A stretch of DNA of 64,000 bases from Botryllus schlosseri. Taxonomy: Eukaryota. The position numbers and the translations under genes were made by a program. The DNA is taken from NCBI GenBank assembly GCA_051294905.1, contig CM119371.1:1614001-1678000 (forward strand), read 5' to 3'. Below are positions 1-64,000 of the stretch, in pieces. Each line of letters starts with the position of its first letter. Positions within the stretch are counted from its first letter, which is position 1. Under the pieces are notes generated by a model that was not told the origin of the DNA, did not search any database, and saw nothing but the letters and a program-made list of their open reading frames with translations.

Positions 1-531
1 CTACACCAAGGTCAGTGTTTTATTTTATTCTCTTTCCAGTACTGAGGCTTCCTGCAGCAATTGCAAAAAGAAATTCAAGTTTTCAACCAAGACTTCGTCA
101 CGCTAGATCACACATTCGTAGAGATGTTATCCCAGTCTTACCTCCTATCTTAGCTTAATTTACTGGGGCCAGAACCTCTCCGCATCCTAATGTTCATTAA
201 ATGCAGTCGAACAGTTTTGAGCAAGTGAAAATGTAACTGCGAACCAAAATTTTGTATTTGGTACTTATGAGAAGCTTCTTTACTTTTGCATTTATTTTAA
301 TCTCACACACCTTATCGGTATCATCCTTATTGCCTTACCAATTACATTTCATTCACCTTACTCAGCTCTGAGTATTCGTTTGAGTAAAATTCATTGACTG
401 TCTTGTATCCTATTCGCTATTAGTCGTTGCCAGTCGCTAGAACTTTTGATCGATAGTAGTCGCTTATAAAAAAATCTATTTTTTTGTATTTTTCAGAGCT
501 CATGATTAGGAATGGTTCGAATAGGTTCAAG

Positions 532-2633
532 CAGGGCTGTGGAGTCGGAGTCGGAGTCGGTGGAGTCGGAGTCGGAGTCGGGGTAATTTTCGCTTGATGG
601 AGTCGGAGTCGGAGTCGGAGTCGTGAAAACTTTAATAGCTGGAGTCGGAGTCGGAGTCGGAGTCGGTGGGAAATACTGACTGGAGTCGGAGTCGGAGTTT
701 GTTAGAATGACTATGATTTCGACTCCGACTCCGACTCCAACTTCTCTATCATGTAAACATTTGCTTTCGAAGAATTTTCAATATAATTTTTATGTACTAC
801 CAATCACTGTTATTATTAACCATACAGATCAGCTGCGGCCAGCCCGTGGCACGCAGGCCAAATTTGGCACACGAGAAGGTTAGGTGTGGCCTGCGAGGTA
901 ATTCTCGAAATTATTTATGACATCAGGTACAATTGCAAGGCCAACCAAAATTTGATTAGCATGACCGAGAAATTTGATTATGACTAAAACAACAGTTCTG
1001 AGGCATTGACGTATCCAGGGGTCAGCCACATTTATCCCAGATCTTCGTATATGACCATGACCATGAAGTAGAATATTTCATAGCAAATTTATTTGACTTG
1101 AAATTTTTCTCGGTACTTCGCATGATTCATTGTCACTAGATTTCTTGCATTCAGTACTTGAGCCCCCTTCTGAAAATTATAAGTACATATTCTTCACGGA
1201 ATTGAGTCTAACTATATTCGCAACTAGGAGATACGGCTTCGCTTGTGCACTCGCAGCGAGATCGTCGACAAAACATTTGCACTAAATGATAGAGGCATGT
1301 TCATTGTTCACTGATACCGTCGATTTTGCTATGTCTAAACGTCGAATAATCCTGTCCTTGCCAAATGAGCCCAGTGGTATACAGATGCGACCCCCAATGT
1401 ATGTTAGCGACATATTTATTGATATAGCTATAGCCTAATTCAGTCGTTATCTTGCAAAAAAAATTCGCGCTTCGCGCGACCAGGGCCTGATTGTGCACTG
1501 CACAGTTGGATGACATAATGTTATCAATTTTAGAGCGTAATAATATAAGTCTTGTTTGCAATGTTTCATAATTCGGTTCGCTCCTATCGACGACTAAAAA
1601 AAGGTTATCAACATTCCCGTTGCCCGCGCAATGGTTCGTAAATCTCAGGTGTCCCTTTCGCCGAAAAAGTTGCCCACCCCTGATAAAGATAAAAGACATT
1701 ACTTGCAAATTACAACTCAGTTGCAGAGGGGAAGAAAATTGTAAGATGCGTTTTCGCGATACAGTCAAAATTGATGCAATTTTTGGAATTATACCATGAT
1801 ACTGTGACAGAGAAAATGCATCGGCTGGTTTTGTAAAATTGTAACAATATGTAAATATGACCAAACGATGCTTCCCATTTGACAAAATTAAAAATATTTG
1901 TAGTGTAGCTTAGCTGTTTGGGTCGAACAAATGATTAAAAAAGACTGCAAGTCCCAATCCTTGAATACTTGATTAAGTACATGTAGACTAGACATAGCCA
2001 AGGTCTTTAACTACTTAACTAAATTCCACTTATGACCAATGTCTATTACTAGTAGTAAGAGTGTTTGTGCTTGTAATCAGGATAGTGTGTAATGACAAAA
2101 TTAGTAAGTTCAATTTCTTTATTAGTTGCTGAGTCATACACAGGAGCTACACTTGGATTTTTTATCTACATTATTATTATACAGGATTGGATATCTGCCA
2201 TATTTGAATGATTCATACATTTCAGGATATTAGAGAGTCCATGTTATAAAAACTTGAATAAGGAAGGATATTTAGCAAATCTTTATTTCATGTTAATTGC
2301 ATAGTGGATAATTCGAGCTGTGCCACAATGAAACAATTCAGCATGCCACAGTTGATCATATGTTTGCATATGTTTAATGGTTGTATGATAGTCATTCAAC
2401 CGACAATGTGGCATATAATTTTCGAGGTAAATTGGTAATAATGCTGGAGTCGGAGTCGGAGTCGGGAGTCGGAGTCGGTACGTTTAAAGACCCAGGAGTC
2501 GGAGTCGGAGTCGGAGTCGGTACGTTTGAAGACTCAGGAGTCGGAGTCGGAGTCGGAGTCGGTATATTGAAAATGTGTGGAGTCGGAGTCGGAGCCGGAG
2601 TCGGTGGTAAAATTTACCGACTCCACAGCCCTG
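532..2633. mobile_element. Non-autonomous hAT-type element with (GGAGTC)n subterminal arrays
   Basis: TIR cagggctgtggagtcgg / ccgactccacagccctg; perfect 8-bp TSD ggttcaag (524-531 and 2634-2641); GGAGTC hexamer arrays at both ends; a further orphan end at ~4115-4173. Confidence 0.92.
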
Positions 2634-2765
2634 GGTTCAAGTTTGTTTTTTTCTAATTAAAGGGTATTCTACGTAGTATGAATCATGAATGAAACATGAA
2701 TAGCTTGAGATTGTGGCTGAATACGTCGCTACAGTTGTCAAAAAGCACCTCTCTACCAAATCAGT

Positions 2766-3253
2766 CAGGCTTTTACCAGTAATTGTATTTTCGAGTCAAT
2801 CTGTGTATTGACTTGACTCGGATAGGACTTGAGTCATTACGCATGACTTGAATCAAGTCATATGACTTGAGACTCAGACGGGCAAGATCGACATTTCATT
2901 GAAATTTCAAAGAATAGTAAAGTGACCACACTATTGGGATTTCGTCTATGGGTACTGGTACCTAAAAATGCAACCAGAAACTGCTACAAGTGAGGAAAAT
3001 TAATGTATTAACCTGTGAACCATTCAATATCAACAAACTGGGTTATAATATGTGGGTTACCAAGACTTTAACTGGAAGCTGAGCCGTCAACACAATGACT
3101 TGGACTCGAGTCATAATGCCATGACACGGACTCCACCCTCTGATCTCTGACTTGGACTCGGTGTTGAGTTGAAAATGACTCGACTTGACTCGAGTCAAAA
3201 CTATGAAAATGAGATTAACTTGCTACTCGGAGCGTGACTAGGTTACAACCCTG
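2766..3253 (-). mobile_element. GACTCGAGTC-rich MITE (family A), degraded copy
   Basis: Ends in ggttacaaccctg; internal gactcgagtc/gacttgagtc motifs; collinear with the copies at 40337 and 62772. Confidence 0.8.
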
Positions 3254-4585
3254 ATTTGATATATTTAGCATAGAGTAATTTTAATCATAATGTAATTAGA
3301 ACATGCAATAAAGTAATTGTAATTGAATTGAATTAATGTAATTGATCCAACTCTGGAGGTAGCCCTATATTTAAATTAATACACAGTGTACTAAAGAAAA
3401 AATTTCCGTAGCATAAATCTGCTATTATTGATTATATTTATACGGAAAACATTTTTAGCATACTTCAAGCCTTTAAAATTGCGGACTTAGAGCCATATAT
3501 TAGAATTTCCTTCCGGACGCAACTTCAACCCGAACATGTCGGGGAAACTCCGGACGTATGGCAATACGAATGTATACCTCAATCCACAATCGCGGAAATA
3601 CACGTTCTACTGTTCGGGGTCATGTCCCATATTCGAAATAACTTGAAAATTTCAGATAATCATCCGTGCGCACTTTTTTCAACAAAAGCAATGTTATTTT
3701 GATGCAACGATGCGTTCAGAAAATATCCACACATAACTGTGATGATCTAAACCAGTGGTGTCAAAGAAAACAAATGTTGAGTAATATTCATATGCCAAAT
3801 TATACCCACTCTATAGAGTGGCAAAATGTGCGCAGAGTTCACAGGTTTATGTAAAATGTATTGCTAAGTAGTTCTTCATAGAGGTGAAAAGGCAATGCAA
3901 AACTTTTATATTCAGGTCACACGGAGAATAAAAAGTGACAAAAATATAGTTCTGATATCTGTTTCCGCAGCGCTATGTCAGTTTTGGGTCAAACGGTCCC
4001 TGGCACCCACATAAACCTGAAATGGGTTTGAATATTGTTGAACCAAGTTCCAACGTCACCGTTTATAGTTAAATCCATCTTATTCCTCACAGCGTATAGT
4101 CACTACAGTTTTCACGACTCCGACTCCATCCAGAGAAAATTAGCCAAATTCCGACTCCGACTTCACAGCCCTGCGATAATCCCGACTCAAATTATCCCAT
4201 GATCCATGTTATATCGACTTTATTTTGATTATAGACATGGCATACAAATAACGTAGGCAAACCACGATGAACAGATGAACACTAAACAGCCTTCAAAGTA
4301 AACGCAATTTATATACAGCCCATAGTTTCAGTACGCATTGAAATGTTGAATTACAATTTCAAAGTAACTTTTCGCCGTCCGTATATTTCCCCCGCGGCCC
4401 GCCAAATCGCAAGGTCTGCTCTAAGATAATCTACAAGCTTTGGGGAACCACTAATTTTCAGTCAGTCACTGCAACAAACCAACCACATTACACAATCAGC
4501 ACACATTTATTACATTACAAACATTCTGCGTCCGGTTAGTTGTGTTGTAGCTAGTTGCGGATTTTTAAAGGTCGTTAGTTCTCGT

Positions 4586-4994
4586 TAGTGTTGCATTTAA
4601 AACAAACAGTGTTTTAAAAAAACATGTCTAAAGCATGTTTCAAACAGTGTTGTTAGAAATAAAATTATGTAAATTTATGCCATAGGTGCGTAAATACTTT
4701 CCAAAAAACATTGTATGAGCCGAAGAACAATTACGACCCAATATAGCCGACGTATATCGATATTGGATGGTTGGAACTCAAGGAATAGGCGGTTCAACAG
4801 TAATATTACATATATTTCGTCAAAGAAACTATATTCATTTTATATTTTCAATTGTCGATGTCAATCTGTTATGACGTCACAATTGAATATTCGTGAAGTC
4901 GTGACTTGAATGAAAATAAAAAGCATGCTTTAAACATGGGCTTTGTTTATATCATGTTTGTTTTAAATTGATTTTTGTTTTAAATGCAACCCTA
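4586..4994. mobile_element. hAT-type MITE (TAGGGTTGCATTTAAA family)
   Basis: TIR tagtgttgcatttaaaa / ttttaaatgcaacccta; imperfect TSD gttctcgt/gttttagt; same ends as 18321-21606. Confidence 0.75.
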
Positions 4995-6166
4995 GTTTTA
5001 GTTATAGTTCTAGTGGTCGGTTTTGAAAGTGAATTTTTTTAAACTTCAAAAATGATTATATTGGTATCTTCTGTCGATGCTCATGAATGACCAGATTTTG
5101 AACATTTTTACTCTCAAAATCACACAATATGAACATTTATTGTTCGACAATAAAGTGGGAAATGAGAGGTAAGGCACAGGACGGGCCAAGCATCCTTTAT
5201 ATTAGCGCAATAATTGATTTTGAATAGCTCTGAATCGATAACTGATGTCAATCGAATTAAATTGTCACACTGATATCGAAAATCTAGATATTGATCGACT
5301 TCTCAATACTAAAAGTATTCGACGGTGACGTAACGTTGCGCTATACGCCTACAATTTAGCGGCGGTAGTAGAAAGGTACTTTTAGCAATCACGAACGTGG
5401 ATATCGCTATGGTACTGTTCATAAGTTGAATTTGTAAACGTGCATGTCACTTGCACGGCAGTTCATTTGTCGCAGCAGATCCAGACGAATGTAAAGGGGG
5501 TCATTTTGATTCACAAATGATTTACGACATTAAAGAAATTTCTGACTGCTCTTAAGATACTATATTTCATATAATTTGTTGGACAAACAACACGCACTTC
5601 CGCGTTTTTAATGTAATCAACCAGGGATGACAAACGCATTTCCACGCAAATCATGCATTACACGTGAGGATAGTTTTACTGGCAGCCACCCACAGTTCAA
5701 GTATGTATTTCCAAGCTTACAACAATCCGGGATAATAATCTCTGTGGCCGGAAAATCTGTAACTGATATAGTTTCATCAACTTTACTTGTCAATTCTCAA
5801 ATTTGTCGCCTGCTCTACAAGCCTACATTTTGACGTCAGTGCAGGCACACAATCTAACAATCACATCTTGGATGGCTAGTTTGTAATTCGGATTGGTCAA
5901 CGTGAACATCACCTCCAAATGAGTTCATTTCACTCTTGTGATTAGGACAACAATGATGATTTGAAAATTGCATCATCACACATTCACACAGGCCACGCCA
6001 TGACTGCTATCCTCTCAGATGAATCAACCTAAATAGCAGCCTTCAAAGCAATATGTCGGGAAAAGCGTATTAGCGGGGGATATTGATTGCCTGTATGTAT
6101 GACAGAAATTTTGATTTCGAGCCCCATTTAGATTACGGTATATTGATTGTTTGCTATACACTAGAA

Positions 6167-7550
6167 CAGTGGTTCTCAACCTTTTTGGCTTCGCGGACCC
6201 CTTTTGACCGTCACGGACGCGCGCGGACCCCCTAAAGTTTTAGCTCAATTTTAGCTCTATTATGGTGCAACCTTCATCTGTCTTGTGCAAATATGAACTG
6301 TAGGCTTGTGATAAACAGCAAAATAGTGATTTTTCTTGAAGATAACATCATACTATTTACGTAGAAATTAGTGGACTTTTATTATTTCAAAGCTAATTTT
6401 GCTGCTGTACTTCTTGAAGTACGTGGTCGTGTCTTGAAAATCCGCGTCTTCGTTTTGATATGAACGAGGAGTGCCGAAAACCATTTCCGCAAAGATAGAT
6501 GGAATCTAATGCAATATTTACGTATAACGCTTCCGACGATACTTTTGGTGTGATCGCAACATTTATGGCACCAAAATGAAGAAACACATATTTAATGAAC
6601 ATATCACGTCCAGCATCTAGCGCAGGGACGGGCAACATACGGACCGCGGGCCGGAATCGGCCCGTGACGGCATTTTGATCGACCCGCAGAGAGATTCTAC
6701 CGTCAAAGTGAAATCCTAATCTAAAAGTATAGACAAATATTATGCTCCAGAGCATGGATCCAAGTTTTCCAACCAGAGACTGTCATGAAACGACTTGTTC
6801 TGTTCGGGTTAAATATATATTTACGAGCAAACATTTTCGACCATGAACAATTGAACATTAACAAGACAAGGCTGCATACCAATATAACTCGTGATATGAA
6901 TTTCAGGGTTGGAGCGTAATGCTTTGATAGCAACGAAACACTCCTTGTACATCAAAAAATCAGCCTTGTCGATAGGGCATCCGCAATAAGAATGCGCCAC
7001 ATGTGATAGCCGAGCTTTAAGAGCAGGTATATCATTGTCCGATTATTGACGAGTGTCAGCCGAAAATATTCGGGTTCATTTCAGTATGAATATACTATTC
7101 AATTTTATATTAAAGCTCTGTACCTCCATTTTTTTTATTTCAAACGACTGTTCACTAACTTGATGAGACTGACAACTTCAAATCGAGAAGGATTCGTAGA
7201 CATTACGAAGTCACCCTGATTGACGCTACTATCTCCATATTTTTATTTTTTCCACAAACCCGTACAAAACGTCTCTAAAGAGCAATATGTTTGTATGAGC
7301 AGGTTATTGGAAAATTGGCAATGAAAATGAGTTTCCACACTACCATAGTCCATGTCAGACGATTAATACGATGATATGAGTCATGAGGTTTTAGCAGTTG
7401 TGGTGCGAAACTGCCTCATGCTTTCTCAAATTGAAAAATAAAATAAAAATCAGGTTATCAACCATTTTAAAAATTTAGAGGTCTCGCGGACCCCCTGAAA
7501 TTGCTTCGCGGACCCCTAGGGGTCCGCGGACCCCCGGTTGAGAACCACTG
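6167..7550. mobile_element. Non-autonomous hAT (Charlie/Buster-like) element
   Basis: TIR cagtggttctcaac / gttgagaaccactg; perfect TSD cactagaa; gcggacccc subterminal motifs; a second hAT-like 5' end nested at ~6623. Confidence 0.92.
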
Positions 7551-8227
7551 CACTAGAATTATACTGCATAGAATTCTAAAATGTGAAGAATTGTCTCGCG
7601 GCACCCTTGCGGGACGTGAATGGCACACTAATTTGGCGCAGAACACCGTTTGAAAACCACTGCCTAGCCGTTCCTTTACTTTCAATCGACACAAATAGAC
7701 CGCCTAAATTCGCTGTTACAATTGTTATGCCAAGTGGGCCAACGACTTGGATCGCAAATTCACTGCTGCTTGCGTCGTTACTAGTTTCTTCAGATTTCGA
7801 AGGCACTCCGGTTATCAGGTTATGAGATGTTCTCCTACTGGTGAACTACCTGTAATCGACGGAATTTGGTACCATCTTTGGCCGTGACAGTTGCGATTCC
7901 GATGTGCTTGGTATAAGGCACACATCAACACTGATTCCAGATCACATAGCGATTTTTTTACAAGTGCGAGTTAATGAAACAACACTATTTTCAAAACAAA
8001 TTATACTCTGCTGACAAATTCATATGGCCGCATATTAAATGTGGAACTGGACAGATTTTCTCGCAACTATTTGTCGGTGAATGCTTGGCTCTCATATATT
8101 GTTTCTGTAAGAGACCAAATCAGAAGACGAAAATTATTGTGGTAAGCCGGGCCACAACTTATTCTGCGGCGTAAATTCTGGTTCTAAATTTCGGGCAGTA
8201 AAGGATGTCTTTACTCGAGATGCTAAG

Positions 8228-8422
8228 CAATATTTCCTTTAAGCTGCGCACGTGCGCAATTGCGCAGTGCTGACCCGTCCGCTGAGCACAGAAAATCTAA
8301 GCTACCCACAAAAAATCCGAAGTTATGACCTTTTTTCAGTCGTTACGCACTGCTGTCCAACGACCGCGCAGTGAGATGGCGAGTGTGCACCGACTAGTTA
8401 AAAAAAATTAGAGGGAACATTG
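8228..8422. mobile_element. Short MITE (CAATGTTCCCTCTAA family)
   Basis: Degenerate TIR caatatttcctttaa / ttagagggaacattg; TSD atgctaag/ctgctaag (7/8); related end at ~23794. Confidence 0.7.
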
Positions 8423-9274
8423 CTGCTAAGTGAATGTGTAAATAGCATAATAATATTTTCATATCAATTACTGAGTATATGACTGTTTATTCACAACAAA
8501 ACTCACTGACCATGTAAGAATGCTAACAAACAAGGTTGAAACTGAACAATACAATAATCGGAAAGCAATGCCGAAGATGGAAGTTGTAATCAGCATTCAC
8601 CCAAGTTTATTAATCAAAGTTTATGTAGACTTATGGCGAAGGTTACGGAAGCCAGCTCATCCAGGTTAATTATGATCGTCTAATAAAAAACTTTTAATAT
8701 TGGCTAATAAACTTTGATATTGAATTTCCCAAAAAATGAACATTTGCATAATATCTACTCTGAAGATTTAATCAATCCAATGTGACGTCCACCAGCGTCA
8801 TATATTGCGCACAATTAGCCAGTTTTCATCGCCCGGCAATTAAATTAGGTCAGTCGTCATACAGGCGTTTGTTGATTGAATCTGAATTAGTCTTTTTGGG
8901 ATAACAGCTGATGTCTATGGCAAACGACTATTTGGAATAGCTAATCTTCGAAGTAATACATTAAGCCATCGCTGTCGGGTTAGTGATATCGATGAAAATA
9001 CTCCTGATATACTCATATATCAAGTATATTCATAGTTCACTGAGCAGGTTGCTACTATATCGTTCCCATCGAATACGATTTTGAAAATTGCTATGGTTCC
9101 CGCAATAGGCCTAACCAACGCGAAATTATGACCCCGAATGGATTGCTAAGGAAAGATGTGAATATTGCACCATATCATATCTGAAGAGGGGAGGCTTCAA
9201 AATGAGATAAATTCCAGAATAACACATCATATAGTTTTCCTACGAAATGAATCATTTGAAAAAGTATGACTCAC

Positions 9275-9684
9275 TCGTATTCGATTTTCCAGACACCTTG
9301 CAATGATGCTCAAAAGCTCGTCGTCGATACTGCAGAAACTTAAATTCAAAGAACGAAGGCTTTGATTCCTTGCTGCGAGCGATCCAACGATATGAGCTTC
9401 ATCGCGATTCAACGAGATATAAGATGCGTCGATGACGGAAAGATCTTTCATAAGATTGTCGTCGCCCGATTCGTAGATTGCTGTATAGAGTTCCATGCGA
9501 ACGTATCTGTCTCCGTCTCCAGTCTTATCGTGAAGTTGTGAACGGATCGATTGATATAAAGCTTGTTGCTTCTGTTTTTGATCCGAGACTGTCAAGCAAT
9601 ACACAATGTCATTGTCGTTGTCGTTGTACCGGTATTCGTAATGTTTGCCTAATCGTTTACGTAACAATTGAATAATTCACGCGA
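9275..9684 (-). pseudogene. NLR exon: helical region plus first RI-like leucine-rich repeat; contains an in-frame TGA
   Basis: Acceptor catag| and donor |gtgagt; translation includes LRSLNLSFCSIDDELLSIIARCL (LxxLxLxxCxI); in-frame TGA at 9679-9677 just after the predicted acceptor. Confidence 0.7.
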
Positions 9685-9799
9685 CTATGATGAGACAGGG
9701 TTCAAATGGAGTCATTGAACTTTAATGTCTAGTTCACAATAACAAGATCATTTCATGCGCATCAATATCGCATGTTCGACTAAGATCGGCTCCAGAATT

Positions 9800-9982
9800 C
9801 ATACCTAAGTGTTGGAGGTTTATTTAGGCTCACCCTCCGGAAGCTATATTTTTCAAAAAGCTTAGAAGTGGGCAGTGCTACAAGTCGGCGGATGCGAAAT
9901 CAAAAATGCAAAAAATCGGCCTGGTGTAAATGACACCTTTAGCCGACAGACACCATAAATACCCGAAACAAACAAACAAACA
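9800..9982 (+). mobile_element. SINE-like repeat, family S1 (3' part)
   Basis: Shared core aagtcggc...ggcctggtgtaaatgac...acaccat with 28655-28872 and 43190-43392; (aaac)n tail. Confidence 0.65.
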
Positions 9983-10101
9983 AGGTCACATAGTGATCAT
10001 CTATGAGCCCTGGTAGCGCTCACGATAAATAATCTGCGAACTTATGCAGATTTTAGATATATAAGTTTTATTTAGCCAACTGAATGTAAAGACTTATTTA
10101 C

Positions 10102-10149
10102 CAGCTTTGCATGAATTTAAGATCTTTCGACTATTTCACCCCTTCGATT
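10102..10149 (-). pseudogene. Putative 48-nt NLR micro-exon (ESKG*NSRKILNSCKA)
   Basis: ttgtcag| acceptor, |gtaaat donor; phase 1-1 compatible with the flanking exons; carries an in-frame TGA. Confidence 0.4.
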
Positions 10150-10245
10150 CTGACAATACCATCAAAGTCATGATAAACCATAAGCGACCCATAATAATCA
10201 GTCGGTGCTGTGGCAGAATAGCCCCGGAAAACCATGATTACTCAC

Positions 10246-11754
10246 CGCTGTGAAGATCGTTATTAGATTTCATGTAAACGATGCCTGTAACGAATCTTCG
10301 AACCACGGACCATCGTTTCTCATGTAGATGTTGGCCATCAAAGCGAATGAACATTTCGAGCTCCATTTCCGAGATAAAACTAGCTGCCAGAAATTCCTGC
10401 ATGCTTTGATGACAGAAGAAGAATGTGAAGTCGCCTTCCATCAAGTGACGGCTGAGGATGTTGTTGCCAGGCACTTTCGTCATCAAATCCTGTACTTCGT
10501 CCGCGGAAACTCCAAACTGATCCAAATCTGCTTTGTAGAATACGACTCGTCCCTCTTTCATGCCTTCAAAAGCCATTTCCTTCAATTTGTTGATAATCGA
10601 GAGGATTTGCTTACGGTTTCGCATATTTTCCACACTCTGTAAGACTAACAGGATCCTGCTGTACAGTTCTGTCACGGTAGACGGAGGAGGTCTATCTGGA
10701 TCAATTCCCATCACCACTGCTACCAAAATCAGGAAAACCGGAACCGATACAAGTTGTATTAATCGCGGTGACATGATTTCAATCTTTTCCCAGAGACGCT
10801 GCCCGTTCTCACAGAGCAGAAAAGTAAACAGTTTATAAGCGTCTTGCAATGTGAGACCGGTAAGTGTGATAATATCTTGCGGACGTGCCTCCGCCGGTAA
10901 CTCGGAGACTTTGAATTCACGTGACGCCACGATGATTTTGACATGGCGAAGGATTCTGCGTGATAGGATGTTGTACATGATGGTCGACATACTTGCTTTT
11001 TCAAACGACCTCATATTTCGTATGGTAGACTCCTCAAAGTCCCACTTTACTTGATCAAGCCCGTCAAAAATTATAATTGCTTTGGATTGATTCTCCAGCA
11101 GCCATTTGAAAGATTCATCCTCTTCATACTCAGTTGCAAACAGACCGCCGAATAGAAATTTAGATGCTTTTATGGAGTTCTCTTCTTTCATGTTCTTCAA
11201 TTCGACGTAATGTATCATTTTTCGCTTCGGTTCGGAAAAGATTCCGAGAGCCCTTCGGGCAACTCTATGAAATATATTGGATATCCTGAACGGAACCGCT
11301 TCGTCCTTTTCCTTCGCGGAGGGAATTTCGAGCGCTTTCCGTGCAATTCTACGCACAAGAGTAGTTTTGCCCGATCCTGCAGAGGCGACAATTGAGGTGT
11401 AACCAACTTTATTGTCATGAGGTAATTTCTCGGACTTTGACAGCCATTCCATTATCTCTTCCATTGTTATCGGTTTACCGTCATTTTCGGATTTACTGTA
11501 AAACCCGACTTCCTCTATCAACTGACTTTTAAAAGCTTCCCTTCTAGATTCAAGAACAGGTTTATCATTTGAAGATTTTTGTTCGCGAAGACGGCCTTTG
11601 TAGTATTCATCAGCATTAAACTTTTGCATCTGCGAGAAAACTTCGAAGTCAGGTTCGTGAGGAAATTCATTCTTGAAATCTTCGCGAATTCCATTTGCCG
11701 TTTCTTGTCGAGTATGGTCGTTTATAACCTTTATCAATTTCCAGTAATCTACGC
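10246..11754 (-). CDS. NACHT-domain (STAND NTPase) exon of an NLR-family protein
   Basis: Open 1509-nt exon; Walker A SIVASAGSGKTT, Walker B AIIIFDGLDQ, sensor-1 KIIVASRE, VPVFL motif, winged-helix FFFCHQSMQEFLAA; acceptor ttttttctgcag-like (tttttctgcag|) and donor |gtgagt, phase 1-1. Confidence 0.93.
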
Positions 11755-11977
11755 CTGCAGAAAAATAAAATTATTGAAACTTTTATCAAGTATTGCGCAA
11801 AATTTGAAGGAGTAATTAAAAAAAAACATGCTATAAAACTATTTATGGTGTGGTTCTCTTTGTTAGCAATTCTTATCAGTTCAATACACCACAAAATTGC
11901 GATACAATGAAAAGATAGGAAGATGTCGAAACCACATTGAGTAGTCTTTGGAGTCAGACAACCACCATGGCCTAGGC

Positions 11978-12786
11978 CAGGGTGGACAACCTTTTTGGCT
12001 TAAGGGCCACATAAGATTTACGAAGCATTGTGCGCGCCACTTGTACGTTGATGTCCTTTTAGTCATCCGATAATAGCGGGCCGGAATAGGTAATGGTAAA
12101 ATGGACAAAAATAAAAACAACAAAATCGATAACACTTATGTCACAAAAACTCTCTACACATGTCCGAGCCGCGCGAAGCGCGAATTTTTTCAATGGTCAA
12201 TAAAAGAATGTTAGTTGCATATATTTTGCTGGGTTCATTTTACCAGGACATGATTAATCGGCGGTTGGACATATCAATATCGAAGATTTCAGTGAAAGTT
12301 GCGTCTATCACTTTGTGCAATGATTTCATCGCTGAAGATCTTTCCGCGCGTGCAGACGCCAAGTCGCATGTCGGACCATACATTCTCGCATAATTGCCGA
12401 TATAGTTACACTTAATTCCGTAAATTAGGCGTATTTTTGATTTCCGTGAGAAGGTAACACTACTTAAAGCAATAAATCGCACGCAGTGCTGGAAAATATT
12501 ACCGGTAAGTCAAATTAATTTTATAAATCGTAAATATTCCCCTTTATGGTCATATACGGAGATCTACGAAAATGTTGATGCCCCTGGCTACGCCAATACG
12601 TTGGAACTGATATTTTAGTCATGAATGTCCCAATGTCCGTGGTCAGGCTAATCATATTTTCGGCTGCTCTTGCAAGTTCACAATAAATTACCTGGCTAAT
12701 TTATTTTTTGATATTATAAGTAATTTCAAGAATTGCCTTGCGGGCCACTCAAAACCTTCTCGCGGGTCACGGGTTGGCCGGCCCTG
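11978..12786. mobile_element. hAT-type MITE in NLR intron
   Basis: Ends cagggtggacaacc / ggttggccggccctg; TSD gcctaggc/gcctagcg (6/8). Confidence 0.7.
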
Positions 12787-13647
12787 GCCTAGCGATGTAA
12801 AGAGGAGGCATGTAAACTGAATGAGAAGTAAAAGTAGTACAGAAAAAAAAGCAAGCGAAAAAATGGAGTGGCATTTCACTGAAAACGAGATCGATAGATA
12901 GTCAGTAACAATATCAGTATCAGTTCTGCTCGATTCGCTCAACAAAGAGCTATGTGATGGATTAGCTGCATCCTAATGATATCTATGGCACAATGGCTTG
13001 CAAGCAAGAAGTTCAAAAACCACATCCAAAGACGACAGTGCCTGATCTCTCTCTATATATATATTATATCGCTTGATTTATTCATTTTCGCTTCAATCTG
13101 ACGTCCTCCACTTCGGACGCTCAAGCGAGACCGCTGACAATAACACTATCATTGGGTTACCTTTTCAGGCTATTGATTTTGTTAAAGTCAGGAACGCTGC
13201 GTTTTGCTGCAATGCCATTTGCGGATCTAGGGGGTTTCAGGTGCGTGGTACTTGACTTGTTTTATAGACATGCATGGATTTTCGCGGAAAATTACTTTCG
13301 CGTGTTGCGTTACTTTCTTGCTGCGTACCGGCAAAACATGTAAGTTTCAGCGGTCTCGCCAGGCCGTTCGTGAAATAAGAAAGTATCATATTTGACAGCT
13401 CTACGCGCATGAGGAGACAGCGAAATGCTGTCATGTAGTGTCAAACCCAAAGAACATGAAATGGTATTAATGATTGATTGAATAAGGAAGAAAGAAGCTA
13501 AAAAAACAGACACCCTGCAAATCTTAAACTTTTCGAGTATCTAATACCCTAATATATCAAAAAATTATAAATGAAAATCTTTACTGCAACTTTCCAAATG
13601 CAATAAAAACTTTCCATAGTAATAATTACACTTTCTTATGTAGAGAG

Positions 13648-14043
13648 CAGGGTTCTCAAAGGCTTGGCCATGACCCACTGGTGGGCCACATGAGTAATGT
13701 AAGGTACAGTGTTTTTATCGACAGCTATTACTTGATGTCTTGAAAATGACTCATGAATTTTGCTCCCAGTCAATCGGCATTACTGATACGCCGGGTCAAG
13801 TCATGTCAAGTCATTTTAGCAACGTGACTCGAGTCAAATCAAATCATACGAAAAAAGGTGACTAGAGTCTGACTTGAGTCAAGTTATGACTCGAGTACTC
13901 CCAACACTGGAAATAGGCATATCGGCAGCGGCTATTTCCACACATTGAACAGGGCTATGACTCTAGGTAGGATAAGAGGTGGGCCATGGAACATTTTGAA
14001 ACCCGAAAATGGGCCACGGTCAAAAGAAGGCCAAGAATCCCCG
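13648..14043. mobile_element. Degraded hAT-type MITE containing a GACTCGAGTC family-B fragment (~13730-13909)
   Basis: cagggttctcaaag start, gggcca subterminal motifs; internal gactcgagtc array ending ccaacactg. Confidence 0.5.
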
Positions 14044-14454
14044 ATATAGAGGTTACCAGGGCTGAAACAACAGGGCTGACAAAAATATAGATTACTCGGC
14101 AGTAAAGTGTAAAGAAATCCTGCAAATGGTATTATTTTTAATTAGGACAGTGTCATCAAACCTAATCTTGTTGCGCCTACAACAGTATGACGGCCATCTT
14201 CAACGGGCCAGAGATCAGGTGTTGCTCAATGTAACCTAAAACAATTACAAGGTTTCTTCCATATTTAATCCTGGTAACACATCCGTACTATTGCGCAAAA
14301 TTCTCTTATAGCTATCTTCTCACCCACCTCTATACTCCAATGAATCTTCGCTGTATACTGACTGCTATTACAAATATCTACCTATCCCTGTAGTAGATCA
14401 GTCTTCCTTACCGCGACATGATTCCTGCTGCATGATTTGGTAAGAATACTAAGC

Positions 14455-14602
14455 GACTGTCCGCCGTGTAGTTGTCGTTGTTGTTACCGACATGGTCGAG
14501 TTATCATATTGTGACGTTCCGCCATGACAGCCGGCTTAACCTAAGGTTACGGAAGGGTAGTAGCAGTAGGTCGACAAGGACGTTCATTCATTGCGTAACA
14601 AT
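14455..14602 (+). repeat. Dispersed SINE-like repeat, family S2 (second copy ~62252-62385)
   Basis: Shared tgtcgttgttgtt-ccg...tcgagttat...ttaacct-aggt-acgg...cattcattgcgta; A-rich tail in the 62 kb copy. Confidence 0.55.
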
Positions 14603-15645
14603 TGGTCTGTAGATCAATGAAAGCATTGAAGGGGGCGCGAAGAAGCGGTCAAGTAAAAAAAATTCGCGCTTGGCGTGTTCATGCGTGATTCTCTATATAC
14701 AGACCGAATTTCATATTTTTAATTTTTTCATAACCCTCCATGCCATCAAACAATCTGTTAAGGTTGCTAGCATCCCGGTTGGATTTTGTGATATGACTAT
14801 AAGGGGGGCGCGAAATTTTTCACAATCAAAGAGGGGGGCGTGTCTAAAAAAGGTTGATCGAGAACCACTGCTTTAGAGGATTGGCAATCCGAGACTGGAT
14901 AAACTACTCCATGTACAAAGTAGCATTTGCGGGGGTTTTCTCTTCGCGATTTCCGCTGATAGCCACAATTTATGTACTTTTGAGACAATCTATTGATGAA
15001 GATTGTTGGGAATACAGATGGTGTCCAGTATAGCTTCACTTATTAATACATGCATTGAAGATGAAGAGTAATAGAAGATCAAGGTGAGGATCTTCGTACA
15101 TGAAAAACTGTCTCAGATTTCTACATGTCGTATAATCACTGATGGCGTGTTGAATGGGAGATATTCACGCCCATGGTCAGATCAGTAGATGGACAAAAGT
15201 TCAATCTAATCATACTTTATAACTATGATTGCGCACCGTATGGATCGAGCCTTATGGCGAAAACAGGATTACGTGATCTCGAAACAACGGTAAATTATGA
15301 CTTCTTTAGGGTTACGAAGTCCCATGTCGAAGTGCCCATTTAGAAATGTCTCCTACTAAACTGTCGCTTGTAATTATACGACATGTTGAAGTGTCGGGCA
15401 ATCTGCACCTGAATGAAAAGCAGTTATATACTCCCATTGTTCATGTGAAATACGCAGGTGGGTTGTGGACATAATTGCGCCTAATTTATGCATCAACATA
15501 CTGATACCACAGAAGTCATAACCTCATGACTTCTAGGCCTGAAGAAAATTTCTTAACATATTTTGCAATTCATTGAAAAGGTGCTTTCAGCAGACCATTC
15601 TCCTAAATATGCACACCGTATTGAATTAAAGAGCATTATACTCAC

Positions 15646-15792
15646 TTTTAATCCCGGAAGGTGTTTCTCCTTCAACAATTTTAATATTGTAGACGATCTT
15701 GTTTGCATTGATTTGATCTCTGGCCACGACGTTAACAGAGCTCTTTGTGAACTTCAGATTGACATTTTCTCCTTCGGCCAAAGTTGCGGATC
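15646..15792 (-). CDS. NLR exon 2 (GSATLAEGENVNLKFTKSSVNVVARDQINANKIVYNIKIVEGETPSGIK)
   Basis: Strong acceptor tttttttcttag|, donor |gtgagt; 147 nt, open, phase 1-1 matching exon 1 and the NACHT exon. Confidence 0.75.
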
Positions 15793-16017
15793 CTAAGAAA
15801 AAAACATGATTATTTTTCTGCGTGCCAGGTTCCATAGATAGCCTTATTAGAAAACATTATGAATTCTTTTATTTTCTTCGATATCATTCGGAATATTATT
15901 TGCGCAACGAACAAAATGTACGGTATTTGAATACCTTGTCAAATGTTTTAGATGGATAATATAATCAAGTATTTCAAGTAGTCTGAGCTCAAATACAACA
16001 GAGATTGGGCTACTCAC

Positions 16018-16093
16018 CGCTTATTCCGGGTGATATTGATGTAGGCTTGACATCAGCGACATCAGAATTGTTATATTTACCCCCTTCTGCCAT
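16018..16093 (-). CDS. NLR first coding exon (MAEGGKYNNSDVADVKPTSISPGIS)
   Basis: ACCATGG Kozak context, donor |gtgagt in phase 1; an upstream acceptor (attttcag| near 16137) implies a further 5' UTR exon. Confidence 0.75.
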
Positions 16094-16164
16094 GGTCTTG
16101 ATAACGCGGTACTAATTAGCTAGCTTATATGACAATACTGAAAATATATAAGAACATTCTATGT

Positions 16165-16491
16165 TAGGGGTCCCACACTTCCTCTTTTAAGAGGATTTGT
16201 CCTCTTTTTTTACTTTTTGGAAAGTGTCCTCGGAGCATGCCCCCATGGACTCTTTTTTTTAGAATTTTGTTTCAATATATGCCAAAATTTGACTGAGATA
16301 GTTCAGTATTGAAGTAACGAACGCTCCGGCGGCTATTTCGAGAGGTGAGCCGGAAAGTTGGCCTTATTTTAGTCAACCGAACACGAATTGACAAAAAATT
16401 ACCATTTTTACAGGATTTCATCCGGTATTGCAAGTCTGAAAATGTTGAAAATGTGTCCTCTTTTCATATTTCCAAAAATATGGTAACCCTA
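16165..16491. mobile_element. MITE (TAGGGTTACCA-type ends)
   Basis: Ends taggggtccca / tggtaacccta; TSD ttctatgt/ttctatat (7/8); tcctc subterminal repeats. Confidence 0.7.
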
Positions 16492-16635
16492 TTCTATATT
16501 TCTTTTCTGAACAACAGGCTAATATTATCAATCCTGAGCACAGCGGGCTATGGAAGACCTGATGGATATATTGGAGCAATTGTCACCTGTCAACAGTCGC
16601 ATGCTGCTTATGTCGAATAGATATTGCGTTATGAC

Positions 16636-16835
16636 TTGGGCAAGTTTTAGCAACTTTTGCAACTTTTTTACAGCTTATTAAATACTCAGAAGTTATTTAG
16701 TATGGTGTTTTAGGCTGTTTGGGGGATTCTTATGTTACAAGTTTTTGCAACTTTTCTCAATTTTTTTCGTGCAACTTTTAGCATATTTTTCGATTTTTCA
16801 TGCAAATAACTTTTTACTGCAAATAGTTGACACTA
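16636..16835. repeat. Dispersed repeat with an inverted copy at ~60735-60900
   Basis: gggcaagtttt...gcaacttttttacagctt...gctgtttgg matches the reverse complement of ccaaacagc...aagctgtaaaaagagttgcaaaaacttgccc. Confidence 0.6.
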
Positions 16836-17642
16836 TGTAAATAGATCACTCGATTATTTCACTGGCGTTTAAATTTGAGGTCCTTTCTGATTTGACGTAT
16901 ATATTTAGGCTAGACCGCCGAAAATTATATTTTCACTGGGTCAATTTTTTCGGGCTATTGATTTTGTTGAACTCGCCTACACTGAATTTTGCTAAAGTGC
17001 CGTGCATACGGACTGATTCGAGTATCTCATACCCAAATAATTTCAAGGAACTTGTTCATAAATACAACTTTTCAGTGCAAATTTTGTGAAAATAAATGCA
17101 ACTTTCCACGGATTTGACTGCAACAAAAACGTGCCCTAGTGATGACTATCCGACTGCGGGAAATGATTTCCCAGTTCAACAACGAATTCATATAAATAAT
17201 CATGTAACTGCTACATTTTCAGAGTCTGCGATTTTCAAACTTCTCTTCGTAGTTTACGGAGTGGAAGTTACGATAAGTGAATTGCAGGTCGTAACGCGAC
17301 AGTGGTCAGATATAATTGGATTGGAATAATAATTTTTAATATTATCACCTTTCTTCATATGTGTGTGTTGCACAACTTCGTTGCTTACGAGTAGATGTCG
17401 ACCGGGCTTGGTCAGAAACCATGAGTCATGAATCGCAATTTGACATGTGAACAAAGAAAGTGAACGATTTTCCGAGATTTTCTGACAAATCTAGAACAGG
17501 CTCATCGTCATGGTGGTGGCAAGATTGTCACAATAGGGAAGAGCACGATAAAAAAAAATCCAGAAAAGACTAAAATTTCTATACCATACCATAGTTGCAT
17601 ATTTCCATATCCGATACCGATACTTCGTTCCATACCATATAC

Positions 17643-18294
17643 CAGGGGTCACCAACCTTTTTGCAACCGAGGGCTACTTTTGCGTGATGATTGAAGCGGC
17701 GGGCTACTATTTACTCCCGCCGTTTACCCGTGTCACACTGAATTTCCGCTTTGATATTCATATCACTTGGCAGGACTGGACATCATGTTATCTGTTTCTA
17801 TAGCAGTCAGTGGGAAGCCTGACATTGTATGATATCAACTAGTGCGCTGTTGGGTATACAGATATTGAAAATCTGCTAGTACTTCACGGCTATCTGACTT
17901 CGAATAGTAATACTGTGTACTACTCTGGCATTGTCTCTGTCGTCGAGCTATCATAACGGAACCCCCCACCATTTCAAGAAGACTGCGGACGGCATTCCGT
18001 CATGTCGCCTTTATAGGCAATGCATTCTGGTGATTCTATCATATAAATCTTATATTACTAATTGTAATTGAAGATATTATTTCTAAGTGTTTATATATGT
18101 AAGTTATATGTTAGTGTGTTTTAAACAAGAAGAGCTGAATAAATATATCTATAGATTTAAAAGCTCACTGGTAATAATCTGACGAATATTGGTAAATGCT
18201 GCTATTCCACCTATTTTTAGAATGGGCTCGCGGGCTACTCATCTAGTCCTCGCGGGCTTCATGGTGCCCGCGGGCACCGGGTTGGTGACCCCTG
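17643..18294. mobile_element. Non-autonomous hAT (Charlie/Buster-like) element
   Basis: TIR caggggtcaccaacc / ggttggtgacccctg; perfect TSD ccatatac; gcgggc subterminal motifs. Confidence 0.92.
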
Positions 18295-18320
18295 CCATAT
18301 ACCTTACCCTGCCATGGATG

Positions 18321-21300
18321 TAGGGTTGCGTTTAAATCAAATGGTTGTTTAAAACAGTGTTTTAAACAGAGTCATTTAAAAATGTGCTTTTGTTAAGTTG
18401 TATAATTATGCCGCAAGTGTTAAATATGTTCCAAATACATGTTCTATGAGCCTACCCAGTCAACAAAAGTGTGTACATTCAATGCCGAAACAGGCGAAGA
18501 AAGTGCAGGAGAGAAGTGAACGCAACCGTTTTGACTAGAGCCCGACCGATTATCGGCTCGCCGATAATATCGAGTCGATATCACGCTTGGAGAGAAATAT
18601 CGGTATCGGCCGTTGAAGGTAAAAAAATATCGGCCATTTTCGTGACGTCACAAAATGGTGGCAGGGAGTCAGAGAAGTCGATAGAAGACGTGAGGACGGT
18701 AAATTATAAAAAATAAATGGCCAAGCTGCATATAGTGCATACTCCATACAGGCAGTAGGCGTGCCTATCTGAAAAATATTATGGATTACTAACCACCGTT
18801 ATGCCCCACTGACTTTGTGGGAATCCCCCTGCAGTAATCGATCACCAAAGACAGAGAGCAGCTGGGTGGATTCGATAGTTGTCTGCAGAAGATTTCAATC
18901 AGTAAGAGAAATGAGAACATCAATCATGCTGGACTGACCCTCGTGATTATAGAGAAAAGCGTCTCGTCGAAACATTTCTCGAAGATAGTGCTATTGGTTC
19001 AGTACCAACAGAGCTACCAGTAATGTATGAAGTCGTCTGACTGAGGCCTTCGGGGCCACCATGATAGGAAATATGCGAGCATAGAGGCCAAGAAAATCAA
19101 GCAAACATGGAGTAAAGCCAATAATTGATACGAAAATTTTTAATTCCATGATGACATAGGCCAATTCTGACAAAAGAGCGTAAAATATTGATTGTTTGAA
19201 TGCTGGTCATGGTCAAGGCCCAAGGGGGGTGGGTGGAGCAGTTGCAGACGTGGACAATTTCAGTTGTTTTGCACATTCTCTTCAGCTATTTGTTAATGAT
19301 GTGCTGACGGCTCCAGGTGCACTGCCAGAAGAATATCAATATTAATATCAATATTTGGTGAAACCATTGAAGGAAAGATCCCCTGCAAGGGAGCGGTGGA
19401 ACCGAAATGGAGAAAGATTTCCAATTCTTGCTGTGCCACTAACTATGGTACCAAGTGAAAGATTGCTCACTATGTTTAGTACTTTATACATCATTTATGG
19501 AAGACCACAGAAGTTCATTCCTTGGAGAAAGAGCCGAGAAATTGTGGTTCGTGAACTGTAATCTGCAACTGCTGGATTGGTGCTTTTGATATATTTTTAT
19601 AGCCCCTAGATCATTTATTTCATGTTCAAACATATCAATGGCTGTAAAGTTGTTGAAATAAATGCTCTGAGTTGTTAAAATTGGGCCTTGAGCTAGATTC
19701 CATATCTTTTGAATATCGGCTGAATATATCGGGGTTATCGGTGGAGGTACTGGATATCGGTCTTATCGTTATCGGTATCGGCTCAGAAATCCAATATCGG
19801 TCGGGCTCTAGTTTTGACACTACAGTGAGGCGGCGCCTTTGATGTACAAAAACTGATCGCTCTCGAATTCAGAAGATCGATTGTTCTCCTTTCCATCGGT
19901 CGGCCAGCGAGATTGGTGTCAGCGTAATTAACCAATCAAATTGCGCTTGATTATCACGCGGCTTCAACGTGACGTTTCTTCTGCCTGGCTTTTCCAGGTT
20001 CGTGAGCACTTGAGCGTGGAGTGATGGTGATGTCATAAGTCATCGGATGTTGTTTACTGCTGCACACTTGAATTTTGAATTATCGTCCGTACCGGCGAAT
20101 TGTATTTCCGAGACTGTAGCGATGGAGTGGAATTTGAATGAAGTTATTTGTTGAGATAAGTGGAGCAAGAGATAGTTCGTGTTATTTTTGAGATTTGAGA
20201 ATAGCAGATCAGTCATATTAATTGCTTGTTTGTGTTAGGCTTGTAAAATAGGACATGCTATAAATGCTGACTTTGACTTTCCGTGGTCTGAAGTGTCAGG
20301 TTGGCGGCAGTGAACAGCGTGATACTTGTCAAGTGCTCTGACCGTTATGCGTACTACGGACTTGTTGATGTATATTTTATTGCTAAACCGCGAAAGAGTG
20401 TAGTTACCGCGCGCCGAATCATGACGTGTTGTGGTTATGGCTTTGACATCATTTGTTAATGCATTCATTCATGTTGGCTAGGTATATTGACGAAACATGG
20501 GATATGCTCAACCATCTATTTTCTCTGTTTGCATTATATGTGATTGAATTTACAATCGTTACATCGGTTGCCATTTCAACTGTTCAGCCAAATACTATAT
20601 ATTGTAATAATTCTGATCAAAATTTGTGATACTCATTTCAGTTAATCTACGAGTTATTTTTATTGCTATATTTAGCCTTTATTTTACGATGGAGACGGAA
20701 GCCATGAAGTGACTGCGATATACCCAGATATCCGTATACGTCTGATGGTGAATTGAAAGAAATGCAGCGTTGGCGAAGGCAACAGTTCATAAAATATCGT
20801 CCTCTAAGCATTGCTTCAGCCTGCAGGGACAAGCAAGGTCCTTGATCTGCCGATTATCATTAGTAATGATATCTCGCTTTCTGTACATCGAGGAATATGA
20901 GGCCAGTGGAATTACCCAGATATCAAAGACCAGGCTAAGCCGAAACGTGGGTTTTATCATTCACAATTGGGCTCTGAATGAATTTAGCGTCCCAGACAGT
21001 GAGCTGGCTGCTGATGGTAGCTCCGCGTTGCCTTGACCCTATTCTTCCCGCCAAGGTACAGACTTGTTCGATAAACCAGATTTTGTCTGCATTTCAATTC
21101 AAGAACAGGAATAGTTGTATCAAACTTGTCCCGGAAAGAACATCTCTCTGTATGTCGACTGAAATCACTGTGTCGTTTTATGCATTTTATATGACTGTCT
21201 GTCTGTATTTGACCGGTATTTTGAATGTATGCTCGTGGTGGATTTTATTATAACTAACACGATAATGAAAATATATTGTCAAATTGTGATGTCTTGCAAC

Positions 21301-21606
21301 ATAAGGTAAATATATCTGCCAGAAAGCAACAATGACGTATACGATATAGAATGGTTGCAGCCCGCGAAATAGTCGGTTCAACGGTACGGAATGTATGTTC
21401 AGATGACGGGTTGGAAGCCTATTTCGCCAAAGTAGCTATATTTACCCTATATTTTCAACTGCCGATGTAAATACACCATGACGTCACAATTAAATATTCG
21501 TGACGTCATTGCTTTATAAAACACTACAGCAAAAAAAACATGTTTTAAACAAGAGCCTTGTTTTAAACATGTTTATTTTAAATTGATTTTTACAAACACA
21601 ACCGAA
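18321..21606. mobile_element. TAGGGTTGC-family MITE expanded to 3.3 kb by nested insertions
   Basis: 5' and 3' segments match 4586-4994; TSD catggatg/cctggatg (7/8). Confidence 0.7.
18536..19810 (+). mobile_element. Internally deleted hAT (Ac-like) element with a remnant of the transposase C-terminal dimerization domain
   Basis: TIR tagagcccgaccgat / atcggtcgggctcta; perfect TSD gttttgac; tatcgg subterminal repeats; ~19375-19510 encodes W.RNGERFPILA..P.T.VPSERL..FS (hATC-like). Confidence 0.88.
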
Positions 21607-21975
21607 CCTGGATGCAATAATGAATAAGTATGTATCCACCATTTTCAATTACCCCACCTCCTCCCGTAGATCTACCGGCACATCATGATCACATGGATTG
21701 AGAGAGCTGGAAAAAATATACCAATATATGCAATTGCCAATATCATCGACCGAATTCAATCATGAATTCCGGAAAATGTTTACGCGAGCCACGACTAGCT
21801 AACCAGGGCCGAAACAGCAACTCGTCAGGCCTCTCCAAAAAAAAAAAACGTTGATATCGGGCCCCCATAGTATGATAAATCAAACATTCCTCCACCCCCA
21901 TAATGATACACCTATTCCCCGCTACTTGTAAGCATGACTTGTTCAACTCATTTCAGTGCGTCAGTTTATCTAACC

Positions 21976-23368
21976 CAGCGTTGAGCAATTATTTTTATCC
22001 GCGGGCCAATTGAGAAGCAGAAAATGCTTTGGCGGGAGGAGTCGTGTAGCCGTGTTTTCCAGCGAATTGATTTTATTTTTAAATTGAAAGCTGTTAATTA
22101 CACTGTTATTGAATGCTGCTCAGTGGATATGTCTGTGTTGAAATTAGGGAATGAGAAAGTGACGGTTAATTACCAAAAAGGGATATTTATTAGTTACATA
22201 CTGAAGAATTAAATGAATGTCTCGAACGAAACTCGCATGATGCGCAAATACCAAGCTAATCCAGGAAATGCCAAACAATACTGACAACTTAAAAAAGTAT
22301 TCCTGCTGTGCAGAGCAGCAAAGCGAGGATTACTTACTCACTTAATTAGCCTACTCTCTTTCTCAGCGATTGTCCGTTTTTGGCCTGATGAAGATTAGCG
22401 ATGAAAAATGGCACTCGCTCGTTATCAGGGATAAAAAAGAAACAATTGAGGATTCCAAATACAACACTACTGACAGCATTGTATTGTAACTCGTCCTCTA
22501 TAAACTAGTTTTCAACCCTGGAGCTACTACACAGCTACATTGTGGAAATGTTCGGATCCATGAATCCCGTTACCGACAGAAGTTGAAATAGTTAGTAATA
22601 AATACTTTGACGCAAATAATTATATTTCATCAAGACGGTAAATGTCTAGCATGTTCAAGTTCATGTTCATAGACGATAACCATCTGTCGTCAGTGTTAAG
22701 TTCTCAGTCTTGAAAGTAGTCATAAGGAACACGTCGGTGACGTTGTCGCTGCATTATTCTGAGAAGGCAAAAATTGCGCACTCAGTTCGGAACTTTCGGA
22801 AAAAATGGATCGAATAATAGTTATATATCCACAGAGGCGGAATCGCTTCATGTAAAATGCATGGAGAATATAATAGCTACACGAAGAATAAAATTCAGAT
22901 TTATTTAGTCCCACTGCTATTTACCTTACTTTGACCCGAAAAGCCCCGCAGCCCCAGAGAAACTCGAATGATGAGTTGGTTGGTGATATAAAATTAATAG
23001 AGCCCGTGTTGTTAACAATATCTTGTGTCGGGGCCAACGACGCATCACGATCAAAACAACGGGAGCACAGAAATATTTCAACTTGTATCGTCATCAGAGC
23101 TACTGCTTTAGTGGTTTATAACAGTAGTCAATCGGCTGATCATCGTATTTGTGCCAATTCCATTTGTTGCGAATGAATATGTTGCTCGAACAGAGCCCAT
23201 AATTTTCGTGATATAATGTATAATACTATTCTGCTTGGCGTTTAAGGCATTCCCGTAAAAACAAAAATATGGATTTGGAGGTAATCTGTAATCAGTGTCT
23301 AGTACGGCTCGCGAGTGATCAAAACTTTTGAATCCGGCCCGTGACCCAAGTTGAGTTTGACACCCCTG
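21976..23368. mobile_element. Degraded hAT-type element(s)
   Basis: 5' cagcgttgagcaa...ccgcgggcc and 3' cggccc...gtttgacacccctg ends; TSD not convincing. Confidence 0.4.
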
Positions 23369-24331
23369 GTTCAACCTCGCTGACAATAATTTATCGCTAG
23401 AATAGCCATTAAGACGCACCGAGACCTGCTGAGTACGGCTGGAGCAGGGTTCTAGACAGGTCACAAGGCTCCGACTTACACGTCAATCTCACTTTCACAA
23501 TTTTAACTCAAGTCAGGTCGATCACAAAGACAAAGCCGAGTTGTAGTCCGAGTGTACAACTGACATTCTATTTGGGGTCGCATAAAGTGTACAATGTACA
23601 ATTGTACATATGTGAATTTCTCACGTCGTTTATACAGTTGTGATATCATTAGTCAATAATGTATGTTACTCTAATACTCGATTTTATTCCTAATACTCGA
23701 TTCAGAATGGCATTAGTCAGGTGCACGATTTCGATCACCCTTAATATTCAGTTAAATAGGAATCATCCATAACACTAGCATATGTATCATGAGCAATATT
23801 CTCTATAAGCTGCGTGCGTGGGTGACCGCACTCAGAAAAACGTGTGCTGCGCACAAGTAAGCCGAAGTAGTGACATTTTTTTGTTGTCACGCACTATTAT
23901 CCAAGGGACCGCGCGGTGAGTTGGTAAGTGCGCGCAGAGTCGTAGACAATTACAGGGAACATGGAACATGAGTATCATTGATGCTCTCGGGAGTGGTATT
24001 TGGATGCGATAAACCAAGTCTGGTTTATGCACAATGCGTAATTCACATTGTTGCCCAATAATAAACCCACGCATCATCTCCCCAGAAAATAAAACAACGG
24101 CAAAAGAAAATACACAAAATCAGCCCAGTGAACATAAAAAAATAAAAAAATCAAGGTTAAAAACCTAAATCAAATCGCATTGATTTAAATCAGCCTTTTT
24201 AAAACCAGAAACCTACCTCTAACTGGGTTTTAGTGTGCCTTCGCACATATTAGTTTATTTTCATACATTGGCCTGAAATCCAGAGGCAAGTACACTCATT
24301 GTACGGCAAACCAGTTACAAAAATGTTAATG

Positions 24332-24750
24332 CAGGGCTGGGCCAACTACTAGCCGCATGCAACAAAATCGCGCATGTGTTAAGTGGAATCGCTCTCTGCA
24401 TGTACAGAAGTATTCAGAAGTATAATTTGTCGAGAGCTTATTTGAAGCTAACATGGTTATAACGCTGTCAGCACAGTGTATCCTGGAGTTGAACCAAAAG
24501 TAGAAGTAGCTAATCTAATAAGAGATCACTGCTTACATTCTAATCTCCATCCTGTTCTAAGGATCGGGACAACTGACTATCATCCCTAATTGTGAAAATT
24601 GACCAGCTTATGAAATTAGTCACGTGTAAGATATCATCAAATCAATGGTTGGTTTGTTTTAAATAAACATACCTTTCGACTTAGTCACAAGGAGAGCCAA
24701 ATATGATCCGCGATACACCGGTTTTCCAATTCTCACTAATCTAAATAACA
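24332..24750. mobile_element. hAT-family fragment related (inverted) to the interior of 37757-38727
   Basis: cagggctgggccaac start; tttgaagctaacatggttat..gctgtcagca is the reverse complement of ~38115-38145. Confidence 0.55.
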
Positions 24751-26029
24751 TGCTTCAGGATGTATTTTTGAAAATATATATCAGGCCATATTTGCCAAGG
24801 AATATGTTTGATAGTAGTGGAAGTAGTTGAATATCACAAACACTTTAGTATGGTTGAGAAATGCCGGTAAAAAATCCTAATTGTATATCCTAAAAAAGCC
24901 GAAGTACTTCATTCCTGGCCTATTGTGGTCAGACCTGATATCTGCGTACTATTGATATTCGGACATGCTTCGATATTGATATCTACGCATCAAAAAGAGC
25001 CCAAGAATAATTCAGAACTCGTATCTGCGCAGTATTGGGGGCCGGGTATTCTACGGAACTGATTGTGCGCGGTGAAAGCTGGTATATACGCTCTATTTGG
25101 GGTCAGACATGCATCGGCGTGGACATATGTGCACGAAAAACAGTGCCACCGATGCCTCAGACCAAGCTTTAGATTGTCGCAACAATTGTATCCGGACATG
25201 GACCGGAGCTGATATGTGAACTTCAAAATAGCCCTGACATGGCACGCACTCGATATCGACACACTGAATGGACTCAGTCATGCTTCAAACGTGATATCCC
25301 CGCGCTATCCACCTTGCAAACAATGCGCGATCCGAGATAACTTTTAAATGGCATTTATACACGCAGTTACTATTACTTCCGATTTTTTTCTAGATTGCGA
25401 TTACAATTACTTGAAGATGCTGCAATCGTCGAAATCGCTTGCAATTATAAATACGATTACCCCATGTCTGCTCCAAATGCATTTTGTCATTTTTCGCCAG
25501 CAACATGATAAAACATGACCAAACATCAACAAAGGATTATTTCAACAACTATTCTATTCAGCAAATTCAATTGCAACACATTGTAAAATGACTAGCTAGA
25601 TGTGAGTCTATTGAACGACTCCATCAATCAACTCGGGATAAAAGTTGAAACAATAAATAGATTAGTTAATTCGATATGGCGCGTCACTTCGTGCCTCCAG
25701 ATCATTGAATCACCATCCCCTACCCACACGATTCGGTTTATCGCTTAGTATGACATGAAGTATAACGTGCTGAAAATTCCATGCATCAACATTTCTGCGC
25801 GTGACTGAAATCGTAGTTGTTTCCGGAATAATCTGTTAGAGGCAGTCATTTTGCAGCGGAGAGATTTGCGCAGCGTTCCTTTATGCGTGTGACAAATGCG
25901 CGCGATTTAGCAGCGAAGTCAAATCGGTTAGTTTCAAATATAAAATTAATTGGAAAGCAAGTAACGGTTACCATTCTTGACGAAATGGTTTTATTAAGCA
26001 ACATGTTCTATTACCGCTTACAAACTAGC

Positions 26030-28350
26030 TTCAATGCTATGTGCATTCCATTGATAGTTCAAGCATCATCATAATATTTCAGTCGACTGATGAAACATCT
26101 TGGTGCAAAGCTCTATAACAGTAATGCGCAAACTTTTTTAAAAACGCTCATTGATAGTGGAAATTATCGCGCCCCTTAGTATCACATTATAAAACTATTA
26201 TCAAGAGCAACAAGAATATTTGCGATCATAATGCATACTTTGATGGCATTTGAGGTTATGACTGTTGAGAGACCTTCCAAAGATGAAATTCAGACTATAG
26301 CCAGGCCAATTACCAGTTGGAGCATGGCCAATGGTTGGAGTGAATCTCGGTGGACGAAAAAAAAATATCGTTGAATAATTTGTCAAGAATAATCATGTCC
26401 TGTCCACGTAGCACGTAGCATATACAATTATACATAGTTTAGAAATTTTGGTGTCAAATGCCTTTTATTTCCTGACTTGGGCTAGGTTCAATCAAAAACC
26501 ATAATTTCTAAAGATCCAAAAGCATTTCACACATGACATCAAAAAGCATGTCACACATGGCGTATCACATGACCTGATTAAGAAAATAATTTATTTCTTC
26601 ATATCGTTGTCTCCTACTACGCACTCTGCACAGATGGCTCACGGACAGACCATAAAAGCATCAGCTAACACATACACGCAAGTTACTCCTAATTCATGGT
26701 CATTCCGATCGTTAGGTTCGGTGTATGGATGGTACGAAGCCATCATGGCATATGATATCGTACTATGATTCGGATTATTGACATTGTTTGAACATGGAAG
26801 TTTCCACACCCATTAAACTCACTCTGAGTTCGAGAAACTCCGCTTTACTCAGGCGGCTTACCGCCCCTTCAGACGCTTTCCCGACCCCGAAAGGGACGCG
26901 TCCTACAAGAATCACAACTGTATGAGAAGTAAGCTGACATTGCCAAATTAACTGTGATTTGGTTTACGACGAGTCGTAAACTCAAATAGCCTATATCATA
27001 TTTCAGAGAACCTTACCGCTAAGTAGTTTTATCAAACTTATCCCCCATACACCACAAGCAGGTTTATGGCACAATACAAGTGGCAACGAAGCTGGGACAC
27101 GCTGCTTTGTCAAAATAAATTTTCCCGCGGGCTTTTGAAATGAAGAATGATATGAAATAATGATTAGGGAAGTTACCAGTGGAAGATTCCAATGAAGAAA
27201 AAACTGCTAAGAACCCGACAAGTATATGTTATCTTACCGATATGAAATTATATTGCACGATACATATTACCGTCCCATCGCTTTAGTTTGCCAATAAACT
27301 GTTTTATGCCTTCGTGAAGCTATGCTAGTACCAGCAGCATAAGTTATCTCATCTTCCATGAATTCTACTAATTGCGCACTGCGCAGTTCCTGTACCAGTC
27401 TGCATATTCGTAACATATATTGCCACTTCAACTGCACGAAAATCGTACAATGCGTTACAGCGCTATGAGAACATCCTGCTATTGCAACTTTTGATTTAAT
27501 ATCGAACACTAAAATGAAGCTCCTGTTATGCATCGAATTCATACTATGCCTGTAAGAAGAGTAATGGATCATTTTATACAATCACAACGTTTTCTGTACC
27601 ATAGTTTTGTTGTGGCTGCGCAATCTCTAAATTGTTTACAACATTGCCTTTTCCAAGTGCTTTCGGCGCGTGAGGCGAAATAAAAGTGATGATTACTTCT
27701 CAGGAGTTCCGCCTGTGACGCATCACTATGGACGAGCTATCTGTCCGCCTAAAAATTATCGTCAATGCAGTGTACATTTCATCGTTACGACAAGTATCAT
27801 GATAATATTTCAGTCGACTGATGGCAGATATCGGTGCCATAGGCTCTATAAGGATTAAGCCGACATTGCCATGTCATTGAGTGTTTATTTTTATACGAGT
27901 CGTGAAATTACATATATCTTAGTTTTGACAAATTTATATGTCATGCATGGTACGCAGGTTGATAGCACATTATATGAGTGGAAACTTGCTGGGACACGCT
28001 ACTTCATGATAATATATTATACTCAGGCTTTTGATTGAAGTGTGATATTAATGAGGAAAGTAGCCAGTGGAAGATTCCATTGAAAAACAACGGCTGCAAA
28101 ACCCTCTCTCTAATGTCATGCTATCTTGTCGATATGTAATTATATTACATAATAAACATTAGCAACACCTCGCTTTAGCTGTCCGCAAACTGTTCTATGT
28201 CTTTGTGACGCTATGTTCATAACAGCGGTATAGGTTGTCCAATCTAGCATAAACAATACTGACTTAACAGTGCCTGTACCAGACTGCATACTCGTCGCAT
28301 ATGCTGTCACTTACTGCACGAAGTTCTGGGATTGCGTTAAATCGCTGCGA
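26030..28350. repeat. Diverged direct tandem duplication (26030-26120 plus 26930-27470 vs 27770-28350)
   Basis: Shared anchors ataatatttcagtcgactgatg, gctgggacacgct, ccagtggaagattcca, tcgctttag, cctgtaccag; first copy interrupted by ~800 bp. Confidence 0.8.
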
Positions 28351-28654
28351 ACGGATTCCTGTGCGGTGTACGAACTCACATGTCTGCATTCTAAACCGAT
28401 ATGACGCGCGAGTCAGCTTGCAATTGCTTCCGCTGTGCAAGTAACCCGATCGTTTCTCCAACTGAGCTTGATAAATATGCATTTCACTACAGACATGCGA
28501 TGCCACGCGCCTAAATAGCGTGACGTGTGTATTCCAAGAATAAATAATCATTTTTGAACTGCATCAATGACGATGCTTCTTAGTTCACAATTCACATATT
28601 CCCGTGCAACCTGATGATCCACGTACGTCGTACACATTCAAAAGATACAGTTCA

Positions 28655-28872
28655 AGGCCATATATCAGTGGGCAGTAGTTTACTTGTATAATCCACAGCT
28701 GCAACGGCAATAGATTGCGGATTCGAGCCCGACCGAGGTCGACTTCAGGATTCATACGTAAGTGTGGAAGTGAACCGTGCTATATAAGTCGGCAGCTACT
28801 GAATAAAAATGAAGGAAATTGGCCTGGTGTAAATGACCAGAGAAGTCGACACACACCATGAATACCACAACA
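28655..28872 (+). mobile_element. tRNA-derived SINE-like element, family S1
   Basis: B-box-like ggattcgagccc at ~28719, then gtcgacttc and the core shared with the 9800 and 43190 copies. Confidence 0.6.
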
Positions 28873-29286
28873 AGGCTATATTGTTTATGGATAATATAAA
28901 TCTATAAACTGTATCACTTTATTCAAAACCATATATACGAGATTTGTTAATGACTTAACGTGAATACGGAACACGTTAGCAGTCTACAGAAAATATTTAC
29001 ATTGGGGGTTTCATGGGTATCTACGATTCTTTTGATGACATATGACTCTCAGATAAATATAAAATGAGATTTATAAAGTATTAATGAAATCAAATTGAAA
29101 GCAAAATAAAAGTCTCTATCAAATCTGCTGTTATTCTTCATCAGAAATATGCATTCGTGGTGTGCTTTGCACTGTATACATACAACGCATGCAACTCATC
29201 TCCTGACTTTCTATGATTCTCATAAGGAAAATACTAGTGAAACGAATTGAAGAATGTCGACTGCATCTAATATCGAAATTTCAGAT

Positions 29287-30482
29287 CAGTCGGGTGGTGA
29301 TGACTTGAGTCATGTCCTGACTCGAGTCGCGATTTTTCAGTGACTAGACTTTTCTCGACTGGATTTGAGGCAATTTGTGTATTGACTCGACTTGTTCTCG
29401 AGTCACTACATATGACTCAACCAAGTCATAAAACTCAGGACTCGGACGGCCTAGACAGGCATTTCGTTGTAACTTCGAAAAATAGTACCCAAAGCTACCT
29501 CGTAATGCTGGCATTAAATATCTACTACACAGAGTTGCAAAATCGGGAGTTGAACAGGATTGAGCTTGAAAATGAACAGGTAACACAATGACTTGGAATC
29601 AGGCTCGAGTCTCAACACTGTGACTAGTGACTAAAACCTTTTTAACCCGGACTATGACACGGACTTGACTCGGTGGTGAATACAAAATGACTCGACTTGA
29701 CTCGAGTCAAAACTAATAAAGTAGTATTGATTATGACTCGGGATCTTGTGACTCGGTCAACCCTGTGATATGGTAATGTTTGAAAGTTCACGACCCAAGC
29801 GCAAAATTGATTGATACGACCTCCAAAAATACTATTGACACGCGGATTTCGAATATATCCGCCAAACAATTTCGAAAAATTAAAAATTCGACACAGTCTA
29901 GCAGCAAAAATAATACCATAAAAATGACCTATTATGGCGTTCCAATCATTCGCTACAAAGCCCGAAATCAATGGCTGTAACTAAGTCACCTGGTTCCAAG
30001 TCACAAGTCAATCTTACTTTTCTGTTATTAATGGAGTCGAGTGATTTTGAATTTATAATCGAGTTAAGTCCAAGTCGTGGTGCAAAGGGTCGCGCCAGAG
30101 TCTAAGTCATTTTGTCCATTGTTCAGTTTCGATGTTAGTCAGTCATGCTCAACCCGATTTTTTACAACTCTGCTCGATTGGTATTGAATGCCTCACATTC
30201 ATAATGCGCTGATTTCTGTCATTCTCAACAATTTCTGACCCCTATTTTGTTGTACAAGTACTGATAGACGTAATAGCAATAATGCCGAACTTTACTATTG
30301 ATCGGGGTTACAATGAAAACGCCCATATTAGCCGTCTAAGTTTCTAGTCTGACTTGGTCGGATCATGCGCAATGACACGAGTACAAGTCGAGTCGATTAA
30401 CAAAAAGGACTAAGTCGAGTCGACTGATTTTCAGTTTTTAAGGAAGTGACTCGAGTAAGGTTGAGTCATCGAACCAACCTTG
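29287..30482. mobile_element. Two adjacent GACTCGAGTC MITE family-A copies (~29287-29765 minus, ~29973-30482 plus)
   Basis: Collinear with the family consensus; ends caaccctg and ggctgtaactaagtcac. Confidence 0.7.
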
Positions 30483-30617
30483 CCAATTTCTAGCGTTATA
30501 TGTTGTCAAATCATGCAGAAACGTACTACGCAGGTTTTAGTAGGTGGTTGTCTATAGAGCCGGAAGAAAACATTAACTTTCAAATGCGTCACACTTCGAC
30601 CCATTTTTTTGGCTTAC

Positions 30618-30952
30618 GGGAAAGGTGCGGGTGTGTTCGGAAACGAGATAGTCGAACATTCTGCCACTGGCAATAGTGCCTTTGTTTGATTTTTTGGCAT
30701 CTCCCTCGAAGCCGTCCATTTGCTCTCGATACTTTTGCTCCACGATCTAGTCTTTCCCACAGATTTTCGGTTTCCTGTGTTTCAGCCTAGGAAGTTTTTC
30801 ACCGCTGACCTCTGCGCAGAAGCTGCCTTGAAACGGAAGTCAAGTTAGATTTGAAGAATCTGCTGCATCATTCGACGAGTCAAATTCCTCCTTTTTTCTT
30901 CTGCTTTGTAGGAAATGTCGCTTCACGCTGATCTTTCTTTCCGAGCGATTTC
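30618..30952 (-). pseudogene. RBM28: RBM28/Nop4-like C-terminal exon remnant
   Basis: Acceptor tcttctag|, donor |gtaagc; basic low-complexity translation with LPRLKHRKPKICGKD resembling RBM28 LPSHRGPKIRLRD; internal stops. Confidence 0.45.
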
Positions 30953-31675
30953 CTAGAAGATAGGAATCGGTTGATTTGACCGGGAAAAATAGCCGCAGTA
31001 TCACAGATAATTGATTGACTTAAAAATATCTGAATCATAATTCAAATGCTTTGAGTCGAGTATTGAGAGACGATTTTTACGAGCACTGATATTATAACCT
31101 CGTTGCTACTATAGAATTGATTAACCGATTGGCACTGGCAGTTTTCTCCAAAAATTTTGCTGCATTTTTCAAAACTGAAAAACACGACACCAATGGCATG
31201 CAAAATGGGATACATCGTTAGACTCAGAATGTCAACGCCTAACCCACTAAACCACGAAGCGAGACGGGAGCAGGTCAACCACCCGTGTATATAATCGAGA
31301 AGACTAGAAAACTTTTCTGTAAAAATGGACATGTTTTGGTTACTTCCTTATGGAGTCCACTACGAATACCTAGCGCTAATTTGTACCTGCTGTTCACTGC
31401 AACACAGATAACATCTTTCGAACAAGGCACGACTGACCGATTTCGCTCAACTTATGCAATCGATACTATAGAGCGTTTGTCCGTAAACCGCAGTCTGATT
31501 CATGCATCAGTCAGGCATTTAATATGAAGTAGAGCCGGCATTATATTCTTTCTACTCATGGCATGTACATATTTGCACTTCCAACATTTTCCATGCTGTT
31601 ATGATAAACATACTCATGAACACAACGGGGATATTGTCAGTGGCCATCAAATCTCACAAAACATCATGTTTCAAT

Positions 31676-32978
31676 CAGGGCCGTAACAGCACTTCGTCAG
31701 CCCCCCCCCCAAAACGCTGGTCTGGGGCCCCCCATATGATGATAACGAAGCCCCCCAGACCCCCCTCAGGCAATACGCTGTTGATTACCGCTACTTATCA
31801 TCTGCATTGGGGGCAATTTGCTGAGTAACCTTTTGGGGCTTAAACGCGCGAAATTTTTCATGATTGATGATTAAATCGGTCAATATGATCGGAATTGCAA
31901 ATATATTTCTATAAATTTTTACCCTCTCTCTGCTGACGTAATTAGATTTACAGGTAGAGCTGAGTGAGGTGTGTTTGAAAGGGTAGGACCTCTCAATAAT
32001 CTAACATCTTCGGCCGTATACCCGAAAGGTAGAAACGGGGCAGGAACGAAACAGCACTTCGTCAGCCCCCCCCCCTAAAACAATTGGTCTTGATCTCCCA
32101 TAGGGTGATATTCATACCCCCAATCACGTTGTTTGCTTTTGCCACGAAAAGAGACGTACTGTCTAGTGAGCCAGCGTGAAGCGCGAAAAGTTTTGATAAT
32201 TCATGATAAAATCGGTCAGTAAGATCGGGAATTGCATAGCCTATATATTGCTATCAATTTATTGTCCTCTCTGCTCACATAGGCTACTCATATTTACCTG
32301 TAGAGCTGCGTGAGGTGTCTTGAAAACTGTAGGGCCCGTTGCTATGACTCCGTAACATGATGTTATTTCGTGACCTCTGTCTGCTATATCAAAAAATATA
32401 GAATCGCCCAAACGTAGACTACTAATCTAAAAGACGCACACGATTTCAAATTGGTATTTATTCACTGGAATATAATTTTTCCCTGCGGGACCGGGATGGT
32501 ATTTGTCTCGTGAGGTTCAGATGGCCAACACAGTAACATTCGACGCCAGTCATAGGCGCCCATGGACAATTAAACCTACATGTATTTTTGTATATATAAC
32601 GAAGTTTTCAGTCAGCATAAGGGCAGTCCTTTTCGGCCAAGGTTTTTTCGCTGCCGATCGTTCTGGCACATTTCTTGGAGTCGCACATTACATGGCCTAA
32701 AACTTTATATGTCTTGGTGCATCTTGGCGTGGTATTGGCCAGCGCCGATATGCCCATTTCTATAAAATTTGCGAATTTCTTTTTTTTTTGGGGGGGGGGC
32801 AAAAGTCAAGATATTTGGCAACTTGAAATCGCGTATGGCGCGAAAAAAAATTCAGAGAGTTGCAAATTTTTTTAAAAAGTACTCTATAATTTATGCTAAT
32901 TCACGAAATAATTTTGGGTTCCCGTCTAGCTCGCCCCCCCCCCATTGGGGGGTTTGGGGTGTGGCAGTTACGGTCCTG
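31676..32978. mobile_element. Non-autonomous hAT-type element with an internal ~300-bp duplication
   Basis: TIR cagggccgtaac / gttacggtcctg; perfect TSD gtttcaat; ~31685-31990 repeated at ~32050-32335. Confidence 0.9.
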
Positions 32979-33689
32979 GTTTCAATCATGAGTGACAGCA
33001 TCTCAAAATCTATTGGGTGGCCTACAAGTTCTAAATACCATTAAGAGTGTATTGTCTCACATACTTTTTCAGGCCTCACTGAGTATGATATTATTGGCTG
33101 GTACGCCAATTTGTACAAGCTACCAGTCTAGTTAGTCGCCGGTTAAGTAACAACTGTTTTTTTGACTAGTTCTAGTTAGACATTTTGAAAAGTGTGTGGT
33201 TTTAGTTCAGTAGTTCATTAAATAGTTGCCAGCATCTAGAAAACACGCGTCATCATTTGGCATAAATCTTCATGTAAACCTCAGAGACCTCATTACTACA
33301 GAGACTGACGTAGCCGGGTTGTTTGGGGTTGAAAGCCTTCCCATTATACGCAGAAACCTTATATTAGAAGTGACAATTCTGCATCCTATATTACTCATCT
33401 TGTTTGCGATTCAGTAATTTGAGTCATCAGTGCTGCCAATTATCGACAATCGACAGTGCATAGCGGCATGCGATCTAGTTGTTAGTTGCAGATCTTCTAT
33501 GGTCGAAGTACACGTCACCGATCTCGAACACCCAGCAGTTTGTAAAAGTCTGTTGGTATATATTATTTTAGTAAGTGGTGGTGTGTTTTATCCTCATTGG
33601 CCGAATGATTAGGATCAAGTGTTGTAAAGGTAAATGAGATCTGAAAATGAAACTGAAAACAAGTAAAGTTTAATTCAAAGTCACAAAAT

Positions 33690-33950
33690 GTCCGGTTTAC
33701 TTGAAGCTTTACTTGCTTTCCAATGTAAATCAACTCTGGGCTTGGGCATTTTGATCGTTCCAAAGATACCAGAACTGTTATTAAAACTCTTCGAAGCTTT
33801 TAAAGCGTTCTCATGCTTGGTGAAGTTTATGAATGCGTATCCGAGCGGTTTTCCGATTCCATCTTTGCTGAAAGTCTTCAGATCTCGCATCTCTTGAGAA
33901 TCCGTGACAACTACGCCGCGTCGATGTTTGAATTGGGACAGGAGAAGCTC
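33690..33950 (-). pseudogene. RBM28: RBM28-like RRM4 exon (copy 1), frameshifted near its end
   Basis: Acceptor gttttcag|; ELLL...MRDLK....GKPLGYAFINFTKHENALKA...NN...IFG matches RBM28 MRDLK...SLGYAFAEFQEHEHALKAL...NNNPEIFG; the following VEFSLE-like motif is out of frame. Confidence 0.8.
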
Positions 33951-34616
33951 CTGAAAACATAACGAAATCAGTTTATTGAAGTAGGCCTACTCTTCATAGA
34001 GTGAATGAGTTAGTCACACAAAACTGCTACAAACAAAATATAGAACAGCGATTCTCTACCTTATCAGCCTGTGTACTGGTAAATTTCCCAAAATTAAGGT
34101 CAACACAGAATGTAATGACGACAACAGCATGCAATTTAAAACCAAGAACATGAATTTCAATTAAATGAGAAATTTTATACTGTCCGTTTGATATCATACC
34201 TGTTATACCAGGTCTCATTAAAGATTCTAGAAGAAGGGATAAAACCAACAACTCACTTTTGACCGTTTGGTGTATTTTGAAAAAAATGCGACTAAATGCT
34301 TACCAGATGTACCATACTGGTGAACATTGCTAAATAGCATTTACGAATTTCGTCAAATTTTGGAAAGTCTTTATGACTCATGACTGGTCTCACACGAGTT
34401 GTAGGCTTAAAAAAGGTTAAGAACCACTGCTCTAGTCATTTTTGTATACTGACTTGACGATAACACTTCATAGAACACACACATATTTCAGCACCGAAGT
34501 CGTGTCCAGTAATTCTCAGTTAACCGATAGACTTGTGTCATAGCTATGGAGCAAAATTACATGACAGATCGAATACTCTCCAGTGATGCTACTTTTTCCA
34601 GGTTTTTATGCAGGAA

Positions 34617-35459
34617 CAGTGGTTCTCAACTTTAACTAACCAGGTGAACTGTTACATTTATCTGAAAGCATTTGGAGAGCCCCATATTTCCGTCACAAAG
34701 TCACAAAAAACCTACCACCTTACACATCTAAATACACCTTTTCAGAATACTGGTTCACTATATCAACTGTGCGTTACCATCAGTGTTGAAGTAAAAAATC
34801 CTTTAAACATGATCATCACTGAAAATATATTACAGTAAATCATTTCGACTTGTGCTGTATGAGTCGGGTGTGTTTTGACTTCCGGTGAACCCTGAGATTG
34901 GCTCAGCATGACGTGGACAACTAGATCATTTTGGTTGTCTGATTACACTAATTAGAGGAAATTGTCGGTAATCTAATTCTAACAGAATTCGTGAAAAGTT
35001 TGTTTGCTCTAATTCTAATTCTAATTTCTGGTCTTTCCGAAAATGCTACAGGGGAACTGTAGCATGCGAAACGAGCCGGGCATAGTGTGCAGACATTTGT
35101 CAGTCTCATGCTTATGAGACTGAGGTCTGATCTGATATGAACTGGACTTCATTCCACGTCCAAGTTTTTGCGAATTGAGTAATTCTAATACAATCTAATT
35201 TGGAACAACTGTGTAACTGTGTGACTTTAAGCCTGGTGTAATTTGGGAAAATACTGTCTAGTTATAATTCGGATTCTAGTCTAAATTAGAAAAATATCTG
35301 TGCAGCTATAACTCTAATTCTAACCTAATTTGTAAAAATACTGTACAGCAACCATTCTAATTCCAAATTTAATTTCTAAAAGCTGAACATAATCTAGTTG
35401 TCCAAGTCTGGCTCATAGAACCCCTGGTGTTATCGTGTGAACCCGGTTAGGAACCACTG
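34617..35459. mobile_element. Degraded hAT-type MITE containing an (aattct)n-rich insert
   Basis: cagtggttctcaac ... gttaggaaccactg ends; no clear TSD; the 3' part is duplicated at ~48770-48965. Confidence 0.5.
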
Positions 35460-35506
35460 CTCCAAGTTAAATACAAAGCATGCTCATAGTTGTGATTCTG
35501 ACATAC

Positions 35507-35691
35507 CTTCAACTTTTTAATTTCCACACTTCTAGGAAGATCGTCAAAAATAAGTGAAGTTGTAGAGAAAAAAAAAAACATTAGAAGTGTGTCTGTCTGT
35601 TTGGCCCGTTTTGCATTGTCGATCTTTTCACGTTTCTTCCATTCTATTGCGTTAAGACCGTCCGAGGCGTGTGTTCCTACACGGAAAACTA
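35507..35691 (-). pseudogene. RBM28: RBM28-like linker/RRM4-start exon (copy 1)
   Basis: FRVGTHASDGLNAIEWKKREKIDNAKRAK...STTSLIFDDLPRSVEIKKLK matches RBM28 [29 protein letters not shown]...[20 protein letters not shown]; donor |gtatgt. Confidence 0.78.
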
Positions 35692-35877
35692 CTGTCGGTC
35701 GCTGTAGTCAGGATTGCAATTTACTACAATTGCTAATCGGAGGTGGCTATTTTCGAAGTATATTCTCGATTATAGCAAAATGATTCATGACACTATCACA
35801 CAATACCAAGGTAGCGGCAAAAATTAGCGGCAAAAATTAGCCATAAAGGTTGAGAACCACTGGACGATGATGTCCAG

Positions 35878-36481
35878 TAGGGTGGTTCAAAAATAACTGA
35901 TTTTCCGGGGATTAACTGATTAAATTGTTAGGTTGCATAAAAAAATGCTTCGCGTTAAATTTGGCTCGATTCCAACCAATGAAAGCTGACGCAGACTCAA
36001 TTCAATTTTTTTAATTTATGAGGAAAACTAAAAAATAAATTTTGAAATTTTACTCTCAACCCTATAAAATTGTTAAGTTGCCTAAATGAACGACGTGTAA
36101 CAATTTTTGGCTCGATTCCAACGGGTAAAAGCGAAGTTATTACAGTTGAAATTTTAGATTTGCAAACATACCATTGACGGCGGGAAAACCCAGAATTATG
36201 AATGAAAAAGTCAAATAACTTTGTTTCTACGTCTTGGAGTAGCGTCAAATTTTTTTTTCATCGTTTTCTTAGACAACTCAACAATTCCATGAGGTTTACA
36301 GACAAATTTGAAAAAAAAAAAATTGATTCATACTTTTAATAAATTTCAATTGTCTCTGTGTCGGCCTCTACTGGTAAGAATTCAGCAAAATTTGGTGTGC
36401 AGCGTTTTTTTTTAGGCAAAAGAACAATTTAATTAGAGGATGCCCGGGATCCTGAAAAAAAGTTATTTTTGAACAACCCTA
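35878..36481. mobile_element. Foldback-type MITE related to 50859-51458
   Basis: TIR tagggtggttcaaaaataac / gttatttttgaacaacccta; shared internal ttccaacc motifs. Confidence 0.7.
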
Positions 36482-36864
36482 ATGATTAGTCATACGGGAA
36501 CTATACCACTTGGATATTATGATGATTCATATGATACAAATGTATCGGAACATTACTTTGATAAAATGTGTTATTCAATAGTGTATTATGCCGTGCCATG
36601 CCTAAGACTGCATTGCAGGACTGCAAAATATACTACGATTTTAAATCTCAATTTCAGAAACGGAACAAGTTGTACGCCAACTCATTAGGTATTGAATTGA
36701 TTTAGAAATTTGGAGCGAATTTTCCACATTGTGTCATGACACCGTTCATGACCTGCTTTCGATTTGGCATGCATCACAATTCACAATGCTGCAATTGCTG
36801 TACCATACTGTTTAAAAGTAGCCTACCCTACAACTGGTTCAAGGATATTTACATGTAAAACTTA

Positions 36865-37249
36865 AAGCTGTGACCAAGTTACAAGGTCCCGAGTCACAAG
36901 TCCAATAAACTGTTAGGCTATAACTTCGACTCAAGTCAAGTCAAATCATTTCCAATTCACCACCGAATCAAGACCGACTCCACGTCACGGAGCAATGCGC
37001 CGAGTCTGAGTCATTGTGTTAAAACTCGGGTCCGAGTCCAAGTGATTGTGTTTATTATGCAGTAAGAGTTAAATCAGGTTGAACTCTTGGGTGATATCTT
37101 GGGTCGACTCATGCGCAAAGACTCTAGTACAAGTCGCGTCAAAACAGAAATTGTCTCGAGTCGAAGTAAGTCATTTTGCGTTTTTAAGAAAATAACTTCA
37201 GTCAAGTTGAGTTAAACGAATAATTGTGACTCGAGTCATTGCAATCCTG
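36865..37249 (+). mobile_element. GACTCGAGTC MITE family A, degraded
   Basis: Family motifs caattcaccaccga, gactcgagtcattgcaatcctg. Confidence 0.65.
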
Positions 37250-37608
37250 CCAAAACCTAAGAAGACTTGTTAAGAATTGTTATTTTTTTACTGTCCTATT
37301 TGGAGACATCTGAGAGTATGAACAAGTCCAGCCCACAACAAGGTTGCAATAATTTGAAAAAAAAATCAAAGAATAAAGGGATTTTAACGGGACTTAATGC
37401 CTTACGGTGACTTCAATAGAATCAAAATGGCACTAGCAACTTTCTGATTATATTGAACTTTCAGATATCCATTTTTAAGTTGCACGCAATTGCCTTGAAT
37501 ACATGTTGGTATGATTTCTATTTTTGATGACTGGTCTGGAGTACCAGCACAACAACACTGACAAGATTGAACTGAATATTGGCTCTCAAGTATCTGGTCG
37601 TACCATAC

Positions 37609-37693
37609 CTTCGTTGCGGAGGTTCAAATTCCTTTTGTCATTCATTTCATTCTTTTGCTTCTTCTGTTGACCGATCATTCCGTTCGGGAATTC
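37609..37693 (-). pseudogene. RBM28: RBM28-like post-RRM3 exon (copy 1)
   Basis: ...QQKKQKNEMNDKRNLNLRNEG resembles RBM28 TRNLYLAREG; acceptor catttcag|, donor |gtatgg. Confidence 0.65.
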
Positions 37694-37756
37694 CTGAAAT
37701 GGCAGTCAACCGCATGGTCAAAGCCAGACTTGAACAAATTCCCAGTCTAGTTAGGG

Positions 37757-38727
37757 CAGGGGTGGGCAAACTTTTGAGCTCGCGGGCCGCATTCGATATC
37801 TTAATCCATTCGCGGGCCGCACTATATAAAATTGGGACTATACACCAAAACACAGTACTGGTATTTGATTATATCATATAGTGATGACATGGAGATAATA
37901 TATATGCTTATTCAATGCAAACCTAACATTATACTTTGATGATATCGGACAAGCGTGAGAAACAGTGGCGAGATTTCATAGGCTGGTCGACCTCAATAAC
38001 CAATTTGTCGGTTGTCCCAATTCTTTGAACAGGATTGAAATTTGAATCTGTGAGCAGCGATCTGTTCATAGATTTACCAATTCCACTTTTGGTACAGTTC
38101 CAGGGCACACAATGCTGACAGCATCATAACCATGTTAGCTTCAAACACGCTTCTACTATGTGTAGACAAAATATAAATGCCCTAATTGTACGTATACAGA
38201 GAACGAATCTACTTAAGACACGCGCGAATCATTATTATAAGCACACCACTGAAATATTTAAAACTAAACTGGTCAATCTGAAATCACACTCGTGATCCGA
38301 ATTATGTCAATGTCGTTTAGGATTTCTGTGATGTTTACCAGTTGAAACCTTGTAAACTGCGTGGGCCTTGAGATCGGGCTGTCACGCCAGAAATTGAACA
38401 TAAAAGTAATATAGGAAGTACGTACCCTAGAATCGTATGTAAATCGCACGGAGCGCGAGAAAAATTTCAGTTGAGTTCAGCTTCGCGTCCCCTTCAGATG
38501 CTTTGACGACCCCCAAGGCGGGTGCGCCCCTCCGTTTGACAACCACTGTCTTAGAATTATTATGGTGAAATATACTAAGAAAAAGGTTAATCAAGTCCCT
38601 GCATTAATTCGATTTTTGGTACGCATTTTATCAATATTTTTGATAAGTTTCTTTAGACTCTCGCGGGCCGCACAGAACGGTGTCGAGGGCCGCATGCGGC
38701 CCGCGGGCCGTAGTTTGCCCACCCCTG
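37757..38727. mobile_element. Non-autonomous hAT (Charlie/Buster-like) element
   Basis: TIR caggggtgggcaaact / agtttgcccacccctg; perfect TSD agttaggg; gcgggccg subterminal motifs. Confidence 0.93.
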
Positions 38728-38753
38728 AGTTAGGGTATTTTGTTGTTCTAAAT

Positions 38754-39199
38754 CAGTGGTTCCCAACCTTTTTCGACCCATCGCCCCCTTTTCAAGGTCA
38801 ACACCGATCATCGCCCCCCAAATTTTGTGCACCGACAATTGGGCACACAGACTGTAATGACCGGCGGGTTAACTAAAAAAAAAAAAAAGGTCCTCTTTCT
38901 CCGCCCAGAGCTGAAAATAACGTTTTTTCGCTCCGCATCTCTAGGTGGATGACTAAAAAAAAAAAAAAAAGTCAGCCGTTTTTACGCGTCATCGCCCCCC
39001 TATCGCCCCCTTCGCTATTTTCGCCCCCCATCGCCCTTTTTGTCCATTTTCGCCCCCCTGTCGCCCCCTTCGCTATTTTCGCCCCCCATCGCCCCCTTTG
39101 TCCATTTTCGCCCCCCTGTCGCCCCCTTCGTGATTTTCGCCCCCCTGGATCGCCAAATCTCCCCCTGGGGGGCGATATCGCCCACGTTGGGAACCACTG
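38754..39199. mobile_element. hAT-type MITE with internal (tcgccccc) tandem array
   Basis: TIR cagtggttcccaac / gttgggaaccactg; TSD ttctaaat/ttataaat (7/8); ~58-bp higher-order repeat at ~38990-39150. Confidence 0.88.
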
Positions 39200-39652
39200 T
39201 TATAAATGATTTCGAAAAGTGAGTAGTTCTAGTTGTGTATCTTAAATATAATTCAGTTGTAAAACAACCAGAAAGCAACTGTTATCGTTCCGTGTTTTGT
39301 TTGTTGTTATGTGTTATTGCAGCCCTCGCTAGGTCAGAGTCATAGCTTCTGACAGTGGCGTGACCAGGGGTTGGTTTTGTGGGTACAACCTCTCATTCAA
39401 GCTTGAAACACTTGCCTTTAGAAATGCCGCTTCTATCTCCAATATTTCTCAGCTCATTTGCAATTCAGTAGTTTAATTAATTTGTAATTATTAGCTGTTT
39501 TAATTAGGATTGCTTAAGAAGTTGTTTATAGATTTGTTGAAGCTGCGAGTTTAGCAACGTCAGTACATATTTTGCAAACCCAATAGTTTGTACAAGTCTG
39601 GCTGCAGCACCGAAATAGTGGATCAAAATTAATCATGGATGCAACTACATAC

Positions 39653-39841
39653 GTTTTCTACACCATTCAGCGCGTTGATACAAATTATCCCATCTTAAGA
39701 GGTCATAAATGGGATGGAAGCACATCTGTTGGACATTTTCGATGGTGGAGTTGATGGGGATCTGAATAGAACATGATAAAAACATGACAGCAGCGCAGTC
39801 AAACACACCGATACATCCAGAGTGATACAATATACCGGCAC
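39653..39841 (-). pseudogene. RBM28: RBM28-like RRM3 exon (copy 1), degraded
   Basis: Paralogous to 47195-47390 and 50120-50300, which retain SKRCA[YL]V[QR].KT (cf. RBM28 SKGCAFAQF); donor |gtatgt. Confidence 0.55.
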
Positions 39842-40336
39842 CTGACGACCTAACAACTAATGGTGAGGGTAATATACATACACTACAGTAGGAGATCTTG
39901 ACCTGGGGTCTACATATTCCTTGATGGTGTAGGCCAACACATATTACCGTAGTTGAAGGGCCACGAAAGGCCAATGTTTAAAAAAGAATAATAAGCTATA
40001 TTGTCCTTTATAACATCTGTTCTCATTGCAGACTGACATATATATTTTGTTTCATTTTTGGCGCTCACAACAGTTCGCAAGCAAAAGTGGCGAGCATTTA
40101 TTAGTAATTAGGTGCAATCATTAAGAGTGGGCAGAAGAGATGAAATTTCGTTTTAGTTATCGGGATACCAAATCCCCATGAAGTGTTTTAACCGAAAATT
40201 TTCATAAAAAAATCAAGCTCTCAAAGAATGAACAAGGCGATCATTAGGGCCCCGAATTCCCCCATTGTATACTAGGTGTTAGTTTAGTAACATCAGACGT
40301 GGTCATGGTCAGTGACAAAGTATTTCAACTTTTGGT

Positions 40337-40802
40337 CAGGGTTGTAACTAAGTCACATGGTTCCGAGTCATAAGTCATTCTCACTTTTATAGTTTTGACT
40401 CGAGTCAAGTTGATTCATTTTCAATTCACCACCGAGTCAAGTCCAAGTCAGCGAGCGGAGGGTCGAGTCTGAGTCATGGTAACAGTTTCCAATTAAATCC
40501 ACTTTTTATAACTGTTTGGTCATATCGAGCCGTTCGCATTTATAATATACTAATTTTTCTCACTTTCAACAGTTTCTGGTCGCATTTTCAAGCACCGCTA
40601 ACAACAGATGAAATACCATCAGTGTGGTTACTTTACTATTTTTCGAAATTACAATGAAATGTCGGTCTTTGCAGCCTGAGTCTCAAGTCACATGACTTGA
40701 ACTCGAGTCATTTCCGTATTTTGAGAAAATGACTAGAGTCAAGTCGAGTGATCTGAAAATCGCGACTCAAATCGAGTCATGACTCGATTCATTACAATCC
40801 TG
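40337..40802 (+). mobile_element. GACTCGAGTC MITE family A
   Basis: TIR cagggttgtaa / ttacaatcctg; partial TSD cttttggt/aatttggt. Confidence 0.85.
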
Positions 40803-43189
40803 AATTTGGTAATACCCAAGTATCGCTAGGTTTATATACTTGCACTACTGACTGATTTTGTGAAGATTTTAGACTGCTTTCACTTGTACCTCACTTTTTA
40901 TGTAAAACTGGCCTACTTACTTCTCAAACTTGATATTTTGTCAAGCGGAAGATAGTTTGGAGATAAGCTTGCATGATTTTGCTGAGCTACATCGGCATGA
41001 CACGTGGGCGAAATACTCCCACATCACACCAAATGTATTTTTGAAAATTGCACATAAGCCTATTTGTCGTGTCGTTCACACTGACACTGTCATTTGTCAT
41101 GCTACGTCACTCACGGAGATGCACATGCAATTCCGAAATTATCCAAGTTCGATTACTTGCAAAAAGCATATAACACGTCTAACAAATCGACTTTTTTAAA
41201 CTACTTACACGCGTACTTTTCGTTGAATTAGGACCAGAAACTGAGGCGAATGGTCTCGATCTACTTAGTAATACTATTAACACAGTTACTGTTCAGAACT
41301 ACCACATATAAATATTACTTCAAATAGTAGTAACAAGTCTTGTAATTGCTTAAAAATGAACAGAAATACTTCTACTTCAATCGCCAGATAGTGTAAAACT
41401 AGAGCCCTGGTTGTAATGACTCGACATAAGTCAGACACGAGTCATCAACACAGATTTGGAATATAAATGACTCAATTCAAGTCACATTGTCTATTGACTC
41501 GAATCGAGTGATTTTCAAATTTAAAGATAATGACCGTGGGTCATTTAAAAAATTGCAAATGGGCCGTTTTGTGAATTTATTGAAAAGTTTGAGAACCACT
41601 AGGTTACAAGATCATAATTATAATGCGCCTACAATGTCACCGTCAATGCCAATGTGTCTCGAAAAGTATGAAGCGGTATTAAACTCACCTCGTATTACAA
41701 TTGAAAATGTCGTTGCTTGAAAGTTGCGCAAATTGCTTGGATCTGATCGATAAAAATACTTTTGTCTGTAATGACAAAGAAAAGATACGTCGATTCAGAA
41801 GCGAGTCAAATTCAAACTTTACAGTTAACCAATGTGTTAAGATTTTTTGTTACATACAGAAGTAATCATATCCGCAGTGATGTCACAGAATGAAAAACTG
41901 TCATATCCGAGATCATTGATTTAGGGATAAAACAATATCTGAACTCACCCATATGGTGCCTTTCAGTCTAATAGACATTGATGTTCGTCAGATTACATTT
42001 GATCTGTTGAGATTGCCGTACGAATTTCTTTATGATCCAACTGATGGGCATCGGAGGAATAGGACTTAAATTAATATGTCATATGATGATCTTCCATAGG
42101 CAAGGTCTCTATCAGAAGATGGATAACATGAAAATTTGACAAGGTCATTTCAATTCCCATACACATGATGTAGGTTAACATGCAAAAGGTATGACATAAT
42201 TGTATATTGGAGGGTGTGCGATCTGACTTCCTACTGACCTTGGTAGCGTACATTAGCACAGTGTGTTCGAAGATTCAACACACCGTGAACAGTATCACAC
42301 AATTTATTGACATATAGTAATTTCATATATAGAATGTTACTTAGAAGTACCCACTGAGAGAACAGACTAACGTAATATGTGACTTTTTCATTAGGGAAGA
42401 CACTGATTCTTCATTTGTATGACGGACGTACACTCATTGACAACCATGAGATGCAGTTCATCCATTTTTGAAGATTCATTCCAACTTGACGTTTTTCTTG
42501 ACAGTTAAAAAGAGACATCTGAAAATATTAGGTGCATTAAAGATGAAGAGCTCTTTGCTGCTCTTATATAAATGTGCTCCGATTAAAGAGGAGCACTGAC
42601 TGTTTTCACATAGCTATGTACTGCCTTATTAATACCAATTTGAAGTGGAGAAAAGAAATGATTCACATAATTGAAATTTTTGTCAACTTGACTTGAGTTG
42701 AGTCATCTTCATGGAAAATGGAAATGGAAAATGACTCGAGTCAACTTGAGACACTTTATGTGTGGTGTCAACTTGTAGGCCTACTACAGTCATTGCGCAA
42801 GTCTCAATAAAGTCATATGACTCAAACATTATATACAACTTGATTGAAGTCTCGTGTATCAGGATCAATACTTGACTCTGCGACTCGAGTCAAGTCATGA
42901 CTCGATTTATTACAAGCCTGAATGTAGCCACGGTATTGTCATGAAATGATATTGTTACGAAAATCTTGTCTATCCGCGTTTCTGTTGCTCATTATCAGTT
43001 ACTATAAAATATGATTCTTGCCATTTTAAAAGCTAGTACTGGGAAATTATTACCAAAAGCTTGCGTCTCATTCAGACAATCTATTCGGTAAAACAACTTA
43101 TACTCAAGTACTCACCAGAACTTCTACTTTTGAATATTACTTCAAGTAGTTGTAACAAGTCTCAAATCACCCATAATTAATGAGAAATT

Positions 43190-43392
43190 AAGGGGTCGAC
43201 TTCAAACTTCCTACCAAGTGTCGGAGATTTATCTAGGCTCCCCCTTGTCATATCATCTGTGTAAGCAGTGTCTTATAAAAGCCCAGCCGCGAGCCGTTCT
43301 ACAAGTCGGCAGCTAAAGGATGGAAAGGAAGAAAATTGGCCTGGTTGTAATGACCATGGTAGTCAACAAACACCATGAACACCACAAACAAT
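43190..43392 (+). mobile_element. SINE-like repeat, family S1
   Basis: gtcgacttc...aagtcggcagcta...aattggcctggttgtaatgacc...acaccatgaacaccacaaacaa. Confidence 0.65.
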
Positions 43393-43531
43393 ACCATAAT
43401 TACTTCTACTTCAACCACAAGATAGCGCAAGGCTAGAGCTAGAGCTAGAAACTGTGTTTACCTGTAGTCATACACATGTTAGGAGTGAAAAGAATGAGTA
43501 TATCATGGTTTTTACTGGTGCTGCCAACAAC

Positions 43532-44098
43532 CAGTGTTGGGATGACTCGAGTCACTTTTCTCGTATGACTTGACGTGACTTGGCGCGTCAGAAATGTGGT
43601 TTGACTCGTGATTCGGAGAAAAGGTTTTGAGTCAATTTCAAGTCATCAAGTAACAGTGTCGATAAAAATAGCTGAACTTGCATATATTCGAATTGTTCTC
43701 GATACGCTGGTGTGACATGTAAGAGTGAGCAATCACTATTTTGAATGATAATTATAGATTGAGGCTATACGGTTATTTGAGTACTTTATCAGTTCTACCC
43801 ATGCGTGGGCGATACGAAGCCTTTTTTTACATGTATTTTAAACTAGGTATAGTCGTCCCACGGTTCCAAACTAATGGCAACTTCCAAACAGCTACTGGTA
43901 TCAAAATGCGATGACGCAATTATGCTTCGTACTTCAAAAAATCAACTTGCATTGAACTATGACTTGACTCGTGACTTGACTTAACTCGACTTAACTCGAG
44001 CCACCTTTGAAAATAGGATGACTTGACTTGACTCGAGTCAAATGTCAATGACTTGAAATGACTCGTGACTCGAAGGAAGTGACTTGGTTCAAACACTG
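43532..44098 (-). mobile_element. GACTCGAGTC MITE family B
   Basis: Ends cagtgttggga / tcaaacactg; TSD ccaacaac/ccgacaac (7/8); inverted relative of 51989-52795. Confidence 0.85.
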
Positions 44099-44924
44099 CC
44101 GACAACACGCCACTATTCGGATCTTAAATCATGGATTTGCCAAAATAATGTAATTTATAATTTACTCACTTTTCACCTCCTCGTGTGGCAGTTGAACATT
44201 TATGTTTGTCAGATTCCGGCTGAAAGGTTGAGATTGTCATGCAAACGTCTTTCACGAAAGAAATTTAGATGTATCGGAGGAACAGCCTCTCAAATGAGAT
44301 CTTATGTACGATGATATTCTGATGGCAATCCACTGTAATAAAATTAGAAGTAGTTGTATAAATTAGATTCAGTAAATCTAACCATCTATAAAAGGATAGC
44401 ACCCGACTATATTCATCTATTTCCTATAGTCACAGGCTGAAATGGTCAGGTTTTCCTCAGTGTTACTCAGGTAGAAGTAACATCATACGTTTCTACTCAA
44501 GTGCAATTTACAAGTAACTTGAAAGACAAATGCCAGTTTTGCCACAAAAATGAAAACTGTTCAGGTACAAGTGTAAGTAGTCCTAAATCATAACAACTCG
44601 AGTACGGTAATTAGTACAAGTATGCAAAACTTATTTGAGATTTGAGTACTGTAAAAAAAAATTAAATAACTTCATTACTGACCACCACTGCTTGCTGAGG
44701 ACCTGATTTGGTTTTCTTGTTTATTTCACGTCCAAGCTTAGCAATGGATGTGTGTGCTTGAAGCGAGATGAAATATATTTTGAGCATCGGCGACTACATC
44801 GGAATGATCAGCAAAGGTTCAGTTATTGGTTTGATGGGTAGTTCATGAGATATCCGGTAATAGTCAGGCTCTAGTTCAACACACAATGGCAGGGGGCAGA
44901 CTAGTGCACCATACTCAACCAACC

Positions 44925-45280
44925 ATTGGACTGGGAACTACTTAATTTTCAAAACAAGCAACTATAACTACTTATTTTCAAAACTAGTAACTGGAATTAC
45001 TCATTTTTCAAAATTCGCTACTAGAAATAGAAATTTAATTACTCAATTTTTAACAATTAGCAACTTGAGTTGGAACTACGCTATTTTTAAAATCCGTCAC
45101 CAGAACTGGAACTACTTATTTTTCAAAACTAGCAACTAGAACTGGAACTACTCAAGTTTTCAAAACAAGTAACTGGAAATAGAAGTATAATCACTAAATT
45201 TTTGAAAATTAGCAACTTGAGTTAAAACCGGAACTGCGATCTTTTCAAAATCCGTAGCTAGAACTAGGACTGGCTACTAG
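44925..45280. repeat. Degenerate tandem array (aactggaactact...ttttcaaaa units)
   Basis: Roughly ten imperfect units of ~27-37 bp visible by eye. Confidence 0.7.
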
Positions 45281-45389
45281 GGAGGAGTGAAAAATGGAAA
45301 ATTTTGAATTTTAAAACGGACACTTTTTATGTGGTGACAAATTACAAAAAAATCTATAATAATTTTGGGCTCGTGCACCCTCTAGTTGT

Positions 45390-45860
45390 CGAAATTGACT
45401 AGACTTTACTATAGTCAATCTGTATAATGACTCAGTTTGAACGCGAGTCATTGCGCATGACTCTGACCAAGTGATATGACTCGAGTCTGCAACGGCCAAG
45501 ACCAACATACCATTGCAATTTCGAAGAATAGTGAAGTAACCACAGTGTTGGTATTTCATCAATTGCTACCGGTACTTGAAAATGCTATCTGAAACTGTTC
45601 AAAATGCGAAAATCAGTTTATATGTTTTAAATGTTTACCATTCAATATCGTTATAAAAAGTAGTTTTAACAAGAATAAATGGAAACTGAGCAGTCAACTC
45701 AATGACTTCGACTCGGACTCGAGTCATAATATTATGACTTGGACTTGACCCTCTGCTCGCTGACTTGGACTCGGAATGGCTCGATGGTGAATTAAAAATG
45801 ACTCGACTTGACTCGAGTTGAAACTATGAAAGTAAGATTGACTTGCGACACGGAGCCTGT
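45390..45860 (-). mobile_element. GACTCGAGTC MITE family A
   Basis: Reverse complement collinear with 40337-40802 and 62772-63353. Confidence 0.75.
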
Positions 45861-46115
45861 ATGGTCGTCAGTAAATGATTAGGAACTTCAACGTCACAAG
45901 ATTTGAAAATAATACTTTCTGTTTTGGAATGACCGCAAGATCAGACTACAGCTTCAATGACTACATCTACTTACTCAACCTGGTAAATTGTGAATTTAAC
46001 ACTCACACACATACCTACACACAATCCCGAAGCCTGTACAATACATAAACAGAGCACGTCAGCACCACAATACCGACAAGTTTGTGCTGAATATTGAATA
46101 TTGGCTCTCACGTAC

Positions 46116-47390
46116 CTGGTGATAGGAGGTCGAGACACAAATTACTCTTGTCCTCCTTTTGATTCTTTAGTTTCTTCTGTTGAAGCACATTGATAGATTT
46201 GAATCTCACTCCCGTTCATGATCTTGCCCTGAAACAATACCCAAACACACAGTTACAGCCAGATTTATACATACTACGAATCTAGTCAGTCGACGGTCAT
46301 TAACTACTGGTTATCCCGTAGTTCTAGTTCTAGTTACAATTTTTTTAATGCGAGTAGTTCTAGTTGCATTACGGAATAAGTTAGTTGCGAAACTATAAAA
46401 CACGTGTCACCGTTCTGTGAATCGTGATATCGGTGTTCTCTTGTGCGTTATTCTTGCATTGCTAGCTAAGAGTCATCACTACTAACAGTGGTTAAGCCCG
46501 GTGGTGGGTTTTGATTCACGGAACCCCTTTCATCGCAAGCTCGATATCCTGGCCTTATGTAATGCCAAATCTATCTCCAATATTTGTTAGGTTGCTTGTG
46601 ATTCAGTAATTCGTATTATCCATTATTAGTCAGCTCTGTTTTAGTTAGTTGGATTCAAGTTATCAAAGATAGTTGGTTCTATAAAATATAGTCTAGTTGA
46701 AGTTGCGAATTTTGGAAAATGACTACCGTACCGATTTTGCAAATCCAATAGTTAGTAAAGGTCTTGTTGCAGCGCCGTAACAGTGGATTGAAAGTAGCAC
46801 TTAGCATGGTCGCATATACATTAGTGCGGAGCCGGGTTGGATATCCGGCCGGATTTTTCTCAAATTTCGGTTGGACCGTATCGGAGCCGGATAAGTACTT
46901 CTTTGATAAGGCCAGAATCTCTATGGATAAGCATGACGTTTGTAACTAAATAACTACCAACCAACAACACGCAAGTAACCGCCAAGCCAGTGCGAAAAGA
47001 AACGAGCTATATTTTTAAATTCATAGAACCACCGTACCGTGTTAGGTCGGATTTCCAGCAGGAGTTTTTAATTTTTGGCCGGAGCCGGGTCAGTACTTTT
47101 TCCTGATACGGCCGGAGCCGGACCAGAGAATTGACAAACCGGATCTGAGCAGGACCAGAGAATTTGTCGATCCGCTCCTCACTAATATACATACGTTTCC
47201 TCGCCATTCAGCTCGCCGATACAATTTGTCGTTTCTTCCGGGGTCTTGGATTGGACGTAAGCACATCTCTTGGAGTGGCTGATGGGCTATGGCAGAATTG
47301 CTGACGAACTAAGCAACATATATTAAAAATGTGACAGCGACGTATTCAAATACACAAATACATGTAGAAAAACACGAGTTATACAACGTA
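46116..47390 (-). pseudogene. RBM28: RBM28-like partial copy 2 (RRM3 exon ~47195-47390; post-RRM3 exon 46116-46228)
   Basis: SKRCAYVQSKT..EETTNCIGELNGEE and QQKKLKNQKEDKSNL; frameshifts and stops; intron flanks match ~37540-37600 and ~39220-39640. Confidence 0.6.
46822..47184. mobile_element. hAT-type MITE with gccgga subterminal repeats
   Basis: Ends tagtgcggagc / gctcctcacta; perfect TSD atatacat overlapping the RRM3-exon splice donor. Confidence 0.85.
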
Positions 47391-47581
47391 TAAGGAGTCT
47401 TCAATTTTTTTTTCTAATTCAACTGACTACATGATGAAGTTGTTAGTTTGGCTATAAAAACTCACTACACCAAACTTGGTTTAATACCAATCAGTAGCCG
47501 CGTTGCTACAAGAGATGAAAGATTTGGATATAGCCTAATATAAAAAAATTAAATAATTTTTTTTCAATACTTTCTGATCAC

Positions 47582-47992
47582 CAGGGTTGTAACCAAGTCA
47601 CAAGTCAATCTCACTTTTATAGTTTTGACTCGAGTGAAATCGAGTCATTTCAATTCACCAACGAGTCAAGTCCGAGTCCAAGTCAGCGAGCAGAGTGCCG
47701 AGTCTGAGTCATGGAATTATGACTAGAGTCCTAGTCCAAGTCATTGTGTTGACTGCTCAGTTTCCATTTGAAGCCTTGGTAAACCCACTTTTTATAGCTC
47801 TGTTTGGTGATATCGAATGGTTCGCATTTATAATATGCCAATTTTCGTCACTTTCAGCAGTTTATGGTCGCATTTTCAAGTACCAGTACCAACAGACGAA
47901 ATCCCAATAGTGTGTTGGCTTCAGAATTATAATGAAATATTGGCCTTGGCTGCCTGAGTCTCGAGTCAATGACTTGGTTCGAGTCATGCGCA
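47582..47992 (+). mobile_element. GACTCGAGTC MITE family A (3'-truncated)
   Basis: Starts cagggttgtaaccaagtcac; closely collinear with the 62772 copy. Confidence 0.8.
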
Positions 47993-47994
47993 AT

Positions 47995-50300
47995 GGTTGG
48001 AATTGAGCTAAATGTAGGATTGATGTTGAAGCTTCTCAAAGCTTCAAAAGCGACTTTTCATGCTTGAAATTGATGAACGCGTATCAGAGCTATCTTCTAA
48101 CTTCTAATATTTACGCAGGGATTTATCAGATCTCGTATCACTTGAGATTCAGTGATAACTACACCGCGTCGATCTTCGTATTGGAACAGGAGAAGTTACT
48201 GAAATAGGACGGCATCATTTATCAAAGAACTCATAGAGTAAACATGTTAGCCGATTCCAAAGAAGAGCAACACATTCGACTCCGCTATTTCGGACGGTGT
48301 TGTTCTGCTCCCTTTTGGCCAAATGAAGTCGAGACACTGCTTTGTTCAAGTTAACCGGAAATTTAATTGCCCCTCCATGGCTGTGCATTACTGTATTAGG
48401 ACTGTTCAAGAATAAGCCTTTTTCTGGATTCCAACCATTCGGTGAATAAATAGTCAGGTTACCCTAAAAAACGCTGCACACCAAATTTGGTTCAATTCTG
48501 ACAAGTATAAGGCTCCGCTGATCCAATTAAAATTTTCAATTCGCTAGGGAAGATATAAAAAAAAACAATCAAGGATAATAATCAGAGAATTATCAACGAA
48601 AAACTCGAATAACTCCTCTTCTACTCGTTGGAATTGACTGAAATTTGTTTCGCAACGTTTTTGAAGACTGCTAACAATATCATGAGGTTGACAGTAACAA
48701 TTTGAATTTTTTTTTTCGATTTCACCAATAAATTAAATATTTAAATCTAATTTTGAAAAATTGTTTAGCTTTAGCTGTGATTCTGATCTAATTTGAAAAA
48801 AACAGTCTAATTATAATTCTAAATGTAGTACAATTTGTACAAAAAAACTGTAGCTTTTAGCTATCATTCTAATTCCAATCTAATTTGAATTTGAAAATGA
48901 TCTAGTTGTCCCAATCTGGCTGAGAAAACCCAGTTATCGTGTGAACCCCGGTTAGAAACCCCTGCTGCAAGTTAGCTTAATAAGAAAGTATGCTAACAGT
49001 TGTGGTTATGACATACCTTCAGCTTTTGACACTTCTAGTAAGATTGTCAGCACATAATCGAGTTGTACGTCTGCATTTTTCACTTTGGCCCGATTTGCAT
49101 TTTCAATCTTCACATGTTTCTTCCATTCTGTTGCGTTAAGATCTTCAGGGGCTTGCGTTTCTACACAGAAAAATCACAGGTGGTCATGCAGTCTGCATCG
49201 CACTTTTCTACAAGTGTTAATCGGAAGTGGCTACCTAGCTTCACGCTGGGTTGCTATGACTCGATTTACCGGTGACTCAACTTGACTCGAGTAATTTTTT
49301 CAAATAACTCTACTCGAATAAATTGATGTGTTGAATCAACTTGCCTTGAGCAATTTCTTCAATAGACTTGACTTTAGGATTACCATATTCTGGAATCGGA
49401 TAAGGGGGACACTTTTTCAAAATATTCAAACTTGGAGAAGTCAAAATTATGTCAAAATTGTAGCGTTAGGCCAAAAATTGTCTAAATTGTTTACAAATAA
49501 CTTTTTTGCAACCTGCGTTTTGTTCATTTTGTATATTTTGCAGTGTCTGTGAACTTGTCATTTGACATTTCACCGCTTGTAGCCTACTTTATAGGCCCGC
49601 AGTTGTAGACGGCCCATGGTCTGCTTATTGTGAATCGTAAACATTCAAATGAAACAAATAGGTCAACATGGTGCTCAACGTACCGCAATATCCCACTAAA
49701 GCTACACTGCGTGGACATTGCAAGGTTCTTATATCAAGAAGTGTTGTGCTACTAAACATTTTAATTATTTCTACCATAATCCGTGGTGTAACTTCTGCAA
49801 TTCTTCATAGGGCCAGATTTTCTTAAAATAAAGTTAGAAAAATTTTCAGTTATCGATGCAAAAAAGTTTTTTTCAGGCCATACTACTTCGTAAGGAAAGA
49901 CAGTTCCAACCGGAAATGAAGACAATTCTAACGTTATGTGGGAAAACACCTCATTGGTATACATTATTTTTTAAAAGTCGGTAAAAAATGTCAAAATATT
50001 GATTTTTAGGTCAAAATCGTTCATTTTTAGGTTAAAAATAAGCCTAGTCAAAACCATACACGTCATCAAATTCTCCGTTGGGATTGCCAGCTTTCTGATT
50101 GCATTTGCATTTTCCTTACCATTCAGTGAGTCGATACAATTTGAAACTTTGTCGAAGGTGAGGTCTTGAATCGGACGAGAGCACATCGCTTGGACATGCC
50201 AATGGCGATCTGAATAGAAGATGTCATAAATGTGACAGCAACGTATTGAATTTGAAACATATGAATACAAGCAGGAAAATAATGTTCATGCATCTGAGAT
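47995..50300 (-). pseudogene. RBM28: RBM28-like partial copy 3 (RRM3 ~50120-50300; linker exon 49017-~49175; RRM4 exon ~47995-48198)
   Basis: GMSKRCALVRFKT; DLNATEWKKHVKIENANRAK; LLL..YEDRRGVVITESQVIRDL...YAFINF; nucleotide paralogy with 33690-35691; many stops and indels. Confidence 0.7.
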
Positions 50301-50858
50301 CTTATGATCATACATACAACACACTTGATATCAAAAAGAAACTATCAAGTTTCTCATTGAATTCAAATTTCTGATATTTATTTATTTATTTGATATTTTG
50401 GGTATTTGGCATCGGCAGGACCCAACATATCCATCACTGTTTCATTTCAATAGTGAAAATCGCCTAATAGTTTTATGGTCTTATTCTACGTTCACTTTAG
50501 TCACAGCAAGTAGTAGAGGTGGACCGATATCGACCTAGCCGATGATCGAGGCCAATGTTTGGAACATCGCTCCGAGTTCTCAGTCTCAGGAAATCGACGA
50601 GACAAAGGGGGCTGCGTGACAGATTGCCCTTGCAGGACAAGTTGGAGTGGGTGAGCATGCAGTGAAACTATGCTTCCTGCATCACAGCCTAACTCTACTG
50701 GACTGATATGTGATTCTGCATCATCTTTTGCTCTTTGGGTAACTCCTACATATCAATGAATGTGCACAATTAGGCAATAATTGTTTTCTAGTTTATTGAT
50801 CAGCTTTCTGTGGCATGTACAAGAGACAACCACCCTAATCGAACAGAACAGGATAGAA

Positions 50859-51458
50859 CAGTAGGGCTGTTGGAAAAAATCTTTTTTTTCTGAATCTTGT
50901 TGGCTGCATTATTAAACCATTAGTTTGGCTTAAAAAACGATGCACACGAAATTGGAATTCATTCCAACCGGTAAGCGCTTTTTTGAATATACTCAAAAAT
51001 GCAAAAAAAATTTCAAATTTTTGGTCAACCCCAGGAAATTGTTGCGCTGTCTTCAAAAACGATCCAAAACAAATTTGACTCAATTCCAACCAGTGAAAGC
51101 AGGGTCATTTGAGTTTTTCTTTGATAATTCTGGGATTATCCTTGATCGGTGGATAATCCAAGAATTATCAACGAAAAACTGGAATAACTCTGCTTCTACT
51201 AGTTGGAATCGAGTCAAATTTGTTTTGGATCGTTTTAAAAGACAGCGCCACAATTTCCCGAGGTTGACAGAAAAATTTGAAAATTATTTTTTATGGCATT
51301 TTTAGGTAAATTCTAAATTTTCACACTGTACGAATTACGCCCTTACCGGTTGGAATGAATTCAAATTTCGTGTGCATCGATTTTTTAAGGCAACCTAATG
51401 ATTTAATCACGTAACTAACAAGGTTCAGGAAAAAAAGTTTTTTTGAACAGCCCTACTG
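50859..51458. mobile_element. Foldback (long inverted repeat) element, ~600 bp
   Basis: Termini cagtagggctgtt / aacagccctactg; arms pair over most of the length, e.g. cgatgcacacgaaatt-gaattcattccaaccggtaag vs its reverse complement at ~51342-51380. Confidence 0.88.
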
Positions 51459-51988
51459 CACAGCCTGTCGTAGTGGTCTGGCGGAAGAGATGGACATGGC
51501 CTATTTTGCACCATTCACCCATGATTCGGCAGCTACATGATACTGCACTATAGTCGTTCCAGACACAAATGAATAGCTTTGCACAGCATAGAGGCAACTA
51601 GAGTGCAACATGGCGTTACTAAAAAATAATGACTTTGCAGTTCCAATACAGCAGTTTTCTGAAGAAAATAGCTACCACCAAAAAAAATTCATGATTTTAT
51701 CTTTAATTTGATACCACATCAGTTTTAGAGCACAGTGACACTTGAAAACAATAATTTTTGAATATGTTTATATGACAACATTTTTCAACAACTGAGGCTT
51801 CAGCAATCAAGCATTAAGACCATGCACACACCGTATGCGTCGGAAATATCGTTTTACTGGCCTCTTAGGAATGTATCTATTTTTTCAATGTCGCTATAGG
51901 CTACAACTAGAGTAGCAATAATCGGCAACTTTATCAATTTGAGAGACACGGCGCTAATTTTTGTTCGGGTCTTCATATAACGTTGAAC

Positions 51989-52795
51989 TAGTGTTGGGAT
52001 CAAGTCACTACCTTCGAGTCACGAGTCATTTCGAGTCGTTGCACATTTTGACTCGAGTTAAGTCAAGTCAATCGATTTTCGAAGGTGACTCCGAGTCAAG
52101 CCAAGTCACTCGATTTTTAGAGTTGACTCGAGTCGAGTCAAGTCAAGTCGCAAGTCAAGTCACAACTCAAGTCAAAATGCCTTTTCGGAGTATGAGGCAT
52201 GCTTATTTTTTTGCACTCTGCTAGCTGTCTGAAATACAGATTAAGTGGTCATTGATTCATTCACATATAGCCTACGTAGAAACCCTAAACTACGTAAGCA
52301 ATTGCATAGCCTCAGTTTATAGTTACCTGTCAAAATAGATCATTGAGAAACGAATTGATAAGATGCAATACATTACCCATTTACAAATTCATATGGAATG
52401 ATACAAACTCAAGCCTGCGCGAATAGTTCGGGACTATATGAACTATATTCGTATTCAATTTTAAAAAATCAAGAGGTTCGGTTATGACAGCGCAAGCTTC
52501 ACTTCGGTGGTGGCAATATATTTATGAGAGAACAATGGAGGCTCAGTAAAACGCACGATCATTGGATGATTGGCCGTTCTCACGATTTAACGTTTCGTGA
52601 ACAATCCGACCATATACAAAATACTGCGAATTTTATTGACGTCTATTGCTTGATGACTTGAAATTGACTTGTGAATTTTGCTCAAAGTCACGAGTCAATC
52701 CACTTTTCTGACACGCCAGGTCAAGTCAAGTCATTTTAGCAAAATGACTCCAGTCTGATTCGAGTCAAGTCATGACTCAAGTCATCCCAACACTG
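51989..52795 (+). mobile_element. GACTCGAGTC MITE family B
   Basis: TIR tagtgttgggat / atcccaacactg; perfect TSD cgttgaac. Confidence 0.92.
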
Positions 52796-53707
52796 CGTTG
52801 AACTGCATAAAATGTCGGGGCAGTTTCATGCTATCTGTAAGAAAGGGTACCGTATAATAATTGTAAGTGATATATACAATAGACACCCAGGTTGAGATAG
52901 ATGCCGACATTAATGCCACTCAATTAGAATAATTAAATATTTTCAGGCGGAGTCATGGTGGTAGCAAACATTGTTGCTACTCAAGAACAGTACCGATACC
53001 GTACTGAAATATTAACTGGGAGAGTCCAGAGATTATTCATAACATTGATGCTAATCAGTCTAGTTGTTAAATTTTTCAATTCGTAACAAAAATTTCCAAG
53101 TAGACAGAAATGAGAGGGAGAATCCGATAATAATGTCACACTTAACTGATTTCTATAGACAATGACCCATAACACGAGCTACATTCAGGGCCGAGTATCA
53201 AAAATAATTTGGGCTAACCTCTTACTTACATGACAGAATAGACCAATCTTTATACCATACCGAAGTGAACAGGGTTTCAACGTCAAAATAGCTCAATTAC
53301 AGACACAATTTCAAATCTTCCTTGACAAAGCCTTTCAATTTCACAGTTGAATGATAAATGATCATTAAAAGCTTATTTTTCATCATGCTATAACTTGGAA
53401 ACTATACTTATGGTATGTAGGCTATTTCATTCAAAATAGATTGATATTTACTAAGATATATTCCACTAGGTTATGAGCCAAATTTATGAAAAATATGAAA
53501 CTAGATGGAATCCAAATCTATTATCATGGCACAAACAATCAATCCGTTACGCTGGATTGATCTCAACTCAAGGTTTAACTTGATCAGACTCGCAGCATTG
53601 TTTTACATTGAGGTAGCTACATATTATCTATAGGATTGTGACACAATGATTTGCGTACCAGTACTAAAATCTGAATTAAGTATCATCAACTCTACTGATT
53701 CGAGTCA

Positions 53708-53810
53708 AGGGTTGCCGGTGAACTCGGCACTTGGTGAATTCGGCCGGACGAACTCGGCACTTGGTGAACTCGGCACTTGGTGAATTCGGCCATTGGTGAA
53801 CTCGGTCATC
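53708..53810. repeat. 15-bp tandem array (ggtgaactcggcact) resembling a DNA-transposon subterminal region
   Basis: About six consecutive gaa(c/t)tcgg units. Confidence 0.75.
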
Positions 53811-54096
53811 GGGAAATTTTGTAATAAAGTGTATTAACAGCTATTGATATGAATTATGAAACTAATAATAGTATTATCAAGTGATTGGCAATCTTTTAAG
53901 GAGGTCAGGGCATGCGTAGATCACGCAGTCACAACGTGATTAGATCACTTGATCACGGATTGCGCAAGCGCGGGAGATAAGATAACACGACGTTCGCACA
54001 TCGAGCACGCGTGGTCGGCTCTACGGCTCAGTATTGATTTGACTTGGCGTGGAACGGGCGGACGACTTTTGAGAAGATGGATATCTGTGTTTTATG

Positions 54097-54300
54097 CAGT
54101 GGCGTATCCAGGGGGGGTTTCAGGGGGTCGGAACCCCCCCCCCTTTTCAAAATCATAAAAATTGATGTCAAATATAGCCTCTAATATTTGCTAATTTATT
54201 AGTTTAACATATTCGTTTTTACGTATGAAAAGGCGAATATGGCGTCTTAATGTTATTTAAGGGGACTATATAGTAAACACGCGGGGGAAAACTCGACCTG
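54097..54300. mobile_element. 5' end of a CAGTGGCG-type hAT-like element
   Basis: cagtggcgtatccaggggggg...ggaaccccccc; no matching 3' TIR found in the window. Confidence 0.5.
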
Positions 54301-54654
54301 GAATTGTTATCGCGATGGGTGACATAAATCCAACCGTTTTCCGAACACCGTTATCCACATACCAACCATCGTCAAGGAGATGTTTTATTCAGACATTTTG
54401 ACTCTGGAAAATCCAAAGCACGAGCCCGGACATCACAGAACTATCGAAGCCTATTGTCCAATTTTCCCAAAACATAAACGTCGATGTACAACAACACATT
54501 GCAAGTGGGTAACCGATGATCTTGATGGGTTGCATCAGCACAAGTGAATATGCGATTACACAAATGTATTGGAGTTGTTGTTGGTGTATATTTTGTCGCT
54601 ATCCGTTGTAACAATATACAAAAATATCAAATTGTCAGGTGTGTTTGTCAGATT

Positions 54655-55272
54655 TCAAAATGAAAATGGTTTTGTTACTCTAGGAAAAGCTAGATGACCA
54701 AGAGAAAATGTATTGTTACACTGGGTAAACGCCAGATCCCCCCAAAGGAAAATGATATTTTTACTCAGGTAAACGACGGACCACGAAGTGAAAAAGGTTT
54801 GTAACCCAGGGAAAAATATATTTCCAAGCGAAAAAGGTTTGTTACCCGGGGAAAAAATATATTTCCAAGTGAAAAAGGTTTGTTACCCAGGGAAAAAATA
54901 GATTTCCAAGTGGAAAAGGTTTCTTACTCTGGGAAAAAAATATATTTCCAAGTGAAAATGATATGTTTAACCAGGTAAACGACGGACTGCCAAGTGAAAA
55001 CGGTATTGGTACTCAGGTAAATGATAGTTTTCCAAACGAAAAGGGTTTGTTACCCAGGGAGAAAATATATTTTCAAAAGAAAATGATTAGTTACTCTAGG
55101 TAAAAGTATTTTTCCAAGTGAAAATAGTTTTTTGCTGTAGGAAAAAAAATAGATTTGTAAACGATAAGGGTTTGTTACTCTAGGAAAGGATAGATCGCCA
55201 AGTGAAAATGATAATTTTACACAGGTAAACGTCAGTTGTCCAAACCAGTATGATATTTTTACTTGGGTAGGT
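54655..55272. repeat. ~41-bp minisatellite (gttacccagggaaaaatatatttccaagtgaaaaaggttt)
   Basis: About 15 imperfect tandem units. Confidence 0.9.
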
Positions 55273-58200
55273 ATCTTGTGTTCAACGCTGGTAGTGTGAT
55301 TGGTCTTGTTAAACGTAGTTACCGAGTTGTACAATATACTTTTCGTGCGTATACAGTTACGAAGGGGGGTCGAAAATGAAATTGCTATTATGATCGTCAG
55401 AAGATTGTTGTATGTTGATTTGTCGGAGTAGCAACCCTATCATTCGCATATGACAAGTAAAATCATTACCGCGAATACATGTAGCTGGTTCGCTCGGTCT
55501 CGACCAATGTAAAATAGATGATTCGTTTTTTGAAACCGTAGCGAAGACCACATGTAAATCGATGCGATAGACTTCTACCCCCTTACATTCAGTCGTGTCG
55601 TGTCCATTTTAATACTGGACCCACAGGTATGACATGCATACACTAACGCCGTGAACAGAAATCGATGATTTTGATTATTAAAAATATTTCTTGACTACAT
55701 CGGAATGTCTATGTTGTAGAAAGTAAATACTTTTATGGAGTTGTGTGTTTAATGAAAGCGATTGGTTACAAGTATATGTTGGGGAGAGAAAATTTATTTT
55801 TCTATATGTGACGAAATGAAAATAGATTCGTGGTTTTAATTGAATTGTGACTGTGTTGTTTTAATGTACGTTTCAACAGGTAGACTTGACACTGAACAAC
55901 AATTCGACTCACAAAAAATGTTTGTTGTATGATTTGTCACTGGTGCGCAAAGGGTTAGAAATATTTTTGTATGATAATATCTACTAGCTGTTTTGTTGTG
56001 AGGGCGATCATGTGATGACTCAGCACTTTTCGTTAGCAAAGTAGATTGATCTATGTGAAAGATGTAAGGACCGTGACTAGAAAACATATGTACTTTCTTG
56101 TTGGGGTACTGCTATGGCATTGACATAACCCTCTGGAAGTGAGTATGCTTTTCTTTCGCGAAAGTTTACGTGGCCCCGTTGTAATAAATTTGTGTTAACT
56201 AAACTAGGATGGATACCGCAATTGTGCTGGACTCACACATGGTATTCGCATGCTGTGCACATATACAAACTTTTGTGTAAACAACTCTCTGATGTTTCTG
56301 TTAGTACTAGTTCTGTGTTGAACTATTTGATTATTAAGATACATGAACACCCATTCAGACAATAAAGTTCTTGTGATATCGAAACAGTTTGTAGAGTCTA
56401 ACCAACCATTCTTTAGTTTCGTAATGCGAGAATATCGAGTAAAGTTAATTACTTAGTGTGATGTTAATATCCTTCGTACTTTTGTAAGAGTTGTGGAGTA
56501 ACATACAAAGTAACTAGTTGACACAAACAAAATATTGAATGACTGCTAACGCATTGAGTTCATAATCCAAGAGGGTGAAATTTGTTCACTGTTGAACTAA
56601 CATAACTCATATATCCAGCAAAACAGATACAATCCGATGATGTGATGTTGGTCAATATCCATTTTGTAAAGATTGAGTAAATCCTCCTCCGTCAGGTGGG
56701 TGTGATTCAAATCAATAGCATGTTACACATAAACATCATTTGTATTGAGGGTGATATTGTGAAGATGATGCCGCAACAACACAACAAGTAATATTTTGTA
56801 TCGGGTGTTTGTACTTTAGGAATAGCGGAGTGTGCGATATTTTGGATATGTGTGCACGGTTGTAAACTACGGTTGTTCTTGGGTCTTGCGTCGAGTAAAT
56901 TAGAATTATGTCTAGAATTCAAACACATCCAAGTAAGTTCTTTAGCGACTATGATTACATCTACTTTGACGAGAGGAAATGGAAAAATTCAAATGGATAC
57001 TACTGACGAACACAAAGTGCAAAATGGTTTTATCAGATTTAGGTGCAGGATATCTTTTCGATTTCTTTACCAGAGTGTGTTTTACAAATAATTCCAGAAC
57101 ACGTAACTATAGGATACATTTGGAAAACATCGTGTAAATTGTTTCTTTGTGATGGTAACGACTTTCGGCGGCTTAGTTTCATGTCGGGAATTATTATTTG
57201 AGGGTTCAAATCGGTATCACTACTATGAACGACAATACAACAGATTTTTGTAGATTTCAGTGTAGGACATATTTCGATTTTAATACCGCTATGAGTTTTG
57301 TATATTACCCAAGTGTAGTAGAATAAGGTGCACCCATTGAAGATATTCCAGATCGTGATATTCTGACTCTATACGTAGTCGTTTCAATTAGCCGTCACGA
57401 ATTCGACCAATAAAGCATTTTGCGTCGGGTGTTCAATGTTTTAATAACGAAATTGTTGTTTCATCTTTAGTCTTGGTTACTGGAAACAATTACATTTGTA
57501 AAAATATTTTCTGATATCCGTAATACGCAGAGTGATTTGTACCAACATGGAATATCTTTCAAATCAAGAACATTTCGCACATGTAAGTCTAGTTTTACAA
57601 ATCAATATGTTAATAACAATGTTTCTGAAAAGTTTGTTGGTATCGTAATAACTTTCAACACAACCCCGGTCTAATTACGTCGTAATTTAATAATCAAGTC
57701 ATGATCTACTATTACAAAATCTGTCAAACCAATGTGTTAATAAGGATGCTTACAACATGATAACTTTCAATGTAACACCGGTGTTCGATCGTAAGAAATG
57801 AATTCTTAACTACGTTGGTCAGACATCCAAATATCATATACTCAAAACATATGTTAATCTCAAGTTGTGCGCACCGAGTAGTAATTACTTTAGGTTACAG
57901 AATAGTAACGACTTTTACAGTTGAATAAAAAAAAATACGACTTTGCGGACTATGAATACAACCGAACTTGCTATGGATTTTGGATTGTGGTGATTACTCG
58001 CGTAGTCTTGTCTACTTTTCATAAGGATACTGTTGAGTTGGTTGGGTAAGTTACAAACGGATTGACTTGACAAGGTTTTTGAATTTTACTCCTTTGAGTA
58101 TGGTAAGATGTTAAAATTTCGAGGTGTAATACTATTTCCATTAATTCAATTGTGACAAAAAATACCCAGATAACTTGTTCATGGTTTCTTTTGTTTCAAA

Positions 58201-58904
58201 TCAACATGTGAATAATCAGTTATTGCGACAAGTTGAAATATCGTACCAAAGTTGCGAGTGGGAACAGTACGCGATTGTGTAAGTGTGAAGACAGCGAGAT
58301 GGTGATCGTGTGAATAAATTAATCTGAAACGCAGTGGAGTGAAAGTTTACCCAACCTGTCTGGCAATCCTACTTCAAATCGCGATATGACAAAGTAGGTT
58401 GAAATATTCCCATTCAACTCATCGCATTGCAACTCGATCGTGTTATCTGCAAGCGGTTGTCAAGTTGGAAATGTTTACAACAATGGGCGATATTTCATTG
58501 ATTGACTCTATTGTGTGTAGTAACACATTAAAATATCGCGATAGTATTTACTGAAACTCTATTTGATAAACGGAGAACTCAGTCGTGAATAGAGTTGTAA
58601 GTTTCAAGGATTGTTTCAAAGTATGATCTTGAAATGTGACTGGATCAAAACTGGTAGTCATGTTTGTCAAAGTCCAAATATTTCATTCTGGATTATTTGG
58701 ATTTACTTTTAGTACATCCCGCGAATGGATTTAAAGTTGGCAAATTACCAAAATGATTGAATATTATCGGGTTAGAAATAGTTGGTATTGATTCTATAAG
58801 TGTTAAAACAGCGGCGTGGAATGTGTGAATGATCCGATGTGGGTGAATGTTGGCGTCAGTAATATTCAGGTTACGTTCGATTCGACAGATCGCGTTAATA
58901 GGAT

Positions 58905-59513
58905 TTGTCAAAGGATTTGAGTTGGGTCGAATCAATACATTCAAATACGATTCAACTTGATTTGTGTAGTGAGTTACATTTCAAAAGAGGTGGCGTTAGC
59001 CAATATCTCAAAGGTATATTCATCGATGGCAATAACGAAGAGATATCTTTCACGTGTTTCAATCGTGATTTGTTCGGGAACATTGAGAAAGCATTAACCA
59101 AACGAAAAAAACTCATGGTCAAATCCGGTTGGGTTCAAATTGATAAATTTACTGGAAAACCCGCTGTATTACTTGGTCGGGCTTCGTCAGTAACTCTACA
59201 TGGAAAATCGAGACATACGACTGAAGAATATCCATTATTGACCTGTGAATCGGTATACGGAAATAAAGATGAATACGTCTCGATCGCCGCTACTTGTGTT
59301 TCTCGAGAGGAGAAGATGGTCAATTCTGGTGCCGGAAAGGAGTTGAAATTATACAGTTTTATATTGAAGGATGATACTGGCGAGGTGGTTTTGGATCAAT
59401 GGAACAAAGCCTCGCTCGTACCCGGGAAGAAATATCAACTCACTCGTGTTAAAAACTGTGTCGGCAGCTTGAAAATCGATTCGTTAACTAGACTTGTTGA
59501 ATTGAAAGAATAG
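58905..59513 (+). CDS. RPA70-like tandem OB-fold ssDNA-binding protein (probably transposon-borne)
   Basis: Open 202-codon frame with two OB-like units: YLKGIFID...ISFTCF and YVSIAATCVS...LKLYSFILKDDTGEVVLDQW....LVPGKKYQLTRV; no N-terminal ATG (possible acceptor taatag| at ~58901). Confidence 0.7.
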   Translation: MSKDLSWVESIHSNTIQLDLCSELHFKRGGVSQYLKGIFIDGNNEEISFTCFNRDLFGNIEKALTKRKKLMVKSGWVQIDKFTGKPAVLLGRASSVTLHGKSRHTTEEYPLLTCESVYGNKDEYVSIAATCVSREEKMVNSGAGKELKLYSFILKDDTGEVVLDQWNKASLVPGKKYQLTRVKNCVGSLKIDSLTRLVELKE

Positions 59514-60184
59514 TTTGCATATTTGTATACCACAATACAATATTTCATTTCGCGTAAAATGTATGACCTATGTGATTCGACAACTGGGTTAGCGCGGTGT
59601 TGTTCTACTGATCGAGGTGTGAAAATTGTGCTATGGCGATGAAGTTGCGACTGTGAACAGCAGACTATTCTGTAGGCGCGAAACAGCGGTGTGAATAAGC
59701 CGAAAGTATTATTCAGGTAGCAATCAATAGCGAGGAAAGAGAACACGATCGGTCATTTGACACGACTAAACTACGACATCATATATCATAATTTACGATC
59801 AAACTATTTCACACTGACTGGTCTAGTGTAATAATCGATAGTAGCACACAACTACACGGAAACAATTCAGCGCGCAGGTCATTCGGAATATAGGTCGCAC
59901 TGCTTAATCCTCTTGCAAGCCACGTTTCCGTTTGTGCGGTTATTGTTGGTGACTATTCAACACCACGCGAGAGATGCCTGAAAGTACGAATCACGACCGC
60001 ACCCATAAGAACACATGGTGAATCAGTAGAGACCGTGTAATAATACACGATGATATACACATTAACAAAGGTTCATTCACATGACTATTTATTTGATACA
60101 CATTCAACACGAAGTACGACATGCCAACAACGAAGTCGCGTGCGACCGCTGTCTATGCTGAAAAGGGTTACCGTGCGACCACAA

Positions 60185-60400
60185 GACACAATAGCCGCTC
60201 GCCACCCCCGCCATAAGACATAAAAGCCGCTTGCCACCCCCGGTTTTCAGGCGCGTCACCACCCCGCCCATAGGAAATAAGAGCCGCTCGCCGCCCCCGC
60301 CATAAGACGCAATAGCCGCTCGCCACCCCCGCCATAAGAAATAAGAGCCGCTCGCCATCCCCGGTTTTCCAGCCGCTCGCCACCCCGCCCATAAGAACCC
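60185..60400. repeat. GC-rich ~31-bp minisatellite (gccgctcgccacccccgccataaga...)
   Basis: Seven to eight imperfect units, with a repeated ccggtttt variant. Confidence 0.9.
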
Positions 60401-62771
60401 CATTACGAATCGCGAGCGATCGTATATACTACTCAAGGTGTTGCGGAAAAATCATTCTTGGCGACTGTAACAAATTCAATGGCCTGAATAAGGTGACCCA
60501 ATGAAAATGTAATTTTCGGCGGTCTCGCATTGGCGTCCGTGAAATGGAAAACTATCTCTAATTTAAACGACAGAATTACTTAAACGATCTCTTTACATAT
60601 TGTTCCGACACGGTCGTGCTTGGCAGGGGTAGTTGAACTTTTTGTACTTGCAAGCATGCAAAAAGAGAATAGAGCCATACTATAAATAATTTAAAGCATG
60701 TTTTCAAATCACTCCTTTACAATTTGACGCAATATATGATAAAAATTGCACAAAAAAGAAAAATAGTGAAAAGTTGCAAAAATTTGCACTATAAAAATTT
60801 TATAATTTTATAATAAAATCCCTCCAAACAGCTTAAAACATCACTGTACATAGATTCTGAGATCTAGGAAGCTGTAAAAAGAGTTGCAAAAACTTGCCCT
60901 ACTGGTTACCTTTGGTCTAGTCTTTAGAGCGGCCAAAAAGATTTGTTAAACTCCTCAATTGGGAAATGAATGGAAATAGTTTGGGAACCCCTGACCTATA
61001 GAAGATATGAAAGTCATAGCAAAAAATACATTATTATTTCTAATCAGTATGTCGCCAGCACTAATCCCAGTAAAGATATGGTGATTATGGGTACAAAATA
61101 ATATTCATAGCCTGATTTCGTTGAAGCTTTTTGTCATATTTATTGTTACTGGGTGATTCTATATCAAATCAACCATTTAGTGGTCACCCAATCATGAAGT
61201 TCATTTACTTTAATATTGAATGCTTGAGATGGTGTCGGTCATAAAACAGCTTAGTCAGATCACCTCGTCTAAAGATACAATATTTGAACCTCTTGAACCA
61301 GACAATAAAATGAGATCAAGGGTAGAACCTGCTTAGAACACGACAATTCTCAAAAACAAGTCAACAACGTAAAATTCGAATATTGTTAGTGTAATGCTGT
61401 TTACAGAAATATTGCATACCGGTACGCTATAGTTTCAAGAAATACAAATTGTCTACTTTTGCCTACGATACATTACTGTCAAAACTTTAAAAGTACCATA
61501 TATATTTAATAACATCTCACTTGCTTAGCATTCAGTGTTGCCATATAGCTTTCATATGACACGGTTAATTAAAATTTGAAAGTTGACAAAATGAGAAGGA
61601 TACTCCTGTGATTTCCATGAGCAATGACCTCAAACTTGAGTTACATCCTGGTTCCGGACACAAATAACACTAATAACTTGAAAGATATGTCTATGATATA
61701 TGTTCATTGTTCATTCACGGGTCTCTATCGAGTTCCGCGCTTCAGGTTTTTTTCGGATGTGGCAGTGACGTCTTGCATACCACTACTCGAAGTACTATAC
61801 TGTGACGCGAGCTATTCTCTTTTTAGAGAGAGTGCCGTAAGTTCCAAAAGGTTAAGAACTACTGATATGAAAGTCCGGTTGTTAAATTATTCGAACCAGT
61901 CATTGTCCTCAATTAGGCTACTCGTCTGTGAATTCTTAGAAATTTCTGCTATTGGCATATTCTCGATTTAGGGCCACATCAGTATGACGAGCCGAATATC
62001 GGCGTCAATCCATGTAACCTAAAAAAAAACTGCGATGTTCCCTCCCAATCTAATGCTGGCTTGGCGTTTGGACTTTATTTCTCTATCGCTCTCTTCTGAC
62101 CCACCTCACTATTCCGTAAAAACATTTCTGTTGTTACCTGACAGTTATTGAAAAAAGCTACTGAATCCGGCGGCAGACTAGTCTCCTTAAGTGCAACAGC
62201 ATTTCTATCGTATATTTTTCGGAGGAAAAGGGGAACGGGGAACGGGGAGTTTTACTGTCGTTGTTGTTGCCGTCACGGTAGCTCGAGTTATTGCATTATG
62301 ACGTAACCCTATTCTCAGAGAGTTTAACCTTAGGTCACGGGAAGGTGATGCGGCGACCATTCATTGCGTATAAATAATAAATAAAGTGATTGTGGGATGG
62401 AGTAACGACAGAATTCAAATGCCCGGTTGATATCCATCCGCGACAGGGTTTGCTGTTGAGATGAGAATTATTAGGATTAGGATTTGGGAAAACAGGATTT
62501 GAGAAATTATGGTGGATTAGGATTCTGATTGGATTTACTGATTTTCGGAAGATTGATGTCCTGTGGCGAATGGCGACAAAGTTTTTCGTCCTATCAAGTT
62601 ACTTCATGGATTTTGAGCATTTTATCTATTTTTTACAGAATTATAGGCATTAGATATAGGCTTTCTAAGTGGAATGCTAAGTTTGAATCGGATTAGAATT
62701 GGGACTAGAATTGTAGTAAACGGAATTTTTGGATCAGAAAGGATTTGATGAGGACATTTGATATCATGCGA

Positions 62772-63353
62772 AGGGTTGTAACCAAGTCCCACGACTCCGA
62801 GTCACAAGTCAATGTCACTTTTATAGTTTTCACTCGAGTCAAGTCGAGTCAGTTTCAATTCACCACCGAGTCAAGTCCGAGTCCAAGTCATCGAGTTGGG
62901 GGTCGAGTCCGAATCATGGTATTATGACTCGAGTCCGAGTCCAAGTCATTGTATTGACTGATCAGTTTCCAGTTAACGTCTTGTTAAACCCACTTTTTAT
63001 ATCTCTGTCTGGTGATATCGAATGGTTCGCATTTATAGTATACTGATTTCCTCACTTTTAGCAGTTTTCGGTCGCATTTTCAAGTACCAGTACGAATAGA
63101 CGACAGTGTCGTTACTTTACTATTCTTCGAAATTACAATGAAATGTCGGTCTTGGCCGTCTTAGTCTCGAGTCATATGACTTGGTTCGAGTCATGCGAAA
63201 TGACTCGTGTCCAAGTCGAGTCAATACACAGATTGACTCGAGTCCAGTCATTTCCGTATTTTGGGAAAATGACTCGAGTCAAGTCGAGTCATCAGTAAAT
63301 AGTGACTCAAGTCGGACTCGAGTCGAGTCATGACTCGAGTCATTACAACCCTG
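62772..63353 (+). mobile_element. GACTCGAGTC MITE family A, near full-length
   Basis: agggttgtaa ... ttacaaccctg; flanks tcatgcga/tcatgcgt. Confidence 0.88.
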
Positions 63354-63427
63354 TCATGCGTGTATCAATGCATACGAATGTCGAAATATCCATTTAAATC
63401 AGGGACGAAACATGGATGAGGCGAGGT

Positions 63428-64000
63428 GGCATAATCGATACCGATTATGGGATACTCTACAAGCGTGAGCCGAATACAATTATGACGTATGCAGATGCTG
63501 ATTTTGGTGGAGATCGAGATGACAGAAAGTCAACGTCTGGATATGTAATAATGAAAAACAATGGTCCTATTGCATGGAGATCGAAAAAACAAACTGTAAC
63601 GGCACAGTCTACTGCTGAAGCCGAATTCATTGCGTTGAATCGCTCGAGAAACTGCATGGTTTCGTCAGTTGCATGACGAAATGGGGAGAAAGATTGATGG
63701 ACCAATCACAATATATGAAGACAATCAAAGTGCTATTGTTATGTCCAAGAATCCTGTCAATCACCAAGCAAACAAGTACATTGCAATAAAATTTGGTTAT
63801 ATCAAAGATGAACTTGATGGTGATAGAATTGAAATTCGTTATGTACCAAGTGATGATCAATTAGCCGATATCTTGACAAAGCCTTTACGTCGACAACCCT
63901 TCTGTTACTTGAGAGATAATATTGGTGTTACTCAAATGCCAGCATGATGAACAGTTAAAAATGTCCCAAGAGAAGGAGTGTTGAAAATGATAATTTGATA
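63428..64000 (+). mobile_element. Ty1/copia LTR retrotransposon 3' fragment: RNase H pseudogene, PPT and start of the 3' LTR
   Basis: YADADFGGDRDDRKSTSGY...WRSKKQ...STAEAEFIAL, frameshift, then IYEDNQSAI...DQLADILTKPL; PPT aagagaaggag (63968-63978) followed by TGTTG at 63979. Confidence 0.93.

Follow-up and report, generated by a model that had tools for sequence, protein, structure and literature searches.

Short amyloid motifs at the N-terminus of NACHT or NB-ARC receptors are described for fungal and bacterial NLRs (HET-s/HRAM, sigma, PP and BASS1-10), where they stand in for a folded effector domain, tend to form strands, contain much Asn, Gln, Gly, Val or Ile, and recur on a second protein class of the same genome (10.1101/2020.01.06.895854, cited here, as are all our literature sources, from excerpts). 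Within the excerpts of that work and of a 2026 review (PMC13506858), amyloid motifs attached to NLRs are described from fungi and multicellular bacteria only, no NLR is known with a RHIM at its N-terminus, and animal NLRs are considered to signal via death-fold or BIR-type heads. The signalling amyloids of animals are RHIM and cRHIM only, according to the same portion of the review (PMC13506858), and the excerpted literature contained no report of an amyloid-type head on an NLR from an ascidian or another animal.

Here, we analyzed a stretch of 64,000 nucleotides of the Botryllus schlosseri genome (the window) containing an NLR gene whose head is encoded by a small two-exon cassette. Like the fungal and bacterial motifs, the cassette is a short N-terminal module on a NACHT receptor, replaces a folded effector domain, has the same strand-prone, Asn/Gln/Gly/Val/Ile-rich character and is found on a second class of proteins encoded by the same genome. 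It differs from them in that it has no profile match to the HET-s, sigma and PP models and its host is a chordate. Moreover, its second carrier is an NHL propeller with the motif at the N-terminus, and not a HeLo/Bell-type or enzymatic effector, and the carrier NHL genes are on another chromosome instead of adjoining the receptor.

Three further systems can be compared with this locus. RHIM and cRHIM (RIPK1/RIPK3/ZBP1/TRIF and insect PGRP/IMD) are, as the cassette motif would be, homotypic modules of animal innate immunity; both measure about 20-40 residues and have an invariant Gln next to a branched hydrophobic residue and near an Asn. Unlike them, the cassette lacks the G-phi-Q-phi-G core, which is given as the signature of RHIM, PP and BASS3 in the excerpt of 10.1101/2020.01.06.895854. 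Death-fold adaptors (CARD, PYD, DD and DED) share with the cassette the head position of both NACHT-LRR receptors and NHL propellers. Death folds are bundles of six helices spanning some 90 residues, whereas the cassette head is shorter, at about 75 residues, and has a strand-prone core of 37 residues and no predicted helices. Finally, bacterial EADs (EAD10, PF19954) are, like the cassette, small non-enzymatic modules located on STAND-type NTPases and on separate proteins, and the excerpted source reports that they are thought to couple their carriers through homotypic contact (PMC7159879).

Structure of the NLR gene

The gene is read from the minus strand and begins in exon 1 (16018..16093), which in 76 nt carries the start codon, 25 codons and one further base, encodes MAEGGKYNNSDVADVKPTSISPGIS and ends in a phase-1 gtgagt donor. 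Its ATG at 16093 is the first after an in-frame TAG located 24 nt upstream, with A at -3 and G at +4. Intron 1 (15793..16017, minus strand; GT..AG) is 225 nt long, a length also observed in the close paralogues L002, L003 and L008. Exon 2 (15646..15792, minus strand) is a symmetric phase 1-1 cassette of 147 nt, flanked by a ttttttcttag acceptor and a gtgagt donor. The peptide encoded by exon 2, ENVNLKFTKSSVNVVARDQINANKIVYNIKIV, is exactly the one quoted in the earlier note. The motif core, SATLAEGENVNLKFTKSSVNVVARDQINANKIVYNIK, corresponds to exon 2 codons 1-37 (15680..15790, minus strand) and consists of four short alternating hydrophobic/polar stretches, while codons 38-48 (15647..15679, minus strand) form the exon 2 tail, a variable Gly/Glu/Pro/Ser linker. 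The head ahead of the NACHT exon measures 75 residues.

Intron 2 (11755..15645, minus strand; 3891 nt, GT..AG) contains several high-copy repeats, with repeat bins of very high depth at 11653-11933, 12496-12776, 13620-13900 and 14744-15024, and its ORFs of at least 85 aa gave no Pfam domain. Exon 3 (10246..11754, minus strand) comprises 503 codons in phase 1-1 and encodes a pre-NACHT region, the NACHT NTPase and a winged helix; it follows a ctgcag acceptor, the split codon A+GC gives Ser and continues in a 510-aa NACHT frame, and the donor of this exon is read at 10245. In the 510-aa frame, Pfam detects NACHT at 5.2e-15 (56.1 bits, against a cut-off of 26.7) and NOD2_WH at 3.6e-06, and the P-loop GSGKTT is present. 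Exon 3 is 32-34% identical to Styela clava NLRs, and its closest NACHT relatives comprise 13 Styela clava NLRs, one Clavelina protein and one assembly protein, with identities of 27-34%. The next exon (9275..9510, minus strand), whose 3' boundary is uncertain, encodes the post-NACHT or first LRR-like part; it matches LRR_6 with an E-value of 0.0011 and 19.3 bits, under the cut-off of 23.4, and tblastn matches with Styela NLRs extend over 9595-9245.

Splice evidence was taken from contigs of the public runs X1, X2 and X3, presumed from their label to be RNA, over the region 8000-16400. Each splice junction has the support of one contig; slight differences from the window in two of the contigs may reflect alleles or paralogues. 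In X1, a contig of depth 6.2 connects 11751 with 15645, two different letters lying between them; this joint corresponds to 15646|11754 when one G>A at 11752 is allowed, and therefore links exon 2 directly to the NACHT exon, with no intervening death-fold exon. An X3 contig (depth 3.1) with the joint 15793->16022 fits the junction of exon 1 and exon 2 in a copy that is one AGC codon shorter and probably derives from an allele or a paralogue. The X2 contig has a joint 9511->10246, at most 1 nt from the in-frame AG junction 10246|9510. Consistent with these joints, the bin of exon 2 is covered in X1, X2 and X3, while depth in the unique intron bins 15025-15586 is zero in all runs. A raw-read RNA run, X19, gave 34 partly fitting reads, located at repeats only, and no joint. 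The phase-compatible order of exon 1, exon 2 and NACHT exon that had been proposed from the letters alone therefore holds, as all three join in frame, and we read the gene as an intact NACHT-type NLR gene.

The cassette family and its conservation

Searched in six frames against the 495.5-Mb assembly, the exon 2 peptide matched at 129 places, 80 of which are significant (E<1e-3), far more than chance would give. Among these 80 copies, a same-strand NACHT exon was located downstream within 10 kb in 33 cases and at 10-25 kb in 17, and another 4 copies precede NHL repeat exons. Since the NACHT places were merged from the best 84 of 220 and the best 94 of 224 candidates, these pairing counts are to be read as at least; the same applies to the distinct NACHT places, which number at least 122, at least 45 of them with a cassette copy upstream. 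The cassette is thus the usual head of this NLR family, in which at least 50 genes carry it.

For the remaining 26 copies, neither NACHT nor NHL was found downstream, with the exception that tblastn places a NACHT 1.8 kb away from one of them. Inspection of 18 unpaired loci, half of the 36 copies unpaired at that stage, showed transposon-type Pfam matches alone within 9 kb at 14. Same-strand ORFs downstream of unpaired copies (34 large ones and 150 of 181 small ones) likewise gave only transposon-type Pfam matches besides NHL. Within the window, no second cassette copy was detected, and a Pfam scan of 70 of the 73 ORFs of at least 85 aa, the other three lying in the NACHT exon span, revealed no neighboring effector and only an RRM fragment.

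The splice pattern AG...GT[AG]AG in phase 1-1 is kept at 28 of the 37 loci examined; at the other nine, the exon was missed by the splice-pattern search. In all 28 resolved copies, the exon is an internal one in phase 1-1 and belongs to an N-terminal cassette, and exon 1-like candidates (MAEGG/MAERG...SPGxS) were observed upstream of 11 of these 28 paralogues, with NHL genes among them. At one locus (L017), two tandem cassette exons 1.1 kb apart precede a single NACHT exon. The symmetric phase, this tandem pair and the reuse of the exon on four NHL genes bear out the idea that the motif is located on a shuffleable exon of its own.

We then considered conservation in an alignment (A1) of 27 cassette copies. 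Positions A2, L4, N9 and Q26 are invariant in A1, and conservation reaches 90% or more in nine others. Four short blocks (columns 9-14, 19-22, 26-29 and 32-36) show an alternation of conserved hydrophobic residues with Asn, Lys, Thr and Ser. Asn and Val account for 31% of the core, in which Pro is nearly absent, while Pro reaches 42-58% at columns 44-45 of the tail. Among 20 ungapped copies, dN/dS is 0.22 over codons 1-37, against a ratio of means of 0.80 and a median of 0.98 over codons 38-48, and nucleotide identity is 0.77 in the exon but falls to 0.49 and 0.39 in the adjoining 60 nt of intron on its two sides. The contrast between a core at 0.22 and a tail near 1 indicates that the 37-residue motif is constrained at the protein level and that the remainder is a linker. 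The conservation of the motif among paralogues, on which the earlier note had made its interpretation depend, is therefore well documented.

These data bear on the possibility that the cassette has no function, the promoter-proximal exons having been copied along with gene duplications and then captured by the NHL genes together with the promoter. Such a history would fit the observation that exon 1, the short intron and exon 2 move as one block in NLR and NHL genes, and the 26 of 80 copies with neither NACHT nor NHL found downstream could be orphan remnants. Against it, the introns on either side of exon 2 have diverged, most of the loci examined retain splice sites and phase, and identity of the motif stays at 51-65% among copies that share only 53-60% in their NACHT exons. 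Above all because of the dN/dS contrast between core and tail, we consider a functionless cassette very improbable.

NHL-propeller carriers and a putative adaptor role

Four tandem genes at C8:3.86-4.02 Mb carry the cassette without NACHT. In each of them, the order is exon 1, exon 2, a linker exon and a six-blade-type NHL propeller, and Pfam NHL E-values in this cluster are as low as 9.6e-19. The gene models were inferred from order, strand and phase; phase-1 acceptors are found at L037 and L039, and one of the genes has an LTR retroelement within an intron. The cassette of the NHL genes shows a 3-residue deletion and is closest, at 72-82% identity, to one subgroup of NLR heads on chromosome 1. 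An NHL propeller is not obvious as an executioner domain.

Animal relatives of this NHL propeller are mostly TRIM71-like. Three amphioxus relatives have an N-terminal Death domain (P0115 and P0118) or DED plus TRADD-N (P0119). As the cassette is present on both NLR and NHL genes, and as amphioxus proteins have Death or DED at the same spot, the cassette occupies the death-fold position in two architectures. Its reuse on dozens of NLRs and on four NHL genes makes it look like a new adaptor.

Mainly because the cassette takes the place of a death fold in two unrelated architectures, we tentatively favor, with a probability of roughly 0.45, the reading that the head is a putative lineage-specific homotypic adaptor, in the role of CARD, PYD, DD or DED. 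The cassette consists of a short acidic Gly/Ser/Pro leader, the 37-residue Asn/Val-rich strand-prone motif and a freely evolving linker, and would be unstructured by itself before NACHT oligomerization. Oligomerization of the NACHT domains would gather the heads, so that the four strand segments could pair between chains, and the paired heads might recruit other carriers, both further NLRs of this family and the propeller proteins of the four cassette-NHL genes. The putative mechanism would combine self-association with induced proximity and recruitment, and an amyloid or beta-solenoid stack is one possible form of the assembled state.

Comparison with known folds and amyloid motifs

The head had been described as having no recognizable CARD, PYD, DD or DED, and this description stands. 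The exon 2 of the window matched no Pfam family at E<=1. The Pfam scan of the 27 aligned members at E<=10 detected no death-fold family and only scattered matches at chance level; at this threshold, the HMMER filters discard most matches above about 0.1. AlphaFold2 run on the 27-sequence alignment returned a pLDDT of 54.3 and a pTM of 0.15 with no secondary structure, helices included, suggesting that the motif alone forms no folded domain.

A motif that is disordered alone in the AlphaFold2 model would also suit a docking or regulatory peptide, whose strands bind a folded partner by beta-augmentation instead of one another. Candidates for such a partner would be an adaptor shared downstream, a protein of the ubiquitin or SUMO type, or the NACHT/LRR part of the receptor itself, in which case the peptide would act in auto-inhibition; the NHL genes would have gained the same handle to reach the same partner. 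The motif is short and flanked by linkers, its conserved E8, N9, D25, Q26 and K31 suit specific recognition, and one near-identical handle on many receptors fits one common partner. However, there is no known partner, 37 constrained residues in four blocks are long for a linear docking motif, and both the unit duplication in L017 and the death-fold position in amphioxus NHL proteins favor self-association. We regard docking to a folded partner as somewhat unlikely.

A profile search of 1.84 billion representatives returned 13 proteins at E<=1e-3, of which 11 carry the motif. All 11 are ORFs of 40-124 residues that read through splice sites, and are therefore unspliced genomic calls. The other two, a bacterial repeat protein (P0013, with GGDQxHVxQVVYTF, E 7.4e-4) and P0011, were judged unrelated repeats. 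No bacterial or fungal relatives were found by this profile search among the 1.84 billion representatives, and the cassette appears, from the sequences searched, to be restricted to a narrow clade and lineage-specific.

Other candidates were set aside. EAD10 (PF19954) matched 2 of the 27 members with 12.6-13.1 bits against 24.1 and E-values of 0.10-0.14, which is chance level over 27 scans. The MthK RCK domain, the best match of the profile against PDB sequences, had an E-value of 0.1 and was taken as chance. The best ESM Atlas score, 0.87, belonged to bacterial clusters and was under the lead level of 0.9.

The earlier note had gone further: it had called the motif amyloid-like, had suggested that the NLR may signal by amyloid templating, and had named effectors of the MLKL/HeLo-like, gasdermin, caspase or kinase type as those to search for the same motif. 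No similarity to a known amyloid signalling family was found. The RHIM, HET-s, sigma and PP models matched none of the 27 members at E<=10. The center of the motif (columns 24-28) reads G (74%) or R, D (89%), Q (100%), I (81%) and N (78%), that is G/R-D-Q-I-N and not G-phi-Q-phi-G, and it also departs from the RHIM core tetrad (I/V)-Q-(I/V)-G; the window copy has R where G stands in most copies. No MLKL/HeLo-like, gasdermin, caspase or kinase partner with the motif was found among the 80 copies, 26 of which are without an identified downstream domain, and among the assigned copies no pore-forming, lipase, TIR, caspase or kinase carrier and no C-terminal copy was seen. Overall, the interpretation given in that note is partly supported.

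The Styela clava and Clavelina NLRs (P0014-P0028) provide another comparison. They have the same pre-NACHT region as the window gene, and their heads, like the cassette, are without death folds; these heads are rich in N, Q, V and I, with strand-like units rich in N-x-S/T, and some start with MAEQ or MADQ...EGANVNI. The heads differ from the cassette in forming long tandem arrays (about 280 residues at most, in P0024) or unrelated short tails. Comparison by hhalign of the cassette with Styela, Clavelina and Logan heads and with seven Styela terminal units gave E-values of 0.18-0.42, which are not significant and leave a common origin of the cassette and the Styela heads unproven. In single-sequence AlphaFold2 modeling, a Styela array was all-beta, with 27 strands and no helix, in the best of five models (pLDDT 64, pTM 0.58), the other four having a pLDDT of 24-40. 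Foldseek with this Styela-head model gave no match at E<=0.001. The top Foldseek rows were curli CsgA and FapC, with TM of at most 0.15 and E of about 0.02, and were not taken as evidence.

These comparisons bear on strict amyloid signalling, a narrower form of the adaptor reading in which the 37-residue motif would, once the receptor is activated, fold into a cross-beta or beta-solenoid rung and template the motifs of downstream proteins, as in HET-s/NWD2, BASS and RHIM. An N-terminal position on an NLR, a length of about 37 residues between flexible linkers, an Asn plus Val content of close to a third and a motif without its own fold in AlphaFold2 are consistent with it, as are the presence of the motif on two protein classes in one genome, the existence of heads of one and of two units, and the distant Styela clava NLR arrays, one of them modeled as all-beta. 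An NLR-attached amyloid would also fill a gap next to RHIM and cRHIM, in the light of the excerpted review (PMC13506858). On the other hand, the absence of any match to the four motif models, the divergent center with R in the window copy, the single copy in the window with no C-terminal copy or executioner-type carrier of the kinds listed above, and the lack of bacterial or fungal relatives all argue against it. The hhalign values to the Styela heads and the weak Styela model argue in the same direction. In addition, five charged positions are conserved within the motif (E8, K13, K16, D25 and K31), and such internal charges, unusual for a simple hydrophobic zipper, weigh on the broader adaptor reading as well; a near-identical motif on dozens of receptors would also leave little pair specificity. 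Strict amyloid signalling is therefore, in our opinion, distinctly doubtful, while the broader homotypic adaptor stays our preferred reading of the head.

In its most far-reaching form, the proposal would be that of a chordate NLR family in which the death-fold head has been replaced by a single-rung amyloid-like beta motif on a shuffleable exon, signalling by templated beta-stacking and co-assembling with the NHL carriers. We give this proposal a low probability; if true, it would give animals their first case of amyloid signalling coupled to NLRs, evolved independently of RHIM, HET-s and BASS. The cassette family offers a concrete test case for animal NLR adaptors that are not death folds and may be amyloid-like, as the peptide is small enough for synthesis, the carriers are defined and the prediction is self- and cross-assembly. 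Even if the head is not amyloid, the cassette would represent a previously undescribed adaptor module and, for immune genes, a clear-cut case of exon shuffling.

Repeats and other open frames in the window

When contigs from three public runs, for which the RNA label was guessed, were mapped over window positions 8000-16400, summed contig depth was very high (up to about 10,000) and loose ends were abundant in seven bins: 8000-8561, 9686-9966, 11653-11933, 12496-12776, 13620-13900, 14744-15024 and 16149-16400. These bins are high-copy repeats within and around the introns of the NLR gene. Elsewhere in the window, a 203-residue open frame on the plus strand (58902-59513), in which the sole domain hint was a faint one to an OB-fold (tRNA_anti-codon, E 0.17), may be a transposon-borne single-strand-binding module, and a short minus-strand frame (33684-33986), matched weakly by RRM_1 (E 1.7e-4), probably represents one exon of an adjoining RNA-binding protein gene.

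Heads of related ascidian NLRs

Among relatives of the window's NACHT exon, the Styela clava NLRs P0017, P0019 and P0024 have N-termini made of tandem repeat arrays, with a unit of roughly 65-70 residues rich in N-x-S/T; one such array was predicted to be all-beta, with 27 strands, in a weak single-sequence AlphaFold2 model. A literature search found no account of this tandem-array NLR head. The NLR-like protein P0028 of Clavelina lepadiformis (1280 aa) carries a NACHT domain (137-293) and a C-terminal caspase domain (1081-1213), and its N-terminus is a short tail rich in N/V/I.

Cassette copies outside the window

At locus L017 (G000:C1:11762249-11765377, minus strand) of the same genome, two tandem cassette exons spaced 1.1 kb apart, both bounded AG..GT and in phase 1-1, lie ahead of a single NACHT exon, and the second unit is diverged in sequence (…GDEIHGNKVINKYY…). 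Fragments of P-element-type HTH and ZSWIM3_N were located (L031:3184-3405 and L046:745-1044) 3' of orphan copies, those for which neither NACHT nor NHL was found further on, and are transposon remains close to NLR heads.

The cluster at C8:3.86-4.02 Mb (L037, L039 and L040) holds four genes in tandem, in the models of which the NLR-type head of exon 1 and exon 2 is followed by a linker exon and then by an NHL beta-propeller. The cassette-to-NHL intron of one member is interrupted by an LTR-type retroelement (L039:2097-6255, plus strand) with RVT_1, RNase H, integrase zinc-binding and integrase core domains. These cassette-NHL genes look like a tunicate equivalent of P0115, P0118 and P0119, the Death/DED-NHL proteins known from amphioxus.
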